Source of the DNA: Candidatus Peregrinibacteria bacterium
GTDB taxonomy: Bacteria; Patescibacteriota; Gracilibacteria; UBA1369; LOWO2-01-FULL-3
Reading direction: 5' to 3'
Assembly: GCA_026395515.1 (NCBI GenBank)
Contig: JAPLYN010000006.1
Location: forward strand, 12,844 to 76,843
Length of the DNA stretch: 64,000 bases
The translations under genes and the position numbers were made by a program. The notes under the pieces were generated by a model. It made no database searches. It was given only the letters and a program-made list of their open reading frames with translations, and was not told the origin of the DNA. Shown piece after piece: positions 1-64,000 of the stretch (within the stretch, counting starts at the first letter, position 1; each line of letters begins with the position of its first letter).

Positions 1-972
1 GCTAAACGTCACTACGCACACGTGGATTGTCCAGGACATGCGGATTACGTTAAGAACATGATTACTGGTGCCGCTCAGATGGATGCTGCGATTCTCGTAT
101 GTTCAGCTGCGGATGGTCCAATGCCACAGACTCGTGAACATATCTTGCTTGCTCGTCAGGTTAACGTTCCATACATTGTTGTATTCTTGAACAAAATCGA
201 CGTTGCAGATCCAGAAATCGCTGACCTTTCAGAAATGGAAGTTCGTGAACTTCTTACAAAGAATGGATACCCAGGAGACAAAACTCCAGTTATCCGTGGT
301 TCAGCTCTTAAAGCTCTTGAAAATCCAGATGATGAGACAGCTAGAAAGTGTATCGTTGAACTTTTGGAAACTCTTGATTCATACGTTCCAGATCCAGTTC
401 GTCTTCTCGACAAACCATTCTTGATGTCAGTTGAGGATGTGTTCTCAATCAAAGGACGTGGTACTGTTGCTACAGGAAGAGTTGATCAAGGTATCGTTAA
501 GATCAATGAAGAAGTTGAAATTATCGGTATTCGCCCAACAAGAAAAGTAGTAGTTACTGGTGTTGAAATGTTCCGTAAGCTTCTTGACCAAGGTCAAGCT
601 GGAGACAACGTTGGTCTATTGCTACGTGGTATTGAAAGAGAAGATATTGAAAGAGGTCAGGTTATTGCTAAACCAGGTTCAATCACTCCACATACTAAGT
701 TCGAAGCTGAGGTATATATCCTAACTAAAGACGAAGGTGGCCGTCATACTCCATTCTTCAAAGGATACAAACCACAGTTCTACGTTCGTACAACTTACGT
801 AACTGGTTCAGTAGAATTACCAGCAGACGTAGAGATGGTAATGCCAGGTGATAACATCAAGTTCGTTGTTACTCTTGGAGCTCCTATCGCTCTAGACCTA
901 GCTACACGTTTCGCTATCCGTGAGGGTGGTAGAACAGTAGGTGCCGGAGTTGTATCTAAGATCATTGCTTAG
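1..972 (+). CDS. tuf: Elongation factor Tu (5' end cut by window edge)
   Basis: Frame 1 is open from base 1 ([28 protein letters not shown]...). GTPase motifs DCPGH and NKID are present, and domains II/III run to TAG 970-972. The track start at 22 is an internal GTG. Confidence 0.97.
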
Positions 973-996
973 TTGCAAAGTTAAAACTCACAAATT

Positions 997-1056
997 AAAA
1001 ATCCCTGAGCAGAAGCGAGTGTCCGAGAGGACCGCCTAAGCCCGGGGATTTTTTTA
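997..1056. terminator. Probable bidirectional intrinsic terminator between tuf (+) and the convergent 145-aa ORF (-)
   Basis: Outer stem ATCCC (1001-1005) / GGGAT (1045-1049) with an inner GTCC-GAGA-GGAC hairpin (1021-1032). An A-run lies upstream and TTTTTTT downstream, so both strands see a hairpin followed by a U-run. Confidence 0.55.
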
Positions 1057-1080
1057 AACAAAAATAATTAGAAACAAAAA

Positions 1081-1518
1081 CTACCCAATAGGAAAACCAA
1101 CTTCATCCATAGCCAACTCAACTGTCTTCGCCATTTCACCATTCAACTCAGCAGCAGCCGTCCCAGCATTTGCAAAATCTGGAACAGAAGATCTAGGATT
1201 TGGATTCTCAAAAGCAGCTAATGGAATTTCAGCATTCAAACGTTGACTACTATAATATGGTCTAAAACCTTGAAGGAATAATAGTTCACTCAAAGCCCAA
1301 GAACGTTGTTCACCATTAATCCATTTAGGACCATACTGTTCAGGATTCAAATTACTAATCTCCACTTTTCCAGTCTCTTGATTTAAAGAAACTTGCACTC
1401 CTTCCGTATCCCATGCTTTTCCATCCCCGGAAAGCCTATCCCCAAAAGCCTTTTGTAAAAAATTACCAACATCTGCAGCAGTAAACTCCCTACCTTCATC
1501 CAATCCCTCAATAGACAT
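1081..1518 (-). CDS. Hypothetical protein, 145 aa, no motif recognised
   Basis: Long minus-strand ORF, third gene of a three-ORF minus-strand block inserted between tuf and rpsJ. No competing ORF. Confidence 0.55.
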   Translation of the reverse strand: MSIEGLDEGREFTAADVGNFLQKAFGDRLSGDGKAWDTEGVQVSLNQETGKVEISNLNPEQYGPKWINGEQRSWALSELLFLQGFRPYYSSQRLNAEIPLAAFENPNPRSSVPDFANAGTAAAELNGEMAKTVELAMDEVGFPIG

Positions 1519-1573
1519 AAATAAAAAATTAAAGATTAAACAATAAACAGTATATTACGGATCAAATAATTAT

Positions 1574-2104
1574 CTACCCCCTAATTCCTTCAGTCCCCTC
1601 TTTCACACCCTTAGCTACACGACGAATTTCTGGAGATTTTATTCCTTCCTGAGCTCTTCTTGCATCCCTGTAATCAGTTAAAGAAAATTCCACCAAAAAC
1701 CAGTTTTGCCCTATATCTAAATTAATAGAGCTAATCCCCAATACCGATTTTACCTCCTCCAAAGGGAAAGACTCTCTCACATCTCTAATTTTCCCCATAG
1801 ATCCAGCCACAGATACCTTGCCAGTTATATCAATAGATACCTTAGGCAAACCACTCTTTGACTTATCAACAACACCAATTTCATGTAATAACCCAATAAC
1901 CCTTTGACCAATATGTTGCCCAAGTTTAGCATCAATAGGAGCCAATTCCTCCCTTTCTCTTATAGCTCTTTCTGCTAATTCAGCATCAGTCATTGCCTCC
2001 AAAAAAGCATCTCTCAACAACTTTGTATCATCATGCTCAATCATAAAATAAAAAATATTATTAAATTCGATGGTCCATTGTAACACTTCAGTGGCAACTG
2101 TCAA
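1574..2104 (-). CDS. Hypothetical protein, 176 aa (or 156 aa from ATG at 2044)
   Basis: The TTG start at 2104 lies 4 nt after the TGA (2109-2111) of the upstream ORF, which suggests translational coupling. An alternative ATG sits at 2044. No motif recognised. Confidence 0.55.
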   Translation of the reverse strand: MTVATEVLQWTIEFNNIFYFMIEHDDTKLLRDAFLEAMTDAELAERAIREREELAPIDAKLGQHIGQRVIGLLHEIGVVDKSKSGLPKVSIDITGKVSVAGSMGKIRDVRESFPLEEVKSVLGISSINLDIGQNWFLVEFSLTDYRDARRAQEGIKSPEIRRVAKGVKEGTEGIRG

Positions 2105-2108
2105 CCAT

Positions 2109-2588
2109 TCATACGTTATTCCTCACCGCATCTCTCAACTCAGAGTTTACAGCCCCTCTAATTTCTCCAGTCACACCATCTAAAACCATCTCTAAAAAAT
2201 CAATATTCACATGTACTTCAGTCAAAAAATTACCCTTAGGCACAACTAGCTTAACCACCGGCCCAATCGCATTAAAAGCCTTTATGATTTCCGGACTAAA
2301 GAGAAAACCTTTCATCACCAACTTTCCATCTTTCATAGACAAAATAGGACCCGGTCTGACCACCGGGATTTTACATTGATCGAGGAATCGCATCACCAAA
2401 TTATCCAATTTTTCCATAGCAGCTAGTACATCAGGACTATCAAAATTTCTTGCTTCTCTATATAACTGCAACGCATCCAAATCTTTTACAGCGGCAACAC
2501 TTTTATCCATTAATACTGAGGAAAAACCGGTAACAACAGCTTCAACACCACTACTTCTGGCTTCAACTCCAGCAAAATCCTCACTCAT
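2109..2588 (-). CDS. Hypothetical protein, 159 aa, no motif recognised
   Basis: ATG-initiated ORF, first gene of the minus-strand three-ORF block. Confidence 0.55.
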   Translation of the reverse strand: MSEDFAGVEARSSGVEAVVTGFSSVLMDKSVAAVKDLDALQLYREARNFDSPDVLAAMEKLDNLVMRFLDQCKIPVVRPGPILSMKDGKLVMKGFLFSPEIIKAFNAIGPVVKLVVPKGNFLTEVHVNIDFLEMVLDGVTGEIRGAVNSELRDAVRNNV

Positions 2589-2682
2589 ATTTAAATATAA
2601 TTATTGAAATTTTGTGAGAGGCACTATACCAGATACCCACCAAAAAGCAATACCCCCCTATATCTGATAAATCCATAAAAAT

Positions 2683-2711
2683 TTGACATTCGACTAATCA
2701 ATCTATATAAA
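2683..2711 (+). promoter_or_regulatory. Sigma70-like promoter of the S10 cluster
   Basis: TTGACA (2683-2688), a 17-nt spacer, then TATAAA (2706-2711). It lies ~160 nt upstream of rpsJ. Confidence 0.55.
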
Positions 2712-2819
2712 GACACTACAAAATTGATTTTCTGCTTTTAGAGAATCACTCGAGGACAACCACTCGGGACAGCTCAAAGAATTGTATCTCTCGCCTACTT
2801 GGCGTGATATCAAATTTAT

Positions 2820-2847
2820 AACCGAGCTGTAAAATCTCGGTTTTTTT
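2820..2847 (+). terminator. Intrinsic terminator inside the rpsJ leader (candidate attenuator)
   Basis: AACCGAG (2820-2826), a 9-nt loop, CTCGGTT (2836-2842), then a T-run to 2847. It sits 25 nt before the rpsJ ATG and downstream of the predicted promoter. Confidence 0.6.
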
Positions 2848-2872
2848 AAATTTTATTTAACCCATTATAAAA

Positions 2873-3193
2873 ATGGCTTCAAAGCAAAAAATCCGTATCA
2901 AAATCAAGTCTTTCGACCACAAAGTGATCGACGAGACAGCAAAACTTATTATTGATAACGCAGTAAGAACAGGCGCCATCGTTGCTGGTCCTATTCCACT
3001 TCCTACAAAGATCGACAGATTCACAGTTCTTAAATCTACTTTCGTACATAAAAACGCTCGTGAACAGTTCGAAATGAGAACTCACGCTCGTCTTATTGAT
3101 ATTACTGAAAGCACCCCACATACTATTGAGACTCTATCAAGCTTGAGTCTTCCAGCAGGTGTTGAGATTGAAATTAAAATGTTGCAGAGCTAA
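2873..3193 (+). CDS. rpsJ: 30S ribosomal protein S10
   Basis: [20 protein letters not shown]..., 106 aa, first gene of the S10 cluster. Confidence 0.95.
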
Positions 3194-3249
3194 TTGTATA
3201 GGTCAATAGTTGGCTTTCATAAGCCTTAAAGTAATTTCTTTATTTTCTA

Positions 3250-3278
3250 TTGACTATCCAAAAGCTCGTCTGTATATT
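3250..3278 (+). promoter_or_regulatory. Internal sigma70-like promoter in the rpsJ-rplC spacer
   Basis: TTGACT (3250-3255), a 17-nt spacer, then TATATT (3273-3278). Confidence 0.45.
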
Positions 3279-3381
3279 CTAACGGCATTTTGATTAATGC
3301 ACGTTAATAACTCTCTGAACGGGTTTCAAATCTTTTCAGGGCACAATCCCCTAAGTGGGATGACTTAACCTCTACAAACAT

Positions 3382-3963
3382 ATGTCAGGTATTCTAGGTA
3401 AAAAATTAGGCATGACTCGCATCTTCCAAGATGACGGCCGCGTGATCCCAGTAACTGTTGTACAGTGTGAACCAAACGAAATCACACAAGTAAAGACAGT
3501 AGAAAGAGATGGATATCCGGCGTTAGTCCTAGGTTTTTCCAAATTGAAAAAGCCTACAAAGACTCAGAAATTCAGCTTTGTGAAAGAATTTAGAATCCCA
3601 GCTGCAGACGTTGCTAATTACAAAATTGGAGACGCCGTAACGGTTGAGGTATTAGAAGGAAGCAAAATCGTAACTGTAACTGGCTACTCTAAGGGTAAAG
3701 GTTTCCAAGGTGTAATCCGCCGTTGGGGATTCCATGGAGGTCCAGGAGGTCACGGTTCATTGCACCACAGAGAACCAGGTTCATCTGGTTGCCGTGCTAA
3801 GCCGGGTAGAGTACAAAAGGGTAAGAAATATCCTGGTCACCAAGGTTTAGATCGTAAGACTGAGAAGAAAACATTGGTAACTGTTGATAAAGAGAAAAAT
3901 ATTATTCTTATCAAGGGAGCACTTCCAGGACCAAATGGTGGACTAATTCAAATCTGCAAATAA
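3382..3963 (+). CDS. rplC: 50S ribosomal protein L3
   Basis: MSGILGKKLGMTRIF... canonical L3 N-terminus, with conserved gene order. Confidence 0.95.
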   Translation: MSGILGKKLGMTRIFQDDGRVIPVTVVQCEPNEITQVKTVERDGYPALVLGFSKLKKPTKTQKFSFVKEFRIPAADVANYKIGDAVTVEVLEGSKIVTVTGYSKGKGFQGVIRRWGFHGGPGGHGSLHHREPGSSGCRAKPGRVQKGKKYPGHQGLDRKTEKKTLVTVDKEKNIILIKGALPGPNGGLIQICK

Positions 3964-3970
3964 ATAAATT

Positions 3971-4606
3971 ATGAAAATAGACTTATACACACAAGCAGGA
4001 GAGAAGAACGGAACTTTAGAGCTTCCAAAAGAAATCTTTGAAGTACCATTCAATAAAGATTTGATTCACCAAGCTTTAGTAAGACAACTTGCTAACGGCC
4101 GTGTTGCTATCGCTCACGCTAAGAGTAAAGGAGAAGTTAGAGGTGGTGGACGCAAACCTCTTGCTCAGAAACATACTGGTAATGCTCGTCAGGGTTCTAT
4201 CAGAAATCCACATATGAAAGGTGGTGGTGTTGCATTCGGTCCAAGAAACGTTAGAAATTTCGAATTAATGATGCCAAAGAATCAACGTCGTAAAGCTCTA
4301 TTCTCTGCTTTATCAGCAAAGGCTAAGGCTAACGAAGTTATGGCTCTAGAAGGTTACGAGACAAAAGCTCCAAAGACAAAAGAATTCGCAGCTTTACTTA
4401 AGAAACTCCCAATCGAACAAGACGTACTTATCGTTCTTCCAGCAAAAAACGTAAATATTCAGAAAGCTACGGCTAATCTAGCTAACGCTAAGACTATCTG
4501 CGCTGGTTACATCAATATACAAGATCTACAAAAATACCAGAAAGTTCTTATCTTCAAGGATGCAGTAGCAAAATTGAAAGAAGTATTTCTTGGCGCTAAA
4601 AAATAA
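3971..4606 (+). CDS. rplD: 50S ribosomal protein L4
   Basis: L4-like sequence (..HAKSKGEVRGGGRKP..QKHTGNARQGS..), positioned after rplC. Confidence 0.93.
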   Translation: MKIDLYTQAGEKNGTLELPKEIFEVPFNKDLIHQALVRQLANGRVAIAHAKSKGEVRGGGRKPLAQKHTGNARQGSIRNPHMKGGGVAFGPRNVRNFELMMPKNQRRKALFSALSAKAKANEVMALEGYETKAPKTKEFAALLKKLPIEQDVLIVLPAKNVNIQKATANLANAKTICAGYINIQDLQKYQKVLIFKDAVAKLKEVFLGAKK

Positions 4607-4608
4607 TT

Positions 4609-4914
4609 ATGAAAACTAATTCACCTATCATCGAAGCTTTGGTAACTGAAAAGAGTTCAGTAGCACAAAGTACCGGCAAATATTCATTCGTCGTTACTAA
4701 AGACGCTACTAAAATCGATATCAAAAACGCTGTAAAAAAGCTTTATGGTATGGATGTAGCGAGCGTAAATATGATGATTAGTCCTAAGAAAACACGTCTT
4801 TTGAAAGGAAAGTATGTATGGGCTAAGAGACCAGCTTTCAAGAAGGCAGTTGTTACTCTCAAAGGAAAGAAAACTATGGATCCAAGTAAATTTAAAGAAC
4901 CTAAAGCAAAATAA
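4609..4914 (+). CDS. rplW: 50S ribosomal protein L23
   Basis: 101 aa, L23-like (..KYSFVVTKDATKIDIKNAVKKLYG..), with conserved position. Confidence 0.92.
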   Translation: MKTNSPIIEALVTEKSSVAQSTGKYSFVVTKDATKIDIKNAVKKLYGMDVASVNMMISPKKTRLLKGKYVWAKRPAFKKAVVTLKGKKTMDPSKFKEPKAK

Positions 4915-4917
4915 TAT

Positions 4918-5751
4918 ATGGCGCTAAAGAAATTCAAACCAGTAACTCCAGGACGTAGACAAATGACTATGGCGTCATTTGAAGAAATTACTACTAATGA
5001 ACCAGAGAAATCTTTAATTAAGATTTTGAAGAGACATTCAGGTAGAAACAATTCTGGTCAAATCACTTGCAGACATCGTGGTGGTGGTGAAAAGAAATTT
5101 TACCGCATCATCGACTTTAAGGGTGGTACAGACAAGTTGAATATGGAAGCTAAGGTACAAACTATTGAGTACGATCCATACCGCACTTGCTACATTATGC
5201 TTTTGAACTACAAGGATGGTGAAAAGAGATACCAAATTGCTCCTTTAGAAGTAAAGGTTGGAGACGAGATCGTTGCTAAGGAAAGAGGAAAGGTAAAACC
5301 AGGTAACCGTATGCAAGTTAAACATATTCCGATTGGTTTCAGTATGTACAATATTGAACTTAAACCTGGAAAAGGTGGACAAATGGGACGCAGCGCAGGA
5401 GCTAGCATCAAGTTAGTTTCTCTCGAAGGAGAATACGCTCAGATCCAAATGCAATCTGGTGAAGTGAGACTTATCAGCAAAGAATGTTACGCTAGCGTTG
5501 GACAGGTTGGAAATATCGACCACAACAATATCGTTTACGGTACAGCTGGTAGAAGACGTCATATGGGATGGAAGCCAACAGTAGCGGGTTCAGCAATGAT
5601 TCCGAAAGACCATCCACATGGAGGTGGTAAGGGACATACATCTATCGGTCTTATTCATCCAAAAACTCCTTGGGGTATGCCAGCACTTGGCTACAAGACT
5701 CGTACAAGGAAATATACAGATCGTATGATTGTTAAGGACAGAAGAAGATAA
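4918..5751 (+). CDS. rplB: 50S ribosomal protein L2
   Basis: MALKKFKPVTPGRR..., RHRGGGEKKFYR and HPHGGGKG motifs. Confidence 0.97.
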   Translation: MALKKFKPVTPGRRQMTMASFEEITTNEPEKSLIKILKRHSGRNNSGQITCRHRGGGEKKFYRIIDFKGGTDKLNMEAKVQTIEYDPYRTCYIMLLNYKDGEKRYQIAPLEVKVGDEIVAKERGKVKPGNRMQVKHIPIGFSMYNIELKPGKGGQMGRSAGASIKLVSLEGEYAQIQMQSGEVRLISKECYASVGQVGNIDHNNIVYGTAGRRRHMGWKPTVAGSAMIPKDHPHGGGKGHTSIGLIHPKTPWGMPALGYKTRTRKYTDRMIVKDRRR

Positions 5752-5769
5752 AAACATTAACTCACCAAT

Positions 5770-6069
5770 ATGAGCAGAAGTAGCAAAAAAGGACCATATT
5801 TAGACCCAAAACTTATTAAAAAAGTTGAAGCGATGAATAACTCTGGTCAGAAGAAACCAATTAAGACATGGATGAGAAGTTCAGATATTAGTCCAGAATT
5901 CGTAGGACACACATTCGCTGTTCACAACGGAAAACAATTTATCCCAGTATTCGTAACTGAAAATATGGTTGGCCACAAACTTGGAGAATTCGCTCCAACA
6001 AAGACATTCCGTGGTCACGGTGGTAAGCTCGCTAAAGGCGACGCTCCGGCCCCAGCAGCAGGCGGCTAA
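5770..6069 (+). CDS. rpsS: 30S ribosomal protein S19
   Basis: [15 protein letters not shown]...HNGKQFIPV...[13 protein letters not shown], with a short Ala/Pro/Gly C-terminal tail. Confidence 0.95.
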
Positions 6070-6122
6070 TCCCCCGCAAATCGTTGAAGAAAATAATAAC
6101 TACTCAAATTTAATCTGTAATC

Positions 6123-6524
6123 ATGAAAGCAATCCTAAGACAAGTTAGAATCTCCTGCAAGAAAGCGGCTTTAGTAGCTGACCTTGTTCGCAACAGAAAA
6201 GTTGAGGATGCTCTCAATATTCTAAGATTTACAACAAAGAAAGCGGCTCCACTTATCAGAAAAGTAATAGTAGCAGCTGCAGCAAACGCAGAAAACAATT
6301 TCAAACAAGACCAAGATAATTTATACGTAAAAGAAGTGGTAGTAACAGAAGGATCAACATTAAAGAGAGGTGTTAAGATCTCTCGTGGTCGTTCTCATCC
6401 TATCCTTAAGAGATGTGCTCATATCTCAGTAACACTCGAGAGCAGAGGAGGAAGCACAAAATCTGCAAAGGTATCTCCAGATACGACTGAAATCAAAGTT
6501 AAGAAACCTAAATCTAAAAAATAA
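6123..6524 (+). CDS. rplV: 50S ribosomal protein L22
   Basis: MKAILRQVRISCKKAALVADLVRNRKVEDALNIL..., with conserved position. Confidence 0.95.
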   Translation: MKAILRQVRISCKKAALVADLVRNRKVEDALNILRFTTKKAAPLIRKVIVAAAANAENNFKQDQDNLYVKEVVVTEGSTLKRGVKISRGRSHPILKRCAHISVTLESRGGSTKSAKVSPDTTEIKVKKPKSKK

Positions 6525-6537
6525 CAATTTCACCCCT

Positions 6538-7218
6538 ATGGGTCACAAAGTAAACCCAAAAGTAATCAGACTCGGTATAACCCATGATTGGAATACTAAG
6601 TGGTATGCAGGAAAGCATACATTCAGCAAACTATTTCACCAAGACTTATCTATTGAGAAATTGATTTTCAAGAATCTCGATGCAGAAGGTCTAGGTAAAA
6701 TTGAAATCATGAGAACTCAGGGTAAAGTAATTATCAACGTTCATACATCTAAGCCTGGTGTTATCATCGGTCACGGTGGAGAAGTTATCGAGAAATTGAA
6801 AGCGGCTTTAGCAAAAGAATTCAAAGAGACATTCGTTATAAATATTAAAGAGATTAAGAAACCGATGTTGGACGCTAAGATCGTTGCTGACAATATTGCG
6901 AGACAGGTTGAAAAGAGAATTTCATATCGTCGTGCAGCTAAAATGGCTATCGACAAAATTCTTGAGGCTGGAGCTCTAGGAGCGAAAGTTTACCTAGGAG
7001 GAAGGTTGAATGGAGTTGAAATCTCACGCAGTGAATTCTTCAGCAAGGGTAAGATCCCTTTACATACATTCCGTGCTGATATAGATTATGCATCTGTTCC
7101 CGCTTTTACAGCTTATGGAAAAATCGGTATCAAATGCTGGATCTACAAAGGTAATGTCTTCAAAAAAGACTTAACAGACAGAATGACTGCAACTCTAGAA
7201 GAAATTAAACAAGCTTAA
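6538..7218 (+). CDS. rpsC: 30S ribosomal protein S3
   Basis: MGHKVNPKVIRLGI..W..KWYA, KH-domain S3 signature. Confidence 0.96.
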   Translation: MGHKVNPKVIRLGITHDWNTKWYAGKHTFSKLFHQDLSIEKLIFKNLDAEGLGKIEIMRTQGKVIINVHTSKPGVIIGHGGEVIEKLKAALAKEFKETFVINIKEIKKPMLDAKIVADNIARQVEKRISYRRAAKMAIDKILEAGALGAKVYLGGRLNGVEISRSEFFSKGKIPLHTFRADIDYASVPAFTAYGKIGIKCWIYKGNVFKKDLTDRMTATLEEIKQA

Positions 7219-7220
7219 AA

Positions 7221-7640
7221 ATGTTACAACCAAAGAAGCAAAAATATAGAAAAGCGCATAGAGGTAGATCTGATACTAAAGGTATTTCTTACCGCGGTAC
7301 TCAGCTCAGCTTCGGAACTTATGGTTTAAAAGCTATCAGCTCAGGAGAAATCTCAGCACGTCAGATCGAAGCAGCTCGTCGTTGTATGAGCAGATACGTA
7401 GAACGTGGAGGCAAGATTTGGATCAACATTTTCCCACACAAACCACTTACTAAGAAAGCAGCGGAAGTTCCGATGGGTTCAGGTAAAGGTTCCCCAGAAT
7501 TATTCGTTTGTCCTATCAAGCCTGGAAGAATTATATTTGAGATGGAAGGTGTGGATCTAAAGACTGCAAAAGAAGCTATGAGATTAGCCGGTCATAAACT
7601 CCCAGTAGTATGTAAATTTGTTAACGGTAACGACTTATAA
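7221..7640 (+). CDS. rplP: 50S ribosomal protein L16
   Basis: MLQPKKQKYRKAHRGR...GKIWINIFPHKPLTKK. Confidence 0.96.
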   Translation: MLQPKKQKYRKAHRGRSDTKGISYRGTQLSFGTYGLKAISSGEISARQIEAARRCMSRYVERGGKIWINIFPHKPLTKKAAEVPMGSGKGSPELFVCPIKPGRIIFEMEGVDLKTAKEAMRLAGHKLPVVCKFVNGNDL

Positions 7641-7643
7641 TAT

Positions 7644-7835
7644 ATGAAAACTCAAGAAGAATTACTAAAATTAGACGCTAAGAAATTGAGTGAAGAACTA
7701 TCTCAATTGCAACATGACCTCGTTAGACTAGACTTCAGTGTCAAAAACGGTCAGGCAAAAGATACTCACATGTTGAAAGAGACAAGAAAGCAAATCGCTA
7801 GAGTTCAGACTATCATTAATTCACCAAAAGCCTAA
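7644..7835 (+). CDS. rpmC: 50S ribosomal protein L29
   Basis: 63 aa, helical, positioned between rplP and rpsQ. Confidence 0.9.
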   Translation: MKTQEELLKLDAKKLSEELSQLQHDLVRLDFSVKNGQAKDTHMLKETRKQIARVQTIINSPKA

Positions 7836-7845
7836 TTTAAACAAT

Positions 7846-8103
7846 ATGAGAGTAAAAAAAGGTACAGTTAGCAGCAATAAACAGACTAAGACCTTGGTGG
7901 TAGTAGTAAATACTTACAAGAACCATCCAAAATATAAGAAGAGATTCTTGGTTTCTAAAAAATTCCATGTTCACAATCCTGAAGATACAAAATTCGAGCT
8001 TGGAACAGAAGTAACTTTCTACGAAACACGCCCACTCAGCAAACTAAAGAAATGGACACTGGAGAAACCAGTAGCAAAAGAAACTACTAAAGTAACTAAA
8101 TAA
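7846..8103 (+). CDS. rpsQ: 30S ribosomal protein S17
   Basis: 85 aa, ..[19 protein letters not shown]...HNPEDT...RPLSK.K.W. Confidence 0.92.
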
Positions 8104-8105
8104 CA

Positions 8106-8474
8106 ATGATTCAATTCGGAACAAATCTAAAGGTTGTAGATAACACTGGTGCTAAAATGGCCAGAGTAATCAAAGTTCTTGGAGCTACTAGAGCTCGTTA
8201 CGCTCACCTCGGACAAGTTGTCGTTGTTTCAATCAAGGAAGCAAGTCCACGTGGTATCGTAAGAAAGAAGAGCGTTGAAAGAGCTGTTATCGTTCGTCAG
8301 GTTAGAGAGTATCACCGTGATGATGGTTCATGTATTAGCTTCGATGACAACGCTGTTGTAATCGTTGATAAAGATTCTCAACCAAAAGGAAGTCGTGTAT
8401 TCGGTCCAGTAGCTAGAGAGTTACGCGAAACAGGTTTCCAGAAAATTATTTCTCAAGCAACTGAAGTATTATAA
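8106..8474 (+). CDS. rplN: 50S ribosomal protein L14
   Basis: [17 protein letters not shown]..., 122 aa. Confidence 0.97.
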
Positions 8475-8482
8475 ACAACAAT

Positions 8483-8806
8483 ATGAAGCTAAAAAATAAC
8501 GACCAAGTAGTAGTCATTGCCGGAAAAGAAAAAGGCAAAAAAGGTAAAATTACCAAAATCTTAAGCAAACAAGAGAGAATTGTTGTAGAGAAATTAAACA
8601 TTCGTACAAAACATATTAAGAAGAGCCAAGGAAGAGCAGGAGAAAGAGTTCAGTTCGAAGCTCCTATGCATATTTCTAACGTAATGTTACTTTGCCCAAA
8701 TTGCGAAAAGATGACTCGCGTTGGATACAAGAAACTTACAACAGGCAAGAAGCAACGTATTTGCAAGAAATGTAAAGAATCAATCGATAAAGAATCTAAG
8801 AAATAA
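8483..8806 (+). CDS. rplX: 50S ribosomal protein L24 (with a CxxC...CxxC motif)
   Basis: KOW motif (VVVIAGKEKGKKGKI), with conserved position. The C-terminal half carries CPNC..(19 aa)..CKKC. Confidence 0.92.
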   Translation: MKLKNNDQVVVIAGKEKGKKGKITKILSKQERIVVEKLNIRTKHIKKSQGRAGERVQFEAPMHISNVMLLCPNCEKMTRVGYKKLTTGKKQRICKKCKESIDKESKK

Positions 8807-8812
8807 CATACC

Positions 8813-9373
8813 ATGACAAAAGCAGTAGACTTACAAACCAAGTTCAAGAAAGAGATTGCTCCAAAGCTTAAAGAAGTATTGGGCATCAAGAGTGTTATGG
8901 CTGTGCCAAGAGTAACTAGAATTACAATCAATTCTGGTATCGGTACATACACAAAGACTCACAACAAAGACTATTCAAACATTGTTGAGAACATTACTAA
9001 GATCAGCGGTCAGAAACCAATCGTTACTAGAGCTAAGAAAGCGATTTCTAACTTCAAGATCAAGCAGAATGAGCCAATGGGTGTGGTAGTAACTTTGAGA
9101 GGCAAAAGAATGTATGACTTCCTTAATAAGTTAGTAAATATCGTTTTCCCACGTGTTAGAGATTTCCGTGGTATCTCTCCTAGAGCTTTCGACGGCAGAG
9201 GTAACTACAATGTAGGTTTTAAGGAACACATTGTTTTCCCAGAAATCAGTCCAGACGATGTTATTAAATTGCACGGTCTTGAAGTAAATATCACTACTAC
9301 TGCAAAAGATAACAAAGAAGGATACGAACTATTAAAAGCATTAGGATTCCCATTCAATAAACCACTAAAATAA
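8813..9373 (+). CDS. rplE: 50S ribosomal protein L5
   Basis: 186 aa, ..[13 protein letters not shown]...FPE.., with conserved position. Confidence 0.95.
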
Positions 9374-9380
9374 TTCACAG

Positions 9381-9605
9381 ATGGCAAGATTAGCATTAAA
9401 AGTCAAAAATACTCGTAATAAGAAAAAAGTTGCAGCTGCGCGTGCAAAAGGCAAAACTATTAAGCTTGGCACACGTACTTACAATCGTTGCAAATTATGC
9501 GGAAGAGTAAACGGCTATATGAGAAGATTCGAAATCTGCAGAATTTGTTTCCGTGAATTGGCCAGAGAAGGCAAAATCATGGGAATCACAAAATCATCTT
9601 GGTAA
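9381..9605 (+). CDS. rpsN: 30S ribosomal protein S14 (zinc-binding short form, 74 aa)
   Basis: CKLCGR...[22 protein letters not shown], the C+ type S14 signature. Confidence 0.9.
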
Positions 9606-9652
9606 GACACAAACAATCCCTACTAAAATAATTAAAAGCTAAACAGCATATC

Positions 9653-10036
9653 ATGCATACAGATCCAATAGCAGACTTACTAACTAGAATTCGTAACAGC
9701 TACACAGCTCACCACGAAGAACTAAGCGTAAGCCACTCAAAAATGAAGGAAAGTGTTGTGAAGATTCTTAAAGAACACGGATTCGTTGAAGATTACGAAA
9801 CAGAAGTACAAGGAACATTCAAAATTATTAACATCATCCTAAAAGATAACTTGAGCGACCTAACTTTTAAAAGAGTTAGCAAGCCAGGTCAAAGAATCTA
9901 CGTCAAAAATGCTGACCTTAAAGCTGTAAAAAGCGGATTGGGACTATGCATCCTTTCTACCTCCAAAGGTTTGATGACGAATTCAGATGCTAAGAGACAG
10001 AAGTTAGGAGGAGAACTTATCTGCGAAATATATTAA
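9653..10036 (+). CDS. rpsH: 30S ribosomal protein S8
   Basis: MHTDPIADLLTRIRN..., 127 aa. Confidence 0.95.
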   Translation: MHTDPIADLLTRIRNSYTAHHEELSVSHSKMKESVVKILKEHGFVEDYETEVQGTFKIINIILKDNLSDLTFKRVSKPGQRIYVKNADLKAVKSGLGLCILSTSKGLMTNSDAKRQKLGGELICEIY

Positions 10037-10047
10037 ACAAATTCATC

Positions 10048-10617
10048 ATGTCACGAGTAGGTAAACAACCAGTTATCATCCCAAGCGGAGTTACAGCAAC
10101 AGTTCAAGGACAAAATGTAATTATCAAGGGACCAAAAGGAGAACTAAACAAAGATTTTCATCCAAAAATGAAGATTGAAGTTCAAGATAATAAAATAGTT
10201 GTAGCTAGAGAAGGAAACGAGAAATTCGACAAAGCCATCCACGGTCTTACAAGAAATCTTATCAACAATATGGTTGAAGGAGTAACTAAAGGTTACGTAA
10301 GAAAAATGGAAATCGTTGGAGTAGGTTTCAAAGCTAACCCAAACAAGAATAAGATTAACTTAAGTCTTGGATTCACACACCCTATTGAATTCGTAGCTCC
10401 AGTTGGAATCGATTTCAAATTAGACCCTGAAAACAAGAATATCATCATCATTACTGGAATCGACAAAGAAATTATTGGACACGTAGCAGCTAAAATCCGT
10501 TCATACAGAAAACCTGAACCATATAAAGGAAAAGGTATCCGTTACTTCGGAGAGAAGATTGCTAAGAAAGCTGGTAAAGCAGCTGGTGCCGGAGCTGGTG
10601 CTACTGGTGGTAAATAA
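10048..10617 (+). CDS. rplF: 50S ribosomal protein L6
   Basis: MSRVGKQPVIIPSGV...YKGKGIRY, with an Ala/Gly C-terminal tail. Confidence 0.95.
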   Translation: MSRVGKQPVIIPSGVTATVQGQNVIIKGPKGELNKDFHPKMKIEVQDNKIVVAREGNEKFDKAIHGLTRNLINNMVEGVTKGYVRKMEIVGVGFKANPNKNKINLSLGFTHPIEFVAPVGIDFKLDPENKNIIIITGIDKEIIGHVAAKIRSYRKPEPYKGKGIRYFGEKIAKKAGKAAGAGAGATGGK

Positions 10618-10655
10618 TAGCAGAAGATTAGTATTAAAATAATTACTCAAATATA

Positions 10656-11012
10656 ATGTCTAAAATCTCTAAAAAGAAAGAACAAACCAGATTACGCAGA
10701 CATCTTAAGATTCGTAAAAGAATCTCAGGTACAGCTGAAAGACCAAGACTAGTAGTTTTCAGAAGCTTAACTCACATCTACGCTCAGGTCATCAATGATG
10801 ATACTAGCAAAGTAGTAGCAAGTGCTTCAGATATGAAAATGAAAGGCAAAGAGAACAAGAGTGAAAGAGCTAAACAAGTAGGTATTGAAGTTGCAAAGAT
10901 TGCACAAGAGAAGAAAATCGACAAAGTTGTATTCGATAGAAACGGTTACAAATATCACGGACGTATCAAGGCTTTAGCTGACGGTGCTCGTGAAGGTGGT
11001 CTACAATTCTAA
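10656..11012 (+). CDS. rplR: 50S ribosomal protein L18
   Basis: ..[18 protein letters not shown]...[19 protein letters not shown]. Confidence 0.94.
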
Positions 11013-11027
11013 TTTACTAAACTCATC

Positions 11028-11660
11028 ATGCCAAAACCAGAACATAACAATAAAAAAGGAGGATTCGTTAAGAGAGAACCAAAAGAATTTGAAGAGGAAG
11101 TGATTCAAATCGACAGAGTTACTCGTGTAGTTAAAGGTGGTCGTAAACTACGTTTCCGCGCTACTGTAGCTATCGGTAATAAAAAAGGAAAGGTTGGTGT
11201 TGGTGTTGGTAAATCAAACGAAGTTCAAGGAGCAATTCAAAAAGCTATAAACAAGGCTAAGAAAGATCTTACTACTATCATTATGGACGGTAGCACTATC
11301 CCCCACCAAGTTTATTTGAAATTGAAGTCTTCAAAACTACTTCTTATGCCAGCGGTTCCAGGTACAGGTCTTATGGCCGGTGGAACAATCCGTAAAGTAT
11401 TAGCTTTAGCAGGAGTAAAAGACGTAATGAGCAAATCTTTCGGTACAAACAATAAACTAAACAATACTAAGGCAGCTTTCGCAGCATTAAAAATGTTGAA
11501 ATCTACTCCAATGATGGAAAGAAGAGCAGCGAAAAAAGCTATTCAGATTAAGAGTCCAGTTGTAGCGGCTACTACTAAAGCTCCTACTCCAGCAGTAAAA
11601 GCTCCAGAAGCTAAAGCTCCAGCGCCAAAAGTAGTGAAGAAAGATGAAACAATTAAATAA
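11028..11660 (+). CDS. rpsE: 30S ribosomal protein S5 (long C-terminal Ala/Pro/Lys tail)
   Basis: ..VIQIDRVTRVVKGGRKLRFRATVAIGNKKGKVGVGVGKS.., 210 aa. Confidence 0.95.
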   Translation: MPKPEHNNKKGGFVKREPKEFEEEVIQIDRVTRVVKGGRKLRFRATVAIGNKKGKVGVGVGKSNEVQGAIQKAINKAKKDLTTIIMDGSTIPHQVYLKLKSSKLLLMPAVPGTGLMAGGTIRKVLALAGVKDVMSKSFGTNNKLNNTKAAFAALKMLKSTPMMERRAAKKAIQIKSPVVAATTKAPTPAVKAPEAKAPAPKVVKKDETIK

Positions 11661-11668
11661 TAATTCAA

Positions 11669-12157
11669 ATGACTCTATTTAACTTAAGCAGCAAATTAGG
11701 AAAGAAAAAGAAAAAATTACTTGGTCGTGGAAACGGTTCAGGTCACGGAACTTTTTGTTGCCGTGGTGGTAAAGGTCAATCAGCTCGTAGCGGTGGTAGC
11801 ATCCGTCCAGGTTTTGAAGGAGGACAGACTACAATGCTTCGTCGTATGCCTAAACTAAGAGGATTCAAGAACCCAAATCATCAAGAATTTCAAGTCGTAA
11901 ATGTTGGAGATTTAAACGTTTTTGATAATAATACGGAAGTTAATCTAGATTCTCTATTCGCTAAGAAGTTGGTTTCAAAGAAAAGCAAACCAGTTAAGCT
12001 TCTAGGAAATGGTGAATTAGAGAAAACACTTACAATTACTGTAAGCAAAGCTTCTGCTAGTGCTATTGAAGCAATCGAGGCTAAGAAAGGAAAAGTAATA
12101 ATCCTACCTAGCAACTCATTTGCAGACAAGCCAAAGGCAGAAAAGAAAAGTGCATAA
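11669..12157 (+). CDS. rplO: 50S ribosomal protein L15
   Basis: ..GRGNGSGHGTFCCRGGKGQSARSG..., directly after rpsE with no L30 gene between them. Confidence 0.93.
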   Translation: MTLFNLSSKLGKKKKKLLGRGNGSGHGTFCCRGGKGQSARSGGSIRPGFEGGQTTMLRRMPKLRGFKNPNHQEFQVVNVGDLNVFDNNTEVNLDSLFAKKLVSKKSKPVKLLGNGELEKTLTITVSKASASAIEAIEAKKGKVIILPSNSFADKPKAEKKSA

Positions 12158-12179
12158 ATCCTATTAGAAAACCTAAAAA

Positions 12180-13478
12180 ATGCTTAAATACCTCAGTCAG
12201 ATTTGGAACTCCAAAGATCTTCGCAATAAAATTCTATTTACTCTAGGTATCGTAGTTCTCTATAGATTCCTTGCTCATATCACTGTTCCAGGAGCAAACA
12301 TGGAAGCTCTAAAAGCCGTTGCAAACCGCAACCAACTTCTAGAAATGTTCAGCTTACTTACAGGTGGTAGCACTTCCCACTTCTCTATCGTGTTGATGGG
12401 TATTTCTCCATATATTAATGCTTCAGTAATTATCCAATTATTGACAGTTATCGTTCCTAAACTTGAAAATCTTTCTAAAGAAGGTGAAGCTGGTCAGAAG
12501 AAAATCAACACTTATACACGTTGGTTGACTCTTCCTTTGGCTTTCTTACAATCTTATGGAATGATTATTCTTTTGAATAGCCAATCAAAGATTCCTTTAA
12601 TTGAAAATACTACAAGCCCAGCTACTATTATTCCTATCATGCTAACGATCTCTGCAGGTACTCTGCTTCTCGTTTGGCTTGGTGAACAAATTAGCGAGAA
12701 AGGTATTGGTAATGGTATCTCCGTACTTATCTTCTCAAGCATCGTTTCTGGTATTCCACAGGTTGTTGGACAAGGTTTATACCTAGCTCAAGGCGACGAA
12801 AGCAAACTTGTTCCATTCGTAGTAATCTCAATTCTTACAGTATTACTCGTTACTTTTGTAATCTTAGTTACAGAAGCACAAAGAAAAATTCCACTTACAT
12901 ACGCAGGCAGCGGAGTTCGCAGCAAGAGCGACCAAGCTTTCCTTCCTATTCGTATCAATCAGGCAGGTATGATTCCTATCATCTTCGCCGTAGCTTTGGT
13001 TAGTTTCCCAGGTATCGTAGGACAATTCCTTCTTCACGCTAAAACCCCTTGGTTGAGCCATTTAGGAGATAGTCTTACTACCCTATTCCAACCAAACAGC
13101 TTCTCATACATGATTGTATACTTCTTACTCGTAATAGCATTCACATTCTTCTACGTTTCAATCACTTTCAACCCTGAAAAAGTTGCTGAGAACATTCAGA
13201 AACGCGGAGGTTATATTCCAGGAATTCGTCCAGGTGTACAAACAACTGAATATCTAGCTCATGTTTCAAACAGATTGACTCTTTTCGGAGCTCTCTTCCT
13301 TGGATTCATTGCTGGATTACCAGTATTCATTCAATTCGCTCTTAGCGCAGCAGGTCTTGGTTCAATACCACTCCTTATCTCTGGCGCTGGTATCATCATT
13401 ATCGTAGGTGTAGTTTTGGAACTTATTCGCCAAATCAACGCTCAGATGGTAATGCACGATTACAAAAAATTCTATTAA
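12180..13478 (+). CDS. secY: Preprotein translocase subunit SecY
   Basis: 432 aa, polytopic membrane protein, in the canonical position after rplO. Confidence 0.96.
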   Translation: MLKYLSQIWNSKDLRNKILFTLGIVVLYRFLAHITVPGANMEALKAVANRNQLLEMFSLLTGGSTSHFSIVLMGISPYINASVIIQLLTVIVPKLENLSKEGEAGQKKINTYTRWLTLPLAFLQSYGMIILLNSQSKIPLIENTTSPATIIPIMLTISAGTLLLVWLGEQISEKGIGNGISVLIFSSIVSGIPQVVGQGLYLAQGDESKLVPFVVISILTVLLVTFVILVTEAQRKIPLTYAGSGVRSKSDQAFLPIRINQAGMIPIIFAVALVSFPGIVGQFLLHAKTPWLSHLGDSLTTLFQPNSFSYMIVYFLLVIAFTFFYVSITFNPEKVAENIQKRGGYIPGIRPGVQTTEYLAHVSNRLTLFGALFLGFIAGLPVFIQFALSAAGLGSIPLLISGAGIIIIVGVVLELIRQINAQMVMHDYKKFY

Positions 13479-13479
13479 A

Positions 13480-13496
13480 AGAGCGCTCTGCGCTCT
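13480..13496 (+). other. GC-rich perfect hairpin between secY and adk
   Basis: AGAGCGC-TCT-GCGCTCT (7-bp stem, 3-nt loop) starting 2 nt after the secY stop. No T-run follows it. Confidence 0.4.
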
Positions 13497-13545
13497 GATA
13501 TAAAATAGAGTTTTGCGAAACAAAATACATTATCCCCTACAACTT

Positions 13546-14175
13546 ATGGATCTCATTTTGTTTGGAATGCAAGGCGCAGGCAAAGGTACTATTGGTAAAT
13601 CTTTAGCCGAAAGATACAACCTTAAGATTTTTGAAACGGGTGGAGCTCTCCGCGCACTTTCCCAAGAAGATAGTGAACTTGCTCGTAAAGTAAAATCCAT
13701 CATCGAAGCCGGACATCTTGTTCCGAATGAAGTAGTAATGGAAATCGTAGAAGACTTTTTAGCAAAACTTCCACCAAACACTAATGTCCTTTTTGACGGT
13801 ATTCCAAGAAAAGTAGAACAGGCAGAGTCACTCAATGCCCTACTCAAAAAGAATGGCCGCACATACCGCGCCGTAATTTTAGACATCAAAGAAGAAATTG
13901 CACTCAAGAGACTTACTACTCGCAGACTTTGCAAAGTATGTAAGACAATTTATCCAATCACCTACACTGCCGACAAATGTACTTGTGGCGGTGAATTAAT
14001 TACTCGTTCTGACGACAATCCGGAAGCAATCCAAACTCGCCTCAAAGCTTACCGCGACGAAACTGTCCCAGCTATCGCTCTCTACCAAGAAGGCATGATC
14101 AAAATCGACGGCGAACCAGCCATCGACGAAGTTCAAAAGTTAGCATTTGAAGCGTTGGACAAGGTATTAAAATAA
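13546..14175 (+). CDS. adk: Adenylate kinase (zinc-lid type)
   Basis: MDLILFGMQGAGKGT P-loop at the ATG at 13546 (the track TTG at 13513 is probably upstream read-in). The lid carries CKVC...CTC. Confidence 0.93.
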   Translation: MDLILFGMQGAGKGTIGKSLAERYNLKIFETGGALRALSQEDSELARKVKSIIEAGHLVPNEVVMEIVEDFLAKLPPNTNVLFDGIPRKVEQAESLNALLKKNGRTYRAVILDIKEEIALKRLTTRRLCKVCKTIYPITYTADKCTCGGELITRSDDNPEAIQTRLKAYRDETVPAIALYQEGMIKIDGEPAIDEVQKLAFEALDKVLK

Positions 14176-14231
14176 ACAACACAGCAACCACCAAAAACAC
14201 TTCTAAAAAGAAGACCTGGAATACCTCGATT

Positions 14232-14259
14232 TTGACAAATAATTATTTTGGCGTAAAAT
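14232..14259 (+). promoter_or_regulatory. Sigma70-like promoter for the 115-aa ORF
   Basis: TTGACA (14232-14237), a 16-nt spacer, then TAAAAT (14254-14259). Confidence 0.45.
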
Positions 14260-14285
14260 ACTAAACTAATCTTTAATATTGAATT

Positions 14286-14633
14286 ATGAGCTGGAAACTT
14301 GAAGCAATATCTACTCCACCGACACCATATAAGGGCGTAGGAAGAGCAAGTATGGATCAATTAATGCAAACAGAATTAGCGGTTGAAACAATAGTTTTAA
14401 CCAATAGTGAGGAATTAGCAAATAAAGTTAAAGCAACAATTAATATAAATCCACTAACGCACGCCGTCACTTTCGTCACGGAAAAAGGAAAACAACCTGC
14501 CTCATCTATAGAAAAACTTAATGAAATGCTAATTAACGAAGGACTAGAACCAATTGACCAAAATATATCCATGCAAGTTGCTCAAGCCCTAGACAAAAAT
14601 TATAAGCCACAATTTTTGAAACATAAAGTGTGA
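14286..14633 (+). CDS. Hypothetical protein, 115 aa, inserted between adk and map
   Basis: ATG ORF with its own promoter-like element. No motif recognised. Confidence 0.5.
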   Translation: MSWKLEAISTPPTPYKGVGRASMDQLMQTELAVETIVLTNSEELANKVKATININPLTHAVTFVTEKGKQPASSIEKLNEMLINEGLEPIDQNISMQVAQALDKNYKPQFLKHKV

Positions 14634-14705
14634 AGACGGCCATTTGCCCTTCCACTTCTCATGATGTAAACTTCACCTAAATCAAAATCGATTAATTTCA
14701 CATAA

Positions 14706-15461
14706 ATGGCCATCCTAATTAAAACAGACAGAGAAATTGAACTCATGCGCATCTCCGGCAAAATTCTCGCCGAAGTTCTCGACGCTTGCTCAAAAAAAGC
14801 TCAAATCGGAGTTTCCACAAAAGAACTCGATACTTTCGCTGAAGACCTCATTAGAAAAAATGGCGCCAAGCCAGCCTTCAAAGGCTACCACGGCTTCCCT
14901 GCTACACTTTGCACAGCAGTTAATGACCGCATCGTCCATGGTATCCCTCGCGCCGACGAAATCCTTCAAGACGGCGACCTTCTCACTATAGACTGTGGAG
15001 TCACTTACGAAGGCATGGTCACGGATGCCGCTCGTTCTATCGGAATAGGCAAAATTTCTGATGAAAAATCTCGCTTAATCAAAACAGCCAATGAGGCTCT
15101 CTCAAAAGCTATCGATTTCGTAAAACCTGGAGTTCATGTTGGCGAAATTGGAGCCCTAATCCAAGAAACCATAGAAAAAGAAGGTTTTCATGTAGTTTAT
15201 GACCTCACTGGACACGGCGTCGGACGCAAACTTCACGAAGATCCAATTATCGCAAATTTCTTCGATGGAAACAAAGGACCAACATTAAAAGCCGGAATGA
15301 CTATAGCAATTGAACCAATTTTCTCCGCCGGAACAAGTAAAATGAAGACTCTAAAAGACGGCTGGACGATTGTAACGGTAGACGGTTCTACTGCAGTACA
15401 AGCCGAAAATACCCTATTGATCACTGAGAAAGGTTGCGAAGTTTTGACAGAATTAAACTAG
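14706..15461 (+). CDS. map: Methionine aminopeptidase, type I
   Basis: 251 aa with metal-ligand context (..DLLTIDCG.., ..GHGVGRKLHEDP.., ..IEP.., ..AENT..). Confidence 0.95.
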   Translation: MAILIKTDREIELMRISGKILAEVLDACSKKAQIGVSTKELDTFAEDLIRKNGAKPAFKGYHGFPATLCTAVNDRIVHGIPRADEILQDGDLLTIDCGVTYEGMVTDAARSIGIGKISDEKSRLIKTANEALSKAIDFVKPGVHVGEIGALIQETIEKEGFHVVYDLTGHGVGRKLHEDPIIANFFDGNKGPTLKAGMTIAIEPIFSAGTSKMKTLKDGWTIVTVDGSTAVQAENTLLITEKGCEVLTELN

Positions 15462-15496
15462 AAAACACTTTTTTTACATGAAAAGTGAAAAATCAC

Positions 15497-15525
15497 TTGC
15501 ACAGATGTATTATCTCATGTAAGAT
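15497..15525 (+). promoter_or_regulatory. Sigma70-like promoter upstream of infA
   Basis: TTGCAC (15497-15502), a 17-nt spacer, then TAAGAT (15520-15525). Confidence 0.4.
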
Positions 15526-15569
15526 CCAAACGCTTTTTTTATAAAAAAACCGTCAAAACGGGCATCTAA

Positions 15570-15800
15570 ATGGGCAAAGAAGAAGCTATCGTACTAGAGG
15601 GCACAGTAACAGAGGCACTACCAAGTACAGAGTTCAAGGTTGAATTGGCCGACGGCCGATTAATCACTGCACATTTATCAGGAAGAATGAGGATGCATTA
15701 CATCAAAATTCTACCTGGAGATCGCGTTACGGTTGAGATTAGCACTTACGACCTTACAAAGGGTCGAATAACTTATAGACATACCGGAAAAAAATCATGA
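15570..15800 (+). CDS. infA: Translation initiation factor IF-1
   Basis: [18 protein letters not shown]...[32 protein letters not shown]. Confidence 0.96.
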
Positions 15801-15910
15801 AAGTACAAGCATCAGTCAAAAAGATTTGTCAAAAGTGTCAGGTTATCCGTCGCAAAAGCGTAATCCGCGTTATCTGCGAGAATAAACGTCATAAACAAAG
15901 ACAAGGTTAA
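15797..15910 (+). CDS. rpmJ: 50S ribosomal protein L36 (not in the ORF track, 37 aa)
   Basis: Hand translation from the ATG at 15797 (an ATGA overlap with the infA stop) gives [37 protein letters not shown], ending at TAA 15908-15910. This matches the zinc-ribbon L36 signature. Confidence 0.9.
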
Positions 15911-15990
15911 TTAAATCCTTACTAATCGGGACTCCATTCGGAATGCCGATTACTTAGAATTTAATCCAAAATAATAATAATTATATACAC

Positions 15991-16365
15991 ATGGCACGTA
16001 TTGCTGGAGTAAATCTACCGAAAGAAAAGCGCGTTGAAATTGGTCTAACAGCCATCTACGGCGTTGGTCGCAACTTGAGTAAGCAAATTCTTACTGAGGC
16101 TAAAATAGATTTCAATAAAAAAGTTGAAGTACTAACTGAGCCGGAAATTGCTTCTATACGTGAAATTCTAGTTAGATTTGCTACAGAGGGTGATCTAAAA
16201 AGAAAGATCGCTATGGACATTAAGAGATTACAAGAAATTGGAACATACCGTGGTTTAAGACATAAAAAAGGATTACCAGTTCGTGGTCAACGTACAAGAT
16301 ACAACTGCAGAACAAGAAAGGGTAAACGCAAGACAGTTGCAAACAAGAAAATCATAGCTAAATAA
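15991..16365 (+). CDS. rpsM: 30S ribosomal protein S13
   Basis: [24 protein letters not shown]... Confidence 0.96.
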
Positions 16366-16373
16366 CAATAACC

Positions 16374-16853
16374 ATGACTGAAGAATTAAAAAAACCAGCA
16401 AAGGCTCCAGCTGATAAAGCAGAAGCTAAAAAAGACACTAAAGAAGTTGCCAAAGAAGAAGGCAAAGGAAAAAAAGTGGTAAAGAAAAAAACTGGTAAGA
16501 GACGTAATGTACAAGTTGGTAACGCTTATGTTCAAGCATCTTACAATAATACTATCGTAACTATTACTGAACAGAACGGAAACGTTCTTTCCTGGAGTAG
16601 TTCCGGAGCAAGCGGATTCAAAGGAGCTAGAAAATCTACTCCATACGCTGCACAAATTTCTGCTGAACATGCTGCTGAAAAAGCTAAAGTATACGGTTTG
16701 GAAAGAGTACACGTATTTATCAAAGGTGTTGGTGCAGGTCGTGAACAATCAGTTCGTGGTCTAGTTACTAGCGGTCTTGATCTTATTTCTATCAACGACG
16801 TTACTCCAATCCCACACAATGGTTGCCGCAAGAAGAAAGCTAGAAGAGTATAG
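16374..16853 (+). CDS. rpsK: 30S ribosomal protein S11 (with a ~40-aa Lys/Glu/Ala-rich N-terminal extension)
   Basis: ..[44 protein letters not shown]...[18 protein letters not shown]. Confidence 0.95.
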
Positions 16854-16889
16854 TCATTATAATATCCCACAAAAAATTAATTAAATATC

Positions 16890-17504
16890 ATGAGATACAC
16901 AGGTCCAGTAACACGTTTATCAAGAAGATTAGGAGTAGTACTTTTCACTAATGGTGAAAGTAAACTTAAAGCTTTTAATAAGAAGAACTATAAACCTGGA
17001 CAACACGGACAGAAGCGTTTTTCTCAGATGTCAGAATTCAGCAAACAGCTTTTAGAGAAACAGAAAGCTCGTTTTATGTATGGTATTAGCGAAAAACAAT
17101 CTCGCAAATATTATGAAATGGCGACTAAGACTAATGAAGTTACTGGTGTTAAATATCTTGGACTTATCGAACAAAGATTAGACAATGTTATGTATCGCGC
17201 AGGATTAGCTGAGACTAGACCTCAAGGAAGACAAATGGTTAGTCACGGTATTATCTGTTTGAACGGAAAGAGAGTAAATACTCCTTCTATTCTAGTAAAA
17301 GTTGGCGATAAATTTGAAGTAAGCGCTAAAAAGAAAACATCAAAACTTTTTGAAGCTACAAAGAAAGAGAAAAAAGTTAAAGCTCCAAAATGGATGAAAG
17401 TCGATCTTGCTAACCTATCAGGCGAAATAACTGCTCTACCTGGCAAGGACGATATTGAAAATATTATTGAGCATCAGCTCATTACTGAGTACTATTCTAA
17501 ATAA
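16890..17504 (+). CDS. rpsD: 30S ribosomal protein S4
   Basis: MRYTGPVTRLSRRLG..., S4 domain (RLDNVMYRAGLA.TR.Q.RQ.V.HG). Confidence 0.95.
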   Translation: MRYTGPVTRLSRRLGVVLFTNGESKLKAFNKKNYKPGQHGQKRFSQMSEFSKQLLEKQKARFMYGISEKQSRKYYEMATKTNEVTGVKYLGLIEQRLDNVMYRAGLAETRPQGRQMVSHGIICLNGKRVNTPSILVKVGDKFEVSAKKKTSKLFEATKKEKKVKAPKWMKVDLANLSGEITALPGKDDIENIIEHQLITEYYSK

Positions 17505-17574
17505 TCGCGACGAAGTAGCCTTTGCATTTTCCCCTCGTGCAACTTCGCAACTTCTACCATATAACATTATTCAA

Positions 17575-18549
17575 ATGCATCAAATCCAAGAAGACATAGG
17601 AATACCTAAGCTCAAGGCTGAAAGCATCGGTCCAAATCACTCAATTTTCACATTGAGTCCTTTGCCAACTGGCTACGGCGTAACTCTTGGTAATGCCCTA
17701 CGTCGTGTCCTTCTTTCTTCCCTTCCAGGTGCTTGTGTAGCTGGTATCAAGATCGACGGAATCAGTCATGAATACTCCACAATTCCTGGAGTAAAAGAAA
17801 GTGTTATGGATATCACTCTTAATTTGAAATTGCTAGAAATAAAGAAAACTACTCCAGAATTATCTATCGCTGTTCTTGAAATCAATAAGACAGGTGAAAT
17901 TTACGGAAAAGACGTTAAGTGTCCTTCAGAAGTAGAAATCATGAATCCAGATCAATATATCTGTACAGTAGAAAAAGGTACAAAAGTTAAGATCGAAATG
18001 CGTATTGAAAAAGGTGTTGGTTACGTACCAGCTACTCACAGACAGAAAGAAGAAAAAGATCCACAGATTATTTTGATGGATGCTATCTATTCTCCAGTTA
18101 GAAAAGTTCGTTACGATATCGAGGCAACTCGTGTCGGACAAGCTACAAACTTGGACAAGATGACTCTCGAAGTGAAGACAAACGGTGCTATCACTCCAGA
18201 AGATGCAATCAAGTTCGCTTCAAACGTTCTTCAATCATACTTCGGTTTCTTCAATGCTGAAAACGCTATGGTGGAAGAATATTACATGTCAGATGTTAAA
18301 TCTATCATGGACAAGGAACGTGAACAGGAAGCTAACAAACCTACTCAAGAATCATATACACCAATCGAAATTCTTGGTTTCTCTCCAAGAACTCTTAATG
18401 CACTTATCAATGGCGGCATCGGTTCAATCGAACAATTGTCTAAATGCACAGAAAGTAAGTTGTCAAACTTGAGAGGATTTGGTAAGAAGGCGCTAACAGA
18501 AGTTGCTTCTGCACTTGAGAAAAAGGGATTTAAACTATCAGAAGAATAA
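17575..18549 (+). CDS. rpoA: DNA-directed RNA polymerase subunit alpha
   Basis: The ATG at 17575 gives MHQIQEDIGIPKLK...GYGVTLGNALRRVLLSSLPGA. The C-terminal domain is present (..LGFSPRTLNALINGGI..). The track start at 17455 overlaps rpsD and adds an implausible extension. Confidence 0.95.
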   Translation: MHQIQEDIGIPKLKAESIGPNHSIFTLSPLPTGYGVTLGNALRRVLLSSLPGACVAGIKIDGISHEYSTIPGVKESVMDITLNLKLLEIKKTTPELSIAVLEINKTGEIYGKDVKCPSEVEIMNPDQYICTVEKGTKVKIEMRIEKGVGYVPATHRQKEEKDPQIILMDAIYSPVRKVRYDIEATRVGQATNLDKMTLEVKTNGAITPEDAIKFASNVLQSYFGFFNAENAMVEEYYMSDVKSIMDKEREQEANKPTQESYTPIEILGFSPRTLNALINGGIGSIEQLSKCTESKLSNLRGFGKKALTEVASALEKKGFKLSEE

Positions 18550-18561
18550 TTTACATACAAT

Positions 18562-18915
18562 ATGAGACACAAAGTAAAGAAAGTCAGAATCGGCAATGAT
18601 AAAAGCCATACAACAGCCTTGATGAAGAATCTAGCTATGTCTGTAATCATCTACGAAAAAATCAAAACTACATCAGCAAAAGCTAGAGCAGTTCAACCTT
18701 TAGTTGAAAGATTAATCAACTACGGAAAAGCTGAAAACAAGAGAGAAGCGATTAGACTTATTATGAGTGTTCTCGATCACGAAAATAGCTCTAAGAAAAT
18801 TCTAGAAGTATTAGCTGACAAGTATAAAGATAAAACTTCTGGCTATACACGCATCACAAAACTTGGTTATCGCACAGGTGATAATGCTCCAGTTGTACAA
18901 CTTGAATTAATTTAA
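18562..18915 (+). CDS. rplQ: 50S ribosomal protein L17
   Basis: MRHKVKKVRIGNDKSHTTALMKNL...GYTRITKLGYR.GDNAP. Confidence 0.94.
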   Translation: MRHKVKKVRIGNDKSHTTALMKNLAMSVIIYEKIKTTSAKARAVQPLVERLINYGKAENKREAIRLIMSVLDHENSSKKILEVLADKYKDKTSGYTRITKLGYRTGDNAPVVQLELI

Positions 18916-18934
18916 TAGGCGCAGCCAACAACAT

Positions 18935-19366
18935 ATGAAAACAACAATCGTAAAAAAAGTAGATATCCAAAGAAAATGGTACATCATTGATGCCCAGGAT
19001 AAAATTTTAGGTAAAATCGCTACAAAAGTAGCTGACAAACTAAGAGGAAAAGATAAGCCTATTTTCTCTCCACACATGGATTGCGGAGATTTCGTTATCA
19101 TCACTAATGTTGATAAAGTAAAGCTTACAGGTAAAAAACTTACTGACAAAACTTACGATCGCCATACTGGTTATCCAGGTGGACTTATCTCTCCAAATGC
19201 TAAGACAGTTCTTACTGGAAAAAATCCAGAAAGAGTTATCATCGCAGCTGTAAGAGGAATGTTACCAAAGAACAATCTACGTGACGAGATGATGAAAAAA
19301 CTAAAATTGTTTACAGGTACTGAACACGGTCACGAAGCACAGCAACCTGAAGTTCTAGAAATTTAA
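18935..19366 (+). CDS. rplM: 50S ribosomal protein L13
   Basis: ..KWYIIDAQDKILG.IATKVA..LRGK.KP.FSPH.D.GDFVII.N.. Confidence 0.95.
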   Translation: MKTTIVKKVDIQRKWYIIDAQDKILGKIATKVADKLRGKDKPIFSPHMDCGDFVIITNVDKVKLTGKKLTDKTYDRHTGYPGGLISPNAKTVLTGKNPERVIIAAVRGMLPKNNLRDEMMKKLKLFTGTEHGHEAQQPEVLEI

Positions 19367-19402
19367 TTGTAAATTCTTAATCGCTAATCGTTAATTGATA
19401 CC

Positions 19403-19879
19403 ATGGCTACAAAACGTACTACAAAAGTCGCAACACCAACAGAAGAGAAAGAAGTAAAAGAGGTAAAACCTACTCTTGCTGCTACTCCAAAAGGAAAATA
19501 TTACTATGCTTGCGGTAAGAGAAAGACATCAATCGCTAAAGTACAAATGTTTAAAGGTAGCGGTGAAATTACAATCAATGGAAGAGCAGTTAATGAATAT
19601 CTTCCAGTAAAAACTCTAGTTGGAACTCTAAAAACTCCACTTACAATTACTGGTTCAGTTAAATCTTTCGACATCGTTGCAAAAGTACAAGGTGGTGGTA
19701 TCAGCTCACAAGCTGAAGCTATCCGTCATGGTATTGCAAAAGCTCTTCTTATCTACGATCCATTGAATAAAGCAGCTCTTAAGAAGGCTGGTTTACTTAC
19801 ACGTGATTCACGTATTAAAGAGCGCAAGAAGTTCGGTCTTAAGAGAGCTCGTAAAGGTCCACAGTTCAGCAAACGTTAA
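19403..19879 (+). CDS. rpsI: 30S ribosomal protein S9
   Basis: ..GGG.SSQAEAIRHGIAKAL......LKKAGLLTRDSRIKERKKFGLKRARKGPQFSKR. Confidence 0.95.
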   Translation: MATKRTTKVATPTEEKEVKEVKPTLAATPKGKYYYACGKRKTSIAKVQMFKGSGEITINGRAVNEYLPVKTLVGTLKTPLTITGSVKSFDIVAKVQGGGISSQAEAIRHGIAKALLIYDPLNKAALKKAGLLTRDSRIKERKKFGLKRARKGPQFSKR

Positions 19880-19909
19880 GAATCTGGACTCATCAAAATT
19901 CAAATTCAA

Positions 19910-19942
19910 AACAACTTTCCATTCTCGGAAGGTTGTTTTTTT
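19910..19942 (+). terminator. Intrinsic terminator ending the ribosomal supercluster
   Basis: AACAACTTTCC (19910-19920), loop ATTCTC, GGAAGGTTGTT (19927-19937): an 11-bp stem including one G-T pair, with the T-run continuing to 19942. Confidence 0.8.
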
Positions 19943-19973
19943 GTTAGGATAACCACGAACTCCCCTCTCACCT

Positions 19974-22583
19974 ATGGCCACCCTAAGCAAAAACTACCTG
20001 GAAACTGGTCTTTCTTCTGCGCAAGCAGCGGCTAATCTTGCAAAATTTGGCCCAAATGAAATAAAAACCAAAAAGGAATTCACCGCTCTCAAAATTTTAA
20101 TCTCCCAATTCACTTCTTTCCTTATCGTCATACTCATTGCTTCGGGCCTAATTTCAATTTATCTCAACGAATTGATTGATGGCATAGCCATACTCGCAAT
20201 CGTGCTAATAAACGCAATTATCGGCTTTATACAAGAATACAAAGCGGAGAATGCTGTGAAAGCTTTGAAAAGTCTCGTAGTGCAAACCTGCATAGTCCTT
20301 CGCGATGGCACAGAAAAAGAAATTCCCATCCATGACCTCGTCCCAGAAGACATCATCCTCCTATCTGAAGGCGAAAAAATTCCTGCCGATCTTGAAGTTA
20401 TTGAATCATTCTCACTAAAAGCCGATGAATCTATTCTCACCGGAGAAAGTATTCCAAATGAAAAAAAGGCCGGCAAAGGAAAATCCGAGGCTAAGGCTCC
20501 GTGCCCTGCGGAGTGCAGGGCCTCCCTCCTCTTCAAAGGCACTATCATCGTAAACGGCCGCGGCAAAGCCAAGGTTATTGGGACCGGAATGAACACTGAA
20601 TTCGGCAAAATTGTAAATCTTCTTTCAAAAGAGGAAAAAACTCAATCACTCCTTTCCATACAGCTCGATCGCCTAGGAAAACAAATTGGAATAATAACAC
20701 TCATATTAATCATCGTTCTCTTTATAATTGGATACCTCAAACATATTTCAGCTTATGAAATGCTCTTCGTATCGGTATCTCTGGGAGTTTCCACTATCCC
20801 GGAAGGCATGCCAATAATTGTAACCCTTACTTTAGCCATTGGAGTGCAACTCCTTGCGAGAAAAAATGCTATCGTGCGCAAAATGAACGCCATCGAAACG
20901 CTTGGCGCTACTACCGTAATCTGTTCCGACAAAACCGGTACCCTCACAATGAATGAGATGACCGTCAAAAAAGTCTTTACCAATTTTAATGAAACATCTA
21001 TTCCAGGCGTCGGTTACACATGGACCGACAAAATTTCCCTCAAAACAAAAGAAGATGAAAAGCTGCTAGAAATTTGCGAAAACTGCAACAACTCTTTTGT
21101 CGATAAAAATATTCTCGGCGACCCTACAGAAATTGCACTCAAGATTCTAGCTCGCAAGGCCAATCAATCAAAAACCTACAAAAAACTCGATGAAATAACC
21201 TTCACATCAGATAGAAAAATGATGAGTACACTCAATCTCATCGACAATAAAAAATACGTTCTATCTAAAGGAGCCTTCGAAGAAATTCTCAAAAATTGTA
21301 CTCACATAAGTATCAAAGGGAAAATCCGCGCCATCACTGCAAAAGACAAACAACTGATAGAAAAAACTGCGATTTCCTACGCCGAAGAAGCTTTACGAGT
21401 TCTCGGATTCGCCTACAAAGAATTCTCCACTAAATTCACGGAAGATAAATTAGTTTTTGTCGGACTTGTCGGAATGATTGATCCTCCTAGAAAAGAGGTG
21501 GCAAATTCCATAAAGTTGGCTCAACAAGCTGGAATACAGATTAAAATAATCACAGGAGATAATCCAATTACAGCAAAAGCTATAGGTAAAAGTGTCGGCT
21601 TAAAAATCACCAACGTCATTACTGGAGATGAAATGGATAAGCTCAATGATACTGAACTCTCCAAACTAATTTATAAAACTTCCATTTTTGCCCGCACCAG
21701 ACCTGAACACAAATATCGCATCGTCTCCCTTCTCCAAGCCGCAAACGAAGTAGTAGCCGTCACAGGCGATGGCGTAAATGATGCACCAGCACTAAAAAAA
21801 GCAGATGTGGGAATTGCTATGGGAATCAAAGGAACAGAGGCAACAAAAGAAGTAGCCGATATTGTCCTCAAAGATGACAATTTCAGTACAATAATCACTA
21901 CTATCGAACAAGGCCGCCAAATATACAACAACATTCTTTCCTTCATTAAATACATGCTTGCGGCCAATCTGGATGGCATCATGATTGTTGGACTAGTTAC
22001 AATAATAGGATTTCCACTACCTCTCTTGCCTTTGCAAATTCTCTGGATAAACCTGGCAACAGATGCCTTGCCAGCACTAGCACTAGGACAATCCAAAGGA
22101 GCTAAAGGATTAATGCAGGAAAAACCTCATCCAAAAGATGAAAATATGTTCAGAAAATTTGGCGACATAATTATTGTCACTATTATTATACAAACCATCC
22201 TCAATTTGGTGCTCTACTTCTATGGACTCAATCAAGATACTCTAATGAACATAAATACTTCAGATCTCTCGATTGGATCACACACCAGAACACTAATCTT
22301 CACGGAAATAGTAATTTTCGAATTATTTTTTGCTTTCGTTTGCAAAGGAAAAGATAATAAAAAATTCTCATCATATTTTTCAAATCGCAGCCTAAATATA
22401 GCAGTTCTACTTTCTCTACTTCTTCAAGTCGTTGTTATATATCTTCCATTTGCTCAAACAATTTTCAAAACCATTCCACTAAACATTTACGAATGGGTGG
22501 CAATAACAATCTGCAGCCTAACTGCGTTTGTCATACCTGCTATAACAGAATTTCTTAGGAAAATTTTCAAAAAATCTATATAA
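19974..22583 (+). CDS. P-type cation-transporting ATPase (P2-like, Ca2+/Mg2+-type)
   Basis: 869 aa with LTGES, ICSDKTGTLT, ITGDN and VTGDGVNDAPALKKADVGIAMG motifs, plus multiple TM segments. Confidence 0.93.
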   Translation: MATLSKNYLETGLSSAQAAANLAKFGPNEIKTKKEFTALKILISQFTSFLIVILIASGLISIYLNELIDGIAILAIVLINAIIGFIQEYKAENAVKALKSLVVQTCIVLRDGTEKEIPIHDLVPEDIILLSEGEKIPADLEVIESFSLKADESILTGESIPNEKKAGKGKSEAKAPCPAECRASLLFKGTIIVNGRGKAKVIGTGMNTEFGKIVNLLSKEEKTQSLLSIQLDRLGKQIGIITLILIIVLFIIGYLKHISAYEMLFVSVSLGVSTIPEGMPIIVTLTLAIGVQLLARKNAIVRKMNAIETLGATTVICSDKTGTLTMNEMTVKKVFTNFNETSIPGVGYTWTDKISLKTKEDEKLLEICENCNNSFVDKNILGDPTEIALKILARKANQSKTYKKLDEITFTSDRKMMSTLNLIDNKKYVLSKGAFEEILKNCTHISIKGKIRAITAKDKQLIEKTAISYAEEALRVLGFAYKEFSTKFTEDKLVFVGLVGMIDPPRKEVANSIKLAQQAGIQIKIITGDNPITAKAIGKSVGLKITNVITGDEMDKLNDTELSKLIYKTSIFARTRPEHKYRIVSLLQAANEVVAVTGDGVNDAPALKKADVGIAMGIKGTEATKEVADIVLKDDNFSTIITTIEQGRQIYNNILSFIKYMLAANLDGIMIVGLVTIIGFPLPLLPLQILWINLATDALPALALGQSKGAKGLMQEKPHPKDENMFRKFGDIIIVTIIIQTILNLVLYFYGLNQDTLMNINTSDLSIGSHTRTLIFTEIVIFELFFAFVCKGKDNKKFSSYFSNRSLNIAVLLSLLLQVVVIYLPFAQTIFKTIPLNIYEWVAITICSLTAFVIPAITEFLRKIFKKSI

Positions 22584-22590
22584 TCGGGAC

Positions 22591-23238
22591 ATGCGTTTCG
22601 ACATACTCACAATTTTCCCAAACATCTTTGATTCGTACATCAATACGAGCATTCTCAAACGTGCCCAAGAAAAGAAAATTATTAAGATTGTTATTCACGA
22701 CATTCGTAAATTTACTAAAGACAAACACAACAAAGTAGATGACCTTCCTTTTGGTGGAGGCGCGGGCATGGTAATGACTCCTCAACCACTTTACGACTGC
22801 ATCAAACACGTTAAGAAACTCAACAAAGGCCCAGTAATTTATCTCTCCCCTCGCGGAAAAGTTCTCACTCAAATAAAAGTGGAACAATATAGCAAGAAGT
22901 GCAAAGGCATGATTCTCCTCTGCGGACATTATGAAGGAATCGATCAGAGAATTATCGACTCACTAGTTGATGAAGAATTATCCATCGGTAAATATGTTCT
23001 TACCGGCGGAGAACTACCAGCCATTACCGTAGTAGATGCTGTAGCTCGCCTACTTCCGGGAGTTCTCGGACGTGCTGAATCTCACGAAGAAGAATCATTT
23101 TCCAAATCTCTAAATCGCAAAAAAGAATATCCACACTACACTCGCCCAGCAGATTTTCTCGGAATGAAAGTTCCAGATGTCCTAATGTCCGGGCATCACA
23201 AAGAAATTGCCAAATGGCGCAAAAGCAAACTTTCCTAA
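22591..23238 (+). CDS. trmD: tRNA (guanine37-N1)-methyltransferase
   Basis: MRFDILTIFPNIF..Y...SIL.RA...........D.R.FT.DKH..VDD.PFGGGAGMVM..., 215 aa. Confidence 0.93.
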   Translation: MRFDILTIFPNIFDSYINTSILKRAQEKKIIKIVIHDIRKFTKDKHNKVDDLPFGGGAGMVMTPQPLYDCIKHVKKLNKGPVIYLSPRGKVLTQIKVEQYSKKCKGMILLCGHYEGIDQRIIDSLVDEELSIGKYVLTGGELPAITVVDAVARLLPGVLGRAESHEEESFSKSLNRKKEYPHYTRPADFLGMKVPDVLMSGHHKEIAKWRKSKLS

Positions 23239-23241
23239 ACT

Positions 23242-25077
23242 ATGAATCAAGACCTCCTCTTCAATATTTTGGCTCTTTTGGGCTCTGTCGCTCCGATTAG
23301 TTTAGCGGCATCTTTAACCATTCCAAAATTTTATCTCAAGCTTAACGGCAGACTTTCAAGAACTACCAGCATCTGTACTCCAATCACCGGAGTACTCACA
23401 AAAGAACCAGTAGAAGTTAAAACTGTTTTCTTTGATAAATTCAAAGCCCGTGCTGCATTAAATGTTTCCGACAGTCATCATTTCACTCTACTCGACACCC
23501 AAAGCAAAATAGAAATCGAAGTAAAAAGAACCGAACTCCAAAAAGAGAATGCCATGAATTTAATGGCTATCACTACATGCTTTTGTCATTACGAGAAAAT
23601 GAAGAACATTGAAGAAATAAGTGAAAATCTTTTCAAATCTTGTGCTATCGATCTCAAAAAAATTCGTGAAGAACACCAAGTAATTACAAAAATAAACTCC
23701 GATCCGGAAAAGAAAATTTCTACTGCAGTTGTTGTAAACAATAAGACTAAAGAAATTTTTGCTTTCTCCAAAGGTAATCCATACAAAATTCTTGAAAAAT
23801 GTACTCGCGAATTAGTAGACGGCAAAAAAGAACCAATCGACCATCAGCGCCGCCACAAGCTAAAAAAACGTATTGAGAAAATGAACAAGAAAGGTCAAAA
23901 AGTAATTGCCTTCGCTTACAAAGGAATGCCAATTAAACGTCTCGAAAATTACAGTGAACAACTCTGTGAAACAGAAATGGTTCTCATCGGATCAATAGGA
24001 CTCGTAGAAAATATAAACAGCGAACTAATCCCCTACATCGAAGAAATCAAAAAAAATAAGATTAAAATTTTTGTAATTTCCGGAGTGAAAGAGAAAAAGG
24101 CCGTAGCCATTGCCACAGAAATGAAAATCATCAATCCAAACCATTTTGAAGCTGTAGATGGAGAAGCACTCGACAATATCGACGAACAAAGATTTGAAAA
24201 AATGCTTCTAAACAGAGACAAAGATTACGTTTTCTGTGATATGAAACCAAATCATCGTAATCGAATTATTGAGACTCTAGATAAGATTGGTGAGATCGCA
24301 ACCTTCGCCAGCAAAAAACATGGTCATAGCATTAAAGAACTTTTGGAACATATCGATCGCAGCCGTAAAAATCGTAAAAATCGCGGCAAATTAATCAGTC
24401 ACGCCCTCAATTCAAAACTAGCTGAAATTGGGCTTCTGGTAGCGGCATTTATCTTACGCGCACCGTTCCCACTTTCCATTTCGCTTATCATAATTTTAGA
24501 TATTTTCATCAACATAATTCTAGAACTCGCAGTAAATAGCGATAAAAAATCTGACTCCCACATCATTAATCAGGAGAAAATTTTTAATCCTAAACTACTC
24601 ATCAACGGAACTCTCAGCGCGCTAGTTATCGGAACCGTTTATTTCTGGAGCCTACTCCGTTATGGTTGGATCCCAGGAGAAAATATTTCAACAGATAGCG
24701 TCGCCTACACAAAATCCAGCACTATGGTTTTTATTCTGTTGGCGATCGTTCAGATAATTCTATCCTACGAAATTCGTAATAAAGAAAAAAGTATTTTCAG
24801 AAACAAAACACTCTCAAATATCTATCTACTTTTAACAACAATAGTTTGCGGCTTAATTATTCAAACTCTAACTAGCTATTCTAGCTTAGAAAAACTCCTA
24901 AATCTCACAGACCTCAATGGCAACGAAATCGCCGTTATCATTTTCAGCTCTTTCCTTTTCCTTCTGATTGTAGAATTATATAAAGCAATTCTTCGCCATA
25001 TCCACAAAAATGAAAATATCAATCCCGTTAGCCAAATACCTGCGCATCAAAGTCCTTCCGAAAAGCTCGACGAATGA
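23242..25077 (+). CDS. P-type ATPase paralog lacking the A domain and M1-M3, with all catalytic motifs substituted
   Basis: Colinear with residues ~300-869 of the ATPase at 19974. The motifs differ: SICTPITGVLT in place of ICSDKTGTLT, ISGVKE in place of ITGDNP, and FASKKHGHSIKEL in place of TGDGVNDAPAL. The C-terminal TM helices are retained. Confidence 0.7.
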   Translation: MNQDLLFNILALLGSVAPISLAASLTIPKFYLKLNGRLSRTTSICTPITGVLTKEPVEVKTVFFDKFKARAALNVSDSHHFTLLDTQSKIEIEVKRTELQKENAMNLMAITTCFCHYEKMKNIEEISENLFKSCAIDLKKIREEHQVITKINSDPEKKISTAVVVNNKTKEIFAFSKGNPYKILEKCTRELVDGKKEPIDHQRRHKLKKRIEKMNKKGQKVIAFAYKGMPIKRLENYSEQLCETEMVLIGSIGLVENINSELIPYIEEIKKNKIKIFVISGVKEKKAVAIATEMKIINPNHFEAVDGEALDNIDEQRFEKMLLNRDKDYVFCDMKPNHRNRIIETLDKIGEIATFASKKHGHSIKELLEHIDRSRKNRKNRGKLISHALNSKLAEIGLLVAAFILRAPFPLSISLIIILDIFINIILELAVNSDKKSDSHIINQEKIFNPKLLINGTLSALVIGTVYFWSLLRYGWIPGENISTDSVAYTKSSTMVFILLAIVQIILSYEIRNKEKSIFRNKTLSNIYLLLTTIVCGLIIQTLTSYSSLEKLLNLTDLNGNEIAVIIFSSFLFLLIVELYKAILRHIHKNENINPVSQIPAHQSPSEKLDE

Positions 25078-25270
25078 AGTGACAGAAATAATGACGGATG
25101 ACACTGGCGAACAAACCATAAAAATCCGCATTAAAGCTGTACCAGAAAAAGGAAAAGCCAACGAAGAATTAATCAAATTTCTCAGCAAAGAACTAAGCAT
25201 CCCAAAAGATCAAATCACTATAATCAGCGGCAAAAGCACTCAATTAAAACTAGTCAGATTCGACTACTAA
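25010..25270 (+). CDS. DUF167/UPF0235 (YggU-like) small protein
   Basis: ..LRIKVLPKSSTNEV......IKIRIKAVPEKGKANEELIKFLSKELSIPKDQITIISGKSTQLKLVRF. The track start overlaps the upstream gene by 68 nt, so the true start may be internal. Confidence 0.7.
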   Translation: MKISIPLAKYLRIKVLPKSSTNEVTEIMTDDTGEQTIKIRIKAVPEKGKANEELIKFLSKELSIPKDQITIISGKSTQLKLVRFDY

Positions 25271-25279
25271 CAACAAGTC

Positions 25280-26074
25280 ATGGAACTCTACAACCTTGCC
25301 GATATCAAAACTATTTTAGAAAAACACGGTCTCTGGGCAAAAAAACAATTTGGCCAAAACTTTCTGATAAACAAAGATATTTTGATGACTATAGTGGAAA
25401 CTGCCAAACTCAAACCCACTGAACAAGTAATCGAAATTGGTCCTGGTCTTGGCGTACTCACAAATGAACTAGCAAAACTTGTCACTAGAGTGACTTGCCT
25501 TGAGTTAGACACCACTTTGCTTCCTGTTCTAAAAGAAACGCTCTCAGCGTACAAAAACGTGCAAATTTTAAATCAGGATGCCCTACACTTCACTCCATGT
25601 TTCAAAGAATACAAAGTCGTGGCAAATATTCCCTACAACATCACTTCCCCATTAATAAATCTCTTCCTTCAAGCAGATCTGAAACCTGAATCAATGACCA
25701 TCTTGGTACAAAGAGAAGTTGCTGAAAAAATCTGCATCATTGATCCAGACATGACCGTACTATCTCTTCAAGTAGCCCTTTTCGGCAAAGCAAGATTAGT
25801 TAAAAAAGTTGGAGCAGGATGTTTTTATCCAGCACCAAAAGTAGAATCTGCCATTCTTCATATAGATATCTACAAACCAGGAGACGAAAATTACGTTGAA
25901 ACAAAAAAAGCTCTAGAAGCTCTCAATCTAGCTAAAAAAGCTTTCTCTCAACGCCGCAAAATGCTTTCCAACACCCTCGCCGACTACAAAGAAAAAATGG
26001 CCAAAGTAGGCATAGCTTCAAATCGCCGTCCAGAAACTCTTTCCATCAAAGAATGGATAAGTCTAACAGATTGA
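25280..26074 (+). CDS. rsmA: 16S rRNA (adenine1518/1519-N6)-dimethyltransferase
   Basis: ..FGQNFLINKDIL...IEIGPGLGVLT...VANIPYNITSPL... Confidence 0.93.
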   Translation: MELYNLADIKTILEKHGLWAKKQFGQNFLINKDILMTIVETAKLKPTEQVIEIGPGLGVLTNELAKLVTRVTCLELDTTLLPVLKETLSAYKNVQILNQDALHFTPCFKEYKVVANIPYNITSPLINLFLQADLKPESMTILVQREVAEKICIIDPDMTVLSLQVALFGKARLVKKVGAGCFYPAPKVESAILHIDIYKPGDENYVETKKALEALNLAKKAFSQRRKMLSNTLADYKEKMAKVGIASNRRPETLSIKEWISLTD

Positions 26075-26122
26075 ATAAAAAGCTAAAATAAGCTATAATT
26101 ATAAGATTATTTCTAATAATTT

Positions 26123-27766
26123 ATGCTTTTAAAAAAGCCCACCAAAATCAGTATTTTTAAAGAATTTTTTCTGGTTTTCGACGCGCCATCAGAAGGAATT
26201 AAAGGAATTAAACGTGAACCTGAAGGAGCAGAAGCTCACCCACGAAAAGACCTAGATGAACAAAAAGAACCTGTAAAAGTTGATGCAAAAAAAGAAACTA
26301 AAAAGATGGCTAGTGATATTGGCAATGACCTGGCAACAATAGAAAAATCATTAGAAAAATATGCTAAATCTTATGAAGAGGCACTAAACAGCCAAGTAAA
26401 AGAAGAAGATTTATCAGAAATCCGAAAAAAAGCAGAAAGTGACGAAACTGCTCTTGAAGATTTGCAAAACGATTCAGAATGGCTGGGAGTTAAAATAGAA
26501 GATTATGACAAAAAGTTTGGAAAATTATCCAAAGCTTATTTGGAAATAAAAAAGGATGACTCTAAAAAAGAAGTCTTAGTCGTAAAAAATGATTTAGATA
26601 ACAATCACAAAGTAAAATTTGGCCTGGGTGCTGGACATCTTTTACCACCAAGTGTCGCTAGTGCAAGTATTACTGATCTATCGGGAAATACCCGCACAGG
26701 AAAAAGAGAAATTCATAGTGGAAAAGTTGGTTATTATGATGAAAAAGGCTATATCCCAATCTTCGGCAGCTACACCATAGAACCTAAAGAATTCCTACAG
26801 GAAGGTTCTGAAGACTATAAAAAAATAGTTGAAGCAGAAAAAAATAATCATCTGGAAAGGAAAAGTAAACCTACGACCACCGAACCACAACCAGAACAGC
26901 CAACGGCAGCAGCAACAGCAACGCCAAAGCCAGAACCACAAACTGCATCGCCTGCACCTGGTCCAAGTGAAATTAAAACACCTCAACCAGCAGAAAAACC
27001 TGCCACAGCTCCGACAACCACAGCAGCACCAGCCGCTTCTCCCTCAGCTTTATCCGAAGAACTGATAACAGCTTTTCAGAAAAATGTTGAGAAAATTACT
27101 GAAAATATGAAAGGAAATGTTGCAGTCAGCATCTTTGATCCTGACACTGGAAAATATATCGCACGGCTAAACCAAAATGAAATTACCCCATCAGCATCTT
27201 TAATTAAAGTGCAGATTCTATTTGCGCTCTATAAAGCCGTAAAGCTTGGCAAAGTAAAAGACAGCGATGTTCCGCAACTACAGAAGGCTGCCGAAAAAAT
27301 GATTGCAGATAGCAATAATGCTTCAACCAATGTGATTATAAACTATCTTGGTATGGATTTTATAAACCAATCAATACAGGAACTCGGATTCAAAGATACA
27401 AAACTTAATCGCTTAATGCTCGGCCCAGGGTCAGGACGAAACTGGACCAGCGCACAAGACATGACAAAAGCATTGACCCTTGCCATCACGCATGAGGCTC
27501 CAGACGGATGGCCTTCAGCCATGGAATTAATGCAAATAAATGGACACACTGGAAAATTGGGAGGAATGATTCCGCAAGAAGTGAAAATAGCACGAAAGTG
27601 TGGTGCAATTGCTGATCAAGAACATTATTCAGCCATTTACACCCTCGGCAAGAAAAAACTTATCATAGTTGTCATGGTATCAAATTTCGATACCAGAGAG
27701 CATGCAAAAGAAGGAATTAGAAAAATCGGCATGCTTGTATATGATGCATTAAAGCAAAAGACTTAA
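26123..27766 (+). CDS. Multidomain protein: Lys/Glu-rich N-terminus, shared unknown domain, Pro/Thr/Ala linker, C-terminal class-A beta-lactamase-fold serine hydrolase domain
   Basis: The C-terminal domain has an SxxK-like motif (PSASLIKV), an SDN-like motif (ADSNNASTN) and a KTG-like motif (RKCG). A low-complexity PT-rich linker spans ~26870-27050. Confidence 0.6.
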   Translation: MLLKKPTKISIFKEFFLVFDAPSEGIKGIKREPEGAEAHPRKDLDEQKEPVKVDAKKETKKMASDIGNDLATIEKSLEKYAKSYEEALNSQVKEEDLSEIRKKAESDETALEDLQNDSEWLGVKIEDYDKKFGKLSKAYLEIKKDDSKKEVLVVKNDLDNNHKVKFGLGAGHLLPPSVASASITDLSGNTRTGKREIHSGKVGYYDEKGYIPIFGSYTIEPKEFLQEGSEDYKKIVEAEKNNHLERKSKPTTTEPQPEQPTAAATATPKPEPQTASPAPGPSEIKTPQPAEKPATAPTTTAAPAASPSALSEELITAFQKNVEKITENMKGNVAVSIFDPDTGKYIARLNQNEITPSASLIKVQILFALYKAVKLGKVKDSDVPQLQKAAEKMIADSNNASTNVIINYLGMDFINQSIQELGFKDTKLNRLMLGPGSGRNWTSAQDMTKALTLAITHEAPDGWPSAMELMQINGHTGKLGGMIPQEVKIARKCGAIADQEHYSAIYTLGKKKLIIVVMVSNFDTREHAKEGIRKIGMLVYDALKQKT

Positions 27767-27768
27767 TT

Positions 27769-28743
27769 TTAAAGAGCCGCCTCTAAATCTTTTTTCATTT
27801 CTAGAACAGCAGTTCTTGCCGCTTCAGCATAAGCATCAGGAAGCATTCCCATTTTTTCATATGCAAAAATAATTCCGCGGCTATTATTGATAAGCGCGCC
27901 AAAACCATCTTCATTAAAACAAGGCTTCACATCTTCTGCTCCAGCTCCTTGAGCACCATATCCTGGCACCAAGAAAATAGTATTTGGCATAATCTCGCGA
28001 AGTTTCTTTGCTTGCTCAGGAAAAGTCGCCCCAACCACCGCACCCACAAAGTTATAATTATTCTCCCCAATCTCATCAGCTCCCCAACTATCTACCAAAT
28101 GACCCACAATTTCATATAAAGCCTTACCAGGTCCTCCCTTATTATCCACATCTTGCATTATCAAATCCTGCAAATCTCCACTGCTCTTATTTGAAGTCTT
28201 CACGAGAACGAAAACTCCTTTTCCATATTTTTTGCATTCTTCCAAAAATGGCTTAATTCCATCCCAACCAAGATAAGGATTAATTGTAATACTATCCGCT
28301 TCAAAAATTGGCATCACCACTTCATTATCACCTTCAAAAATCTGCACCTCCCCAAGAAAAGCCTGAGCATAAGCTTCAGCCGTAGTTCCGATATCATTTC
28401 TTTTCGCATCAGCAATAGTGAGCAAGCCTTTTGATTTTGCATATCTCAATGTATCCACATAAGCCTTAACTCCATCTGCTCCATAAATTTCATAGAACGC
28501 AATTTGTGGCTTCACTACAGGCACAAGATCAAACACCGCATCAATAATTCCTTTATTAAATTCATACAAAGCCATCGCCGCAGCACCAGTCGGAGAAAGA
28601 TGCTGTCCATCATCATCCGTATATGCCAAAGCACGATTCACAATACTAGCTGGAATCTTATCCAAACGTGGATCAAGCCCCACACAAATAGCATTTCCCT
28701 TAGCCTTCACTGCTTCTATCAATTTGTCTGCAAAGTTTTTCAT
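27769..28743 (-). CDS. pyrF: Orotidine 5'-phosphate decarboxylase, long (type 2) form
   Basis: MKNFADKLIEAVKAKGNAICVGLDPRLDKIP..., 324 aa, last gene of the pyr operon. Confidence 0.88.
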   Translation of the reverse strand: MKNFADKLIEAVKAKGNAICVGLDPRLDKIPASIVNRALAYTDDDGQHLSPTGAAAMALYEFNKGIIDAVFDLVPVVKPQIAFYEIYGADGVKAYVDTLRYAKSKGLLTIADAKRNDIGTTAEAYAQAFLGEVQIFEGDNEVVMPIFEADSITINPYLGWDGIKPFLEECKKYGKGVFVLVKTSNKSSGDLQDLIMQDVDNKGGPGKALYEIVGHLVDSWGADEIGENNYNFVGAVVGATFPEQAKKLREIMPNTIFLVPGYGAQGAGAEDVKPCFNEDGFGALINNSRGIIFAYEKMGMLPDAYAEAARTAVLEMKKDLEAAL

Positions 28744-28763
28744 CTCGCTTTTTTTAAAATATA

Positions 28764-30155
28764 TTAACCAAACGGTTTATTAATCCAAACTACCGGTGCA
28801 CCCTTAGGATCATCAGGATTCAAATTTGTTCCATTCCTATGCATACGCCATTTATTACCTCCGTCGCCGCTGGCACAATCTGCAATCATTTTATCTTCAT
28901 CCTTCCAGCCCAAGAACATCGCACTATGTAATCCTCTCCAATATTGATTTCCATTATAATACCAAATCCAATCCCCTGGCTTCAAAATACTTTTCAACTG
29001 ATCAGGTTTTGCCTCATGTCCGCGATAATCACGACCGGAATAATGAGCCTGACCATTGAAAACCGTTCTTCCAATCGGCGAATTAAATCCCGCCATTCTT
29101 CTGATCTGCGCCACCCATTTTCCACAATCCGCAGCATGCTTAATTATATGACCTCTGTATTCATACGGTCCCTTAAATCCTTTCGGATATTTCTTCAAAG
29201 CAGCCGCAAACCCAATAGCAATCTCCACTAATTCTTTCACTTTAGGATTTTCGCCACATTTATCAATAATTCTCTTAATGTCTTCTTCGTCATATTCAGC
29301 AGAGAAATTCTTTCCACCTCTTTCCTTCAAAACTACATCATTTTCAACTAACTTATCCAAAAACTTTTTATCCTTATCAGCCTCTTCCGATTTATCATAA
29401 GCCGCATAGTCTAATTCTTTATTCCCATCTTTATCAGTCTTCGAAAATTTATCTTCAAAAGATTTATCCACACCACCGATCAACACTTCATCCCCAGTAA
29501 AAATCGGCATATACCCAGCATTATCAAAGAATCCATTTCCGGAATTCCCTTTAGCATTTCCGCTTCCAATATCAGCATTTCCTTTCAATCCCAATCTACG
29601 TGTACTGGTCCTCTGCATATCCTTAGTATTTTTTCCTCTATAATCCAAAGGATAAACTGTAATTTTTCTCACTGCAGCCGGCATCAAATCTCCCGCACCA
29701 ATTCTATCATAGGCTTCATTATTTCCATGAAAATCAATCTTCAATCTAAGCCCTTCAACTGGCTTTTTATATAATTCCCATTTTGCAAAATCTATTTTTT
29801 CTTTTGAGCCAACCACATCTGTAAAAGCATACAATAAAATTCCAGGATAAGCTTTCTCCAACTTCATCAAAGCCCTCACGCTCAATTGCTCAAGATCCAC
29901 TTTTTCCGCTCCATCCAAAACCTCCTTCAATTTCGGCAAATTATTAATATTTTTCTCAATAAGAGTTTTCCTATTCTGACTTTTCACAAGCTCCTTCGCA
30001 AAAGGATCAGCAATTTTTGCTCTTTCTTCTTTACCGGCAGCATCAATAGAACTTTTCTTTCTTTCAACTTTTCCCTCTTTTTTAACTTCAGACTTATCTT
30101 CACTCTTTTGCTCTACCTTGGCCTTTGGTGGTATTAACTTTTCTTTATCAGCCAT
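28764..30155 (-). CDS. Lys-rich protein with the shared unknown domain and a C-terminal NlpC/P60-like (papain-fold) putative cell-wall hydrolase domain
   Basis: C-terminal DCGKWV (candidate Cys) ... PGDWIWYY ... GLHSAMFLGW (candidate His), a pattern typical of NlpC/P60. The ORF is embedded between pyrE and pyrF with ~20-nt spacers. Confidence 0.5.
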   Translation of the reverse strand: MADKEKLIPPKAKVEQKSEDKSEVKKEGKVERKKSSIDAAGKEERAKIADPFAKELVKSQNRKTLIEKNINNLPKLKEVLDGAEKVDLEQLSVRALMKLEKAYPGILLYAFTDVVGSKEKIDFAKWELYKKPVEGLRLKIDFHGNNEAYDRIGAGDLMPAAVRKITVYPLDYRGKNTKDMQRTSTRRLGLKGNADIGSGNAKGNSGNGFFDNAGYMPIFTGDEVLIGGVDKSFEDKFSKTDKDGNKELDYAAYDKSEEADKDKKFLDKLVENDVVLKERGGKNFSAEYDEEDIKRIIDKCGENPKVKELVEIAIGFAAALKKYPKGFKGPYEYRGHIIKHAADCGKWVAQIRRMAGFNSPIGRTVFNGQAHYSGRDYRGHEAKPDQLKSILKPGDWIWYYNGNQYWRGLHSAMFLGWKDEDKMIADCASGDGGNKWRMHRNGTNLNPDDPKGAPVVWINKPFG

Positions 30156-30174
30156 AGAAATTCATTACAAGATA

Positions 30175-30840
30175 TTAGATGCCAAATTCTGCTCTGTAAA
30201 TTTTTATCTTTTCCATCATCGCTTCATCTATATACACCTGGCCGTTCACTTCTTTTCCATACAAAGACTCAATCACCTCATCTAGAGTCACAATTGAGAA
30301 GACTTTAACTCCGAGTTTCTCAATTTCCTCCAAAGCATTCTTCCCTTCATTATTTTTTTCCATTCTATTCATCGCAATCAACACTCCAAGAACTTTCGGA
30401 TTTCCATTAGTTTTCAAAAGTTCCAAAGTCTCGCGAATTGCCGTACCAGCTGTAATCACATCATCAATCAAAAGCACTTTTGTCTCCGCCCCAAGAGGAG
30501 CTCCCACCAACAATTTTCCTTCTCCGTGATCCTTCATTTCTTTACGATTAAAAGTAAAAGAAACTTCTTTTTTGAACTCGGAATGCAGCACTGCTGTCGT
30601 TACTACCGACAGAGGAATTCCCTTATAAGCAGGCCCGAAAATCACTTCCGCTTCTACGCCAGAATCGATAAATGCCTGAGCATAAGCTCTAGCTAATTCG
30701 CTAATTAATTCACCAGTATAAAAGCTTCCAACGTTCAAAAAGTAAGGAGCTTTTCTTCCACTTTTCAAAGTAAATTCTCCAAACTTCAAAGCCTGAGCCT
30801 TCACCAAAAGTTCTATAAAATCTTTTTTATACTGCTTCAT
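30175..30840 (-). CDS. pyrE: Orotate phosphoribosyltransferase
   Basis: 221 aa with a PRPP-binding motif (KVLLIDDVITAGTA). Confidence 0.92.
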   Translation of the reverse strand: MKQYKKDFIELLVKAQALKFGEFTLKSGRKAPYFLNVGSFYTGELISELARAYAQAFIDSGVEAEVIFGPAYKGIPLSVVTTAVLHSEFKKEVSFTFNRKEMKDHGEGKLLVGAPLGAETKVLLIDDVITAGTAIRETLELLKTNGNPKVLGVLIAMNRMEKNNEGKNALEEIEKLGVKVFSIVTLDEVIESLYGKEVNGQVYIDEAMMEKIKIYRAEFGI

Positions 30841-30843
30841 AAA

Positions 30844-31680
30844 TTACTTCGCCAATGGCTTAAAGAAATAATGTTTGCGGCCCTGAGCATCACGATGATA
30901 TTGCCCCATTTCAGGCAATTTCTTGAGATAACTCCACTTCATCACCGGACCTTTTTTACAGCAGAGATCACCTTTATCATCTATCGCACACTGTCCACAA
31001 ACTCCGATTCCGCACTTCATATATTTTTCCATCGACATATAAGCTTCCACTCCATGTTTTTCGGCCACTTGTCCCACCACTTTCATCATAACTTCCGGAC
31101 CACAAGTAAACACCTGATTAATTTTCTTTTCATCCATTACTTTATCCAAAACTTGAGTAATATATCCTTTAAATCCAGCTGAACCATCATCTGTAGAAAT
31201 ATGTAAATCAACTCCTAGTCCCAAAATTTTCTGACCATATAAAAGTAAATCCTTATTTCTCGCACCAATCAAAAACTCCACCTTACACTTCGCTTTTACC
31301 GCTTCATGAGCCACAAAATACATAGGCGCTGCACCATATCCACCAGCCACAAGAGCCAAATGTTCGCCAGCTTTAAATTTATAATGAGTTCCAAGTGGTC
31401 CACGCACTCCAACCTTATCCCCCACCTTTAATTCATGCATTTTTTGAGAAAAAGGCCCAACGGCACATATCGTCACCCAAAGTTCTTTTCCATCATCAAA
31501 GGCAATAGACATCGGCTTTTCATCAAAACCCGGAATCCACATCATGAGGAACTGCCCCGGCTTACCACCAATACTCGATTCAAATACAAAAGTCTTCGTC
31601 ATCTCGTTCTCCTGCACGATCTTGGCAATCGATAAGATCTCAAATCTTGAATCAAATTTTTTAATATTCATAGTTCTCAA
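30844..31680 (-). CDS. pyrK: Dihydroorotate dehydrogenase electron-transfer subunit
   Basis: FNR-like fold with a C-terminal 2Fe-2S cysteine cluster (CGIGVCGQCAI..LCC), adjacent to pyrD. Confidence 0.88.
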   Translation of the reverse strand: MRTMNIKKFDSRFEILSIAKIVQENEMTKTFVFESSIGGKPGQFLMMWIPGFDEKPMSIAFDDGKELWVTICAVGPFSQKMHELKVGDKVGVRGPLGTHYKFKAGEHLALVAGGYGAAPMYFVAHEAVKAKCKVEFLIGARNKDLLLYGQKILGLGVDLHISTDDGSAGFKGYITQVLDKVMDEKKINQVFTCGPEVMMKVVGQVAEKHGVEAYMSMEKYMKCGIGVCGQCAIDDKGDLCCKKGPVMKWSYLKKLPEMGQYHRDAQGRKHYFFKPLAK

Positions 31681-32598
31681 TTAATTGTGTACGCAGCCAA
31701 TAATCTCTTCCAAATCCTTCACGCCATTTTTATCGCACCACTCAGCCATTTCTTTGGCTACTTTGCCGAAGCCTTCAGCCCCACGATAGTAAACCATCGT
31801 TCCCATTCCCACTAGTGTCGCACCCGCCATCATAATTTCAATTGCATCCTCACCAGTCATAATTCCTCCAGTTCCAATTATCGGTAATTTTGTCGCTTTA
31901 TACACTTCATAAACCGCTTTCACCGCCGCCGGTTTAATTCCCGGACCGGACAATCCACCAGATTTATTTGTCAGAATAGGACGACGCACATTGATATCAA
32001 TTCCCATTCCATAAAGCGTATTGATCGCACAGAATCCATCCGCACCGGCATCCGCACAAGCCTTAGCAATTTCACCAATATTGAAAACGTTCGGAGTCAG
32101 CTTAATAATTATCGGTTTATTCGTCCTCGCCCTCACTGCCCGAGTCACTGCCGCCGCATCACCCGCCACACAAGCAAATGGCTTACCGTGGCTATCTTCC
32201 ACATTAGGACAAGCAATATTTACTTCAATAATATCTGGATCACATTTTGTAATTTCTTCAGCAAGCACACCAAAATCTTCAATACTTCCCGCCACAATAT
32301 TCGCAATAATCGGACCTGGTTTTCTTTTATTATATTCCGGGAAAGTCTCCTGAGCCGCCTTCTCCATTCCGGCATCAGAAAGCCCTACAGCATTGAGAAA
32401 ATAATTTTCTGTTCCATACATTGTAGGATTTTTATGTCCCACATTTTCCTTCAACCAAATTGATTTTGTCGTCACACCACCTGCACCTTTCCTAATCACG
32501 CTTTTTAAACTACTAGCAGTCACACCCAAAATTCCGGAAGCGAGCACCGTCGGATTCTTGAATTTCACTCCACAAAAATTTACTTCTAGATTTGCCAT
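31681..32598 (-). CDS. pyrD: Dihydroorotate dehydrogenase 1B, catalytic subunit
   Basis: MANLEVNFCGVKFKNPTVLASG...GG.SGP.IKP......IIGTGGI..G.DA.E. Confidence 0.93.
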   Translation of the reverse strand: MANLEVNFCGVKFKNPTVLASGILGVTASSLKSVIRKGAGGVTTKSIWLKENVGHKNPTMYGTENYFLNAVGLSDAGMEKAAQETFPEYNKRKPGPIIANIVAGSIEDFGVLAEEITKCDPDIIEVNIACPNVEDSHGKPFACVAGDAAAVTRAVRARTNKPIIIKLTPNVFNIGEIAKACADAGADGFCAINTLYGMGIDINVRRPILTNKSGGLSGPGIKPAAVKAVYEVYKATKLPIIGTGGIMTGEDAIEIMMAGATLVGMGTMVYYRGAEGFGKVAKEMAEWCDKNGVKDLEEIIGCVHN

Positions 32599-32604
32599 AA
32601 TTCT

Positions 32605-33990
32605 TTATTTAACAGGTTCAAACTCCACTTCCTTACCTACCTTTTTTCCAACAATCTTTCCGTTCTTATAAACTAATTCTCCGTTCACAAATGTCATAAT
32701 CGGACAGCCTTTGAAAGTGCTGCCAGCATACGGTGACCACTTACATTTTGTAAACAATTTTTCATTTTTTACTTCAAACATTTTTTCCATATCCACCACC
32801 ACTAAGTCCGCATCAAATCCAGCCTCAACTTGTCCTTTATTCTTCATACCAAAAATTTTCGCCGGACTTTCACAACACAATTTCACCACTTCTTTCATCT
32901 CCAATCCTCCATCATTTACAGCATTCAATAAAATCGGCAACAAAGTATCAAGCTCCGGAATTCCAGATGGAACATCCATATATTCCTGCTCTTTCTCTAC
33001 CAAAGTATGAGGCGCATGATCAGTCGCAATAATATGAACTTCCCCAAATTTCAAAGCCTTCCACATCGTAAACAAATCCATCTTACTTCTCACCGGTGGA
33101 TTCACCTTTATCAAATTTCCAAAAGTCGCGTAATCATCATCAGAAAGCAATAAATGATGCGGCGCCACTTCACAAGTAATGCGTGGCTGACCAGCTTCAT
33201 CCAAATTCTGATATTCCAATAACATCGTTAATTCCTGATCGCTAGACACATGAGCAACATGCAATCTCTTACCATTCTCTTTCGCCAATTCACAAAGAAA
33301 TTTCACCGCACTTACCGCACAATCAGCAGATCTTATTTTTGAATGAACAGACGGATCAATCACCGCTTCTTTCGGCACAATAAGTTTTCCATCATCATCA
33401 ATTCTTGCACCATATTCCGCCAAATATTCTAAAGCTTTTTCTTTAATCATTCCTTCATCCTCTGCATGAGCCACAATAAACTTATTACACTTCTTAAAAA
33501 GCTCGGCAATAGTCTCAGTTCCCACACCCATATTTCCTGTCGAATTAGCCACATAAACTTTCACCGCAGGAATATTTTCAGCCTTATTTATTTCGCTAAT
33601 ATTCTTGCCGTCAAAACCCATGTACAAGCCATAATTACAATATGCTTTCTTCGCCACTAATTTTCTTTTTTCTTCCAAATCTTTCACCGTCAAAATCGGC
33701 GGAACATTATTTGGCATGTCACAAATAGTCGTCACACCTCCAGCCACTGCGGCTTTAGTTCCAGTAGTCCAATCTTCTTTATATTTCTGGCCCGGCTCGC
33801 GCAAATGCACATGCACATCAATAAGCCCAGGCAAAATAATTTTTCCCTTACAATCTATAGTCTCATCCACTTCATGTTTCTGTCCCCAATCAAAAGTATT
33901 CACAATTTTTCCATCTTCAATAAGAACGTCAGCATCGTACACGCCTAGCGCGCATCCGACCTGCCCATTTTTTAGAAGAATTTTTGTCAT
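32605..33990 (-). CDS. pyrC: Dihydroorotase
   Basis: ..LPGLIDVHVHLREPG... amidohydrolase metal motif, 461 aa, between pyrB and pyrD. Confidence 0.9.
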   Translation of the reverse strand: MTKILLKNGQVGCALGVYDADVLIEDGKIVNTFDWGQKHEVDETIDCKGKIILPGLIDVHVHLREPGQKYKEDWTTGTKAAVAGGVTTICDMPNNVPPILTVKDLEEKRKLVAKKAYCNYGLYMGFDGKNISEINKAENIPAVKVYVANSTGNMGVGTETIAELFKKCNKFIVAHAEDEGMIKEKALEYLAEYGARIDDDGKLIVPKEAVIDPSVHSKIRSADCAVSAVKFLCELAKENGKRLHVAHVSSDQELTMLLEYQNLDEAGQPRITCEVAPHHLLLSDDDYATFGNLIKVNPPVRSKMDLFTMWKALKFGEVHIIATDHAPHTLVEKEQEYMDVPSGIPELDTLLPILLNAVNDGGLEMKEVVKLCCESPAKIFGMKNKGQVEAGFDADLVVVDMEKMFEVKNEKLFTKCKWSPYAGSTFKGCPIMTFVNGELVYKNGKIVGKKVGKEVEFEPVK

Positions 33991-33992
33991 AA

Positions 33993-34910
33993 TTAACCTT
34001 TAATCACTTTTTTCAAAAGCGCCATCCTAATCGCCACACCATTTCCCACCTGATGAAAATATCTCGCTCTTGGATCTGCATCCACTTCAACCGCTATATC
34101 TTCCACTCTTGGCAAAGGCTGCAATACAATCGCATGTTTCTTAGCTTTCTTCATAAGAGCAGCATCCACCACAAACACTCCAACAAATTTCTTATATTCC
34201 CTATCGCTCACAAATCTTTCTTTTTGAATTCTGCTAACGCTAATCACATCCACTTCTTTCACCATCTCTTCTGGAGTCGCCACTACTTTCGCGCTCGCTC
34301 CCATCTCCTTAAAAATCTCACTCGGCATCTCCAATCCTTTAGGAGAAACCAAGACGAATTTTACTTTAAAGTGTTTCAACAAACCAAATTGTGAATGTTG
34401 TACTCGGCTATTTTTCAAATCTCCAATCATTCCAATAGTAAGTCCATCAATCTTTCCGAATTCCTTCCAAATCGTATAGAGATCAAGCAAAGCCTGAGTC
34501 GGATGTTCATTCGAACCATCTCCAGCATTTATCACGGGCACGTCACTATACTTAGCGAGAATCGCCACAGAGCCAGGTTCCGGATGTCTCATTGCAATCA
34601 CATTCGCAATCTGTGAAACCACTTTTCCAGTATCTTCCAAGGTTTCCAATTTTCTCACTGAAGAAGTCTGCATCATGTCTGCATTGCTTACCACTCTTCC
34701 TCCAAGTCTTAACATCGCCGCTTCAAAACTAAATCTCGTTCTAGTCGAAGGCTCATAAAAAAGTGTCGCCATAATTTTTCCTTCCATCTCTTTTCCAAAC
34801 TTTCCACTCTTCACCAATTTCTCCATTTTTTTGGCTTCAGCAAACAAACTTAGCAATCCTTCCTTATCGAATTGCTGAGTAGACAAGATGTTTTGGCCTT
34901 TGAATTTCAT
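33993..34910 (-). CDS. pyrB: Aspartate carbamoyltransferase catalytic subunit
   Basis: ..FYEPSTRTRFSFE...HPTQALLD... Confidence 0.94.
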   Translation of the reverse strand: MKFKGQNILSTQQFDKEGLLSLFAEAKKMEKLVKSGKFGKEMEGKIMATLFYEPSTRTRFSFEAAMLRLGGRVVSNADMMQTSSVRKLETLEDTGKVVSQIANVIAMRHPEPGSVAILAKYSDVPVINAGDGSNEHPTQALLDLYTIWKEFGKIDGLTIGMIGDLKNSRVQHSQFGLLKHFKVKFVLVSPKGLEMPSEIFKEMGASAKVVATPEEMVKEVDVISVSRIQKERFVSDREYKKFVGVFVVDAALMKKAKKHAIVLQPLPRVEDIAVEVDADPRARYFHQVGNGVAIRMALLKKVIKG

Positions 34911-34976
34911 ACTTTCTTTTTAATCCTAAACACTTTAAAATAAAAAAGCGAATCTGTAAAGCTAACCAAAATAAAC

Positions 34977-35411
34977 ATGGAAATCAAAAACATCGACGAC
35001 CTCATGACCCAGCTCGGGAACTTTTTAAACACTTACTACTATTATGCGGTAGCAGCTGGAGTAATCATTACGATTATTATCGTTGTGATCGCCCTCAAAA
35101 TTCGTCTAAAAATTATTAACAAAGGCAAAGGAAAATCCGATTCTTCATCTGATGCCGGCAGTATGATTATGTCTCTTCTCATCGGCAGCAATCCGGAAAT
35201 TCTCAATCAAATGGTCGACGAAAAAGCTAAGCATAAAGAAAAAATCATCGAAGAAATTAAAAGATTCAGCAAAATCAAAGACTTCAAAAAAATAAATGAC
35301 AGCACTGCAGAAATTACAGTAGAAATCGACGGCGAAGAACACTGGTACCGCGCAAAAACCACAGCCGATGGACACAAACCAAAGATTCTTTCCCTAAGTA
35401 AAATTAAATAG
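34977..35411 (+). CDS. Small membrane-anchored hypothetical protein, 144 aa
   Basis: Single hydrophobic segment (YYYAVAAGVIITIIIVVIALKI). Divergent from pyrB. Confidence 0.55.
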   Translation: MEIKNIDDLMTQLGNFLNTYYYYAVAAGVIITIIIVVIALKIRLKIINKGKGKSDSSSDAGSMIMSLLIGSNPEILNQMVDEKAKHKEKIIEEIKRFSKIKDFKKINDSTAEITVEIDGEEHWYRAKTTADGHKPKILSLSKIK

Positions 35412-35420
35412 ACCAGAAGC

Positions 35421-35449
35421 TTGCATTCCCTAATAATTTAAGCTAAAAA
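35421..35449 (+). promoter_or_regulatory. Possible promoter upstream of carA
   Basis: TTGCAT (35421-35426), a 17-nt spacer, then TAAAAA (35444-35449). Confidence 0.35.
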
Positions 35450-35469
35450 TAAGTAAATTCAATTTCAGC

Positions 35470-36540
35470 ATGTCAAAAGCCACACTTATCCTTAAAGACG
35501 GCACTCGCCTCACTGGCGAAAGCTTCGGAGCAGACGTCGCGTCTGCGGGAGAGGTTGTTTTCAATACTGGTATGATGGGCTACCCAGAGAGCTTTTCTGA
35601 TCCTTCCTACACAGGACAGATCATGGTTCTTACCTATCCGCTTATTGGAAATTATGGAGTTGGTGCCGACAGCAAAGACAAAGACGGCGTAGAAAAAAGA
35701 TTTGAAAGTGGAAAAATTCACATCAAAGGACTTATCGTTAGCGAATATTCTGAAAACTACAGCCACTGGGATGCAAAAAAATCTCTCAGCACTTGGCTTA
35801 AAGAAAATAATATTCCAGCAATCACTGGAATAGACACTCGCGCTCTTACTCAAAAAATCCGTCAGACCGGTACTATTCTAGGAAAAATTGTTCCGGAAAA
35901 AGCTACTGACACTGAATTCTACAATCCCGACCTCGACAATCTAGTTGATCAAGTTTCTATCAAGAAACCTAAAGTTTACGAGAAAGGAAAAAAGAGAATC
36001 ATCTGCGTAGATTGCGGTATGAAAAACAACATTCTTCGCAATTTTCTCGATCGCGATGTCACTGTCGTGAGAGTTCCTTGGAATTATGACTTCATTGCTG
36101 CCGGCGAAAAGTTCGACGGAATTTTCTTGTCTAATGGTCCGGGCGATCCTTCTATGCTCACAGAACTTCACGCTATTGTCCGCAAAGCTATTGCTCTCAA
36201 AAAACCAATTTTTGGAATCTGTCTCGGCTGCCAAATTATGGCTCTCGCGACTGGCGCCAAGACTTATAAATTAAAATTCGGTCACCGTTCTCAGAATCAG
36301 CCATGTATAGACGTTGATACTGAACGCTGCTATATCACAAGCCAAAATCACGGCTTCGCTGTTGATGAAAAAACTCTTAAACCAGGCTGGCAAGTTTGGC
36401 TTCGCAATGCCAATGACCAGACAGTAGAAGGAATCAAGCACAAGACACTTCCCTTCTTCTCTTGCCAATTCCACCCTGAAGCAACTCCAGGTCCTACAGA
36501 CACAACAAAATTCTTCGATCAATTCGTAGACCTGTTATAA
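35470..36540 (+). CDS. carA: Carbamoyl-phosphate synthase small (glutaminase) subunit
   Basis: ..VFNTGMMGYPES.SDPSY.GQI....PLIGNYG...; GATase triad context (GICLGCQ, QFHPE). Confidence 0.94.
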   Translation: MSKATLILKDGTRLTGESFGADVASAGEVVFNTGMMGYPESFSDPSYTGQIMVLTYPLIGNYGVGADSKDKDGVEKRFESGKIHIKGLIVSEYSENYSHWDAKKSLSTWLKENNIPAITGIDTRALTQKIRQTGTILGKIVPEKATDTEFYNPDLDNLVDQVSIKKPKVYEKGKKRIICVDCGMKNNILRNFLDRDVTVVRVPWNYDFIAAGEKFDGIFLSNGPGDPSMLTELHAIVRKAIALKKPIFGICLGCQIMALATGAKTYKLKFGHRSQNQPCIDVDTERCYITSQNHGFAVDEKTLKPGWQVWLRNANDQTVEGIKHKTLPFFSCQFHPEATPGPTDTTKFFDQFVDLL

Positions 36541-36556
36541 AAAAATTACCCCAGAT

Positions 36557-36935
36557 ACCAAAAACCCACTGACGAATCAATGGGAAAGTTTTAGACAGCA
36601 AAGACGTTTTGTTTTACTGGGAGCTTTTATTTTTGTTTTATAATCCGGCCAAGGTTTAGTGTTGTTTTCAGCCGCACCACCGGCCGCCTGGGCTCTTCAT
36701 AGACTAAGTATCAATGACGATGACTTGCTAGAAGCAGGACGGTACTCAGAACTGTCTGAGCAGCTTCGGCTGTCTACCTAGGGCAGAGAACCATTCCTTA
36801 GCGAGGAAGGCAGAGCGAACGATATTTTTCATTCACTCCAGCTCTCATCGCTATGAGAGATTTTTTGTTTTTGTTTCGAGATCTTGAGTGTTAATGAGCG
36901 GTGCTTTTCTAGGGCATTTGATTTCTTTTGAAATC
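36557..36935 (-). ncRNA. Candidate ~380-nt structured ncRNA, copy 1 (family unknown)
   Basis: Minus-strand TTGACA (36968-36963), a 16-nt spacer, TATAGT (36946-36941). A 5' hairpin GATTTC-AAAA-GAAATC spans 36935-36920. The terminator hairpin at 36584-36565 has a UUCG loop and is followed by UUUUUGGU. There is no conserved ORF. Confidence 0.45.
36842..36872 (+). terminator. Plus-strand intrinsic terminator inside repeat copy 1
   Basis: CTCTCAT-CGCT-ATGAGAG followed by ATTTTTTGTTTTTG. It would end a carA transcript that carries a ~330-nt 3' UTR. Confidence 0.5.
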
Positions 36936-37141
36936 ACATCACTATAGCAGGTATGAGTTTATTGTCAAAAAACTATAGTGGACGAATAGCGTAAAGTATT
37001 GTAAAGCAACATTCCCTAAAGATATGCAAATCTTCCCCTTTTCATACTTCCCCACACTCTCCAAAACTTCTCAAGTCCTATCTTTTGACTTTTACACTCA
37101 AAAAAAATATCTTCAACCTCCTAAAATAACTTTTTGAACAC

Positions 37142-39262
37142 ATGGCAGAATCAGAATTAGCAGTACAAGAAGAAAAAATTATAGACCCTCTTGCAGGTGA
37201 AGAACTTTCACAAGAAGACATTGATAAAGAAGTTCAATCAAGAATAGATGCCATTGAATTTGCCACAAAAGAAGAAATAATAGCCGCTTTAAGATCAAGT
37301 AATCCAACAGCAACTAGATATTTAGCCGCATTTTCAAAAAAAGATTTGCCTAGACTTACCAAAGCCGAAGTAGCCGATCTCGCCAAAGAATCTCCAAATA
37401 CAGCTGCGTCTGCACAAATTAAAAACTTAAACGTATCAGCTAGATTCATACGTCATCGTCTAAAAATAGAATCAGAAGTAACTGAAGGAAACAACAACGT
37501 AGTAAACCGTGTTCTATGCAATACCAGAATCAGGATTACAGGACAATCCGTTCCCCCATTCGTAGTTGAACTCCATCAAGCAGTAAGAGAAAAAATTCCG
37601 ACTCAAAATTCCAAAAAAGCAGAATTACTAGAACTAATTATCGATCAATATTTAGGAATTCCATTAGTAAATCTATCTGCCTATTTAGATCTTGAACCTG
37701 CCGACATATCAGCAGCAATTGAATCAATCAACGAAGAACTAAAATCTTCAAAAGTAAAAATTCATATTCGTAATGGAGTAGCAGTCATCGGAGATACAAA
37801 CGGATATATAACTCTATTCGACAACGCCGAAACTAGAAAAAATCTTTTCCCAAAGAAAAAAGAAGAAGCTCAGACAGAAACTGCAGATGCAAAAGCAACA
37901 AGACTAGAATCCGAATTAGGCGCAGCCTTAGCAGCATTAGCAGCAGAAAAGGAAAAGACTACCGCTGCCGAAACAACAATAGCAGAACTCACACGAAAAC
38001 TTTCAGAAGCAGAAGACATGGCCCTAGAAGCAGATGAAAAAGCTGGACAAGCCGAATCTAAAGCCACAAATCTCGAAGCAGAAAAACAAACTCTTACAGC
38101 ACAAGTATCAAAACTAGAATTAGATATTCAAGAATCTTTAAGAATATCCGCAGAAACAGCACAAGGAAGCGGATTAGAAGAGTTGAGAAAAGGAAAAGAA
38201 AAAGTGGAAGCAGAAGTAAAAAGACTAGAAGCAAAATTAGAAGCAAAAACGGCTGAACTTACTACCTCAAGAGAAGAATCCAGAACAGCACGTGAAGAAG
38301 CCCGTGTAGCAAAATCAGTTGAATCAACTCTAAGAAAACAATTAGAGGCAGCAAAAAAACAAGCCGCCGATGCTGAAGAAGCAAGAGGTGCAGCTATGAG
38401 AAAAGCAGGTAGAGGTGGAGTAGATGTTGATTCTGCAAAAGATAAAGCAACCATCCAAGATCTACAGGAAACAATAAGAAGAGGAGAAGAACAAAATAGA
38501 TCATTAAGAATCCAACTTCAAAGACAGAATGGATTAGCAACCATCCACCCTGAAGAATTAGCGAGACTAAAAAGAAACTCCACGGAATTAAATGGAGCAT
38601 CAGAAACAATCAGAAATCTACAAAGACAACTAGAAGCAAAAGAATCCCCTGCCCAACCTGAACAAAAAGACTCATCAGAACTAATTCAATTAAGAGCAAA
38701 ATTGGCAGAAAAAGATGCAGCTCTAATCAAAGCTCAACAAGATCTAGCTCAATCAACACAACAATTCACAGTTTTAACTAACGAACTTCGCGAAACTACC
38801 GAACTTCTAGAATCAGCAACTAGTTCAACCCCAGCCGCAAAAGGCCCTGAACCAAAAGTCACTGCAGTCGCTGCACCAGCTAAAACTCCGATTCCTACGC
38901 CAAAAAATCCTACAGTCGTCATACCAGCTCAAGCGCCAAAACCTAAACCTGCTCCAATTGAAGACCCCATCGAACAAATTAAAAAAAATGACTTCAGCAA
39001 TAGTGAAGCATTAATAAATACAGTCAATAAAGCCCTCACTCTAAACGCCGGAACCAATCAACACGGATTACCAAAGGCAAAATTAAGAGACATCCGCAAC
39101 GCCTTAACAAACCTACAATTTGGAAAAGATTCTTGGCTACACGATACCAGAGTAAAAATTGTAAAGGCGCTTAATGACATGAAAGAAAAAGGAAATGGCG
39201 ATCACATTCCAGTGGAAGCAGTTGAAGCATGCATAAGAACCATAGACGTATTACCTAAATAA
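37142..39262 (+). CDS. Coiled-coil protein, 706 aa (N-terminal globular part, long Ala/Glu/Lys-rich heptad region, Pro-rich linker, C-terminal domain)
   Basis: Long ATG ORF. The central ~300 aa are A/E/K/L/T-rich, as in coiled coils. No enzymatic motif recognised. Confidence 0.75.
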   Translation: MAESELAVQEEKIIDPLAGEELSQEDIDKEVQSRIDAIEFATKEEIIAALRSSNPTATRYLAAFSKKDLPRLTKAEVADLAKESPNTAASAQIKNLNVSARFIRHRLKIESEVTEGNNNVVNRVLCNTRIRITGQSVPPFVVELHQAVREKIPTQNSKKAELLELIIDQYLGIPLVNLSAYLDLEPADISAAIESINEELKSSKVKIHIRNGVAVIGDTNGYITLFDNAETRKNLFPKKKEEAQTETADAKATRLESELGAALAALAAEKEKTTAAETTIAELTRKLSEAEDMALEADEKAGQAESKATNLEAEKQTLTAQVSKLELDIQESLRISAETAQGSGLEELRKGKEKVEAEVKRLEAKLEAKTAELTTSREESRTAREEARVAKSVESTLRKQLEAAKKQAADAEEARGAAMRKAGRGGVDVDSAKDKATIQDLQETIRRGEEQNRSLRIQLQRQNGLATIHPEELARLKRNSTELNGASETIRNLQRQLEAKESPAQPEQKDSSELIQLRAKLAEKDAALIKAQQDLAQSTQQFTVLTNELRETTELLESATSSTPAAKGPEPKVTAVAAPAKTPIPTPKNPTVVIPAQAPKPKPAPIEDPIEQIKKNDFSNSEALINTVNKALTLNAGTNQHGLPKAKLRDIRNALTNLQFGKDSWLHDTRVKIVKALNDMKEKGNGDHIPVEAVEACIRTIDVLPK

Positions 39263-39756
39263 AAACTCCCCCACATACCAAAAACCCACCGACGAATCGA
39301 TGGGAAAGTTTTAATCAGTAAGAAATTTTTGTTTTTACTGGGAGCTTTTATTTTTGTTTTTACATCCAGCCAAGGTTTAGTGTTGTTTTCAGCCGCACCA
39401 CCGGCCGTCTGGGCTCTTCTAGACGAAATGTCAATGAAGACGAATTGCTAGAAGCAGAACGGTGCTCAGAACTGTCTGAGCTGCTTCGGCTGTCTACCTA
39501 GGGCAGAGAACCATCCCTTAGCGGGGACAGAAGAGCGAACGATATTTTTCATTCACTCCATCTCTCGTCGCTAAGACAAGATTTTTTTGTTTTTGTTTTG
39601 AACTTTCTTGAGTGTTAATGAGCAACTTTGCTTTTCTAGGGCATTGATTTCTTCTTGTTGAAATCACATCACTATAGCAGGACTGAGTTTATTGTCAAAA
39701 TTCTGTTCTAGACACATGCCTAATAATATTGCGAAACAATTTTTCCTAAAGATATT
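39263..39756. repeat. Direct repeat copy 2 (~494 bp, non-coding)
   Basis: Colinear with 36541-37025. It begins at the first base after the stop of the coiled-coil gene. Confidence 0.9.
39277..39665 (-). ncRNA. Candidate ~390-nt structured ncRNA, copy 2
   Basis: Minus-strand TTGACA (39698-39693), a 16-nt spacer, TATAGT (39676-39671). The 5' hairpin GATTTC/GAAATC (39665-39646) has an 8-nt loop. The terminator hairpin spans 39304-39285, followed by a U-run. Confidence 0.45.
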
Positions 39757-39810
39757 CACCCTTGTAATAAATCGCCAAAATTGCTAACTATTAAATATAA
39801 ATATATTCGC

Positions 39811-42132
39811 ATGTTCGTCTCTCTCGACTTAGAAACCACAGGTTTTGACCCAAATATTGATAAGATTATTGAGTTTGGTGCAGTAAAATTTGATTTAACA
39901 GGAGAAAAAGAAACTCTGAAATTTTTCGTAAACCCAGGAGTTACCCTACCAAAAATCATCACTCATATTACAAACATCAAGGATTCTGACCTAAAAGACG
40001 CTCCCCCATTCGAAGACAAAAGAGCTGAAGTACAAGCCTTTATTGGCAACCTGCCAATCATTGGTCACAACATAAAATTCGATCTCGCATTTTTGGAAGC
40101 GAACAAAATTGAAATTAAAAACCCAAGCTACGATACTCAAGAACTTAGCGGAATTCTTTTACCAAACATGCCTTCTTACAGTTTGGAAATTCTCAGCGAA
40201 AAGTTAAATCTTACGCATTGCGAAAAGCATCGTGCTCTCGATGATTCCATCGCAGCTATGGAACTTTTTCTAAAATTAATTAAAGAATTTGAAAACCTTG
40301 AACCAGAACTTTTAGAGCAAATGAAAGCTCTCACTCAAAAGTCTAATTGGCCGCTAAAGAATCTTATTTCCAGCATTTCCAGCAAACCAAATCCCGAAGC
40401 TAAAGTTACAAAAAAAGAACCGAAAGAATTCACACCATCAGCAAATTCTCTCAAAATACTCGAGCACACTGAGTCTGCACTTTTCGAATTAATTCCACCA
40501 TACGACAATTTAATTAAAACTCTTTGCGAGAAAGCAGATGGCGATACTTGCATCGTAGTTCCCTATCAAACTTTCAGAAAAATAAATAGCGAAATATCTC
40601 ATGAAGTAAGCAAAGTAGACGTTGCAAAAAGCTATGTATCTTTGAAAAGACTAAAGAGATTTAGCGAAAAAGAATTCTTCGAAAATTACGAAATCAGCGC
40701 ACTTTTAAAATATTTAAACTGGAGCAAACAAACAAAAACCGGACTACTCAGCGAAGTCGCACTCTTCCACGATGAAAGAGCTACCATTCTTAAAGTAAAT
40801 ATCGACGAAAACATTACCAACCCTGAAGAAGAAATGTTCTTCAAAAAAGCGCTTGAAAAAGGCCAAAACAAAGCATCTCTCTACACCAATCAAGCACTTA
40901 TAGAAAACCCGCCGGAAAATAAAAGATTAATTCTCATCGACTTTGATAATTTTTTAAATTCACTACATTTTCACGCTTCAACTTATATAAAGCTTGAACC
41001 AGCAATTGATATTCTAAAAACTTTGGAAGAATATTTCCCAAGCGACCTCACTGTCACCACCTTGATCACCAAGACTACTATCCTCTTTGGTCTCCTTGGC
41101 ATTATTTTTGAAAGACACAACGATCAGAGTATTTACGGAGCAAAAAGCACAATTAATACAGATATTTTCCAAACAAAAGAATGGATAGATGCAGTGAATA
41201 GCTTAAACAACGTCATCGAAATTTCCCAAGAATTAGTAAATGTAAAAAATGAAGAAACAGCCGGCTCCCTCAAACAATGGAAAACATTTTTAAAGAATTT
41301 ATACAGCATTCTTTCTAAGCCAGATTTAGCAAACAACATGGTTTGGTTAGAAAAAGATCCACAATCAAATATAGTAATACGTAAAGCTCCTTTTTCTCTT
41401 AAAGAAGACCTGAAAAACATATTTGGCAAAGCAAAAAATTACCAAATTATTGATGAATGCGTGACTATTAATGACGACGGAAATTTCATCAAATCTCTAG
41501 GAAATTTAGATTCAAAATTACCAATCTACGATCTCAATCCGAAAGACGAAAAGATCGAAATTTATATTACAAAAGATACTGACGGTAGCGATCTAAACAA
41601 GATTCCGCGATTCATTGAAAAATACTACAAAGAAAAATCTCAAAACATTGTGATGCTTTTCAGCGCAAAAAAAGATCTAGAAGTCACCACCCTACAATTA
41701 AGCAAAGAAAATGTTCCAGTTCTTCCCCAATTAGCTGGATCCTTAGGCAAAATCCAAGAACGATACATTAGTGAAAAGAAATCACTTATGCCGCCAGTTC
41801 TTCTAGTTACTTCTCACATTTGGGAAAATTTCGAACCAAATCAAGACATCGACACCCTCATCATTTACAAAATTCCTTTCGATCCACCAAGTGATCCAAA
41901 AATTATTTCTCTTAGTCGAAATTACGCCAATGCCTTTATGGAATTACAAGTTCCCCTAGCCGTAAAATCTACAAAGAAAATTATCAATCGCCTAAAGAGC
42001 AGTCACGCAAATCTCAAAAAAGTAATCATTTTTGACATTCGTTTAACAAACAAAAAATACGCTGACGTATTCTTGGAAAATTTAAACTTAATGGCACCAA
42101 CAAGCGTCGTAAAACTCCACACTCTCCTATAA
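39811..42132 (+). CDS. DnaQ-like 3'-5' exonuclease fused to a DinG-family helicase-like region with degenerate ATPase motifs
   Basis: The ATG at 39811 gives MFVSLDLETTGFDP.. (ExoI), HNIKFDLAFL (ExoII) and HRALDDSIA (ExoIII). The C-terminal ..LIIYKIPFDPPSDP.. is DinG-like. I found no GxGK[ST] Walker A, and DFDN occupies the DEAH position. Confidence 0.7.
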   Translation: MFVSLDLETTGFDPNIDKIIEFGAVKFDLTGEKETLKFFVNPGVTLPKIITHITNIKDSDLKDAPPFEDKRAEVQAFIGNLPIIGHNIKFDLAFLEANKIEIKNPSYDTQELSGILLPNMPSYSLEILSEKLNLTHCEKHRALDDSIAAMELFLKLIKEFENLEPELLEQMKALTQKSNWPLKNLISSISSKPNPEAKVTKKEPKEFTPSANSLKILEHTESALFELIPPYDNLIKTLCEKADGDTCIVVPYQTFRKINSEISHEVSKVDVAKSYVSLKRLKRFSEKEFFENYEISALLKYLNWSKQTKTGLLSEVALFHDERATILKVNIDENITNPEEEMFFKKALEKGQNKASLYTNQALIENPPENKRLILIDFDNFLNSLHFHASTYIKLEPAIDILKTLEEYFPSDLTVTTLITKTTILFGLLGIIFERHNDQSIYGAKSTINTDIFQTKEWIDAVNSLNNVIEISQELVNVKNEETAGSLKQWKTFLKNLYSILSKPDLANNMVWLEKDPQSNIVIRKAPFSLKEDLKNIFGKAKNYQIIDECVTINDDGNFIKSLGNLDSKLPIYDLNPKDEKIEIYITKDTDGSDLNKIPRFIEKYYKEKSQNIVMLFSAKKDLEVTTLQLSKENVPVLPQLAGSLGKIQERYISEKKSLMPPVLLVTSHIWENFEPNQDIDTLIIYKIPFDPPSDPKIISLSRNYANAFMELQVPLAVKSTKKIINRLKSSHANLKKVIIFDIRLTNKKYADVFLENLNLMAPTSVVKLHTLL

Positions 42133-42160
42133 AAAGAGCCCGACTTTTGGCCGAGCTCTT
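42129..42160 (-). terminator. Intrinsic terminator for the minus-strand lipoprotein gene
   Basis: AAGAGC (42134-42139) / GCTCTT (42155-42160) stem with inner CG/CG pairs. The minus strand reads hairpin then CTTTTTAT. Confidence 0.55.
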
Positions 42161-42183
42161 AAGAATTCAAATCAGTCTCAAAA

Positions 42184-42774
42184 CTATTTCAATACTTTAA
42201 ATGTTCCTGTGAAGTTTTTGATTTCTTCATCAGTAGGATAAGCTCCCATAGTTAACATCTCAATTTGGTACAATCTATTTCCAATAAAATATGTCTGAGC
42301 AATCAAATGTGTTCCATCATCACCCTTAGCCTTGTATCTTAAACCAGCGCTATTTGCATCATAATCCATATCTTTTTCTTCTTCAGGAGCCTTAATTCCA
42401 AAAGATCCAAGAGCACCACCTTGTTCATCTTTCAAAACTTTTCTAGCTTCTTCTTTTGTAAACTCACCAGCAGTGATATCTGTATATGCTACTAAAAATG
42501 CATGATTATCATCTGAAGCATAGCTATAAGAAGTCATAGTTGCCTTAAAGCCACCACCATCTCCATCAATTTTATCTGAACTAACTTCAGGTTTTCCAGG
42601 GAAATTAATGCTAAAATTACCTTCTTTAGAAACAAACGCTTCAACTGTAGCAGTCTTAGCATCAGTTTTAGTTGCAGGCGCTGCAGGGTTTGCGGCTGGA
42701 GTAGAAGATCCACAAGCTGTTAAAACTAACAACGCGAGCGGCACCAACGCCCAGAATTTTTTCGACATTTTCAT
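42184..42774 (-). CDS. Lipoprotein, unknown function
   Basis: The ATG at 42774 gives MKMSKKFWALVPLALLVLTACGSS (signal peptide and lipobox LTAC). Confidence 0.75.
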   Translation of the reverse strand: MKMSKKFWALVPLALLVLTACGSSTPAANPAAPATKTDAKTATVEAFVSKEGNFSINFPGKPEVSSDKIDGDGGGFKATMTSYSYASDDNHAFLVAYTDITAGEFTKEEARKVLKDEQGGALGSFGIKAPEEEKDMDYDANSAGLRYKAKGDDGTHLIAQTYFIGNRLYQIEMLTMGAYPTDEEIKNFTGTFKVLK

Positions 42775-42841
42775 GAAATAGGGATTAGGAAATATCAGGA
42801 ACATTTTAAGCCTTTGACGAAAATAATCAAATCTGAAAAAT

Positions 42842-43579
42842 TTAGCCTACTAAATTCTTAATAAAATACCCCACTAAATAAGCAATAGTTGCCGCCATTC
42901 CTCCTATCAAGGCAGTTTCAATTCCACACACAAACCAATTTCTCATCGAGAATTTTGATTTAATCGTGCCAACAAAAAATAATCCAAGCAAAGTTGTGAC
43001 AGCTGTAATATAAAACATTTCTTTATCAGAAAAACTCACAAAAGCTTTAAACGTATAACCAATCAAAGGAATAAAACCAACAGTTATAAAAGAAAAGAAA
43101 GTTATTAAAGCTCCCCTCATAGGATTCACATTTTCATTTGTCATATTAAACTCATTTCTCATCATCAAATCTACCCAACCCTCTGGATTAGAAGTAATTA
43201 CTTCCACCGCTCTTTCCAAATCTTTTCCCTTAAATCCATAGGTTTTCATAATATCCCTCACCTCTCCTATTTCGTGATCGGTTTTTTCCGTCAAATGTCT
43301 AAATTCAATTTGGCGAATTTTTTCGTACTGCTCTAGGTTCGCCTTGTCACTCAAATATTTACCGATAGACATAGAAAAACCATCTCCAAATAGATTAGCA
43401 AAACCTAAAATCAAAATAATTGGCACAGCAAGCGAAGCTCCTTCTACACCTGCCACCACAGCAAAAGTAGTTACCGCTCCATCAATTCCGCCGTACACGA
43501 AATCAGCAATCCAATTGTAATCATTGGAAGTGGAATGCTCCTCTGTGTCTAAAGAATCATCATGCTTACTCATGAACAC
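42842..43579 (-). CDS. VIT1/CCC1-family iron/manganese transporter
   Basis: ..DFVYGGIDGAVTTFAVVAGVEGA.., a central cytosolic helical segment and C-terminal TM helices. Confidence 0.8.
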   Translation of the reverse strand: MFMSKHDDSLDTEEHSTSNDYNWIADFVYGGIDGAVTTFAVVAGVEGASLAVPIILILGFANLFGDGFSMSIGKYLSDKANLEQYEKIRQIEFRHLTEKTDHEIGEVRDIMKTYGFKGKDLERAVEVITSNPEGWVDLMMRNEFNMTNENVNPMRGALITFFSFITVGFIPLIGYTFKAFVSFSDKEMFYITAVTTLLGLFFVGTIKSKFSMRNWFVCGIETALIGGMAATIAYLVGYFIKNLVG

Positions 43580-43608
43580 AATTATCTAGTATTTAAAAAA
43601 TAAAGCAA

Positions 43609-43637
43609 TTGACACAAAAAAAATTTAAGAATACATT
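43609..43637 (+). promoter_or_regulatory. Sigma70-like promoter of the argGH leader
   Basis: TTGACA (43609-43614), a 17-nt spacer, then TACATT (43632-43637). Confidence 0.55.
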
Positions 43638-43657
43638 CACATCGTAATAAAAATTAC

Positions 43658-43723
43658 ATGATCAAATTAACATCTACAACAAGTGTAGTTCGCCGCAGCC
43701 GCTTACGTCAGAAGCTGCGTTGA
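43658..43723 (+). CDS. Candidate Arg-rich leader peptide (21 aa)
   Basis: Hand translation gives MIKLTSTTSVVRRSRLRQKLR*, with 5 Arg (CGC x3, CGT x2) in the last 10 codons. It lies between the promoter and a terminator, upstream of argG. Confidence 0.55.
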   Translation: MIKLTSTTSVVRRSRLRQKLR

Positions 43724-43751
43724 TTTGATGAAAAATAATCATTCAAACTAC

Positions 43752-43780
43752 AAGGCTTCACAAAAATGAAGTCTTTTTTA
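43752..43780 (+). terminator. Intrinsic terminator (attenuator) upstream of argG
   Basis: AAGGCTTCA-CAAAAA-TGAAGTCTT (9-bp stem with one G-T pair), with the T-run continuing to 43779. It sits 32 nt before the argG ATG. Confidence 0.65.
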
Positions 43781-43811
43781 TTTAAACAATATAAACTAAC
43801 AATTTCTCACA

Positions 43812-45074
43812 ATGCAAAACACTACAAAATATCAAGCCGTCGCTTCTCACGAAGCAAAAAAAGGAGAGTTTAAAAAAGCCGTACTTCTCTATTCAGGAGG
43901 ACTAGATACATCTGTAATGCTCAAATGGATTCAAGATGAATATCAGGCGGAAATTATCGCCCTCACAATAGACATTGGACAAAACGAAGACTTCGGTCCA
44001 ATCAAAGAAAAAGCTCTAAAACTAGGAGCAGTAGCAGCACATGTAATTGATGCCAAAGAAGAATTTGCTAATAATTATTTATCAAAAGCTATCAAGGCAA
44101 ACGCTGATTACCAAGGTGGTTATCACCTATTTTGCCCACTTGGGAGAGCAATCATCTCAAAAGTAGGAGTTGATATTGCTCACCAAGAAAACGCTCAAGT
44201 AGTAGCCCACGGATGCACTGGAAAAGGCAATGACCAAGTAAGGTTCGAAGGATATATCACTACACTCGATCCTCAATTAAAAACTATCGCACCTGTTAGG
44301 GAATGGGGCATGGGAAGAGAAGAAGAATTAGAATACGCTGCGAAACACGGCATTCCAGTCACTCAAACTGCTGCAAAAATCTATTCCTACGATGAAAATC
44401 TTTGGGGTGACAGTGCCGAAGGTGGAGAGATTGAAAGCATGAGCAAAATTCCGCCATTAGATAATATTTTGATCAACTGCAAAACTCCGAAAAATGCTCC
44501 AGACCAATCAGAAATTCTAGAAATAGAATTTGAAGAAGGTCTACCAACCGCTGTAAATGGAGAAAAAATGGTTCTTTGGAAGCTAATTAAAATGCTCGCT
44601 CAAATCGGAGCAAAACACGCCGTTGGTATTACTCACTTGGTTGAGGACAGAGTTGTTGGTCTAAAAGTTAGAGGAATTTTCGAAGAACCTGCTGCTGAAA
44701 TTCTCATCCAAGCTCACAAAAATCTTGAAAAACTTGTTTGCACTAGAGATGAAAATGAATTCAAAACAGCCATCGATCAGAAGTGGGCATATCTTTGCTA
44801 CGGCGCAAAATGGTTCCACCCATTGATGAATCACTTGAATGCTTACATCGATAGCGTGAATAAAAAAGTATGTGGAACTGTGACCGTAGAGCTTTACAAA
44901 GGCAAGGTTTCCGTGGTAGCAGTAAAGTCGAAATATTCGCTATTCAATGAGAATCTAGCGACTTTCATGAAGAACAGTTCTTTCAATCAGAATTCATCAG
45001 CTGGATTCATTGAGCTTTGGAACTTACCACAAAAAACTGCATACAATCTTACTAAAGATATTTACAATAAATAG
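43812..45074 (+). CDS. argG: Argininosuccinate synthase
   Basis: ..AVLLYSGGLDTSV.. ATP-PPase motif, 420 aa. Confidence 0.94.
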   Translation: MQNTTKYQAVASHEAKKGEFKKAVLLYSGGLDTSVMLKWIQDEYQAEIIALTIDIGQNEDFGPIKEKALKLGAVAAHVIDAKEEFANNYLSKAIKANADYQGGYHLFCPLGRAIISKVGVDIAHQENAQVVAHGCTGKGNDQVRFEGYITTLDPQLKTIAPVREWGMGREEELEYAAKHGIPVTQTAAKIYSYDENLWGDSAEGGEIESMSKIPPLDNILINCKTPKNAPDQSEILEIEFEEGLPTAVNGEKMVLWKLIKMLAQIGAKHAVGITHLVEDRVVGLKVRGIFEEPAAEILIQAHKNLEKLVCTRDENEFKTAIDQKWAYLCYGAKWFHPLMNHLNAYIDSVNKKVCGTVTVELYKGKVSVVAVKSKYSLFNENLATFMKNSSFNQNSSAGFIELWNLPQKTAYNLTKDIYNK

Positions 45075-45080
45075 TAGCAA

Positions 45081-46370
45081 ATGGGTAAACTTTGGAAAAA
45101 ATCAGGCACCACTCTGCATCCCTTAGTTGAAAAATACACCGTCGGCACGGACTATATTCTCGATGCCAAATTAATGCCCTATGACATTCAGGCTACAAAA
45201 GCTCATGCCAAAGGACTTCAACAGATCGGAATTTTCAAAGCAGCAGAAATTCGCCGCATATTTTCCAGCCTAAATAGACTCGAAAGAGATTTCAAAAAGG
45301 GCCGTGTAAAAATCACCGTTCAAGATGAAGATTGCCACACGGTAATTGAAAATTATCTTACCAAGAAAATTAAAAAGCTTGGACTCAAGATTCACACTGG
45401 CAGAAGCCGAAATGATCAGGTTCTCACTGCCCTTCGTCTCTACATGAAAGATCATCTCAAAATGATACGTTCAAAGACGAAGAAACTCGCACGTGAGTTT
45501 CTCGATTTTGCTCAGAAATATCAGAACATGCCACTTCCAGGCTACAGTCATACTCAACAAGCCATGCTTTCAAGTGTAGGACATTACGCCTGCAGCATTT
45601 TGGAAAGCTTATTGGACGACATAGACTTCCTCGACTACACAATGCAGCACATTAATAAAAACCCGCTAGGAAGCGCTGCTGGTTTCGGTGTTTCTCTCAT
45701 GCTCGATCGCGAACTCACAGCTAAAGAGATGAGATTCCGTCATGTTCAAATAAATTCTCTCTACTGTCAGAATAGCCGTGGAAAATTTGAAAGCATCTAT
45801 TTGGAAAGTTTATCCCAAATAATGATGACCTTAAGTCGTTTTGCGACCGATCTATTACTTTTCACTTCTCAGGAATTTAATTTCTTTGAAGTAAAAAATA
45901 ATCTCGTCACCGGTTCCAGCATCATGCCGCAGAAAAGAAATCTCGATGCGATGGAATTATTGCGCGGATTTAACTCCGTAGTTCAAAGCAATCAGGCACA
46001 AATTAAAGATCTCGTTAAAGGGCTTATTTCAGGCTACAACCGCGATCTTCAATTGATTAAAAAACCATTATTTGAAAGCACAGACATTGTAATGGATAGC
46101 TTGGACGTTGTGGATTTATATCTCAAAGGAATCACTCCAAAAGAAGAATCCATTATGCAGAAAATTAATAAAAATATTTTCACCGCCGACCTTGCCATCA
46201 ATCTAGCAAAGAATAAAAAAATGCCTTTCAGGACTGCTTACCAGAAAGCCATGAAGCTCATTAAAAAGGAAAAAATCGATGTCAAAGAAAACCTAAAAAC
46301 CAAGATCAGTCTGGGAGCTCCAGGCAATCTCGATATTCAGCATTACAAGAATCGTCTCGCAAAATTATAA
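45081..46370 (+). CDS. argH: Argininosuccinate lyase
   Basis: ..HTGRSRNDQV.. and ..GSSIMPQKRN.. fumarate-lyase signature. Confidence 0.93.
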   Translation: MGKLWKKSGTTLHPLVEKYTVGTDYILDAKLMPYDIQATKAHAKGLQQIGIFKAAEIRRIFSSLNRLERDFKKGRVKITVQDEDCHTVIENYLTKKIKKLGLKIHTGRSRNDQVLTALRLYMKDHLKMIRSKTKKLAREFLDFAQKYQNMPLPGYSHTQQAMLSSVGHYACSILESLLDDIDFLDYTMQHINKNPLGSAAGFGVSLMLDRELTAKEMRFRHVQINSLYCQNSRGKFESIYLESLSQIMMTLSRFATDLLLFTSQEFNFFEVKNNLVTGSSIMPQKRNLDAMELLRGFNSVVQSNQAQIKDLVKGLISGYNRDLQLIKKPLFESTDIVMDSLDVVDLYLKGITPKEESIMQKINKNIFTADLAINLAKNKKMPFRTAYQKAMKLIKKEKIDVKENLKTKISLGAPGNLDIQHYKNRLAKL

Positions 46371-46373
46371 GCA

Positions 46374-47744
46374 CTATTTTCCCATCACTAGATCAGTGAT
46401 TCCGGAAAAATCGGCAAGCAATTTAACATTCAAAGTAATAATAATTACGGCCACGACCCACGCCAAAATTTTAATCCAAAGCTTATTAGCGAATTGGCCC
46501 ATTTTTCTCTTATCACTGGTAAAAATAATCAACGGCACAATTGCAAAAGGCAACTGCAAGCTAAGAATAACTTGGCTTAAAATAAGTAATTTAGCCGTCC
46601 CACTTTCACCATAAATAACAGTCACTAATACTGCAGGTATAATAGCAATCAACCTCGTAATTAAACGACGCAACCAAGGAGGCAAACGCAAATTCAAGAA
46701 CCCTTCCATCACAATTTGACCTGCAAGCGTACCAGTAAGCGTAGAATTCTGCCCTGAAGCTAAAAGAGCTACCGCAAAAAGCGTACTTGCAATCCCCACC
46801 CCTAAGGTAGGAGTCAACAATTGATAAGCCTGCTGAATTTCCGCTACCTCATGCTGGCCACTCGTAAAGAATGCTGCAGCAGAAACAATTAAAATTGCCG
46901 CATTAATAAATAAGGCAAACATCAAAGCAACAGTAGAATCAATTGTAGCGAATTTAACAGCTTCCCTTTTACCTTCAGTATCCAATTCGTACTTACGAGT
47001 CTGAACGATAGAAGAGTGTAAATAAAGATTATGTGGCATTACTGTAGCACCCAAAATTCCAATTGCTATAAAAAGCATTTCTGGATTTTTAATAATATCA
47101 AAAGATGGAACGAATCCCGCAAGCACAGGACCAATAGCCGGATTTGAAAAAATAATTTCAGCAAAGAAACACGCACCAACAGTTAACACCAAAGCAACCA
47201 CAAGCGCCTCTATATATCTAAAGCCTTTATTTTGTAAAAACAAAACCAACAACACATCAAGAGATGTGATACACACACCCCAAACCAAAGGAATACCAAA
47301 AAGTAAATTCAAAGCTATAGCTGAACCAATAACCTCCGCCAAATCACACGCTGCAATTGCCAACTCACACAAAACCCACAAACCAAAAGCCACAGGCTTC
47401 GAATAATGATCACGACAAGCCTGAGCCAAATCCCTACCAGTCACAATACCCAATTTTGCAGACAACGACTGCAGCAAAATTGCCATAAGATTAGAAATGA
47501 GAATTACACTAAGCAAAGTGTAACCAAAAGCTGATCCTCCGGCTAAGTCTGTCGCCCAATTTCCAGGATCCATATACCCTACCGCAACCAAATAACCAGG
47601 ACCGGCAAAAGCAAACATTTTACGCCAAAATCCTACTCCTTTCGGTATATGAATAGTTCGATTTACTTCTGATAAACTTGGGTTTCCGCTTTGCAATCTC
47701 CACACCGGTTCATCAGCTGATTGAGATCTAAAAAAGTTCTTCAT
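46374..47744 (-). CDS. mntH: NRAMP-family divalent metal (Mn2+/Fe2+) transporter
   Basis: ..[24 protein letters not shown].., 456 aa polytopic. Confidence 0.93.
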
Positions 47745-47760
47745 TTTATCTTTAATGACT

Positions 47761-47784
47761 AAATGTTAGGCTACACTAACTTTA
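47761..47784. promoter_or_regulatory. DtxR/MntR-type operator candidate in the mntH-mntR divergent region
   Basis: AAATGTTAG-GCTACA-CTAACTTTA imperfect palindrome (GTTAG at 47765-47769, CTAAC at 47776-47780), resembling the TTAGG..CCTAA iron/manganese boxes. Confidence 0.45.
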
Positions 47785-47841
47785 TTAATACACCCTTACT
47801 TTCACCTTGTCAATATCGATACCTAGAGATATTATACTCCC

Positions 47842-48222
47842 ATGGAACAGGAAGACTATTTAGAGACGATATACAAGCTAACCCTAGAGCAAGGATTAGT
47901 TCGTATTTCTGATATTGCCAAGATTTTAAAACTCAGCAAACCATCAGTTACTCAGATGATGCAGCGCCTTGAAAAAGATGAATGCGTAATCTATAAACCA
48001 TACTTACCTCTCAAGCTAACGGTAAAAGGCAAAAAGATTGGGAAAAAAGTTGCTGAGAGACACGAAGTCCTCGCCGAATTATTAACAATTCTTGATATTC
48101 CGGAGAACATTCAGGAAAAAGATATTCACGGAATCGAGCACAGCCTAAGCCAAATAACCCTAGATCGCCTCCGTCAAACAGCCAAATTCCTCAAAGAGAA
48201 AAAATTCAAACCTAAGATTTGA
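47842..48222 (+). CDS. mntR: DtxR-family metal-dependent transcriptional regulator
   Basis: MEQEDYLETIYKL....G.VRISDIAKILKLSKPSVTQMMQRLEKDE.., 126 aa. Confidence 0.88.
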   Translation: MEQEDYLETIYKLTLEQGLVRISDIAKILKLSKPSVTQMMQRLEKDECVIYKPYLPLKLTVKGKKIGKKVAERHEVLAELLTILDIPENIQEKDIHGIEHSLSQITLDRLRQTAKFLKEKKFKPKI

Positions 48223-48254
48223 CACTCCAAACACCTCTCTGTTATACATAAGCC

Positions 48255-48308
48255 ATGAACGCAGCAAAAATTATTATCACGACTACTACAACCACTACAA
48301 TTATGTAG
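48255..48308 (+). CDS. thrL: Thr/Ile-rich leader peptide (17 aa)
   Basis: Hand translation gives MNAAKIIITTTTTTTIM*, with 7 consecutive Thr flanked by Ile. Confidence 0.8.
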   Translation: MNAAKIIITTTTTTTIM

Positions 48309-48335
48309 ATGGAGTCTTGGTAATACACTCATTAC

Positions 48336-48365
48336 ACCGACTCCAAAGTAGTCGGTTATTTTTTT
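48336..48365 (+). terminator. thr attenuator terminator
   Basis: ACCGACT-CCAAAGT-AGTCGGT then TATTTTTTT. The upstream GGAGTC (48311-48316) can pair with GACTCC (48339-48344) as an antiterminator. Confidence 0.8.
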
Positions 48366-48375
48366 ATTCAAAATT

Positions 48376-50181
48376 ATGGAAAATTCTCAAAAAATAGAGA
48401 TATGGACAGATACAGATGGACTAATGACAGCCAATCCTAGAAAAGTAAAAAAAGCCTTTCCTATCAAGGAAATAAGTTACATTGAAGCAATGGAAATGTG
48501 TCATTTCGGAGTAAAAATAATTCACCCAACAGTAATCCAAGAAGCCCAAAGAAAAAACATTCCAATAGTAATTAAAAACAGGCTAAATCCTGATTTCCCT
48601 GGAACAGTTATTAGCAAAAAAACTAATCACAATTTCATCATCCAGGGAATTTCCTCTATTTCAGACATAGCGCTTCTACGTTTACAAGGTAGTGGAATGG
48701 TAGGAGTACCGGGAGTTTCAAAAAGACTTTTTGGCGCACTTTCCAATGAAAAAATAAATATCATTTTAATCAGTCAGGCATCTTCCGAACACTCAATCTG
48801 CTTCGCCGTAGAACCAAATTCAGCCGAACAAGCAAAAAGCGCCATTGAATCAGAATTTTCAGAAGAAATAAAAAACAATCAGATAGATCCAGTCTTTATC
48901 GAAAAAAATCTTTCTATCATCGCCATCGTAGGCGAAAATATGCGCCACACACCTGGTATCTCCGCCAAACTATTTTCTGCTCTCGGAAAAAACGGCATCA
49001 ATATTTCCGCTATTGCTCAAGGATCCTCCGAGCTAAACATTTCCACAGTAATCTCAAAATCAGATGAAAATAAAGCTCTCAATGCCATTCATGATGCCTT
49101 CTTCCTCTCCGGCACAAAAACTTTAAATTTATTTTTCTTCGGCTGCGGACAAATTGGCAAAACAATACTCAAACAAATTTCAGAACAAAGTGAATTTCTT
49201 CAAAATGAAAAGCTTTTAGAAATGAAAATTACAGGTCTAGCGAATAGCAAAAAGATGATCTTATCAGAACAAGGAATTGACCTAAGCAATTGGCAAAATT
49301 CTCTAGAAAATGGTGATCCAAGCAATGCCGAATCCTTCACCGCAAAAATGATTAAACTCAATCTGCCAAATAGTGTTTTTATTGACTGCACAAGCAATGA
49401 AGAAATCACAAAGTTTTACGAAAAAATTCTCAAAGAAAGTATTTCTATTGTCACACCAAACAAAAAGGCTAATTCCCGCGACCTTAAAACTTATAAAAAA
49501 TTAAAAGAAGCAGCCAAAAAATCCAATATCAAATTTCTCTACGAAACAAACGTGGGAGCTGGATTACCAATCATCAATACACTACAAGATCTCCTCTACA
49601 GTGGAGATAAAATAATTAAAATCGAAGCAGTTCTATCAGGAACCCTCAGCTACATTTTCAATTCCTTCACCGGAGAAAAACCATTCAGTGAAATCGTCCT
49701 AGAAGCTCAAAAAAAAGGCTACACAGAACCAGATCCGCGCGATGACTTAAACGGTTTAGATGTCGCAAGAAAATTATTAATTCTCAGTCGCGAAATTGGA
49801 CTACCCCTAGAAATGGAAGATATTGAAGTCGAAAATTTAGTACCGGAAGATTGCAGACAAACATCAAACTTAGAAGATTTTTTTGCAAAACTTTCTACAC
49901 ATAATTATGACTACGCAGAAAAACTTTCCAAAGCAAAATCAGAAGAAAAACGTCTCTGCTACATCTCGAAAATAGAAAACAATAAAGCCAGCGTAAAACT
50001 TGAAACCATAAACAAAAATCATCCATTTAACAGCCTGTCGGGAAGCGACAACATAGTTTCATTCACGACCACACGCTACCTCGAAAGACCACTAGTAATT
50101 AAAGGCCCTGGAGCCGGAGCAGAAGTTACGGCCGCAGGAGTATTTGCAGATGTAATTAGAATAGCAAATTACCTCAACTAA
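48376..50181 (+). CDS. thrA: Homoserine dehydrogenase with ACT domains and only the C-terminal remnant of the aspartokinase domain (N-terminally truncated ThrA-like)
   Basis: It starts at ..EIWTDTDGLMTANPRKV..ISYIEAMEM.HFG.KIIHP.., which corresponds to around residue 225 of bifunctional AK-HSDH. ACT-like repeats follow, then GCGQIGKT NAD-binding and the HSDH catalytic domain. Confidence 0.8.
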   Translation: MENSQKIEIWTDTDGLMTANPRKVKKAFPIKEISYIEAMEMCHFGVKIIHPTVIQEAQRKNIPIVIKNRLNPDFPGTVISKKTNHNFIIQGISSISDIALLRLQGSGMVGVPGVSKRLFGALSNEKINIILISQASSEHSICFAVEPNSAEQAKSAIESEFSEEIKNNQIDPVFIEKNLSIIAIVGENMRHTPGISAKLFSALGKNGINISAIAQGSSELNISTVISKSDENKALNAIHDAFFLSGTKTLNLFFFGCGQIGKTILKQISEQSEFLQNEKLLEMKITGLANSKKMILSEQGIDLSNWQNSLENGDPSNAESFTAKMIKLNLPNSVFIDCTSNEEITKFYEKILKESISIVTPNKKANSRDLKTYKKLKEAAKKSNIKFLYETNVGAGLPIINTLQDLLYSGDKIIKIEAVLSGTLSYIFNSFTGEKPFSEIVLEAQKKGYTEPDPRDDLNGLDVARKLLILSREIGLPLEMEDIEVENLVPEDCRQTSNLEDFFAKLSTHNYDYAEKLSKAKSEEKRLCYISKIENNKASVKLETINKNHPFNSLSGSDNIVSFTTTRYLERPLVIKGPGAGAEVTAAGVFADVIRIANYLN

Positions 50182-50182
50182 C

Positions 50183-50857
50183 ATGAGAATCACAAAAAAT
50201 TCATTCGAAAACAAGCTAGCCAACAACGAACTTGTAATAAGTATAATTGGAATGTCCAACATAGGGAAAACCCATTGGTCAAAAAAATTAAAAGACTCAG
50301 ATTTTGAACACAAATGCTGTGACGATTTAATAGAAAAAATTCTCGAACCAGAGCTACAAGCTCTCGGATATAAAGGCTTGGCAGATTTAGCAAAATGGCT
50401 TGGCTATCCATATGAAGACAAATTCATGGTTAACCAACAACAATATATTCAACACGAATGTAACGTCATGGAAAACATTCTTAAAGAATTAGATAAAAGA
50501 AAAACTAAAAATATTACCATCGATACCACAGGAAGCGTAATCTATACCGGCGACTACATCTGCAAAAGACTAAAAGAAAAAAGCCTAATCATATTCATTG
50601 AATCAACTCCTCAAATGCAGACCGAAATGTTTCAGCGATTTCTGAGCAATCCTAAGCCAATAGTTTGGGCTCATAGTTTTACAAAAAAAGAGAAGGAGGA
50701 CAATATGGCAGCGCTCAAACGTTGCTACCCAGAGCTTTTAAAATATCGTACCAGCCAATACCGCAGACATGCAGACATCATTATCCCTTACAAAAGAATT
50801 GAACGAGATTTATCCTCAGAACAATTTTTAGAATTAATAAAAAGCTACCTACGATAA
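50183..50857 (+). CDS. P-loop kinase-like protein occupying the thrB position
   Basis: Walker A GMSNIGKT near the N-terminus, 224 aa. It is tightly packed between the thrA-like gene (1-nt gap) and thrC (1-nt gap). Confidence 0.6.
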   Translation: MRITKNSFENKLANNELVISIIGMSNIGKTHWSKKLKDSDFEHKCCDDLIEKILEPELQALGYKGLADLAKWLGYPYEDKFMVNQQQYIQHECNVMENILKELDKRKTKNITIDTTGSVIYTGDYICKRLKEKSLIIFIESTPQMQTEMFQRFLSNPKPIVWAHSFTKKEKEDNMAALKRCYPELLKYRTSQYRRHADIIIPYKRIERDLSSEQFLELIKSYLR

Positions 50858-50858
50858 T

Positions 50859-52178
50859 ATGAAATTATTCAGTACAAATAGAAAAGCAGATCCTAAATTT
50901 TTACCGCCACTAGCCACATTCGAAAAAGCTGTAATGCAAGGCCTTGCCGAAGATGGAGGACTTTTCATGCCTACGGAAATACCAACACTTCCAAAAGATT
51001 TCTTTGAAAAAATTTCAATCTTAAGCCTTCCAGAAATTTCTTTTGAAGTAGCGAAAACTTTACTACAAGAAGACATTCCAGAAAAAGATCTCAGAAAAAT
51101 AATAGATGAAAGCATTAATTTTGATGCACCTCTTAAGCAAGTCGTGGAAAATATATTTTCTTTAGAACTATTCCACGGCCCTACTCTCGCCTTCAAAGAT
51201 TTTGGCGCCAGATTTATGGCACGCATCATGTCGTATTTCATCAATAAATCTGACAAAAAAATCACCATAATAGTTGCGACATCTGGAGATACCGGAAGCG
51301 CTGTAGCAAGCGGCGTATACAATGTGCCGGGAATAAGAGTTTTTCTTCTTTATCCAAGTGGAAAAGTAAGCAAAATACAAGAACAACAACTCACCACCAT
51401 GGGCGGAAATATTCACGCTCTAGAAATTGATGGAACTTTCGATGATTGCCAAAGGTTAGTAAAAACTGCTTTCGTTGATAAAGAATTGAAAACTATTTTT
51501 GCCGAAAATAACGATTCTCTCGGTTCAGCCAATTCAATAAACATTGCCAGACTAATCCCCCAATCTTTTTATTATTTCTACGCTTATGCTCAATTGAAAA
51601 ACAAAGACTATGCAGTTTTCTCTATACCAAGCGGAAATCTTGGGAACTTAACTGCAGGATTAATTGCGAAAAAAATGGGACTCCCAATAAAAAAATTCAT
51701 CGCAGCAAATAATTCCAACAATTCATTCACGGAATATTTACACACAGGAAATTTCACAGCCAAAGCCTCAGTCACTACAATTTCCAATGCTATGGACGTA
51801 GGCAATCCCAGTAACTTCGTCCGCATCCTCGAACTCTACGAAAACAATTTAGAAAAAATTCGACAAGACATATCTTCTGCTGACTTTTCAGATGAAAAAA
51901 CTGCCGCAGCCATTAAAGAAGTTTATGAAAAATATCACTACACTATGGATCCCCACGGAGCTGTCGCCTATCTCGGATTAAAAACTTTCTCCCCTTGCGG
52001 AATATTTTTTGAGACAGCACATCCAGCAAAATTTCTAGATGTAGTTGAACCTATCATCGGAACAAAAATTCAAATCCCAGAACGCCTAGCTTCCTGTCTC
52101 ACTAAAACAAAAGTCACCACAAAACTATCCAAAGAATTCCAAGATTTTAAAAATTTTTTAGCCAAAAACGCTAAATAA
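50859..52178 (+). CDS. thrC: Threonine synthase
   Basis: ..GGLFMP..IP... and FHGPTLAFKDFG (PLP lysine), 439 aa. Confidence 0.93.
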   Translation: MKLFSTNRKADPKFLPPLATFEKAVMQGLAEDGGLFMPTEIPTLPKDFFEKISILSLPEISFEVAKTLLQEDIPEKDLRKIIDESINFDAPLKQVVENIFSLELFHGPTLAFKDFGARFMARIMSYFINKSDKKITIIVATSGDTGSAVASGVYNVPGIRVFLLYPSGKVSKIQEQQLTTMGGNIHALEIDGTFDDCQRLVKTAFVDKELKTIFAENNDSLGSANSINIARLIPQSFYYFYAYAQLKNKDYAVFSIPSGNLGNLTAGLIAKKMGLPIKKFIAANNSNNSFTEYLHTGNFTAKASVTTISNAMDVGNPSNFVRILELYENNLEKIRQDISSADFSDEKTAAAIKEVYEKYHYTMDPHGAVAYLGLKTFSPCGIFFETAHPAKFLDVVEPIIGTKIQIPERLASCLTKTKVTTKLSKEFQDFKNFLAKNAK

Positions 52179-52220
52179 TGTTAAATTGGACCATAGACGT
52201 ACTAATTAACAACAACAGAT

Positions 52221-52820
52221 ATGGCACACACACTTCCAGCCCTTCCATACGCTTACGATGCCTTGGAACCACATATAGACGCTCGTACAATGGAAATCCA
52301 CCACACTAAGCACCACCAAACATACGTTGATAAATTAAATGCTGCACTTTCAAAATATCCAGAGCTCGCTGACAAACCATTAGATGAACTTCTAAAAGAT
52401 CTAAATGTGGTTCCAGAAGATATTCGCACAGCAGTAAGAAATCACGGAGGAGGACACTACAATCACTCCATGTTTTGGAAAATAATGGCTCCAAATGCAG
52501 GAGGCCAACCATCTGGAAAACTTGCAGAAATGATTACAACAAAATTTGGTAGCTTTGATAAATTAAAAGAAGAATTCAATACAGCAGCTGCAAACAGATT
52601 TGGTAGTGGCTGGGCTTGGCTTTCAATCGATAAAACAGGCGCTCTAGTAGTAACATCTTCAGCAAATCAAGATTGTCCCCTATCAGATGGCCTAAAACCA
52701 ATTCTCTGTCTCGACGTTTGGGAACATGCCTACTATCTCAACTACCAAAATCGTCGTCCGGATTACATGAATGCTTGGTGGAATGTAGTAAGTTGGAGCG
52801 AAGTAGAAAAAGGAATATAA
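52221..52820 (+). CDS. sodA: Fe/Mn superoxide dismutase
   Basis: [31 protein letters not shown]...[16 protein letters not shown]. Confidence 0.95.
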
Positions 52821-52893
52821 ATTTTCCTCATCAATTTGCCAAAAACAGAATTGCTAGTAGAATAAAGAGCGATTATTAAATACTAATGACTAT

Positions 52894-53523
52894 ATGATTT
52901 ACGCACTTTTAATTCTAGCTGTTTTAGCAGTAATGGTTGTGAGCGTTTACAATGGAGTAATTACTCTAAAGAATAAAGTTGAAGAAGCTTGGGCAGATAT
53001 AGATACTCAACTCAAGAGACGTTATGATCTAATTCCAAATTTAGTTGAGACTGTAAAAGGTTATGCTGGACATGAAGCTCAAACTCTAGAAAAAGTTATT
53101 CAAGCTCGTAATAGTGCCATGAATGCAAAATCTCTTCCAGAGAAGGAAGCGGCTGAAAACATGATGACTGGAGCTTTGAAAACAATTTTTGCTTTATCCG
53201 AAAGCTATCCTGACTTGAAAGCAAATCAGAACTTTATGGATCTTCAAAATACTCTCAAAGAAATTGAAGAACATATTCAACTTTCTCGTCGTTATTACAA
53301 TGCTACAGTTCGTGATCTCAATACTAAGCTCGAAGTATTCCCAAATAACGTCATTGCTGGACCTCTAGGATTAAACAAAAAAGAATTCTTCCAAGCAAAC
53401 GAAGGAGAAAAAGAAAATGTTAAAGTAAGTTTCACTCCTGCAGCACCAGCGCCTACACCAGTTGCGCCATCTGCGCCTGCAACTCCTGCTGCTCCAACAA
53501 CACCAGAGCAACCAAAGCAATAA
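52894..53523 (+). CDS. lemA: LemA-family membrane protein
   Basis: N-terminal TM segment, ..AWADIDTQLKRRYDLIPNLVETVKGYA.HE...L..V..AR.., with a Pro/Ala-rich tail. Confidence 0.88.
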   Translation: MIYALLILAVLAVMVVSVYNGVITLKNKVEEAWADIDTQLKRRYDLIPNLVETVKGYAGHEAQTLEKVIQARNSAMNAKSLPEKEAAENMMTGALKTIFALSESYPDLKANQNFMDLQNTLKEIEEHIQLSRRYYNATVRDLNTKLEVFPNNVIAGPLGLNKKEFFQANEGEKENVKVSFTPAAPAPTPVAPSAPATPAAPTTPEQPKQ

Positions 53524-55256
53524 TGACATTAAAGCAAAAAGCCTCATTCTTTTTAGGGATTTTTCTGTTTTTACAGATGAATTTGGCTTTCGCAGAAATT
53601 ACAGAAAACTGGGAAATAAAATCCTTCGACTCCGAGATATACTTAAATACCGATAGTTCTGCAGACATTAGTGAAACTATTACTGCAGATTTCAGCAAAG
53701 AGTCCCATCACGGAATAGAAAGAGACATTCCCTACTCTTTTGTAAATCAACGCAGCACTCCAATAAAAATCCTCAAAGCCATAGATGAAACCGGTCAAGC
53801 TTGGAAGCTAAAAACCTTCAAAGAAAATGGGTATTTGAAAGTGCAAATGACCACGACAGATGATCATTTAATGAACAATGAAACTAAGTTCATTCTCAAA
53901 TACCACATAGATAATATTTTTAATACCTACGACGATCACGATGAATTTTATTGGAATACAAACGGCACAGAATGGAGCGTCCCAACGAATTCAGTAAACA
54001 CGACAATTCATTCACCAATAAAAATCGCCGAATTTCCACAAGTCTCTTGCTTCACAGGAGAATATGGATCAACCGCACGAAACTGCGATTTCAAAGTAGT
54101 AGATGAAAAAACACTTTCAATTTCAACCACTAAACCACTCAACTCATACGAAGGACTTACCATGGTTTATGGCTTACCAAAGGGCACAGTTACCCCTCCT
54201 TCAATTTTCAAAATAATACTGTGGTTCATCCAAGACAATTTGATTATTTTCCTACCACTTGGAGTATTTCTTCTAATGTTTTTCCGTTGGTATAAATACG
54301 GACGTGATGACCAAGAAGTTTCAAACACTATAGTTCCTACTTTCATTCCACCAAAAGATTTATCCCCAACAGAGACAGGCACACTCATAGACGAAAAATT
54401 AGATCCTCGAGATATCACAGCAGCAATTATCGATTATGCTGTTCGCGGTTACATTAAAATAAAAGAGATTGAAACTCCTGGTCTTTTCGGCAAAAAAACA
54501 GATTATGAATTAGAATTAGTAAAACCTTGTCTCCTTGAGAAAAAATTTGAGAAAGAAATTATTCTTGGAATTTTTAATCAAAATAAACCAGGACAAAAGA
54601 AAAAGATTTCCGACCTTACCAATAGTTTTTATACACACGTACCAACAATTACTGATGCAGTAATGGAAGCTTTGATCACAGGAGATTACTTCCCACATAA
54701 TCCAGATACAGTACGTTCCACATATCAATTCATTGGCTTCGGAACAGTATTTGTAGCCTTTTTCGTCGCCAGCCTAGAATCACCTCTCCAAATTTTTGCC
54801 ATCGCACTTTCAGGATTAATAGTGGTTCTATTTGGAGCAATCATGCCAAGGAAAACTACCAAAGGCACAAAAACTTATTACGAATTAAAAGGTCTTTATG
54901 AATACATAAACACAGCGGAAAAAGACAGAATGAAATTCCAAGAACAAAACAACATTCTTTTCGAAAAACTCCTACCCTACGCAATGGCCTTTGGCATCAT
55001 CGACAAATGGACCAAAGCCTTTGATGGAATATTGAGCCAACCACCTTCCTGGTACTATCCAGTAAGCCCATACAGCCATTTCAATATGGTAATGTTCTCC
55101 AATAGTATAAGCAGCTTTTCAAACTCAACCACAAGCAATCTCACGACAAAACCTGGCGGACGAGGCGGAAATGGCGCCTGGAGCGGAGGCAGCGGCTTTG
55201 GAGGAGGAGGATTCTCTGGTGGAGGCTTCGGCGGTGGTGGCGGACGAGGGCTATAA
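53523..55256 (+). CDS. DUF2207-like membrane protein with a Gly-rich C-terminus
   Basis: Signal/TM segment, a large extracytoplasmic domain, internal TM helices, and a GGSGFGGGGFSGGGFGGGGG tail. Its start overlaps the lemA stop, the usual LemA pairing. Confidence 0.7.
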   Translation: MTLKQKASFFLGIFLFLQMNLAFAEITENWEIKSFDSEIYLNTDSSADISETITADFSKESHHGIERDIPYSFVNQRSTPIKILKAIDETGQAWKLKTFKENGYLKVQMTTTDDHLMNNETKFILKYHIDNIFNTYDDHDEFYWNTNGTEWSVPTNSVNTTIHSPIKIAEFPQVSCFTGEYGSTARNCDFKVVDEKTLSISTTKPLNSYEGLTMVYGLPKGTVTPPSIFKIILWFIQDNLIIFLPLGVFLLMFFRWYKYGRDDQEVSNTIVPTFIPPKDLSPTETGTLIDEKLDPRDITAAIIDYAVRGYIKIKEIETPGLFGKKTDYELELVKPCLLEKKFEKEIILGIFNQNKPGQKKKISDLTNSFYTHVPTITDAVMEALITGDYFPHNPDTVRSTYQFIGFGTVFVAFFVASLESPLQIFAIALSGLIVVLFGAIMPRKTTKGTKTYYELKGLYEYINTAEKDRMKFQEQNNILFEKLLPYAMAFGIIDKWTKAFDGILSQPPSWYYPVSPYSHFNMVMFSNSISSFSNSTTSNLTTKPGGRGGNGAWSGGSGFGGGGFSGGGFGGGGGRGL

Positions 55257-55258
55257 AA

Positions 55259-57241
55259 CTACATTCCCAACTCTTCTTTCATATTCTCAATCTCATCTCT
55301 AATTTCTGCAGCTTTTTCAAATTCCAAATTCTGACTAGCCAAATCCATCTTCGCCTCCATCACCTTTATCATTCTCTCCATTTCATCTCTAGGCATCTTC
55401 TTGAGATCAAGATCCTTATCGCCTTTCTTGCCCTTCTTCTTTCCACCAAACTGACTAATATCTTTTACCGCTTTCACAATAGTTTCAGGAGTAATTCCGT
55501 GTTCAGTATTGTAAGCAATTTGCTTAGCACGACGTCTGCTAGTTTCTCCAATCGCCTTCTTCATTGCATCAGTCATCTTGTCCGCATACATAATTACATA
55601 TCCATTCACGTTACGGGCACAACGACCAACCGTCTGAATGAGCGCGCTCGCACTTCTCAAAAATCCTTCCTTATCAGCATCGAGAATTGCCACAAGACTC
55701 ACCTCCGGCAAATCCAAACCTTCACGCAATAAGTTAATACCAACAAGCACATCAAATTTTCCGAGACGCAAATCGCGCAAAATTTCAATTCTCTCTAAAG
55801 TATCAATATCGGAATGTAAATATTTAACACGAATATCCGCATCAGACAAAAATTCCGTAAGATCTTCCGCACCACGTTTAGTTAAAGTAGTAATAAGAAC
55901 ACGATCACCTTTTACAACACGAGCAGTAATTTCTTTCATTAAATCTTCAATTTGTCCGGCAATTGGACGTACTGAAATTTCCGGATCCACAAGCCCCGTA
56001 GGTCTTACTACCTGTTCCACAATTCCATGTTTTGGAGTGTGCGCATCCTCATATTTTCCAGGAGTAGCAGAAACAAAAACCGTATTATTCATATACTTTT
56101 CAAACTCATCAAACTTCAAAGGTCTATTATCATGAGCTGAAGGTAAACGGAAACCATGTTCAATCAAAGTTTGTTTACGAGAAAAATTTCCATTATGCAT
56201 GCCTCCAATTTGAGGAACAGTCATATGGGACTCATCAATAAACAACAAGAAATCTTTTGGTAAATAATCCATCAAAGTTGTCGGTGGCTCACCAGGAAGT
56301 TTACCAGCCAAGTAACGAGTATAGTTCTCAATACCGCTGCAATATCCCGTTTCCTGCAAAATTTCTATATCATATTCTGTACGAGTTCTAATTCTCTCAG
56401 CTTCAATATTTCTTCCCATTTTCAATAACTCTGCATGACGAATTTCCATGTCCGCTCTAATTCCAGCAATCGCCTTTTCAATCTTATCCTTTGTAGTCAC
56501 ATCATGTTTTGCCGGGAATATTGTGACACTCTTTAATTCATTTTTTAATTCACCGGTAAAAGAATCTACTTCGGAAATTGCATCTACGTCATCACCAAAA
56601 AATTCGATTCTAAAAACAGTATCTCTATCAGGAGGGAAAACCTCCACCGTATCACCAAGCACATGGAACATACCATTCTTAAATTCCATTGCTGAACGGG
56701 TATATTGAATCTCCGTCAATTGTCTCAACAAATGATCACGAGGAATACTATCACCTACCGTAATTGTTCTCGCCAAAGTCGCATAATCATCCACAGAACC
56801 AAGACCGTAAATACATGACACAGAAGCCACAATCAAAACATCCTTACGAGTAAGTAAATTCACAGTAGCTGCATGTCTAAACTTCTCAATTTCCTCATTA
56901 ATCGAAGCATCTTTTTCAATATAAGTATCAGTAGAAGGCAAATACGCTTCCGGTTGATAATAATCATAATATGAAACGAAATAGCTCACTGCATTGTCCG
57001 GAAAAAATTCCTGAAACTCACTGCAAAGCTGCGCCGCCAAAGTTTTATTATGAGCAAGCACGATAGTCGGTCTTTGCAATTCCTCTACTACTTTCGCCAT
57101 CGTAAAAGTTTTACCAGAACCAGTAACTCCGAGTAGTGTTTGAAATTGCTCTCCTTTATTTAATCCAGCACACAATGCCTTAATTGCCGCAGGCTGATCG
57201 CCCTTCGGTTGCATCGGTGATTTGAGTACAAATTTTTTCAT
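55259..57241 (-). CDS. uvrB: Excinuclease ABC subunit B
   Basis: The ATG at 57241 gives MKKFVLKSPMQPKGDQPAAI...LLGVTGSGKTFTMA. Helicase motifs are present, along with a C-terminal UVR domain (..FEKAAEIRDEI..). Confidence 0.95.
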   Translation of the reverse strand: MKKFVLKSPMQPKGDQPAAIKALCAGLNKGEQFQTLLGVTGSGKTFTMAKVVEELQRPTIVLAHNKTLAAQLCSEFQEFFPDNAVSYFVSYYDYYQPEAYLPSTDTYIEKDASINEEIEKFRHAATVNLLTRKDVLIVASVSCIYGLGSVDDYATLARTITVGDSIPRDHLLRQLTEIQYTRSAMEFKNGMFHVLGDTVEVFPPDRDTVFRIEFFGDDVDAISEVDSFTGELKNELKSVTIFPAKHDVTTKDKIEKAIAGIRADMEIRHAELLKMGRNIEAERIRTRTEYDIEILQETGYCSGIENYTRYLAGKLPGEPPTTLMDYLPKDFLLFIDESHMTVPQIGGMHNGNFSRKQTLIEHGFRLPSAHDNRPLKFDEFEKYMNNTVFVSATPGKYEDAHTPKHGIVEQVVRPTGLVDPEISVRPIAGQIEDLMKEITARVVKGDRVLITTLTKRGAEDLTEFLSDADIRVKYLHSDIDTLERIEILRDLRLGKFDVLVGINLLREGLDLPEVSLVAILDADKEGFLRSASALIQTVGRCARNVNGYVIMYADKMTDAMKKAIGETSRRRAKQIAYNTEHGITPETIVKAVKDISQFGGKKKGKKGDKDLDLKKMPRDEMERMIKVMEAKMDLASQNLEFEKAAEIRDEIENMKEELGM

Positions 57242-57362
57242 AATTTCTGAAAACAGCCTGAGGATGATACCACGCATTGCTTTACTCGTCTAGTTTATGC
57301 GCTTAAATTCACCTTTTAAAACACCTCTTTGAATAAAAATCATTATCGATTATTATAAGCTC

Positions 57363-58190
57363 ATGTACAAAGACCTCCTCAAATTTGCCATCAAGACAGC
57401 AAAAAAAGCTGGGAAGTATGTTTTGGCTGAACAAAAAAAAGGACTCATTATCGAAGAGAAAGGCAAAAATGATTTAGTCACCAACGCCGACAAAGCATCA
57501 GAAGAACTAATTATAAAAGAAATAAACAAAGCCTATCCCGACCACGCAATTATTGGTGAAGAATCTAGTTTTATTCGCAAATCAGACTTTAGCGACTACG
57601 CAGATTCTGAATATATTTGGCTTGTAGATCCAATCGACGGCACCACAAATTATGCTCATCAATTAAAGGAATATGCCGTCTCAATCGGTCTCTTCAAATT
57701 ATCAAAAAAAGAAAAATCCAAAAACTTTCAATATCTTACCGGCGAATTAATTGTCGGAGTAGTGTACGCACCAGGAATGAATGAACTTTTTTCCGCCGCA
57801 AAAGGTGAAGGAGCATATATGAACGGCAAAAAAATCCAAGTCACAAAAATCAACGAAGTAAAAAACGGACTATTTGCGACTGGATTCCCTTACAAGAACC
57901 AAGGAATAAATCTTCCATACTTCAATGCCATGATGGGACGTTGCCAAGCTATACGCAGACTTGGAGCTGCTTCTTTGGATCTCTGCTACGTCGCTGCTGG
58001 ACGTTTTGAAGGATATTGGGAATTTGGGCTAAAGCCTTGGGATATCGCCGCTGGAGCACTAATCATAGAAGAAGCTGGAGGAACCGTAACAGATACAAAC
58101 GGAAATCAAATAGATCTTTTTGGCGCTGACATTTTTGGCAGTAATCACAAAATTCACCAAGAGACCTTAAACATCTTCAAAAATATCTAG
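57363..58190 (+). CDS. suhB: Inositol monophosphatase family protein
   Basis: ..WLVDPIDGTTNY.. and ..WDIAAG.. motifs, 275 aa. Confidence 0.88.
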   Translation: MYKDLLKFAIKTAKKAGKYVLAEQKKGLIIEEKGKNDLVTNADKASEELIIKEINKAYPDHAIIGEESSFIRKSDFSDYADSEYIWLVDPIDGTTNYAHQLKEYAVSIGLFKLSKKEKSKNFQYLTGELIVGVVYAPGMNELFSAAKGEGAYMNGKKIQVTKINEVKNGLFATGFPYKNQGINLPYFNAMMGRCQAIRRLGAASLDLCYVAAGRFEGYWEFGLKPWDIAAGALIIEEAGGTVTDTNGNQIDLFGADIFGSNHKIHQETLNIFKNI

Positions 58191-58977
58191 GCTTTACAAT
58201 CGGTATTTTCTTTCTCAAAAGTGCATTATTTTCATCACTGACGTCTTCAACTACTCCACACACACGCTGATGGAAAGCCCATCTAGAAACTACTAAAACA
58301 GAATTTTCCTTCCATTCATGAACATGCTGAAATCCTTCTAACTTCAAATCCAGAGATTTTTGAAAATCAAAAATATCCTGATCTGTAATTCTCAAATCGG
58401 AAGACACATTAAAAATAAAACCAGAGAGACGCTTACCTATTTCGTCATCACCAAATTCATTACCGTATAACATCCTGTATTTCATCGCCAATTCAAACAA
58501 CTTCTTTAACTCAACTGCTTGAGCACTAAGTTCAGGAGAATTTCTCACCAAAATTTCTATATTTTCAAAAAATGCCTTCACCACAACGCTTCTACTTGAA
58601 ATAGCCGTATTTTGATCACGACCACCTTCTGAAAAAAGCGCAAAATCCTCAAGATCCCTATGCCAAATAGTATTTAATTTTTCCCTAACATTTATAAATT
58701 TAAGAAATCGAGAATTCTCGGGCTGCTTGCTGCGCTGATAATCGGCAAAGCCAGGCTCTACTCTCATAGATGCAAAACCACAACTCTCTACCCAATTCCA
58801 AAATCTAATTCTATCAGCTCCCCAAATCAACCTTCCAACTTGTTCATGAGTCATCTCCCCACCATCATTAAAAACCAAGCCGAATCTATTTTCATAAATA
58901 TCCCTACCATCAGTAGAATACTCAGGATAAAGAATTTTAGCCTCCACACCTTCCCCAAATTTATAAACCTCGCTCAT
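58177..58977 (-). CDS. Hypothetical protein, 266 aa (weak resemblance to Fe(II)/2-oxoglutarate dioxygenases)
   Basis: Clean ORF. WHRD (an HxD-like motif) and a distal ..HEWKENSVLVVSRWAFHQR.. are reminiscent of TauD/TfdA-type facial-triad spacing. Seen by eye only. Confidence 0.5.
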   Translation of the reverse strand: MSEVYKFGEGVEAKILYPEYSTDGRDIYENRFGLVFNDGGEMTHEQVGRLIWGADRIRFWNWVESCGFASMRVEPGFADYQRSKQPENSRFLKFINVREKLNTIWHRDLEDFALFSEGGRDQNTAISSRSVVVKAFFENIEILVRNSPELSAQAVELKKLFELAMKYRMLYGNEFGDDEIGKRLSGFIFNVSSDLRITDQDIFDFQKSLDLKLEGFQHVHEWKENSVLVVSRWAFHQRVCGVVEDVSDENNALLRKKIPIVKPRYF

Positions 58978-59037
58978 GATATTTTTTTAAGCGCACAGAG
59001 TAAAAGAATACGATTAATATGTCAAATTCCCATGGAC

Positions 59038-59066
59038 TTGCCTAAAAATGGCTTTTCTATTACTAT
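59038..59066 (+). promoter_or_regulatory. Sigma70-like promoter upstream of tRNA-Arg
   Basis: TTGCCT (59038-59043), a 17-nt spacer, then TACTAT (59061-59066). Confidence 0.4.
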
Positions 59067-59098
59067 TGGCGGGCCTTCAAAGGCAAACACCTTCACGT

Positions 59099-59175
59099 GC
59101 GCTCGTAGCTCAGATGGATAGAGCATCAGCTTGCGGAGCTGGGGGTCACAGGTTCGACTCCTGTCGGGCGCACCA
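59099..59175 (+). tRNA. tRNA-Arg, anticodon GCG, CCA encoded
   Basis: Hand-folded cloverleaf: acceptor GCGCTCG/CGGGCGC, D arm GCTC/GAGC, anticodon stem TCAGC/GCTGG with loop TT-GCG-GA, variable loop GGGTC, T arm ACAGG-TTCGACT-CCTGT, discriminator A, then CCA. Confidence 0.88.
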
Positions 59176-59226
59176 TTTCAATTTAGTAGCTACTCTATAG
59201 TAGCCCGTTGACAAAACGGCATATTA

Positions 59227-60960
59227 GTGCCAAAATTAACTCCTTTTGCATATCATATGACTGAGCCAGAATTAAATATAGACGACGACTCCTCTGGAAG
59301 AGATGAGGAAGACGCCATGTTGAAAGCCGGCTATGCTGGAATTCTTCATCAAAGATATCCATTTCACCCTACGGACACAGCCTCCTTTAATGATGAAAAC
59401 TCTTACGTTTTAAGCTTGGAAAAAGAGTACTTAGACATTCCACCTAATTTAGAATTTGGACGACTTTTTAATTCCATACCCGAAGAACATAGATCAAGAC
59501 TTAAAGATATTTGGAAATTAGTTGAAAATAATTATTTTGAATACTTAGAGATATGTGAAGATCTTGAACAAAAATGGACAACCGGTGTCCCCATCGATCA
59601 ATTAGGGGAATTTTCCGAAAGAATAGTTAAGGATTCAAAGATAATGATGATCCCAGAACTAAAAAACGGAGTAAGAGCCATAGTCGAAAAATCTTCAGAA
59701 AAGCGCGAACTAAGAACATGGAAAAGGGAAGAAAAAGCACTTCGTAAGTCACTTTATGATGTTACAAAAAAATATATAGTTTCCTTACGTCTATATTACG
59801 AGATGCTTCTAGAAAGCAACCCTGAAAAAAGAGGTGAAGATAAAGAAAACGAAGATTATGTTTTACCAAAGGATCATCAAGATCGCGATGAAATCGTAGA
59901 AAGAAATCGTTATCTCAGATACATCGATGCTGCACATCAAGGTATCGCAATTGGCAAAGCTGCTCATCATGGGCAAGAAAAAGGACGAATGAGAAAAACT
60001 GAAAAACTTCCATATATTATTCACGGAATGGATGTAAGTCATGCAACATCACTCGATGTTCTTCCTTATACCTTAGACCGAGGAATGGCAAACCTAGCGG
60101 TAATAATAGCTTTAGTAGGCCCAATTCACGATGTTATTGAGGATACAGATTTGAAAATGGAAGATCTTTTTGGAAGCCAAGGTTATCTAAAAAGATTAAC
60201 AGACGCATACGACAGCAGCCTAGATCCAAAAATTAAAAGCGGCTTTCCTACGCCAGATACAACCCGCGATAAAATAAAAGAAAAAGTCTTAAATCTTCTA
60301 AAGCCTGACGTATTTAAAATAGTGCAAGAAGTCCTAAGGTTAGTAAGCCATAACTCCCAATGGACAGATCAAGAGAAAGCCAAAGCTGTACAGCAATCGA
60401 TCCCAGGCAAAGAAACTACTATGAAAATTTTAGGAATCACTCCTGAAAAATACAAAGGATGGAAAGCAGATAAACCAGATAGAAGTAACAATACTTTCTT
60501 TGAATTCCCAGAGGAAACTGAAGAAAAAGAAAACAAATCGACTGCATTCCTAATGCGCATAAATGCTATGCACGGAGTAGAAAGCCGCCAAGTTGCCCTA
60601 ATAATTAAACTAGAAGATAGAGCAAATAACATTCTATCATTGGATAAAATGAAGCCTGAAAAACAAAGAAGTATGCTTCGCAGCACTACTTCCAGAGTAA
60701 TTGCTTGGGCAATGCTGGATCACGACAACAAAAACTATCCACTATACAATGCGCTTCCACGTTGTATTGATACAACCCTCAAAGGCTACGAAAAGTTCAT
60801 GGCCTCAAATCCAGAAGCAATCACAGACCTCGACCGTAGATACATAGCAGAACTAGAACAATGGCAAATAGATGTAAAACGCTTCGTTGTCCCCTCTAAA
60901 ATAATAGCAGTATTAAAGCGAAACAGAGAGCTGAAGTCTAAAGAATCTCAAGCTGCCTAG
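59227..60960 (+). CDS. Large protein with a central RelA/SpoT-type HD (ppGpp-hydrolase-like) domain
   Basis: ..AAHHGQEKGRMRKTEKLPYIIHGMDV.....VGPIHDVIEDTD.. and a distal ..IIKLEDRANNILSL.. The start is GTG at 59227 or ATG at 59257. No synthetase motif recognised. Confidence 0.65.
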   Translation: MPKLTPFAYHMTEPELNIDDDSSGRDEEDAMLKAGYAGILHQRYPFHPTDTASFNDENSYVLSLEKEYLDIPPNLEFGRLFNSIPEEHRSRLKDIWKLVENNYFEYLEICEDLEQKWTTGVPIDQLGEFSERIVKDSKIMMIPELKNGVRAIVEKSSEKRELRTWKREEKALRKSLYDVTKKYIVSLRLYYEMLLESNPEKRGEDKENEDYVLPKDHQDRDEIVERNRYLRYIDAAHQGIAIGKAAHHGQEKGRMRKTEKLPYIIHGMDVSHATSLDVLPYTLDRGMANLAVIIALVGPIHDVIEDTDLKMEDLFGSQGYLKRLTDAYDSSLDPKIKSGFPTPDTTRDKIKEKVLNLLKPDVFKIVQEVLRLVSHNSQWTDQEKAKAVQQSIPGKETTMKILGITPEKYKGWKADKPDRSNNTFFEFPEETEEKENKSTAFLMRINAMHGVESRQVALIIKLEDRANNILSLDKMKPEKQRSMLRSTTSRVIAWAMLDHDNKNYPLYNALPRCIDTTLKGYEKFMASNPEAITDLDRRYIAELEQWQIDVKRFVVPSKIIAVLKRNRELKSKESQAA

Positions 60961-63900
60961 TTTACCGTCTTCTTTCCAAATATCATTTCATTAATATTGC
61001 TCAACCAAGGATTTTTTCCATTCACCACAGTCAAAAGAACATTCACTGAAGTTTCTCCGGCAGCGATAGTTGCTGTTCCTGAAGCTAAAGTATAATCCGC
61101 TCCACTTCCTGTCGCTGTACCTCCGGTAACTGCGTAATCGACAGTCACACTCCATGGGAAAGAACTAGAAAGAGTTAAAGGTAAATTCACAGAAGTTACA
61201 GACTCAAGACCGCTTGCGCTTGTTGTAGAAAATCCTACATTCGGAAACTCAACCCATCTAAAATATGGATATCCATTATTTGTAGAAGTCCCAATATTCC
61301 AAATACTGCTGAAATCCCAACCAGCATCAGTAAAAGTAGACCCAGTTTTCATTTCTAAAGTAGTTTTTGCCACGCCTCCATCACTATCTCCTCTTCCTGA
61401 AGTTTCTGTATCCCATCCCGAAGCAGAAACGGTTCCAGTATTAGCTCCACAAAAACCCTTTGCACTTCCACCACTCACAGTGCCTAAAGAATATGAATTA
61501 CCTACAGTTCCTTCATTATTACCTACAAATCCTCCCACTCCACCAGAAGTTCCTACCACGTTACCACTAGAATATGAGCTGGAAACTCCCCCATTAGTTG
61601 AGGATTTATTATATCCGACAAATCCTCCCACGTATGAAGCTCCTGAAACGTTTGCTGTAGAATACGAACCTCCCACAAAAGCGCCAGTATCATTATATCC
61701 AATCAATCCACCATCATAATCTGCAAGACCAGTAACGGTTCCTGTGGAATATGAAAAATAAACATTAGCACCACTGCCGCTATATCCCAAAAGTCCTCCC
61801 ACTCCATTATCACCAGTTATATTTGCATTTTGAACACCAGTATAAATAATCAATCCACCATCACCAAGACCACCAAACAAACCAACTCCATTGGCAGCCG
61901 GCCTATTAATAAATAAATTTTTAACAGCGTATTTTTGTCCGTTAAAAGTACCCGTAAATTGAACACCTGGGTTCACAGTTCCAAGAGGCTCAAATCCCAA
62001 TCCACCATTCCACAAAGCCCCACCGGCATGAGTATCAGTCTGACAATCCACATCTCCTGTCAAAATATAATGACCGGCAAGATTTTCGCTAATCGCCTGC
62101 AATTCAGTACAAGTAGAAATAGAAACTGGAGTAACAACTGTAAAACTCCAAGTCGTAGCATCAGCTATGCCAGCATATGGATTATGAGCGGCATCCTCGA
62201 AAGTTCCCACATCCATTAGCACATGATATTCCGTCGTATAATCGAGCAAGCTTCCCATATGCAATATCACAGTGCTACCGCTAATACTTACATCATCTGT
62301 ATTTGTTGCAGTAATAGTTTGAAAAACACTTTCTCCCTGCATTACATAAATGTGCTTATCAGCCACAGCACTAACATTTTCGCCAAAGTTAATGGTCAAA
62401 GTTGCTGCAGGAGAAACACCCGTCGCATTATCTAGAGGAGAAAACGAACTCACTGAAGGTGGTGTGCTATCTGGAGGAGTAGGATCATCTAAAGTAGTGA
62501 AATTCCAAGTCGTACTATCAGCAATTCCAGTAATTGGATTCGAAGATGCATCAGTAAAAGCACCAGAATCAATTATCATATGATAAGCAGTGGAATAAGC
62601 TAAACTAGATGGTAAAGTAACCGCTACAGTCCCTCCAAGAACAGACACAGAACCTCCATCAACAGCAATAGTTGCAACTGTAGTTCCTCCATTCATCACA
62701 TACATATTTTTGCCACCCACAGCGATAACATTCTCATCAAAAACAACCGTAAGTCCGGTAGTAATAGACACTCCCGTGGCATTATCTGCCGGAGTTATAG
62801 AAGTAACCGAAGGAGGAGTCACATCTGGAGCAGCACCGGTATCAAAATTCCATGTTGTACTATCCGCAATTCCAGCAAATGGATTTCCAGACCCATCTTC
62901 AAAAGCTCCCACATCAACCAACACATGATAAGAAGTAGAGTAATCCAAAGGAGCAGCCAAATGCATCGTTACAACATTATCTGCCACCACCACTACAGCT
63001 CCATTAGTTGCCTCACTCGATTGAATAGTAGATCCTCCCTGCATTACAGTAATATATTTAGCCGCAATCGGAGTTACATTTTCAGTAAAAGTTAAAGTCA
63101 AATCAGTCGTACGAGACACCCCGGTAGCTTCATCTGCCGGCAACAAAGTTGAAACACTTGGAGGAGTCACATCTGGAGCAGCGCCGGTAGCAAAATTCCA
63201 TGTAGTAGAACTAGCAATTCCGGCAAATGGATTACCAAAAGTATCCTCAAAAGCACCAGCATCCATTGTCACATAATAACCGGTTGAATAATCCAAATTT
63301 GAATTCAAATCAATAACAACAATTGCATTAAGAATCGAAACTTTTATTCCATCCACAGCCACACTTTCAAAAGTGGTGTCATCAGCAATTCTTTTTACAT
63401 AGAGAAATTTACCCGCTACCGCGTTAACATTCTTATCAAAGGTAACAACTAAATTTGAACCTGCAGAAACTCCCGTAGCACCATCAGTAGGAGATAAAGT
63501 GGCAACCACCGGTGGTGTAGCCGTAGTAAAATTCCAATCAGTAGCACTGGAAATTCCAGCAATAGGATTCAAAGCAGCATCAGTAAAAGCTCCAGCATCA
63601 ATCAATATATTATAACCAGTAGTCCAATCCAAAGTTGTAGCCAAATTCACTTCCACACTAGCTCCGGTAACCGTAACCTTTGAACCATTAGTAACATCAA
63701 CCGATTCCACGACAGTTCCTCCTTGTTTAACAACGATATATTTTCCTGCAACAGCAACAACATTCTCATCAAAATTAATAGTCAAATTTGTATTTGGCGA
63801 AACTCCTGTAGCGTTATCAAGTGGAGTCAATGTCGTAATCGATGGAGCCGTAACATCTGGAGTAACTGTAGTAAAATTCCAAGTGGTTGAATCTGAAATA

Positions 63901-64000
63901 CCAGCATAACTCATACCCATCTCATCTACAAAAGCCCCCGAATCAATCAAAACATTATATTCAGTAGAAGGATCGAGGGTCACAGATAAATCAATAGTTA
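60957..64000 (-). CDS. Giant surface protein (N-terminus beyond the window): tandem ~105-aa Ig-like repeats, GLUG-motif region, Calx-beta-like C-terminal domain
   Basis: The frame stays open upstream of the track GTG at 63983 (..TIDLSVTLDPSTEY..). At least 7 repeats follow the pattern ..PPSV..L.P.D.ATGVS....L...F.ENV......I.V...G.......LDYST.Y.V..D.GAF.D..GNP.AGI.DSTTWNF.T. GGL[LI]GY / GGFVG[YN]N motifs follow, then VDYAVTGGTATGSGADYTLASGTATIAAGETS. Confidence 0.85.
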   Translation of the reverse strand, partial: TIDLSVTLDPSTEYNVLIDSGAFVDEMGMSYAGISDSTTWNFTTVTPDVTAPSITTLTPLDNATGVSPNTNLTINFDENVVAVAGKYIVVKQGGTVVESVDVTNGSKVTVTGASVEVNLATTLDWTTGYNILIDAGAFTDAALNPIAGISSATDWNFTTATPPVVATLSPTDGATGVSAGSNLVVTFDKNVNAVAGKFLYVKRIADDTTFESVAVDGIKVSILNAIVVIDLNSNLDYSTGYYVTMDAGAFEDTFGNPFAGIASSTTWNFATGAAPDVTPPSVSTLLPADEATGVSRTTDLTLTFTENVTPIAAKYITVMQGGSTIQSSEATNGAVVVVADNVVTMHLAAPLDYSTSYHVLVDVGAFEDGSGNPFAGIADSTTWNFDTGAAPDVTPPSVTSITPADNATGVSITTGLTVVFDENVIAVGGKNMYVMNGGTTVATIAVDGGSVSVLGGTVAVTLPSSLAYSTAYHMIIDSGAFTDASSNPITGIADSTTWNFTTLDDPTPPDSTPPSVSSFSPLDNATGVSPAATLTINFGENVSAVADKHIYVMQGESVFQTITATNTDDVSISGSTVILHMGSLLDYTTEYHVLMDVGTFEDAAHNPYAGIADATTWSFTVVTPVSISTCTELQAISENLAGHYILTGDVDCQTDTHAGGALWNGGLGFEPLGTVNPGVQFTGTFNGQKYAVKNLFINRPAANGVGLFGGLGDGGLIIYTGVQNANITGDNGVGGLLGYSGSGANVYFSYSTGTVTGLADYDGGLIGYNDTGAFVGGSYSTANVSGASYVGGFVGYNKSSTNGGVSSSYSSGNVVGTSGGVGGFVGNNEGTVGNSYSLGTVSGGSAKGFCGANTGTVSASGWDTETSGRGDSDGGVAKTTLEMKTGSTFTDAGWDFSSIWNIGTSTNNGYPYFRWVEFPNVGFSTTSASGLESVTSVNLPLTLSSSFPWSVTVDYAVTGGTATGSGADYTLASGTATIAAGETSVNVLLTVVNGKNPWLSNINEMIFGKKTVN

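Follow-up and report, generated by a model that had tools for sequence, protein, structure and literature searches.

The leader of the argG-argH operon described here is very probably a ribosome-mediated transcription attenuator that senses charged tRNA-Arg, as judged from its sequence and from modelling of its RNA. Leader-peptide attenuation is textbook knowledge for trp, his, leu, thr, ilv, and phe, while the textbook regulator for arginine is the ArgR repressor. Within the window, that is, the whole stretch of 64,000 nucleotides that was analysed, the sequence and its folding bring together the elements of the attenuator class: a mini-ORF, a tandem of cognate codons, a terminator, mutually exclusive helices, and a fitting ribosome geometry. 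The sequence elements and their conservation, the alternative pairings obtained in silico, the covariation, and the exclusive association with arg genes support this reading. It is best described as a putative case of a known mechanism, that of the trp, his, leu, thr, phe, and ilv type, in which the arginine specificity and the occurrence in CPR bacteria and Balneolaceae would be new.

Genes around the leader and the genetic code of the host

The window comes from Candidatus Peribacteria (Peregrinibacteriota), a CPR bacterium, and proteins from Candidatus Peribacteria / Peregrinibacteria MAGs match its ArgG with identities of 99%, 96%, and 92%. The two genes downstream of the leader are as follows, and both score above the NCBIfam equivalog cut-offs:

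43812-45074, + strand: argG (argininosuccinate synthase), the first gene under the putative control; Pfam, and NCBIfam NF001770 with 502 bits against a cut-off of 334
45081-46370, + strand: argH (argininosuccinate lyase), the second gene of the operon; Pfam, and NCBIfam TIGR00838 with 309 bits against a cut-off of 279.5

An Nramp gene (Pfam) that is convergent with argH starts at 46374. On the 5′ side of the leader, the neighbor is a VIT1 family gene (42842-43579) on the opposite strand. Because this gene is divergent, the terminator lies inside a divergent promoter region, where there is no upstream gene to end and the leader transcript is all that it could stop. Elsewhere in the window, a possible leader upstream of carA (35470) was rejected, since the seeming gap contains an ORF of 144 amino acids.

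The genetic code had to be checked because the mini-ORF ends with UGA, a codon that sister Gracilibacteria lineages decode as glycine. Under the standard code, 49 TGA-free, non-overlapping ORFs cover 83% of the window, and four of them terminate in TGA; the glycine reading was therefore rejected, and UGA is a stop here, though a rare one. Beyond the UGA, the next in-frame stop is a TAA 15 nt on, still 5′ of the terminator. Among the Arg codons of the window genes, AGA is the most frequent (284), followed by CGT (166) and CGC (105). Shine-Dalgarno (SD)-like motifs precede 5 of 48 window genes, which is the background rate, so that a mini-ORF without such a motif is normal for this genome.

Anatomy of the leader

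The elements of the leader are listed below from 5′ to 3′, with RNA segments numbered as in the classical attenuators.

43609-43637, + strand: promoter with -35 TTGACA (43609-43614), a 17-nt spacer, and -10 TACATT (43632-43637), a 10/12 sigma-70-like match
43658-43723, + strand: leader mini-ORF of 21 codons, MIKLTSTTSVVRRSRLRQKLR, with its UGA stop at 43721-23
43660-43671, + strand: 5′ strand of P1, a helix from start to stop, pairing with 43719-43729 in the minimum free energy (MFE) structure of the window leader
43691-43696, + strand: tandem Arg codons CGC CGC (codons 12-13)
43694-43699, + strand: segment 1, CGCAGC, overlapping Arg codon 13 and pairing with segment 2 (RNAalifold and MFE)
43700-02, 43706-08, and 43718-20, + strand: further Arg codons
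43711-43719, + strand: segment 2, GAAGCUGCG, in which GCUGCG pairs with segment 1 and GAAGCU with segment 3
43724-43747, + strand: post-stop hairpin H, UUUGAUGA / UCAUUCAAA, nested within the antiterminator and with compensatory changes at 4 pairs
43752-43783, + strand: intrinsic terminator, consisting of segment 3, AAGGCUUCA (43752-60), a loop, segment 4, UGAAGUCUU (43767-75), and then UUUUAUUU

The promoter is the best sigma-70-like site between 42000 and 47000. Transcription would start from it near 43644, leaving a predicted 5′ UTR of approximately 13 nt with no Shine-Dalgarno sequence. The mini-ORF reads ATG ATC AAA TTA ACA TCT ACA ACA AGT GTA GTT CGC CGC AGC CGC TTA CGT CAG AAG CTG CGT TGA, and its Arg codons, nos. 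12, 13, 15, 17, and 21, are all CGC or CGT. Arginine thus takes 5 of 21 codons in the mini-ORF vs. 3.6% in window genes; in the latter, in-frame CGY-CGY tandems occur at 0.00085 per codon. A preliminary description of this DNA, made from the sequence, had already pointed to this promoter, to the 21-codon ORF, and to five CGC/CGT codons in the last ten positions of it, and all three were recovered at these positions.

The same description had drawn up competing helices of the 1:2, 2:3, and 3:4 kind, and its pairings bear inspection: CGCAGC (43694-99) and GCTGCG (43714-19) are exact reverse complements, and GAAGCT (43711-16) pairs with GGCTTC (43754-59) over 6 bp, one of them G-U. Segment 2 ends 2 nt before the stop codon. 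The 9-bp terminator that had been placed before argG is found as well, its stem (43752-60/43767-75) containing 3 G-C pairs, with a stability of -8.7 kcal/mol and TTTTATTT downstream as the T-run. The scheme needed to be enlarged in two respects. The 2:3 antiterminator does form the GAAGCU:GGCUUC helix, but it is more than a 6-bp helix, since it closes over the nested hairpin H, with -13.2 kcal/mol for the whole. In addition, codons 2-3 pair with the stop-codon region in the conserved helix P1, which the earlier scheme lacked; by folding, the 5′ strand of hairpin H pairs with the ORF start, as part of P1, in the untranslated RNA. The leader RNA as a whole folds with z = -3.7, a value equaled by none of 200 shuffles.

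Proposed mechanism

Transcription would begin from TTGACA/TACATT, and a ribosome would translate the 21-codon leader. Under a shortage of Arg-tRNA, this ribosome would stall with CGC-CGC (43691-96) in its decoding sites, covering segment 1 and the 5′ strand of P1 and leaving segment 2 (43711-16) and hairpin H free. These would then pair with the 5′ arm of the terminator, GGCUUC (43754-59), before the 3′ arm exists, and with the antiterminator formed, RNA polymerase would read through into argG-argH. With an ample supply of Arg-tRNA, the ribosome would reach the UGA (43721-23) and cover segment 2 and half of H; the 3:4 terminator would have no competitor, and transcription would end at the U-run. 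An RNA that is not translated at all would fold into P1, the 1:2 hairpin, and the terminator, and would also be off. A transcript start at the promoter named, translation of the ORF, coupling of ribosome and polymerase, use of the terminator, and a response to arginine in vivo are thus what this scheme predicts. We know of no demonstration of transcription-translation coupling or of intrinsic termination in CPR bacteria.

Alternative folds under ribosome masks

The states of this scheme were modeled by forcing the ribosome footprint to be single-stranded and folding each leader in that condition. For the window leader, the outcome is as follows:

Free RNA: P1 (43661-71 with 43719-29), 1:2 hairpin, and terminator, -30.4 kcal/mol; segment 3 paired 10% (before segment 4 is made)
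Ribosome at the second CGC, before segment 4 is made: GAAGCU:GGCUUC over the hairpin 43724-47, -13.2 kcal/mol; segment 3 paired 68%
Ribosome at UGA: only the terminator can fold, 0.0 kcal/mol; segment 3 paired 4%

The pattern is the same in the related leaders L002, L003, L081, and L083, where the antiterminator is the MFE structure even for the full-length RNA. In a broader set that takes in the other lineages, a ribosome stalled at the Arg codons leaves segment 3 with more pairing than a ribosome at the stop codon does, in 28 out of 28 leaders (Wilcoxon p = 3.7e-9); the antiterminators of Balneolaceae are not clearly resolved by this measure. Shuffling of the spacer in the window leader attains the antiterminator energy in 3 of 200 cases and the segment-3 pairing probability in 27 of 200, the latter not being significant alone.

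Segment-3 pairing before the synthesis of segment 4 was chosen as the read-out because the equilibrium probability of the terminator is uninformative for the window leader, lying between 0.89 and 0.93 across all states. Even with the Arg-stall mask, equilibrium of the full-length RNA slightly favors the terminator (P = 0.89; -15.2 vs. -13.2 kcal/mol), and this is the chief weak point of the attenuator reading. Read-through must therefore depend on the order of co-transcriptional folding, on which classical attenuators likewise rely.

The geometry of the leader tells which Arg codons may matter. The footprint of a ribosome at codon 13 has its edge at approximately 43705, segment 2 begins at 43711, and the stop codon lies at 43721. 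A ribosome halted at Arg 17 or Arg 21 would sit on segment 2 and thereby favor termination, which leaves the tandem pair as the one possible sensor.

Conservation in close relatives

Genome and metagenome scans yielded a set of close relatives with Peribacteria-type leaders, namely, L002, L003, L081/L136, L083, and the near-identical L001, and six Peribacteria-type sequences were aligned (alignment A1). The ATG, the reading frame, and the TGA are kept in 6/6 sequences, the sole indel inside the ORF being one of 3 nt. Invariant in A1 are the ATG and the first codons, CGCCGC, GAAGCT, the TGA embedded in GCGTTGAT, and GGCTTC. The promoter hexamers hold their position in L001, L002, L003, and L081. 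The search among relatives for a conserved Arg-rich mini-ORF with its pairings, which the preliminary description had suggested, thus found both in five distinct relatives.

The Arg-rich character of the leader needs a refinement: CGC-CGC (codons 12-13) and the last Arg codon are conserved, while Arg 15 and Arg 17 vary among relatives, as seen from the ends of the peptides: RRSRLRQKLR, RRSKYRQKLR, RRLNFRQKLR, RRFALKKKLR, and RRRVALTKLR. The residues after RR vary in this way, and only the tandem Arg and the final Arg, encoded within segment 2, are constrained.

The helices are maintained as well. RNAalifold recovers P1, the 1:2 helix (second CGC with GCG), and the terminator; for P1, columns 16-21 pair with 76-81 (GAUCAA:UUGAUY), intact in 6/6 sequences, and the register is kept among relatives as GAUCAA (43660-65) with UUGAUU (43720-25). 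Segment 1 is changed in sequence in L003, L081, and L083, yet its pairing with segment 2 is retained. The terminator keeps 96% of its alignment cells paired among relatives and shows both G-U and compensatory changes. The antiterminator conformation has 86.7% of its cells paired, vs. 30-54% when it is slid along the alignment, and shows 4 compensatory pairs, a covariation score attained by 0/500 shuffles. Hairpin H accounts for all of this covariation; the 2:3 helix, whose pairs are kept in 6/6 sequences, shows none because it is invariant among the five distinct close relatives.

The same design in other lineages

A survey of 160 fetched argG loci was made with a simple criterion, an ATG mini-ORF containing RR followed by a terminator. 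Approximately 17 further CPR lineages have leaders of unrelated sequence in which 2-4 tandem CGY codons, an antiterminator, and a terminator lie upstream of argG or argF-argG. The independent lineages are represented by L020, L018, L023, L026, L029, L033, L096, L101, L104/105/115, L110, L017, L085/86, and L126/L084, and the peptides of some of them are given here:

L020: MNITTTTSQIRRTPRI
L018: MKITFFVASFSRRSN
L033: MKNYLLNNRRRMFLSVRVG
L023: MDYTKLYLHARRRRYRCAG
L026: MIIKTKQNRRRKHALRKRGCLR
L104: MIKQTLNNQNRRRCLSGVRWLV
L126: MKNTNATILRRRTLTP

In several of these unrelated leaders, 1:2, 2:3, and 3:4 segments are evident by eye. When argF is located 5′ of argG, the leader precedes argF (L084); the L082 contig stops inside argF. 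Two loci, L016 and L023, bear a second leader (..PAPRRPL.), and that of L016 precedes a gene for an amino-acid kinase, whose operon also contains argG, argH, and a gene for a LysE-type exporter. Outside the CPR, approximately 20 leaders of Balneolaceae encode M...(L/I)RRRRP(L/M/W)G(V/A)* and have a strong terminator before argF-argG-argH.

To put numbers on the association, a strict detector was run on both strands of all loci and the window (1.76 Mb). It accepts an ATG mini-ORF of 8-35 codons that contains CGY-CGY in frame, provided that a terminator begins between -15 and +90 nt relative to the end of the ORF. It gave 56 matches on the strand of the arg genes and 0 on the opposite strand (878 kb). 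Among mini-ORFs with a terminator, tandem R is found in 72/167 on the arg strand vs. 9/163 on the opposite strand. Tandem CGY Arg codons are the only feature common to all leader lineages, and on its sequence the window element is a member of this widespread class. The 1:2 / 2:3 / 3:4 logic assigned to the argGH leader in the preliminary description is thus upheld by the mask folding, by the conservation and covariation, and by the CPR lineages and Balneolaceae leaders just described.

Other explanations for the leader

A very unlikely explanation is that CGC-CGC and other G+C-rich codons merely build stems, so that arginine is incidental; the structure would be recognized by a protein, or the terminator would be constitutive or partial, and any regulation would be exerted by ArgR or an RNA-binding protein. 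CGCAGC is itself segment 1, as this would have it, and pairing segments also overlap Arg codons 15, 17, and 21, not all of which are conserved. However, across approximately 40 distinct leaders with differing stems, CGY-CGY is always in frame with the ATG...stop mini-ORF, and it often lies outside the stems (L033, L029, and L104), which argues that the Arg codons are not a by-product of G+C-rich stems. The restriction to arg genes, and to their strand, also speaks against it. As for ArgR, the ARG box (consensus WNTGAATWWWWATTCANW, usually paired) has three weak matches in the promoter region, the best of them 12/16; these are not kept in L002, L003, and L081, and 239 such positions occur throughout the A+T-rich window.

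It is highly improbable that what is sensed is not tRNA charging but free arginine or a related metabolite, by an arrest peptide made from the mini-ORF and acting in the ribosome tunnel. The N-terminal part, MIKL..TTSVVRR, is fairly conserved in the Peribacteria group, as an arrest peptide might be. Metabolite-sensing arrest peptides (fungal AAP, TnaC, and SpeFL) need a conserved peptide sequence, whereas the leader peptides of different lineages share RR(R)(R) alone, and NCBIfam and Pfam scans of six of them gave no match. Such a peptide would also act with the wrong sign: because it is stalling at the Arg codons that opens the terminator, an arrest brought on by high arginine would induce arginine biosynthesis.

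That a chance ORF lies beside an ordinary hairpin and has no regulatory role is hardly credible, for although the terminator is modest and terminator-like sites in the 5-kb stretch are not above shuffle numbers, the architecture is kept in relatives that are not assembly duplicates (ArgG identity 62-99%) and reinvented in many lineages, no co-directional upstream gene needs a terminator, and both the folding z-score and the lack of opposite-strand matches stand against it.

Implications of a probable arginine attenuator

Taking the attenuator reading together with the survey, we tentatively propose that tandem-CGY attenuation could be an unrecognized and widespread control of arginine synthesis in CPR bacteria of the Peregrinibacteria/Gracilibacteria type and in Balneolaceae, possibly instead of ArgR. 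In this proposal, sensing may use an unusual tRNA-Arg with the anticodon GCG, which matches the codons used.

The thr operon of the window is also preceded by a leader, this one rich in Thr and Ile and equipped with a terminator, so that the organism appears to use leader-peptide control, in support of the attenuator reading for argGH. If the arginine case is true, the two leaders together would mean that organisms with reduced genomes and few SD motifs rely on sensing of tRNA charging through coupled transcription and translation. To our knowledge, regulation in CPR/Patescibacteria is almost unknown, and these organisms are not growable alone; the attenuator would be among the first concrete gene-regulatory mechanisms for them. 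An arginine-codon attenuator would likewise fill a gap in the textbook list of attenuation systems. With so many independent sequences arriving at one design, the leaders offer a natural data set on the evolution of attenuators and could seed a new RNA family model, and the small, self-contained element is directly testable in a heterologous reporter.

Comparison with known systems

The leader belongs to no curated leader family, whether the Trp, His, Leu, Thr, and Phe leaders of Rfam or the peptides of NCBIfam and Pfam. Between 43000 and 44400, the best Rfam match at E <= 10 is a sub-threshold Phe_leader (25 bits vs. 55) that covers the terminator only, and at the gathering score the whole window and 12 other leader loci give tRNAs alone. 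The T-box model has no match at E <= 10 in 43000-44400 nor at the gathering score in the whole window. The openly searchable literature yielded no Arg leader attenuator for arginine biosynthesis, and the preliminary description was likewise aware of no established one for argGH; an earlier prediction may exist in subscription journals. A full-text search found no paper that joins leader peptide, attenuation, and Candidate Phyla Radiation.

ArgR/AhrC is a DNA-binding protein that senses free arginine and represses at ARG boxes of promoters. The argGH leader would share its regulon and its physiological logic, unlike it in being an RNA leader instead of a protein bound to promoter DNA. The T-box is a structured leader of 200 nt or longer that has no ORF and binds uncharged tRNA directly. 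Like the argGH leader as proposed, it senses tRNA charging and controls a terminator/antiterminator pair; the argGH leader differs from it in having an ORF.

The closest likeness in design is to the enterobacterial leaders trpL, hisL, leuL, thrL, pheL, and ilvL/ivbL (Trp_leader, His_leader, Leu_leader, Thr_leader, and Phe_leader in Rfam). These too have a mini-ORF close to the promoter that contains a run of cognate codons, competing 1:2 / 2:3 / 3:4 helices, an intrinsic terminator immediately 5′ of the first gene for biosynthesis, and a stop codon sited so that a terminating ribosome covers segment 2. Unlike them, the argGH leader would sense arginine, has a hairpin nested in its antiterminator and an extra helix between the start and stop regions of the ORF, has a short 5′ UTR without an SD sequence, and is carried by a CPR host; there is no similarity in sequence or to the covariance models.

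That tandem Arg codons can serve a bacterial leader ORF as an arginine sensor has a precedent in orf34, before speF in Salmonella, where pausing at two consecutive Arg codons under low arginine refolds the mRNA (PMC6386406). Its output differs, consisting of RNase G sensitivity, Rho-dependent termination, and exposure of the RBS of the ornithine decarboxylase gene (PMC6386406). Unlike the argGH leader, it has no intrinsic terminator before arginine biosynthesis genes, and its sequence is unrelated. Another parallel is the tandem-Cys uORF attenuator (uORFC-8-2) that Brewer et al. described upstream of cysS in Rhodobacterales (PMC8632094). It was recognized only recently, by comparative genomics alone, and resembles our case in having two tandem cognate codons, there at approximately positions 14-15, and then a terminator, whereas its amino acid, its target, a tRNA synthetase gene, and its alphaproteobacterial host are different (PMC8632094).

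With regard to distribution, leader peptides were known, at the time of Naville and Gautheret, in Proteobacteria and Actinobacteria and from their own His case in Firmicutes only (PMC2965389). The transcriptome of Flavobacterium psychrophilum lists Ile, His, Trp, and aromatic leaders, with Arg absent (PMC9723704, supplement), and thereby resembles our case in having leader-peptide control beyond Proteobacteria and in SD-poor organisms (PMC9723704). The RRRR leaders of Balneolaceae belong to a lineage that neighbors Bacteroidota, in which such leaders have been reported.

Arginine leaders in other genomes

Leader peptides with tandem CGY codons are also found in Balneolaceae, in which argF-argG-argH is preceded by a conserved leader, M...(L/I)RRRRP(L/M/W)G(V/A) and a stop codon, containing four CGY codons in tandem, and by a strong terminator of -15 to -19 kcal/mol. 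Among the argG loci fetched from other genomes and metagenomes, the Balneolaceae leaders are those of L006, L008, L009, L011-L015, L019, L022, L024, L025, L027, L031, L045, L060, L091-L093, L098, L099, L109, L114 and L118, and cultured Rhodohalobacter sulfatireducens is one of the carriers of the RRRR leader. For example, the leader of L013 lies at 1705-1767 and its terminator at 1806-1834. The antiterminator of these leaders was not cleanly resolved by the measure applied.

A second type of Arg leader, with its terminator, is located farther upstream within the same operon in two loci.

L016 986-1100, leader and terminator, peptide MTYTVSVPAPRRPLK
L023 2398-2500, leader and terminator, peptide MNTSTFVPAPRRPLN

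In L016, the leader is followed by a proB-like amino-acid-kinase gene, scoring below the cut-off, after which come argG, argH and the gene for an exporter of the LysE family.

A pair of terminator-like hairpins, one after the other and each with a long T-run, is found 260 nt upstream of argG in two Patescibacteria/Woesebacteria contigs, L039 and L051. Since neither has an Arg-containing mini-ORF, these may represent a different leader design or unrelated hairpins.

Codon choice and translation signals

The window encodes a tRNA-Arg with anticodon GCG.

59099-59175, tRNA-Arg (GCG)

CGC and CGU are usually decoded in bacteria by an ACG (inosine) tRNA, and the GCG anticodon is therefore unusual. 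The codons read by this tRNA are exactly those used in the Arg leaders, and the anticodon may be relevant to which codons the Arg sensor uses. Shine-Dalgarno-like motifs precede 5 of 48 window genes, no excess over random positions. TGA ends every Peribacteria-type arg leader despite being a rare stop in the window (4/49); it sits inside the conserved GCGUUGAU, which forms two alternative helices.

Genomic neighbourhood

Metal-homeostasis genes surround argGH.

42842-43579, VIT1-family gene
46374-47744, minus strand, Nramp (MntH-like) transporter gene
47842-48222, DtxR/MntR-family metalloregulator gene, divergent from the Nramp gene
52221-52820, Fe/Mn superoxide dismutase gene

A candidate thr leader

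A region before the thr operon is a candidate for a second leader-peptide attenuator of the window.

48256-48365, candidate thr leader (z = -4.3); ORF 48256-48309 encodes MNAAKIIITTTTTTTIM and a stop
48338-48356, terminator hairpin, with a T-run
48376-52178, thr operon: thrA-like gene, 224-aa ORF (weak homoserine-kinase match), thrC

The ThrA-like protein (48376-50181) matches the bifunctional aspartokinase/homoserine dehydrogenase I model with 864 bits. Because the match begins at position 220 of the 819-position profile, the protein lacks the N-terminal kinase core, retaining the C-terminal end of the kinase, the ACT domains and the dehydrogenase; the missing part was not found in any coding sequence upstream of 48376.

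The leader has no match to Rfam Thr_leader at the gathering score. Competing helices, GGAGUC/GACUCC versus CCGACU/AGUCGG, are found 3′ of its ORF, and in its logic this candidate leader is like thrL of E. coli.

What the first reader, a model, noticed from the sequence alone, without database searches (positions are those of the whole stretch)
50183..50857. P-loop kinase in the thrB slot: possible non-orthologous homoserine kinase
Between the thrA-like gene and thrC, with 1-nt gaps on both sides and under the Thr attenuator, lies a 224-aa protein. It has an N-terminal Walker A (VISIIGMSNIGKT) and the size of shikimate/gluconate/adenylate-kinase-fold enzymes. A GHMP-family ThrB would be expected in this position. 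No GHMP motif (PxGSGLGSSA-like) occurs in it or anywhere in the window. Known ThrB substitutes are the ThrH type and the phosphoglycerate-mutase-like type, and neither is a P-loop kinase. The reverse swap is established in archaea, where shikimate kinase is a GHMP enzyme related to homoserine kinase. Operon context therefore suggests a new analogous homoserine kinase. Given the truncated aspartokinase, it could alternatively be a replacement for the aspartate-phosphorylating step.
Basis: inference. Interest (0 to 1): 0.7.

Follow-up and report, generated by a model that had tools for sequence, protein, structure and literature searches.

The report
Shikimate-kinase-fold homoserine kinase in thr operon
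The small P-loop kinase gene between the homoserine dehydrogenase and threonine synthase genes is almost certainly the organism's homoserine kinase; it belongs to a large family, usually mislabelled "shikimate kinase", that probably fills the missing threonine-pathway step in many uncultured bacteria.

Summary
A 224-aa ORF (50183-50857) with a Walker A motif lies 1 nt after a truncated thrA and 1 nt before thrC, downstream of a Thr-rich leader peptide and terminator.

The protein has a shikimate-kinase (SK) fold (AF2 pLDDT 94.9; top PDB matches are all SKs). It is not an SK by family thresholds, substrate-site residues or gene context.

It belongs to a large family: at least 574 loci in GTDB species genomes and 432 clusters at 50% identity. 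In 59 of 83 sampled loci the kinase directly abuts a threonine-pathway gene, and in 51 of 83 that gene is thrC. It is fused to aspartokinase-homoserine dehydrogenase in both domain orders. Every step from aspartate to threonine is encoded in these operons except homoserine kinase.

An SK-related P-loop homoserine kinase is already proven experimentally (DvMF_0971 of Desulfovibrio vulgaris, Price 2018; NCBIfam NF040667). NF040667 was the top NCBIfam hit for all 61 members scanned, but at 27-50 bits against a 197-bit cutoff.

Verdict: homoserine kinase (confidence about 0.85). It is a new, widespread and unannotated variant of a known kind. The alternative that it replaces aspartokinase is not supported.

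The parts
48255..48308 (+). Leader peptide ORF MNAAKIIITTTTTTTIM* (7 consecutive Thr codons and 4 Ile codons)
   Evidence: Read directly from the sequence. The Rfam Thr_leader model overlaps it but scores only 16 bits, E=1.3.
48310..48345 (+). Putative antiterminator: 48310-48316 pairs with 48339-48345, which overlaps the 5' arm of the terminator
   Evidence: RNA fold, MFE -27.7 kcal/mol, z = -4.65. The regulatory role is inferred.
48336..48366 (+). Intrinsic terminator: stem-loop 48336-48356 (ACCGACT..AGTCGGT) followed by the tail TATTTTTTTA
   Evidence: Terminator scan and the sequence itself.
48376..50181 (+). Truncated thrA: aspartokinase C-terminal remnant (about 70 aa), two ACT domains and homoserine dehydrogenase. 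The AK N-lobe is absent.
   Evidence: Pfam AA_kinase matches only profile positions 167-234 of 234, plus ACT_9 x2, NAD_binding_3 and Homoserine_dh. PRK09436 matches positions 220-815 of 819. L018 carries the same truncation.
50183..50857 (+). The finding: 224-aa kinase with a shikimate-kinase fold, predicted ATP:L-homoserine O-phosphotransferase
50249..50272 (+). Walker A / P-loop, G23-T30 (GMSNIGKT)
   Evidence: G28 and K29 are invariant in 350 homologs. Aligns with the AroK P-loop.
50321..50323 (+). D47, an invariant Asp equivalent to the hydroxyl-binding Asp of shikimate kinase (E. coli AroK D36)
   Evidence: hmmsearch and hhalign alignments; 99% conserved.
50396..50410 (+). W72-x-G74-x-P76, a family-specific invariant motif in the enlarged substrate-binding lobe (E92, at 50456-50458, is also invariant)
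   Evidence: AroK has no counterpart.
50522..50536 (+). D114-T-T-G-S118, which replaces the A-T-G-G-G motif of shikimate kinase. D114 lies at the end of strand beta-3, a Walker-B-like position.
50651..50659 (+). P157-K158-P159 in the LID loop, aligned with the 'K-R-P' of the AroK LID
   Evidence: The two alignments differ by one register.
50747..50749 (+). R189, an invariant Arg equivalent to the substrate-carboxylate-binding Arg of shikimate kinase (the R of the AroK 'NERNPLY' segment). Y193 is also conserved.
50859..52178 (+). thrC, threonine synthase, whose substrate is O-phospho-L-homoserine
   Evidence: TIGR00260 at 303 bits against a cutoff of 167; Pfam Thr_synth_N and PALP.

Best explanation
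The gene encodes an ATP-dependent L-homoserine kinase (EC 2.7.1.39) built on the shikimate-kinase / NMP-kinase P-loop fold instead of the GHMP fold. It would take the homoserine made by the upstream ACT-HSD protein, phosphorylate its gamma-hydroxyl, and pass O-phosphohomoserine to the downstream threonine synthase.

Shown here: the fold, the family, the gene context, the fusions and the conserved residues.

Inferred mechanism: the P-loop (G23-T30, with K29) holds the ATP phosphates. T30 and the invariant D114 at the end of beta-3 hold Mg2+. D47, equivalent to the acceptor-hydroxyl Asp of shikimate kinase, positions or deprotonates the homoserine hydroxyl. R189, and K158 of the LID loop, bind the substrate carboxylate and stabilise the transition state. 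The enlarged family-specific lobe (W72-x-G-x-P76 and E92), which lacks the second carboxylate-binding Arg of shikimate kinase, adapts the pocket to a small amino acid, and E92 is a candidate partner for the alpha-amino group.

Inferred regulation: in this genome the three tightly packed genes (1-nt gaps) appear to be controlled by a Thr/Ile leader-peptide attenuator, and the ACT domains of the truncated ThrA may provide allosteric control.
For: (1) Gene context. In 83 loci from different species, 59 have the kinase within 250 nt and on the same strand as a threonine-pathway gene, and in 51 that gene is thrC. asd sits immediately upstream in 17 loci, and hom or thrA is present in 30. The operons therefore encode AK, ASD, HSD and ThrC plus this kinase, and homoserine kinase is the only step without a gene.

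(2) Fusions in both domain orders. AK-ACT-HSD-kinase occurs as one ORF in L006, L007, L043 and P0126. Kinase-AK-ACT-HSD occurs in P0259.

(3) Closest curated model. NF040667, the model for the experimentally proven Desulfovibrio homoserine kinase, was the top hit for the window protein and for all 10 non-CPR members. All 51 alignment members matched it, whereas at most 17 of 51 matched any single shikimate kinase model. For the experimental proof see Price 2018.

(4) Fold. The AF2 model has pLDDT 94.9, the top Foldseek PDB matches are shikimate kinases (E about 1e-7), and hhalign against AroK gives Prob 96%.

(5) Substrate site differs from shikimate kinase. The Asp and the C-terminal Arg are kept. 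The Arg equivalent to AroK R60 is absent, and no basic residue is conserved between D47 and D114. GGG has become T-G-S, the substrate lobe carries two insertions, and new invariant residues W72, G74, P76 and E92 appear.

(6) No GHMP motif occurs in the window or in the 866 kb of related loci.

(7) A Thr-codon leader and terminator precede the operon.
Against: No biochemical or genetic test exists for any member of this family. The score against NF040667 is far below its cutoff (27.7 bits for the window protein, at most about 50 bits for any member, cutoff 197) and only slightly better than scores against true shikimate kinase models, so the functional transfer rests mainly on gene context.

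23 of 83 loci have no threonine-pathway gene within 6 kb. These include a seven-member clade labelled as archaeal. One locus (L041) has the order asd, kinase, aroD-like.

I could not confirm that a canonical thrB is absent from the complete genomes. The upstream ThrA lacks a functional aspartokinase, and the window contains no asd, so the source of aspartate semialdehyde or homoserine in this organism is unknown.
Confidence: 0.85

Rival explanations
1. It is a genuine, divergent shikimate kinase (AroK/AroL), as JGI and some NCBI records label it, and its position in the thr operon is incidental.
For: The fold and the best PDB matches are shikimate kinases. Pfam SKI matches 29 of 51 members weakly. 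Several sources name homologs 'shikimate kinase'. One locus (L041) has an aroD-like gene immediately downstream, and L029 has one 4.3 kb away.
Against: The window protein has no Pfam SKI hit at all, and no NCBIfam shikimate kinase model reaches E<=1 for it. The shikimate carboxylate-binding Arg (AroK R60) and the GGG motif are not conserved. Adjacency to thrC occurs in 51 of 83 loci, against 1 of 83 for aroD. The kinase is fused to AK-HSD in both domain orders. The invariant family-specific residues are also kept in the clades without thr context.
Confidence: 0.04
2. It replaces the lost aspartokinase activity of the truncated ThrA by phosphorylating aspartate, as the first reader suggested as an alternative.
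For: In the window and in L018 the AK N-lobe of ThrA is missing, and no other aspartokinase lies in the 64-kb window.
Against: The close relatives L004, L005 and L001, and most other loci, carry the same kinase next to a full-length AK-HSD. Several proteins fuse the kinase to a complete AK domain, so the family predates the truncation and is not redundant with aspartokinase. The conserved residues of the family are the same in genomes with the truncation and without it. From established enzymology, shikimate-kinase-fold enzymes phosphorylate hydroxyl groups, whereas aspartokinase forms an acyl phosphate using the amino-acid-kinase fold. This reading would also leave the operons with no homoserine kinase.
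Confidence: 0.03
3. It is a small-molecule kinase with another substrate linked to threonine metabolism (for example threonine, serine or 4-hydroxythreonine), or it has a regulatory role, and O-phosphohomoserine is supplied by an unidentified enzyme.
For: The substrate has not been measured. 23 of 83 loci lack thr context. thrB gaps elsewhere have been filled by unexpected enzyme families.
Against: The operon logic requires a producer of O-phosphohomoserine directly upstream of ThrC. Fusion to the homoserine-producing enzyme points to homoserine as the substrate. The closest curated model is a homoserine kinase.
Confidence: 0.06

Closest known systems
Desulfovibrio-type homoserine kinase (DvMF_0971 of D. 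vulgaris Miyazaki F; NCBIfam NF040667 'hom_kin_desulfo'; Price et al. 2018, PMC5764234)
   Same: Both are P-loop kinases related to shikimate kinase, and the proposed reaction and pathway role are the same. NF040667 was the best NCBIfam hit for the window protein and for all 10 non-CPR members, and all 51 alignment members matched it.
   Different: Scores are 27-50 bits against a 197-bit cutoff, so the window protein is not a member of that family as defined. The proteins here are about 200-224 aa against a 163-position model, with insertions in the substrate lobe and family-specific motifs (WxGxP, DTTGS, PKP, RCYxxLLxxR). The taxonomic range is different and much wider (CPR/Patescibacteria, Acidobacteriota and others). 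The family here is usually linked to thrC or fused to ThrA. I could not obtain Desulfovibrio sequences, so whether the two families had one origin or two is unresolved.
Shikimate kinase AroK/AroL (Pfam PF01202; e.g. PDB 1kag, 3trf, 1zyu)
   Same: Same fold (Foldseek E about 1e-7, TM-score normalised to the target 0.65-0.71; hhalign Prob 96%). Both have a P-loop, the acceptor-hydroxyl Asp (D47 aligns with AroK D36), a LID loop with a basic residue followed by Pro, and the C-terminal Arg-x3-Tyr.
   Different: The window protein has no SKI hit. The second substrate Arg is lost, GGG has become T-G-S, an invariant Asp (D114) replaces Ala, and the substrate lobe has 11-aa and 7-aa insertions plus an N-terminal helix. 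The gene context is threonine, not aromatic amino acid biosynthesis.
Canonical homoserine kinase ThrB (GHMP superfamily, KEGG K00872)
   Same: Same predicted reaction and the same operon slot (thrA-X-thrC, as in E. coli thrABC).
   Different: The fold is unrelated. There is no GHMP motif and no GHMP Pfam domain.
HomK / ThrB2 (TIGR02535, BT2402; phosphoglycerate-mutase-like) and ThrH (HAD phosphoserine:homoserine phosphotransferase)
   Same: Both are non-orthologous replacements for ThrB, and HomK/ThrB2 is likewise found inside thr operons.
   Different: They have different folds and probably use a phosphate donor other than ATP. The protein here is a Walker-A ATP-binding kinase with no Metalloenzyme or HAD domain.
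E. coli-type thr operon leader (thrL; Rfam RF00506)
   Same: A short leader ORF with a run of Thr and Ile codons is followed by a terminator, with mutually exclusive upstream pairings.
   Different: There is no significant similarity to the Rfam model (16 bits against a gathering score of 55). The leader is absent from the nearest relatives L004 and L018.

Membership tests
GHMP homoserine kinase (ThrB) | GHMP motif II (PxGSGLGSSA-like) and Pfam GHMP_kinases_N/C domains | tested here: not met
   No GHMP Pfam hit at E<=1. A regex scan found no motif in the protein, the window or 83 related loci.
Shikimate kinase (PF01202 / NCBIfam AroK, AroL equivalogs) | Score at or above the family threshold | tested here: not met
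   The window protein has no SKI hit at E<=1. No shikimate kinase NCBIfam model reaches E<=1 for it. Other family members hit the shikimate kinase models far below their cutoffs.
Shikimate kinase (PF01202 / NCBIfam AroK, AroL equivalogs) | P-loop NMP-kinase-like fold with a five-stranded parallel sheet and a LID loop | tested here: met
   AF2 pLDDT 94.9 with five beta-strands. The top 16 Foldseek PDB matches are shikimate kinases. hhalign Prob 96% against AroK.
Shikimate kinase (PF01202 / NCBIfam AroK, AroL equivalogs) | Shikimate-binding residues: Asp (MtSK D34), Arg (R58), GGG (79-81) and Arg (R136). The residue roles come from my own knowledge of the MtSK structures. | tested here: not met
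   The Asp and the C-terminal Arg are conserved (D47, R189). The R58 equivalent is absent, with no conserved basic residue between positions 48 and 113. GGG is replaced by T-G-S.
Shikimate kinase (PF01202 / NCBIfam AroK, AroL equivalogs) | Genomic association with aro genes | tested here: not met
   An aroD-like gene is adjacent in 1 of 83 loci, while thrC is adjacent in 51 of 83. No aro genes were found near the gene in the window.
Desulfovibrio-type homoserine kinase (NF040667) | HMM score at or above 197 bits | tested here: not met
   27.7 bits for the window protein. The best family member has E=1.5e-13, about 50 bits.
Desulfovibrio-type homoserine kinase (NF040667) | Closer to this model than to any other curated family | tested here: met
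   It was the top NCBIfam hit for the window protein and for all 10 non-CPR members, and all 51 alignment members matched it. The margin over shikimate kinase models is small for some members.
Desulfovibrio-type homoserine kinase (NF040667) | Homoserine kinase activity (complementation of thrB, threonine auxotrophy of mutants) | not testable with these tools
   Needs an experiment. The precedent is Price 2018.
HomK / ThrB2 (TIGR02535) | Cofactor-independent phosphoglycerate-mutase-like Metalloenzyme domain | tested here: not met
   No such Pfam or NCBIfam hit.
ThrH (HAD phosphotransferase) | HAD-superfamily domain | tested here: not met
   No HAD hit. The fold is P-loop.
Rfam Thr_leader (RF00506) | Covariance-model score at or above the gathering score of 55 bits | tested here: not met
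   16 bits, E=1.3. The functional features are present: a Thr-rich leader ORF, a terminator and alternative pairings.

The most novel reading that the evidence does not exclude
This family was recruited from a shikimate-kinase ancestor independently of the Desulfovibrio enzyme. It is the main homoserine kinase of CPR/Patescibacteria, Acidobacteriota (Terriglobia) and several other phyla, and so accounts for a good share of the thrB gaps that remain in pathway reconstructions. In reduced CPR genomes that keep only thrS-kinase-thrC, it supports a two-step salvage of exogenous homoserine to threonine.
Probability: 0.35. Interest if true: 0.65.

Novelty: new variant of a known kind. Interest (0 to 1): 0.55.

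Why it matters
According to the GapMind 2026 preprint, homoserine kinase is still one of the four steps that account for most unexplained gaps in amino-acid biosynthesis reconstructions: thrB is missing in 16 of 208 prototroph genomes.

This family is large, with at least 574 loci in GTDB species genomes and 432 clusters at 50% identity. Current resources label it "shikimate kinase" or "hypothetical". That creates two errors in metabolic models of CPR bacteria, Acidobacteriota and other groups: a false shikimate-pathway step, and a false threonine auxotrophy.

A single complementation experiment could reannotate hundreds of genomes. The family would also be a second example, possibly an independent one, of the shikimate-kinase fold being retooled for homoserine. 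That mirrors the archaeal case, where a GHMP enzyme serves as the shikimate kinase.

Tried and rejected
(1) I tried to obtain DvMF_0971-type sequences for a direct profile-profile comparison and a tree. None appeared among the listed hits, and the papers carry no sequences. Whether the two families had one origin or two therefore stays open.

(2) Sequence-only comparison of the single protein with the PDB gave nothing useful. Only the family profile and the predicted structure found the shikimate kinases.

(3) Rfam gave no significant family for the leader.

(4) I looked for a recurrent alternative context in the 23 loci without thr genes. The neighbours are miscellaneous: iPGM, MurB, Obg, an ABC permease, and FNR-like, TraB, Nth and DUF59 proteins. 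I rejected this as evidence for a second function, because the family-specific invariant residues are unchanged in those members.

(5) I considered that the truncated thrA might be an assembly artefact. I rejected this because L018, whose kinase is 71% identical, has the same truncation point, and P0129 starts in the same region.

(6) Literature searches for any earlier link between this family, or CPR bacteria, and homoserine kinase found none.

(7) Genome-wide absence of canonical thrB could not be tested, because only loci with flanks can be fetched, not whole genomes.

Full report
**Observation.** The ORF at 50183..50857 (+) is real and encodes 224 aa. It starts one base after the stop codon of the upstream gene and ends one base before the ATG of the downstream gene. 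The Walker A motif is G23-MSNI-G28-K29-T30.

The upstream gene (48376..50181, 601 aa) carries the last ~70 residues of an amino-acid-kinase domain, two ACT domains and a complete homoserine dehydrogenase. It matches the bifunctional AK/HSD profile PRK09436 only from position 220 to 815 of 819. The downstream gene is threonine synthase (TIGR00260, 303 bits against a cutoff of 167).

The surrounding genes are argG, argH, mntH (Nramp) and a DtxR/MntR-type repressor upstream, and sodA, lemA, a DUF2207 gene and uvrB downstream. The window has no GHMP motif, no second aspartokinase, no asd and no aroD-like gene. The only other kinase of this fold class in the window is adenylate kinase at 13513-14175.

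**Attenuator.** A leader ORF at 48255-48308 encodes MNAAKIIITTTTTTTIM*. A hairpin at 48336-48356 is followed by a T-run. In the predicted fold (MFE -27.7 kcal/mol, z = -4.65), the segment just after the leader stop codon (48310-48316) pairs with the 5' arm of the terminator. The Thr codons (48280-48287) pair with its 3' arm.

That layout fits classical attenuation. A ribosome stalled on the Thr codons would leave the antiterminator free to form. A ribosome that reaches the stop codon would cover the antiterminator, and the terminator would form instead. This mechanism is inferred. The Rfam Thr_leader model does not match significantly (16 bits, E=1.3).

**What the protein is.** Pfam gives nothing significant for the window protein. 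The best NCBIfam hit is NF040667, 'hom_kin_desulfo, homoserine kinase', at E=2e-6 and 27.7 bits, far below the 197-bit cutoff.

A search for homologs found 214 proteins with 92% to about 40% identity. Most come from CPR/Patescibacteria (Peregrinibacteria/Peribacteria, Levybacteria, Roizmanbacteria, Magasanikbacteria), and their sources call them 'shikimate kinase' or 'hypothetical'. An exhaustive profile search found 432 clusters at 50% identity with E<=1e-30. A scan of one genome per GTDB species found at least 574 loci. These also include genomes labelled Terriglobia/Acidobacteriota, SAR324, Nitrospinota, Chloroflexia and Verrucomicrobiota, and some labelled as archaea.

The AF2 model built from a 51-sequence alignment is very confident (pLDDT 94.9, pTM 0.90). 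It shows a five-stranded sheet with flanking helices. Its 16 best PDB matches are all shikimate kinases (E 1e-7 to 1e-5, TM-score normalised to the target 0.62-0.71), followed by adenylate kinases. The family profile finds E. coli AroK by sequence (E=9e-5), and hhalign gives 96% probability.

**Why it is not a shikimate kinase.** The alignments with AroK and conservation over 350 family members give the following picture.

- The P-loop is kept.
- The acceptor-hydroxyl Asp is kept (D47 aligns with AroK D36).
- The C-terminal R-x3-Y is kept (R189 and Y193).
- The Arg that binds the shikimate carboxylate (AroK R60, MtSK R58) has no counterpart. No basic residue is conserved anywhere between positions 48 and 113.
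- The GGG motif has become T-G-S, preceded by an invariant Asp (D114).
- The substrate-binding lobe has insertions of 11 and 7 residues and new invariant residues: W72, G74, P76 and E92.

All 51 alignment members matched NF040667, the window protein's top NCBIfam hit, and it was also the top hit for each of 10 further non-CPR members. At most 17 of 51 members matched any single shikimate kinase model. Scores stay between 27 and 50 bits. So this is a separate family whose nearest curated neighbour is the Desulfovibrio homoserine kinase. It is not a member of that family.

**Gene context.** I examined 83 loci from different species.

- In 60 loci a threonine-pathway gene lies within the 6 kb fetched on each side.
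- In 59 loci the kinase is within 250 nt and on the same strand as such a gene.
- In 51 loci that neighbour is thrC, nearly always immediately downstream. This count includes a divergent ThrC subtype, confirmed by TIGR00260 at 261 bits.
- In 17 loci asd (Pfam Semialdhyde_dh) sits directly upstream of the kinase, giving the order thrA-asd-kinase-thrC.
- In Roizmanbacteria-type genomes the order is thrS-kinase-thrC.

No GHMP motif occurs in the 866 kb of these loci. These operons therefore encode every step from aspartate to threonine except homoserine kinase, and they contain exactly one gene of unknown function, a kinase.

**Fusions.** In L006, L007 and L043 one ORF of about 1040 aa encodes AK-ACT-HSD-kinase, and Pfam confirms the domains for L007 and L043. 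In L016 and L066 the same continuous ORF runs off the contig end, so it is seen only in part. P0126 has the same architecture. P0259 has the opposite order, with the kinase at the N-terminus followed by full-length AK-ACT-HSD. Fusion in both orders to the enzyme that makes homoserine is strong evidence for a functional link. The C-terminal fusions lie in the same clade as the window protein, and every member of that clade with enough flanking sequence is linked to thr genes.

**Comparison with what is known.** That is out of date. Price et al. 2018 showed that DvMF_0971 of Desulfovibrio vulgaris Miyazaki F, annotated as a shikimate kinase and 27% identical to E. coli shikimate kinase II, is the homoserine kinase. 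Its mutants are rescued by threonine, and the gene complements E. coli thrB- (PMC5764234).

Other replacements are HomK/ThrB2 (phosphoglycerate-mutase-like and now confirmed by complementation) and ThrH. I found no paper that connects the present family, or CPR bacteria, with homoserine kinase. The GapMind 2026 preprint still lists thrB as missing in 16 of 208 prototroph genomes and speculates that other kinases fill the gap.

The finding is therefore a new, large, divergent and currently misannotated variant of a known kind. I could not retrieve Desulfovibrio sequences, so I could not decide whether it shares a homoserine-specific ancestor with the Desulfovibrio enzyme or was recruited independently from shikimate kinase.

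**The truncated ThrA and the aspartokinase alternative.** The truncation is real and inherited. L018, whose kinase is 71% identical, has a 606-aa ThrA starting at the same point (…EIWTNTDGLMTA…). The equally close relatives L004 and L005 have full-length ThrA (MKILKFGG…). P0129 begins in the same region and is fused to the kinase.

The same kinase, with the same conserved residues, sits beside or is fused to complete aspartokinase domains in most lineages. It therefore cannot have arisen as an aspartokinase replacement. Where this organism obtains aspartate semialdehyde or homoserine is unknown, because neither lysC nor asd is in the window.

**Caveats.**

- 23 of 83 loci have no thr genes nearby. 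Their neighbours are miscellaneous. Seven of them form a clade labelled Woesearchaeota or Methanosarcinales.
- One locus (L041) has the order asd, kinase, aroD-like (TIGR01093, 123 bits against a cutoff of 139).
- The invariant family-specific residues are retained in these members. This argues for the same chemistry, but a different substrate in some clades is not excluded.
- No member of the family has been tested experimentally.
- Whole-genome absence of canonical thrB could not be checked with the tools available.

**Verdict.** The gene most likely encodes a homoserine kinase with a shikimate-kinase fold (confidence about 0.85). It is of moderate to good interest because it would allow a whole family to be reannotated and because it is directly testable.

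Noticed in passing
window 48255-48366: A Thr/Ile leader-peptide attenuator (MNAAKIIITTTTTTTIM*, terminator hairpin and alternative pairings) lies in a Peregrinibacteria-like genome. The nearest relatives L004 and L018 lack it: their mntR gene abuts or overlaps thrA.
   Followed up: partly
window 48376-50181; L018 4179-5999; P0129: ThrA lacks the aspartokinase N-lobe but keeps two ACT domains and homoserine dehydrogenase. The truncation point is shared by a second species-level genome (L018), and P0129 starts in the same region. The window has no other aspartokinase and no asd, so the source of aspartate semialdehyde is unknown.
   Followed up: partly
L006 3535-6669, L007 3526-6669, L043 3544-6651 (also L016, L066, P0126); P0259: Single ORFs encode AK-ACT-HSD-kinase proteins of about 1040 aa. 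P0259 (1055 aa) has the reverse order, kinase-AK-ACT-HSD.
   Followed up: yes
L003, L032, L034, L035, L038: Roizmanbacteria-type operons have the order thrS-kinase-thrC with no hom, asd or aspartokinase within 6 kb. This suggests a two-step salvage of homoserine to threonine, as described for Trypanosoma brucei (PMC4460637 abstract).
   Followed up: partly
L041 4839-7334; L029 (about 4.3 kb downstream of the kinase): L041 has the order asd, kinase, aroD-like (type I 3-dehydroquinate dehydratase, just below the model cutoff). It is the only locus where a shikimate-pathway gene abuts the kinase. L029 has an aroD-like gene nearby.
   Followed up: partly
L020, L024, L028, L029, L031, L036, L042: These seven kinases form a clade from MAGs labelled Woesearchaeota or Methanosarcinales, with no thr genes nearby. 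Their conserved neighbours are FNR-like, TraB, endonuclease III and DUF59/FeS-assembly genes. Whether the labels are correct, and whether these genomes have thrC, is unknown.
   Followed up: partly
L033, L047, L053, L055, L068, L069, L073 and other Terriglobia loci: Genes that look like bioF, bioD and bioA lie directly upstream of kinase-thrC. This was judged by eye from the translations and not checked with profiles.
   Followed up: no
window 28001-34000: GC skew is strongly negative (-0.38 to -0.44) and AT skew slightly negative. The region coincides with a block of seven minus-strand genes (27769-34910) in a window otherwise dominated by plus-strand genes.
   Followed up: no
P0214, P0229, P0230, P0234, P0248, P0249, P0255, P0263, P0222, P0238: These family representatives have unexplained N-terminal extensions of 80-170 aa with no Pfam match. 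They could be miscalled start codons or an additional domain.
   Followed up: partly
window 46374-48222 and 52221-53523; L001: The thr operon is embedded between metal and oxidative-stress genes (mntH, mntR upstream; sodA, lemA downstream). The arrangement is syntenic with L001, whose kinase is only 47% identical.
   Followed up: no
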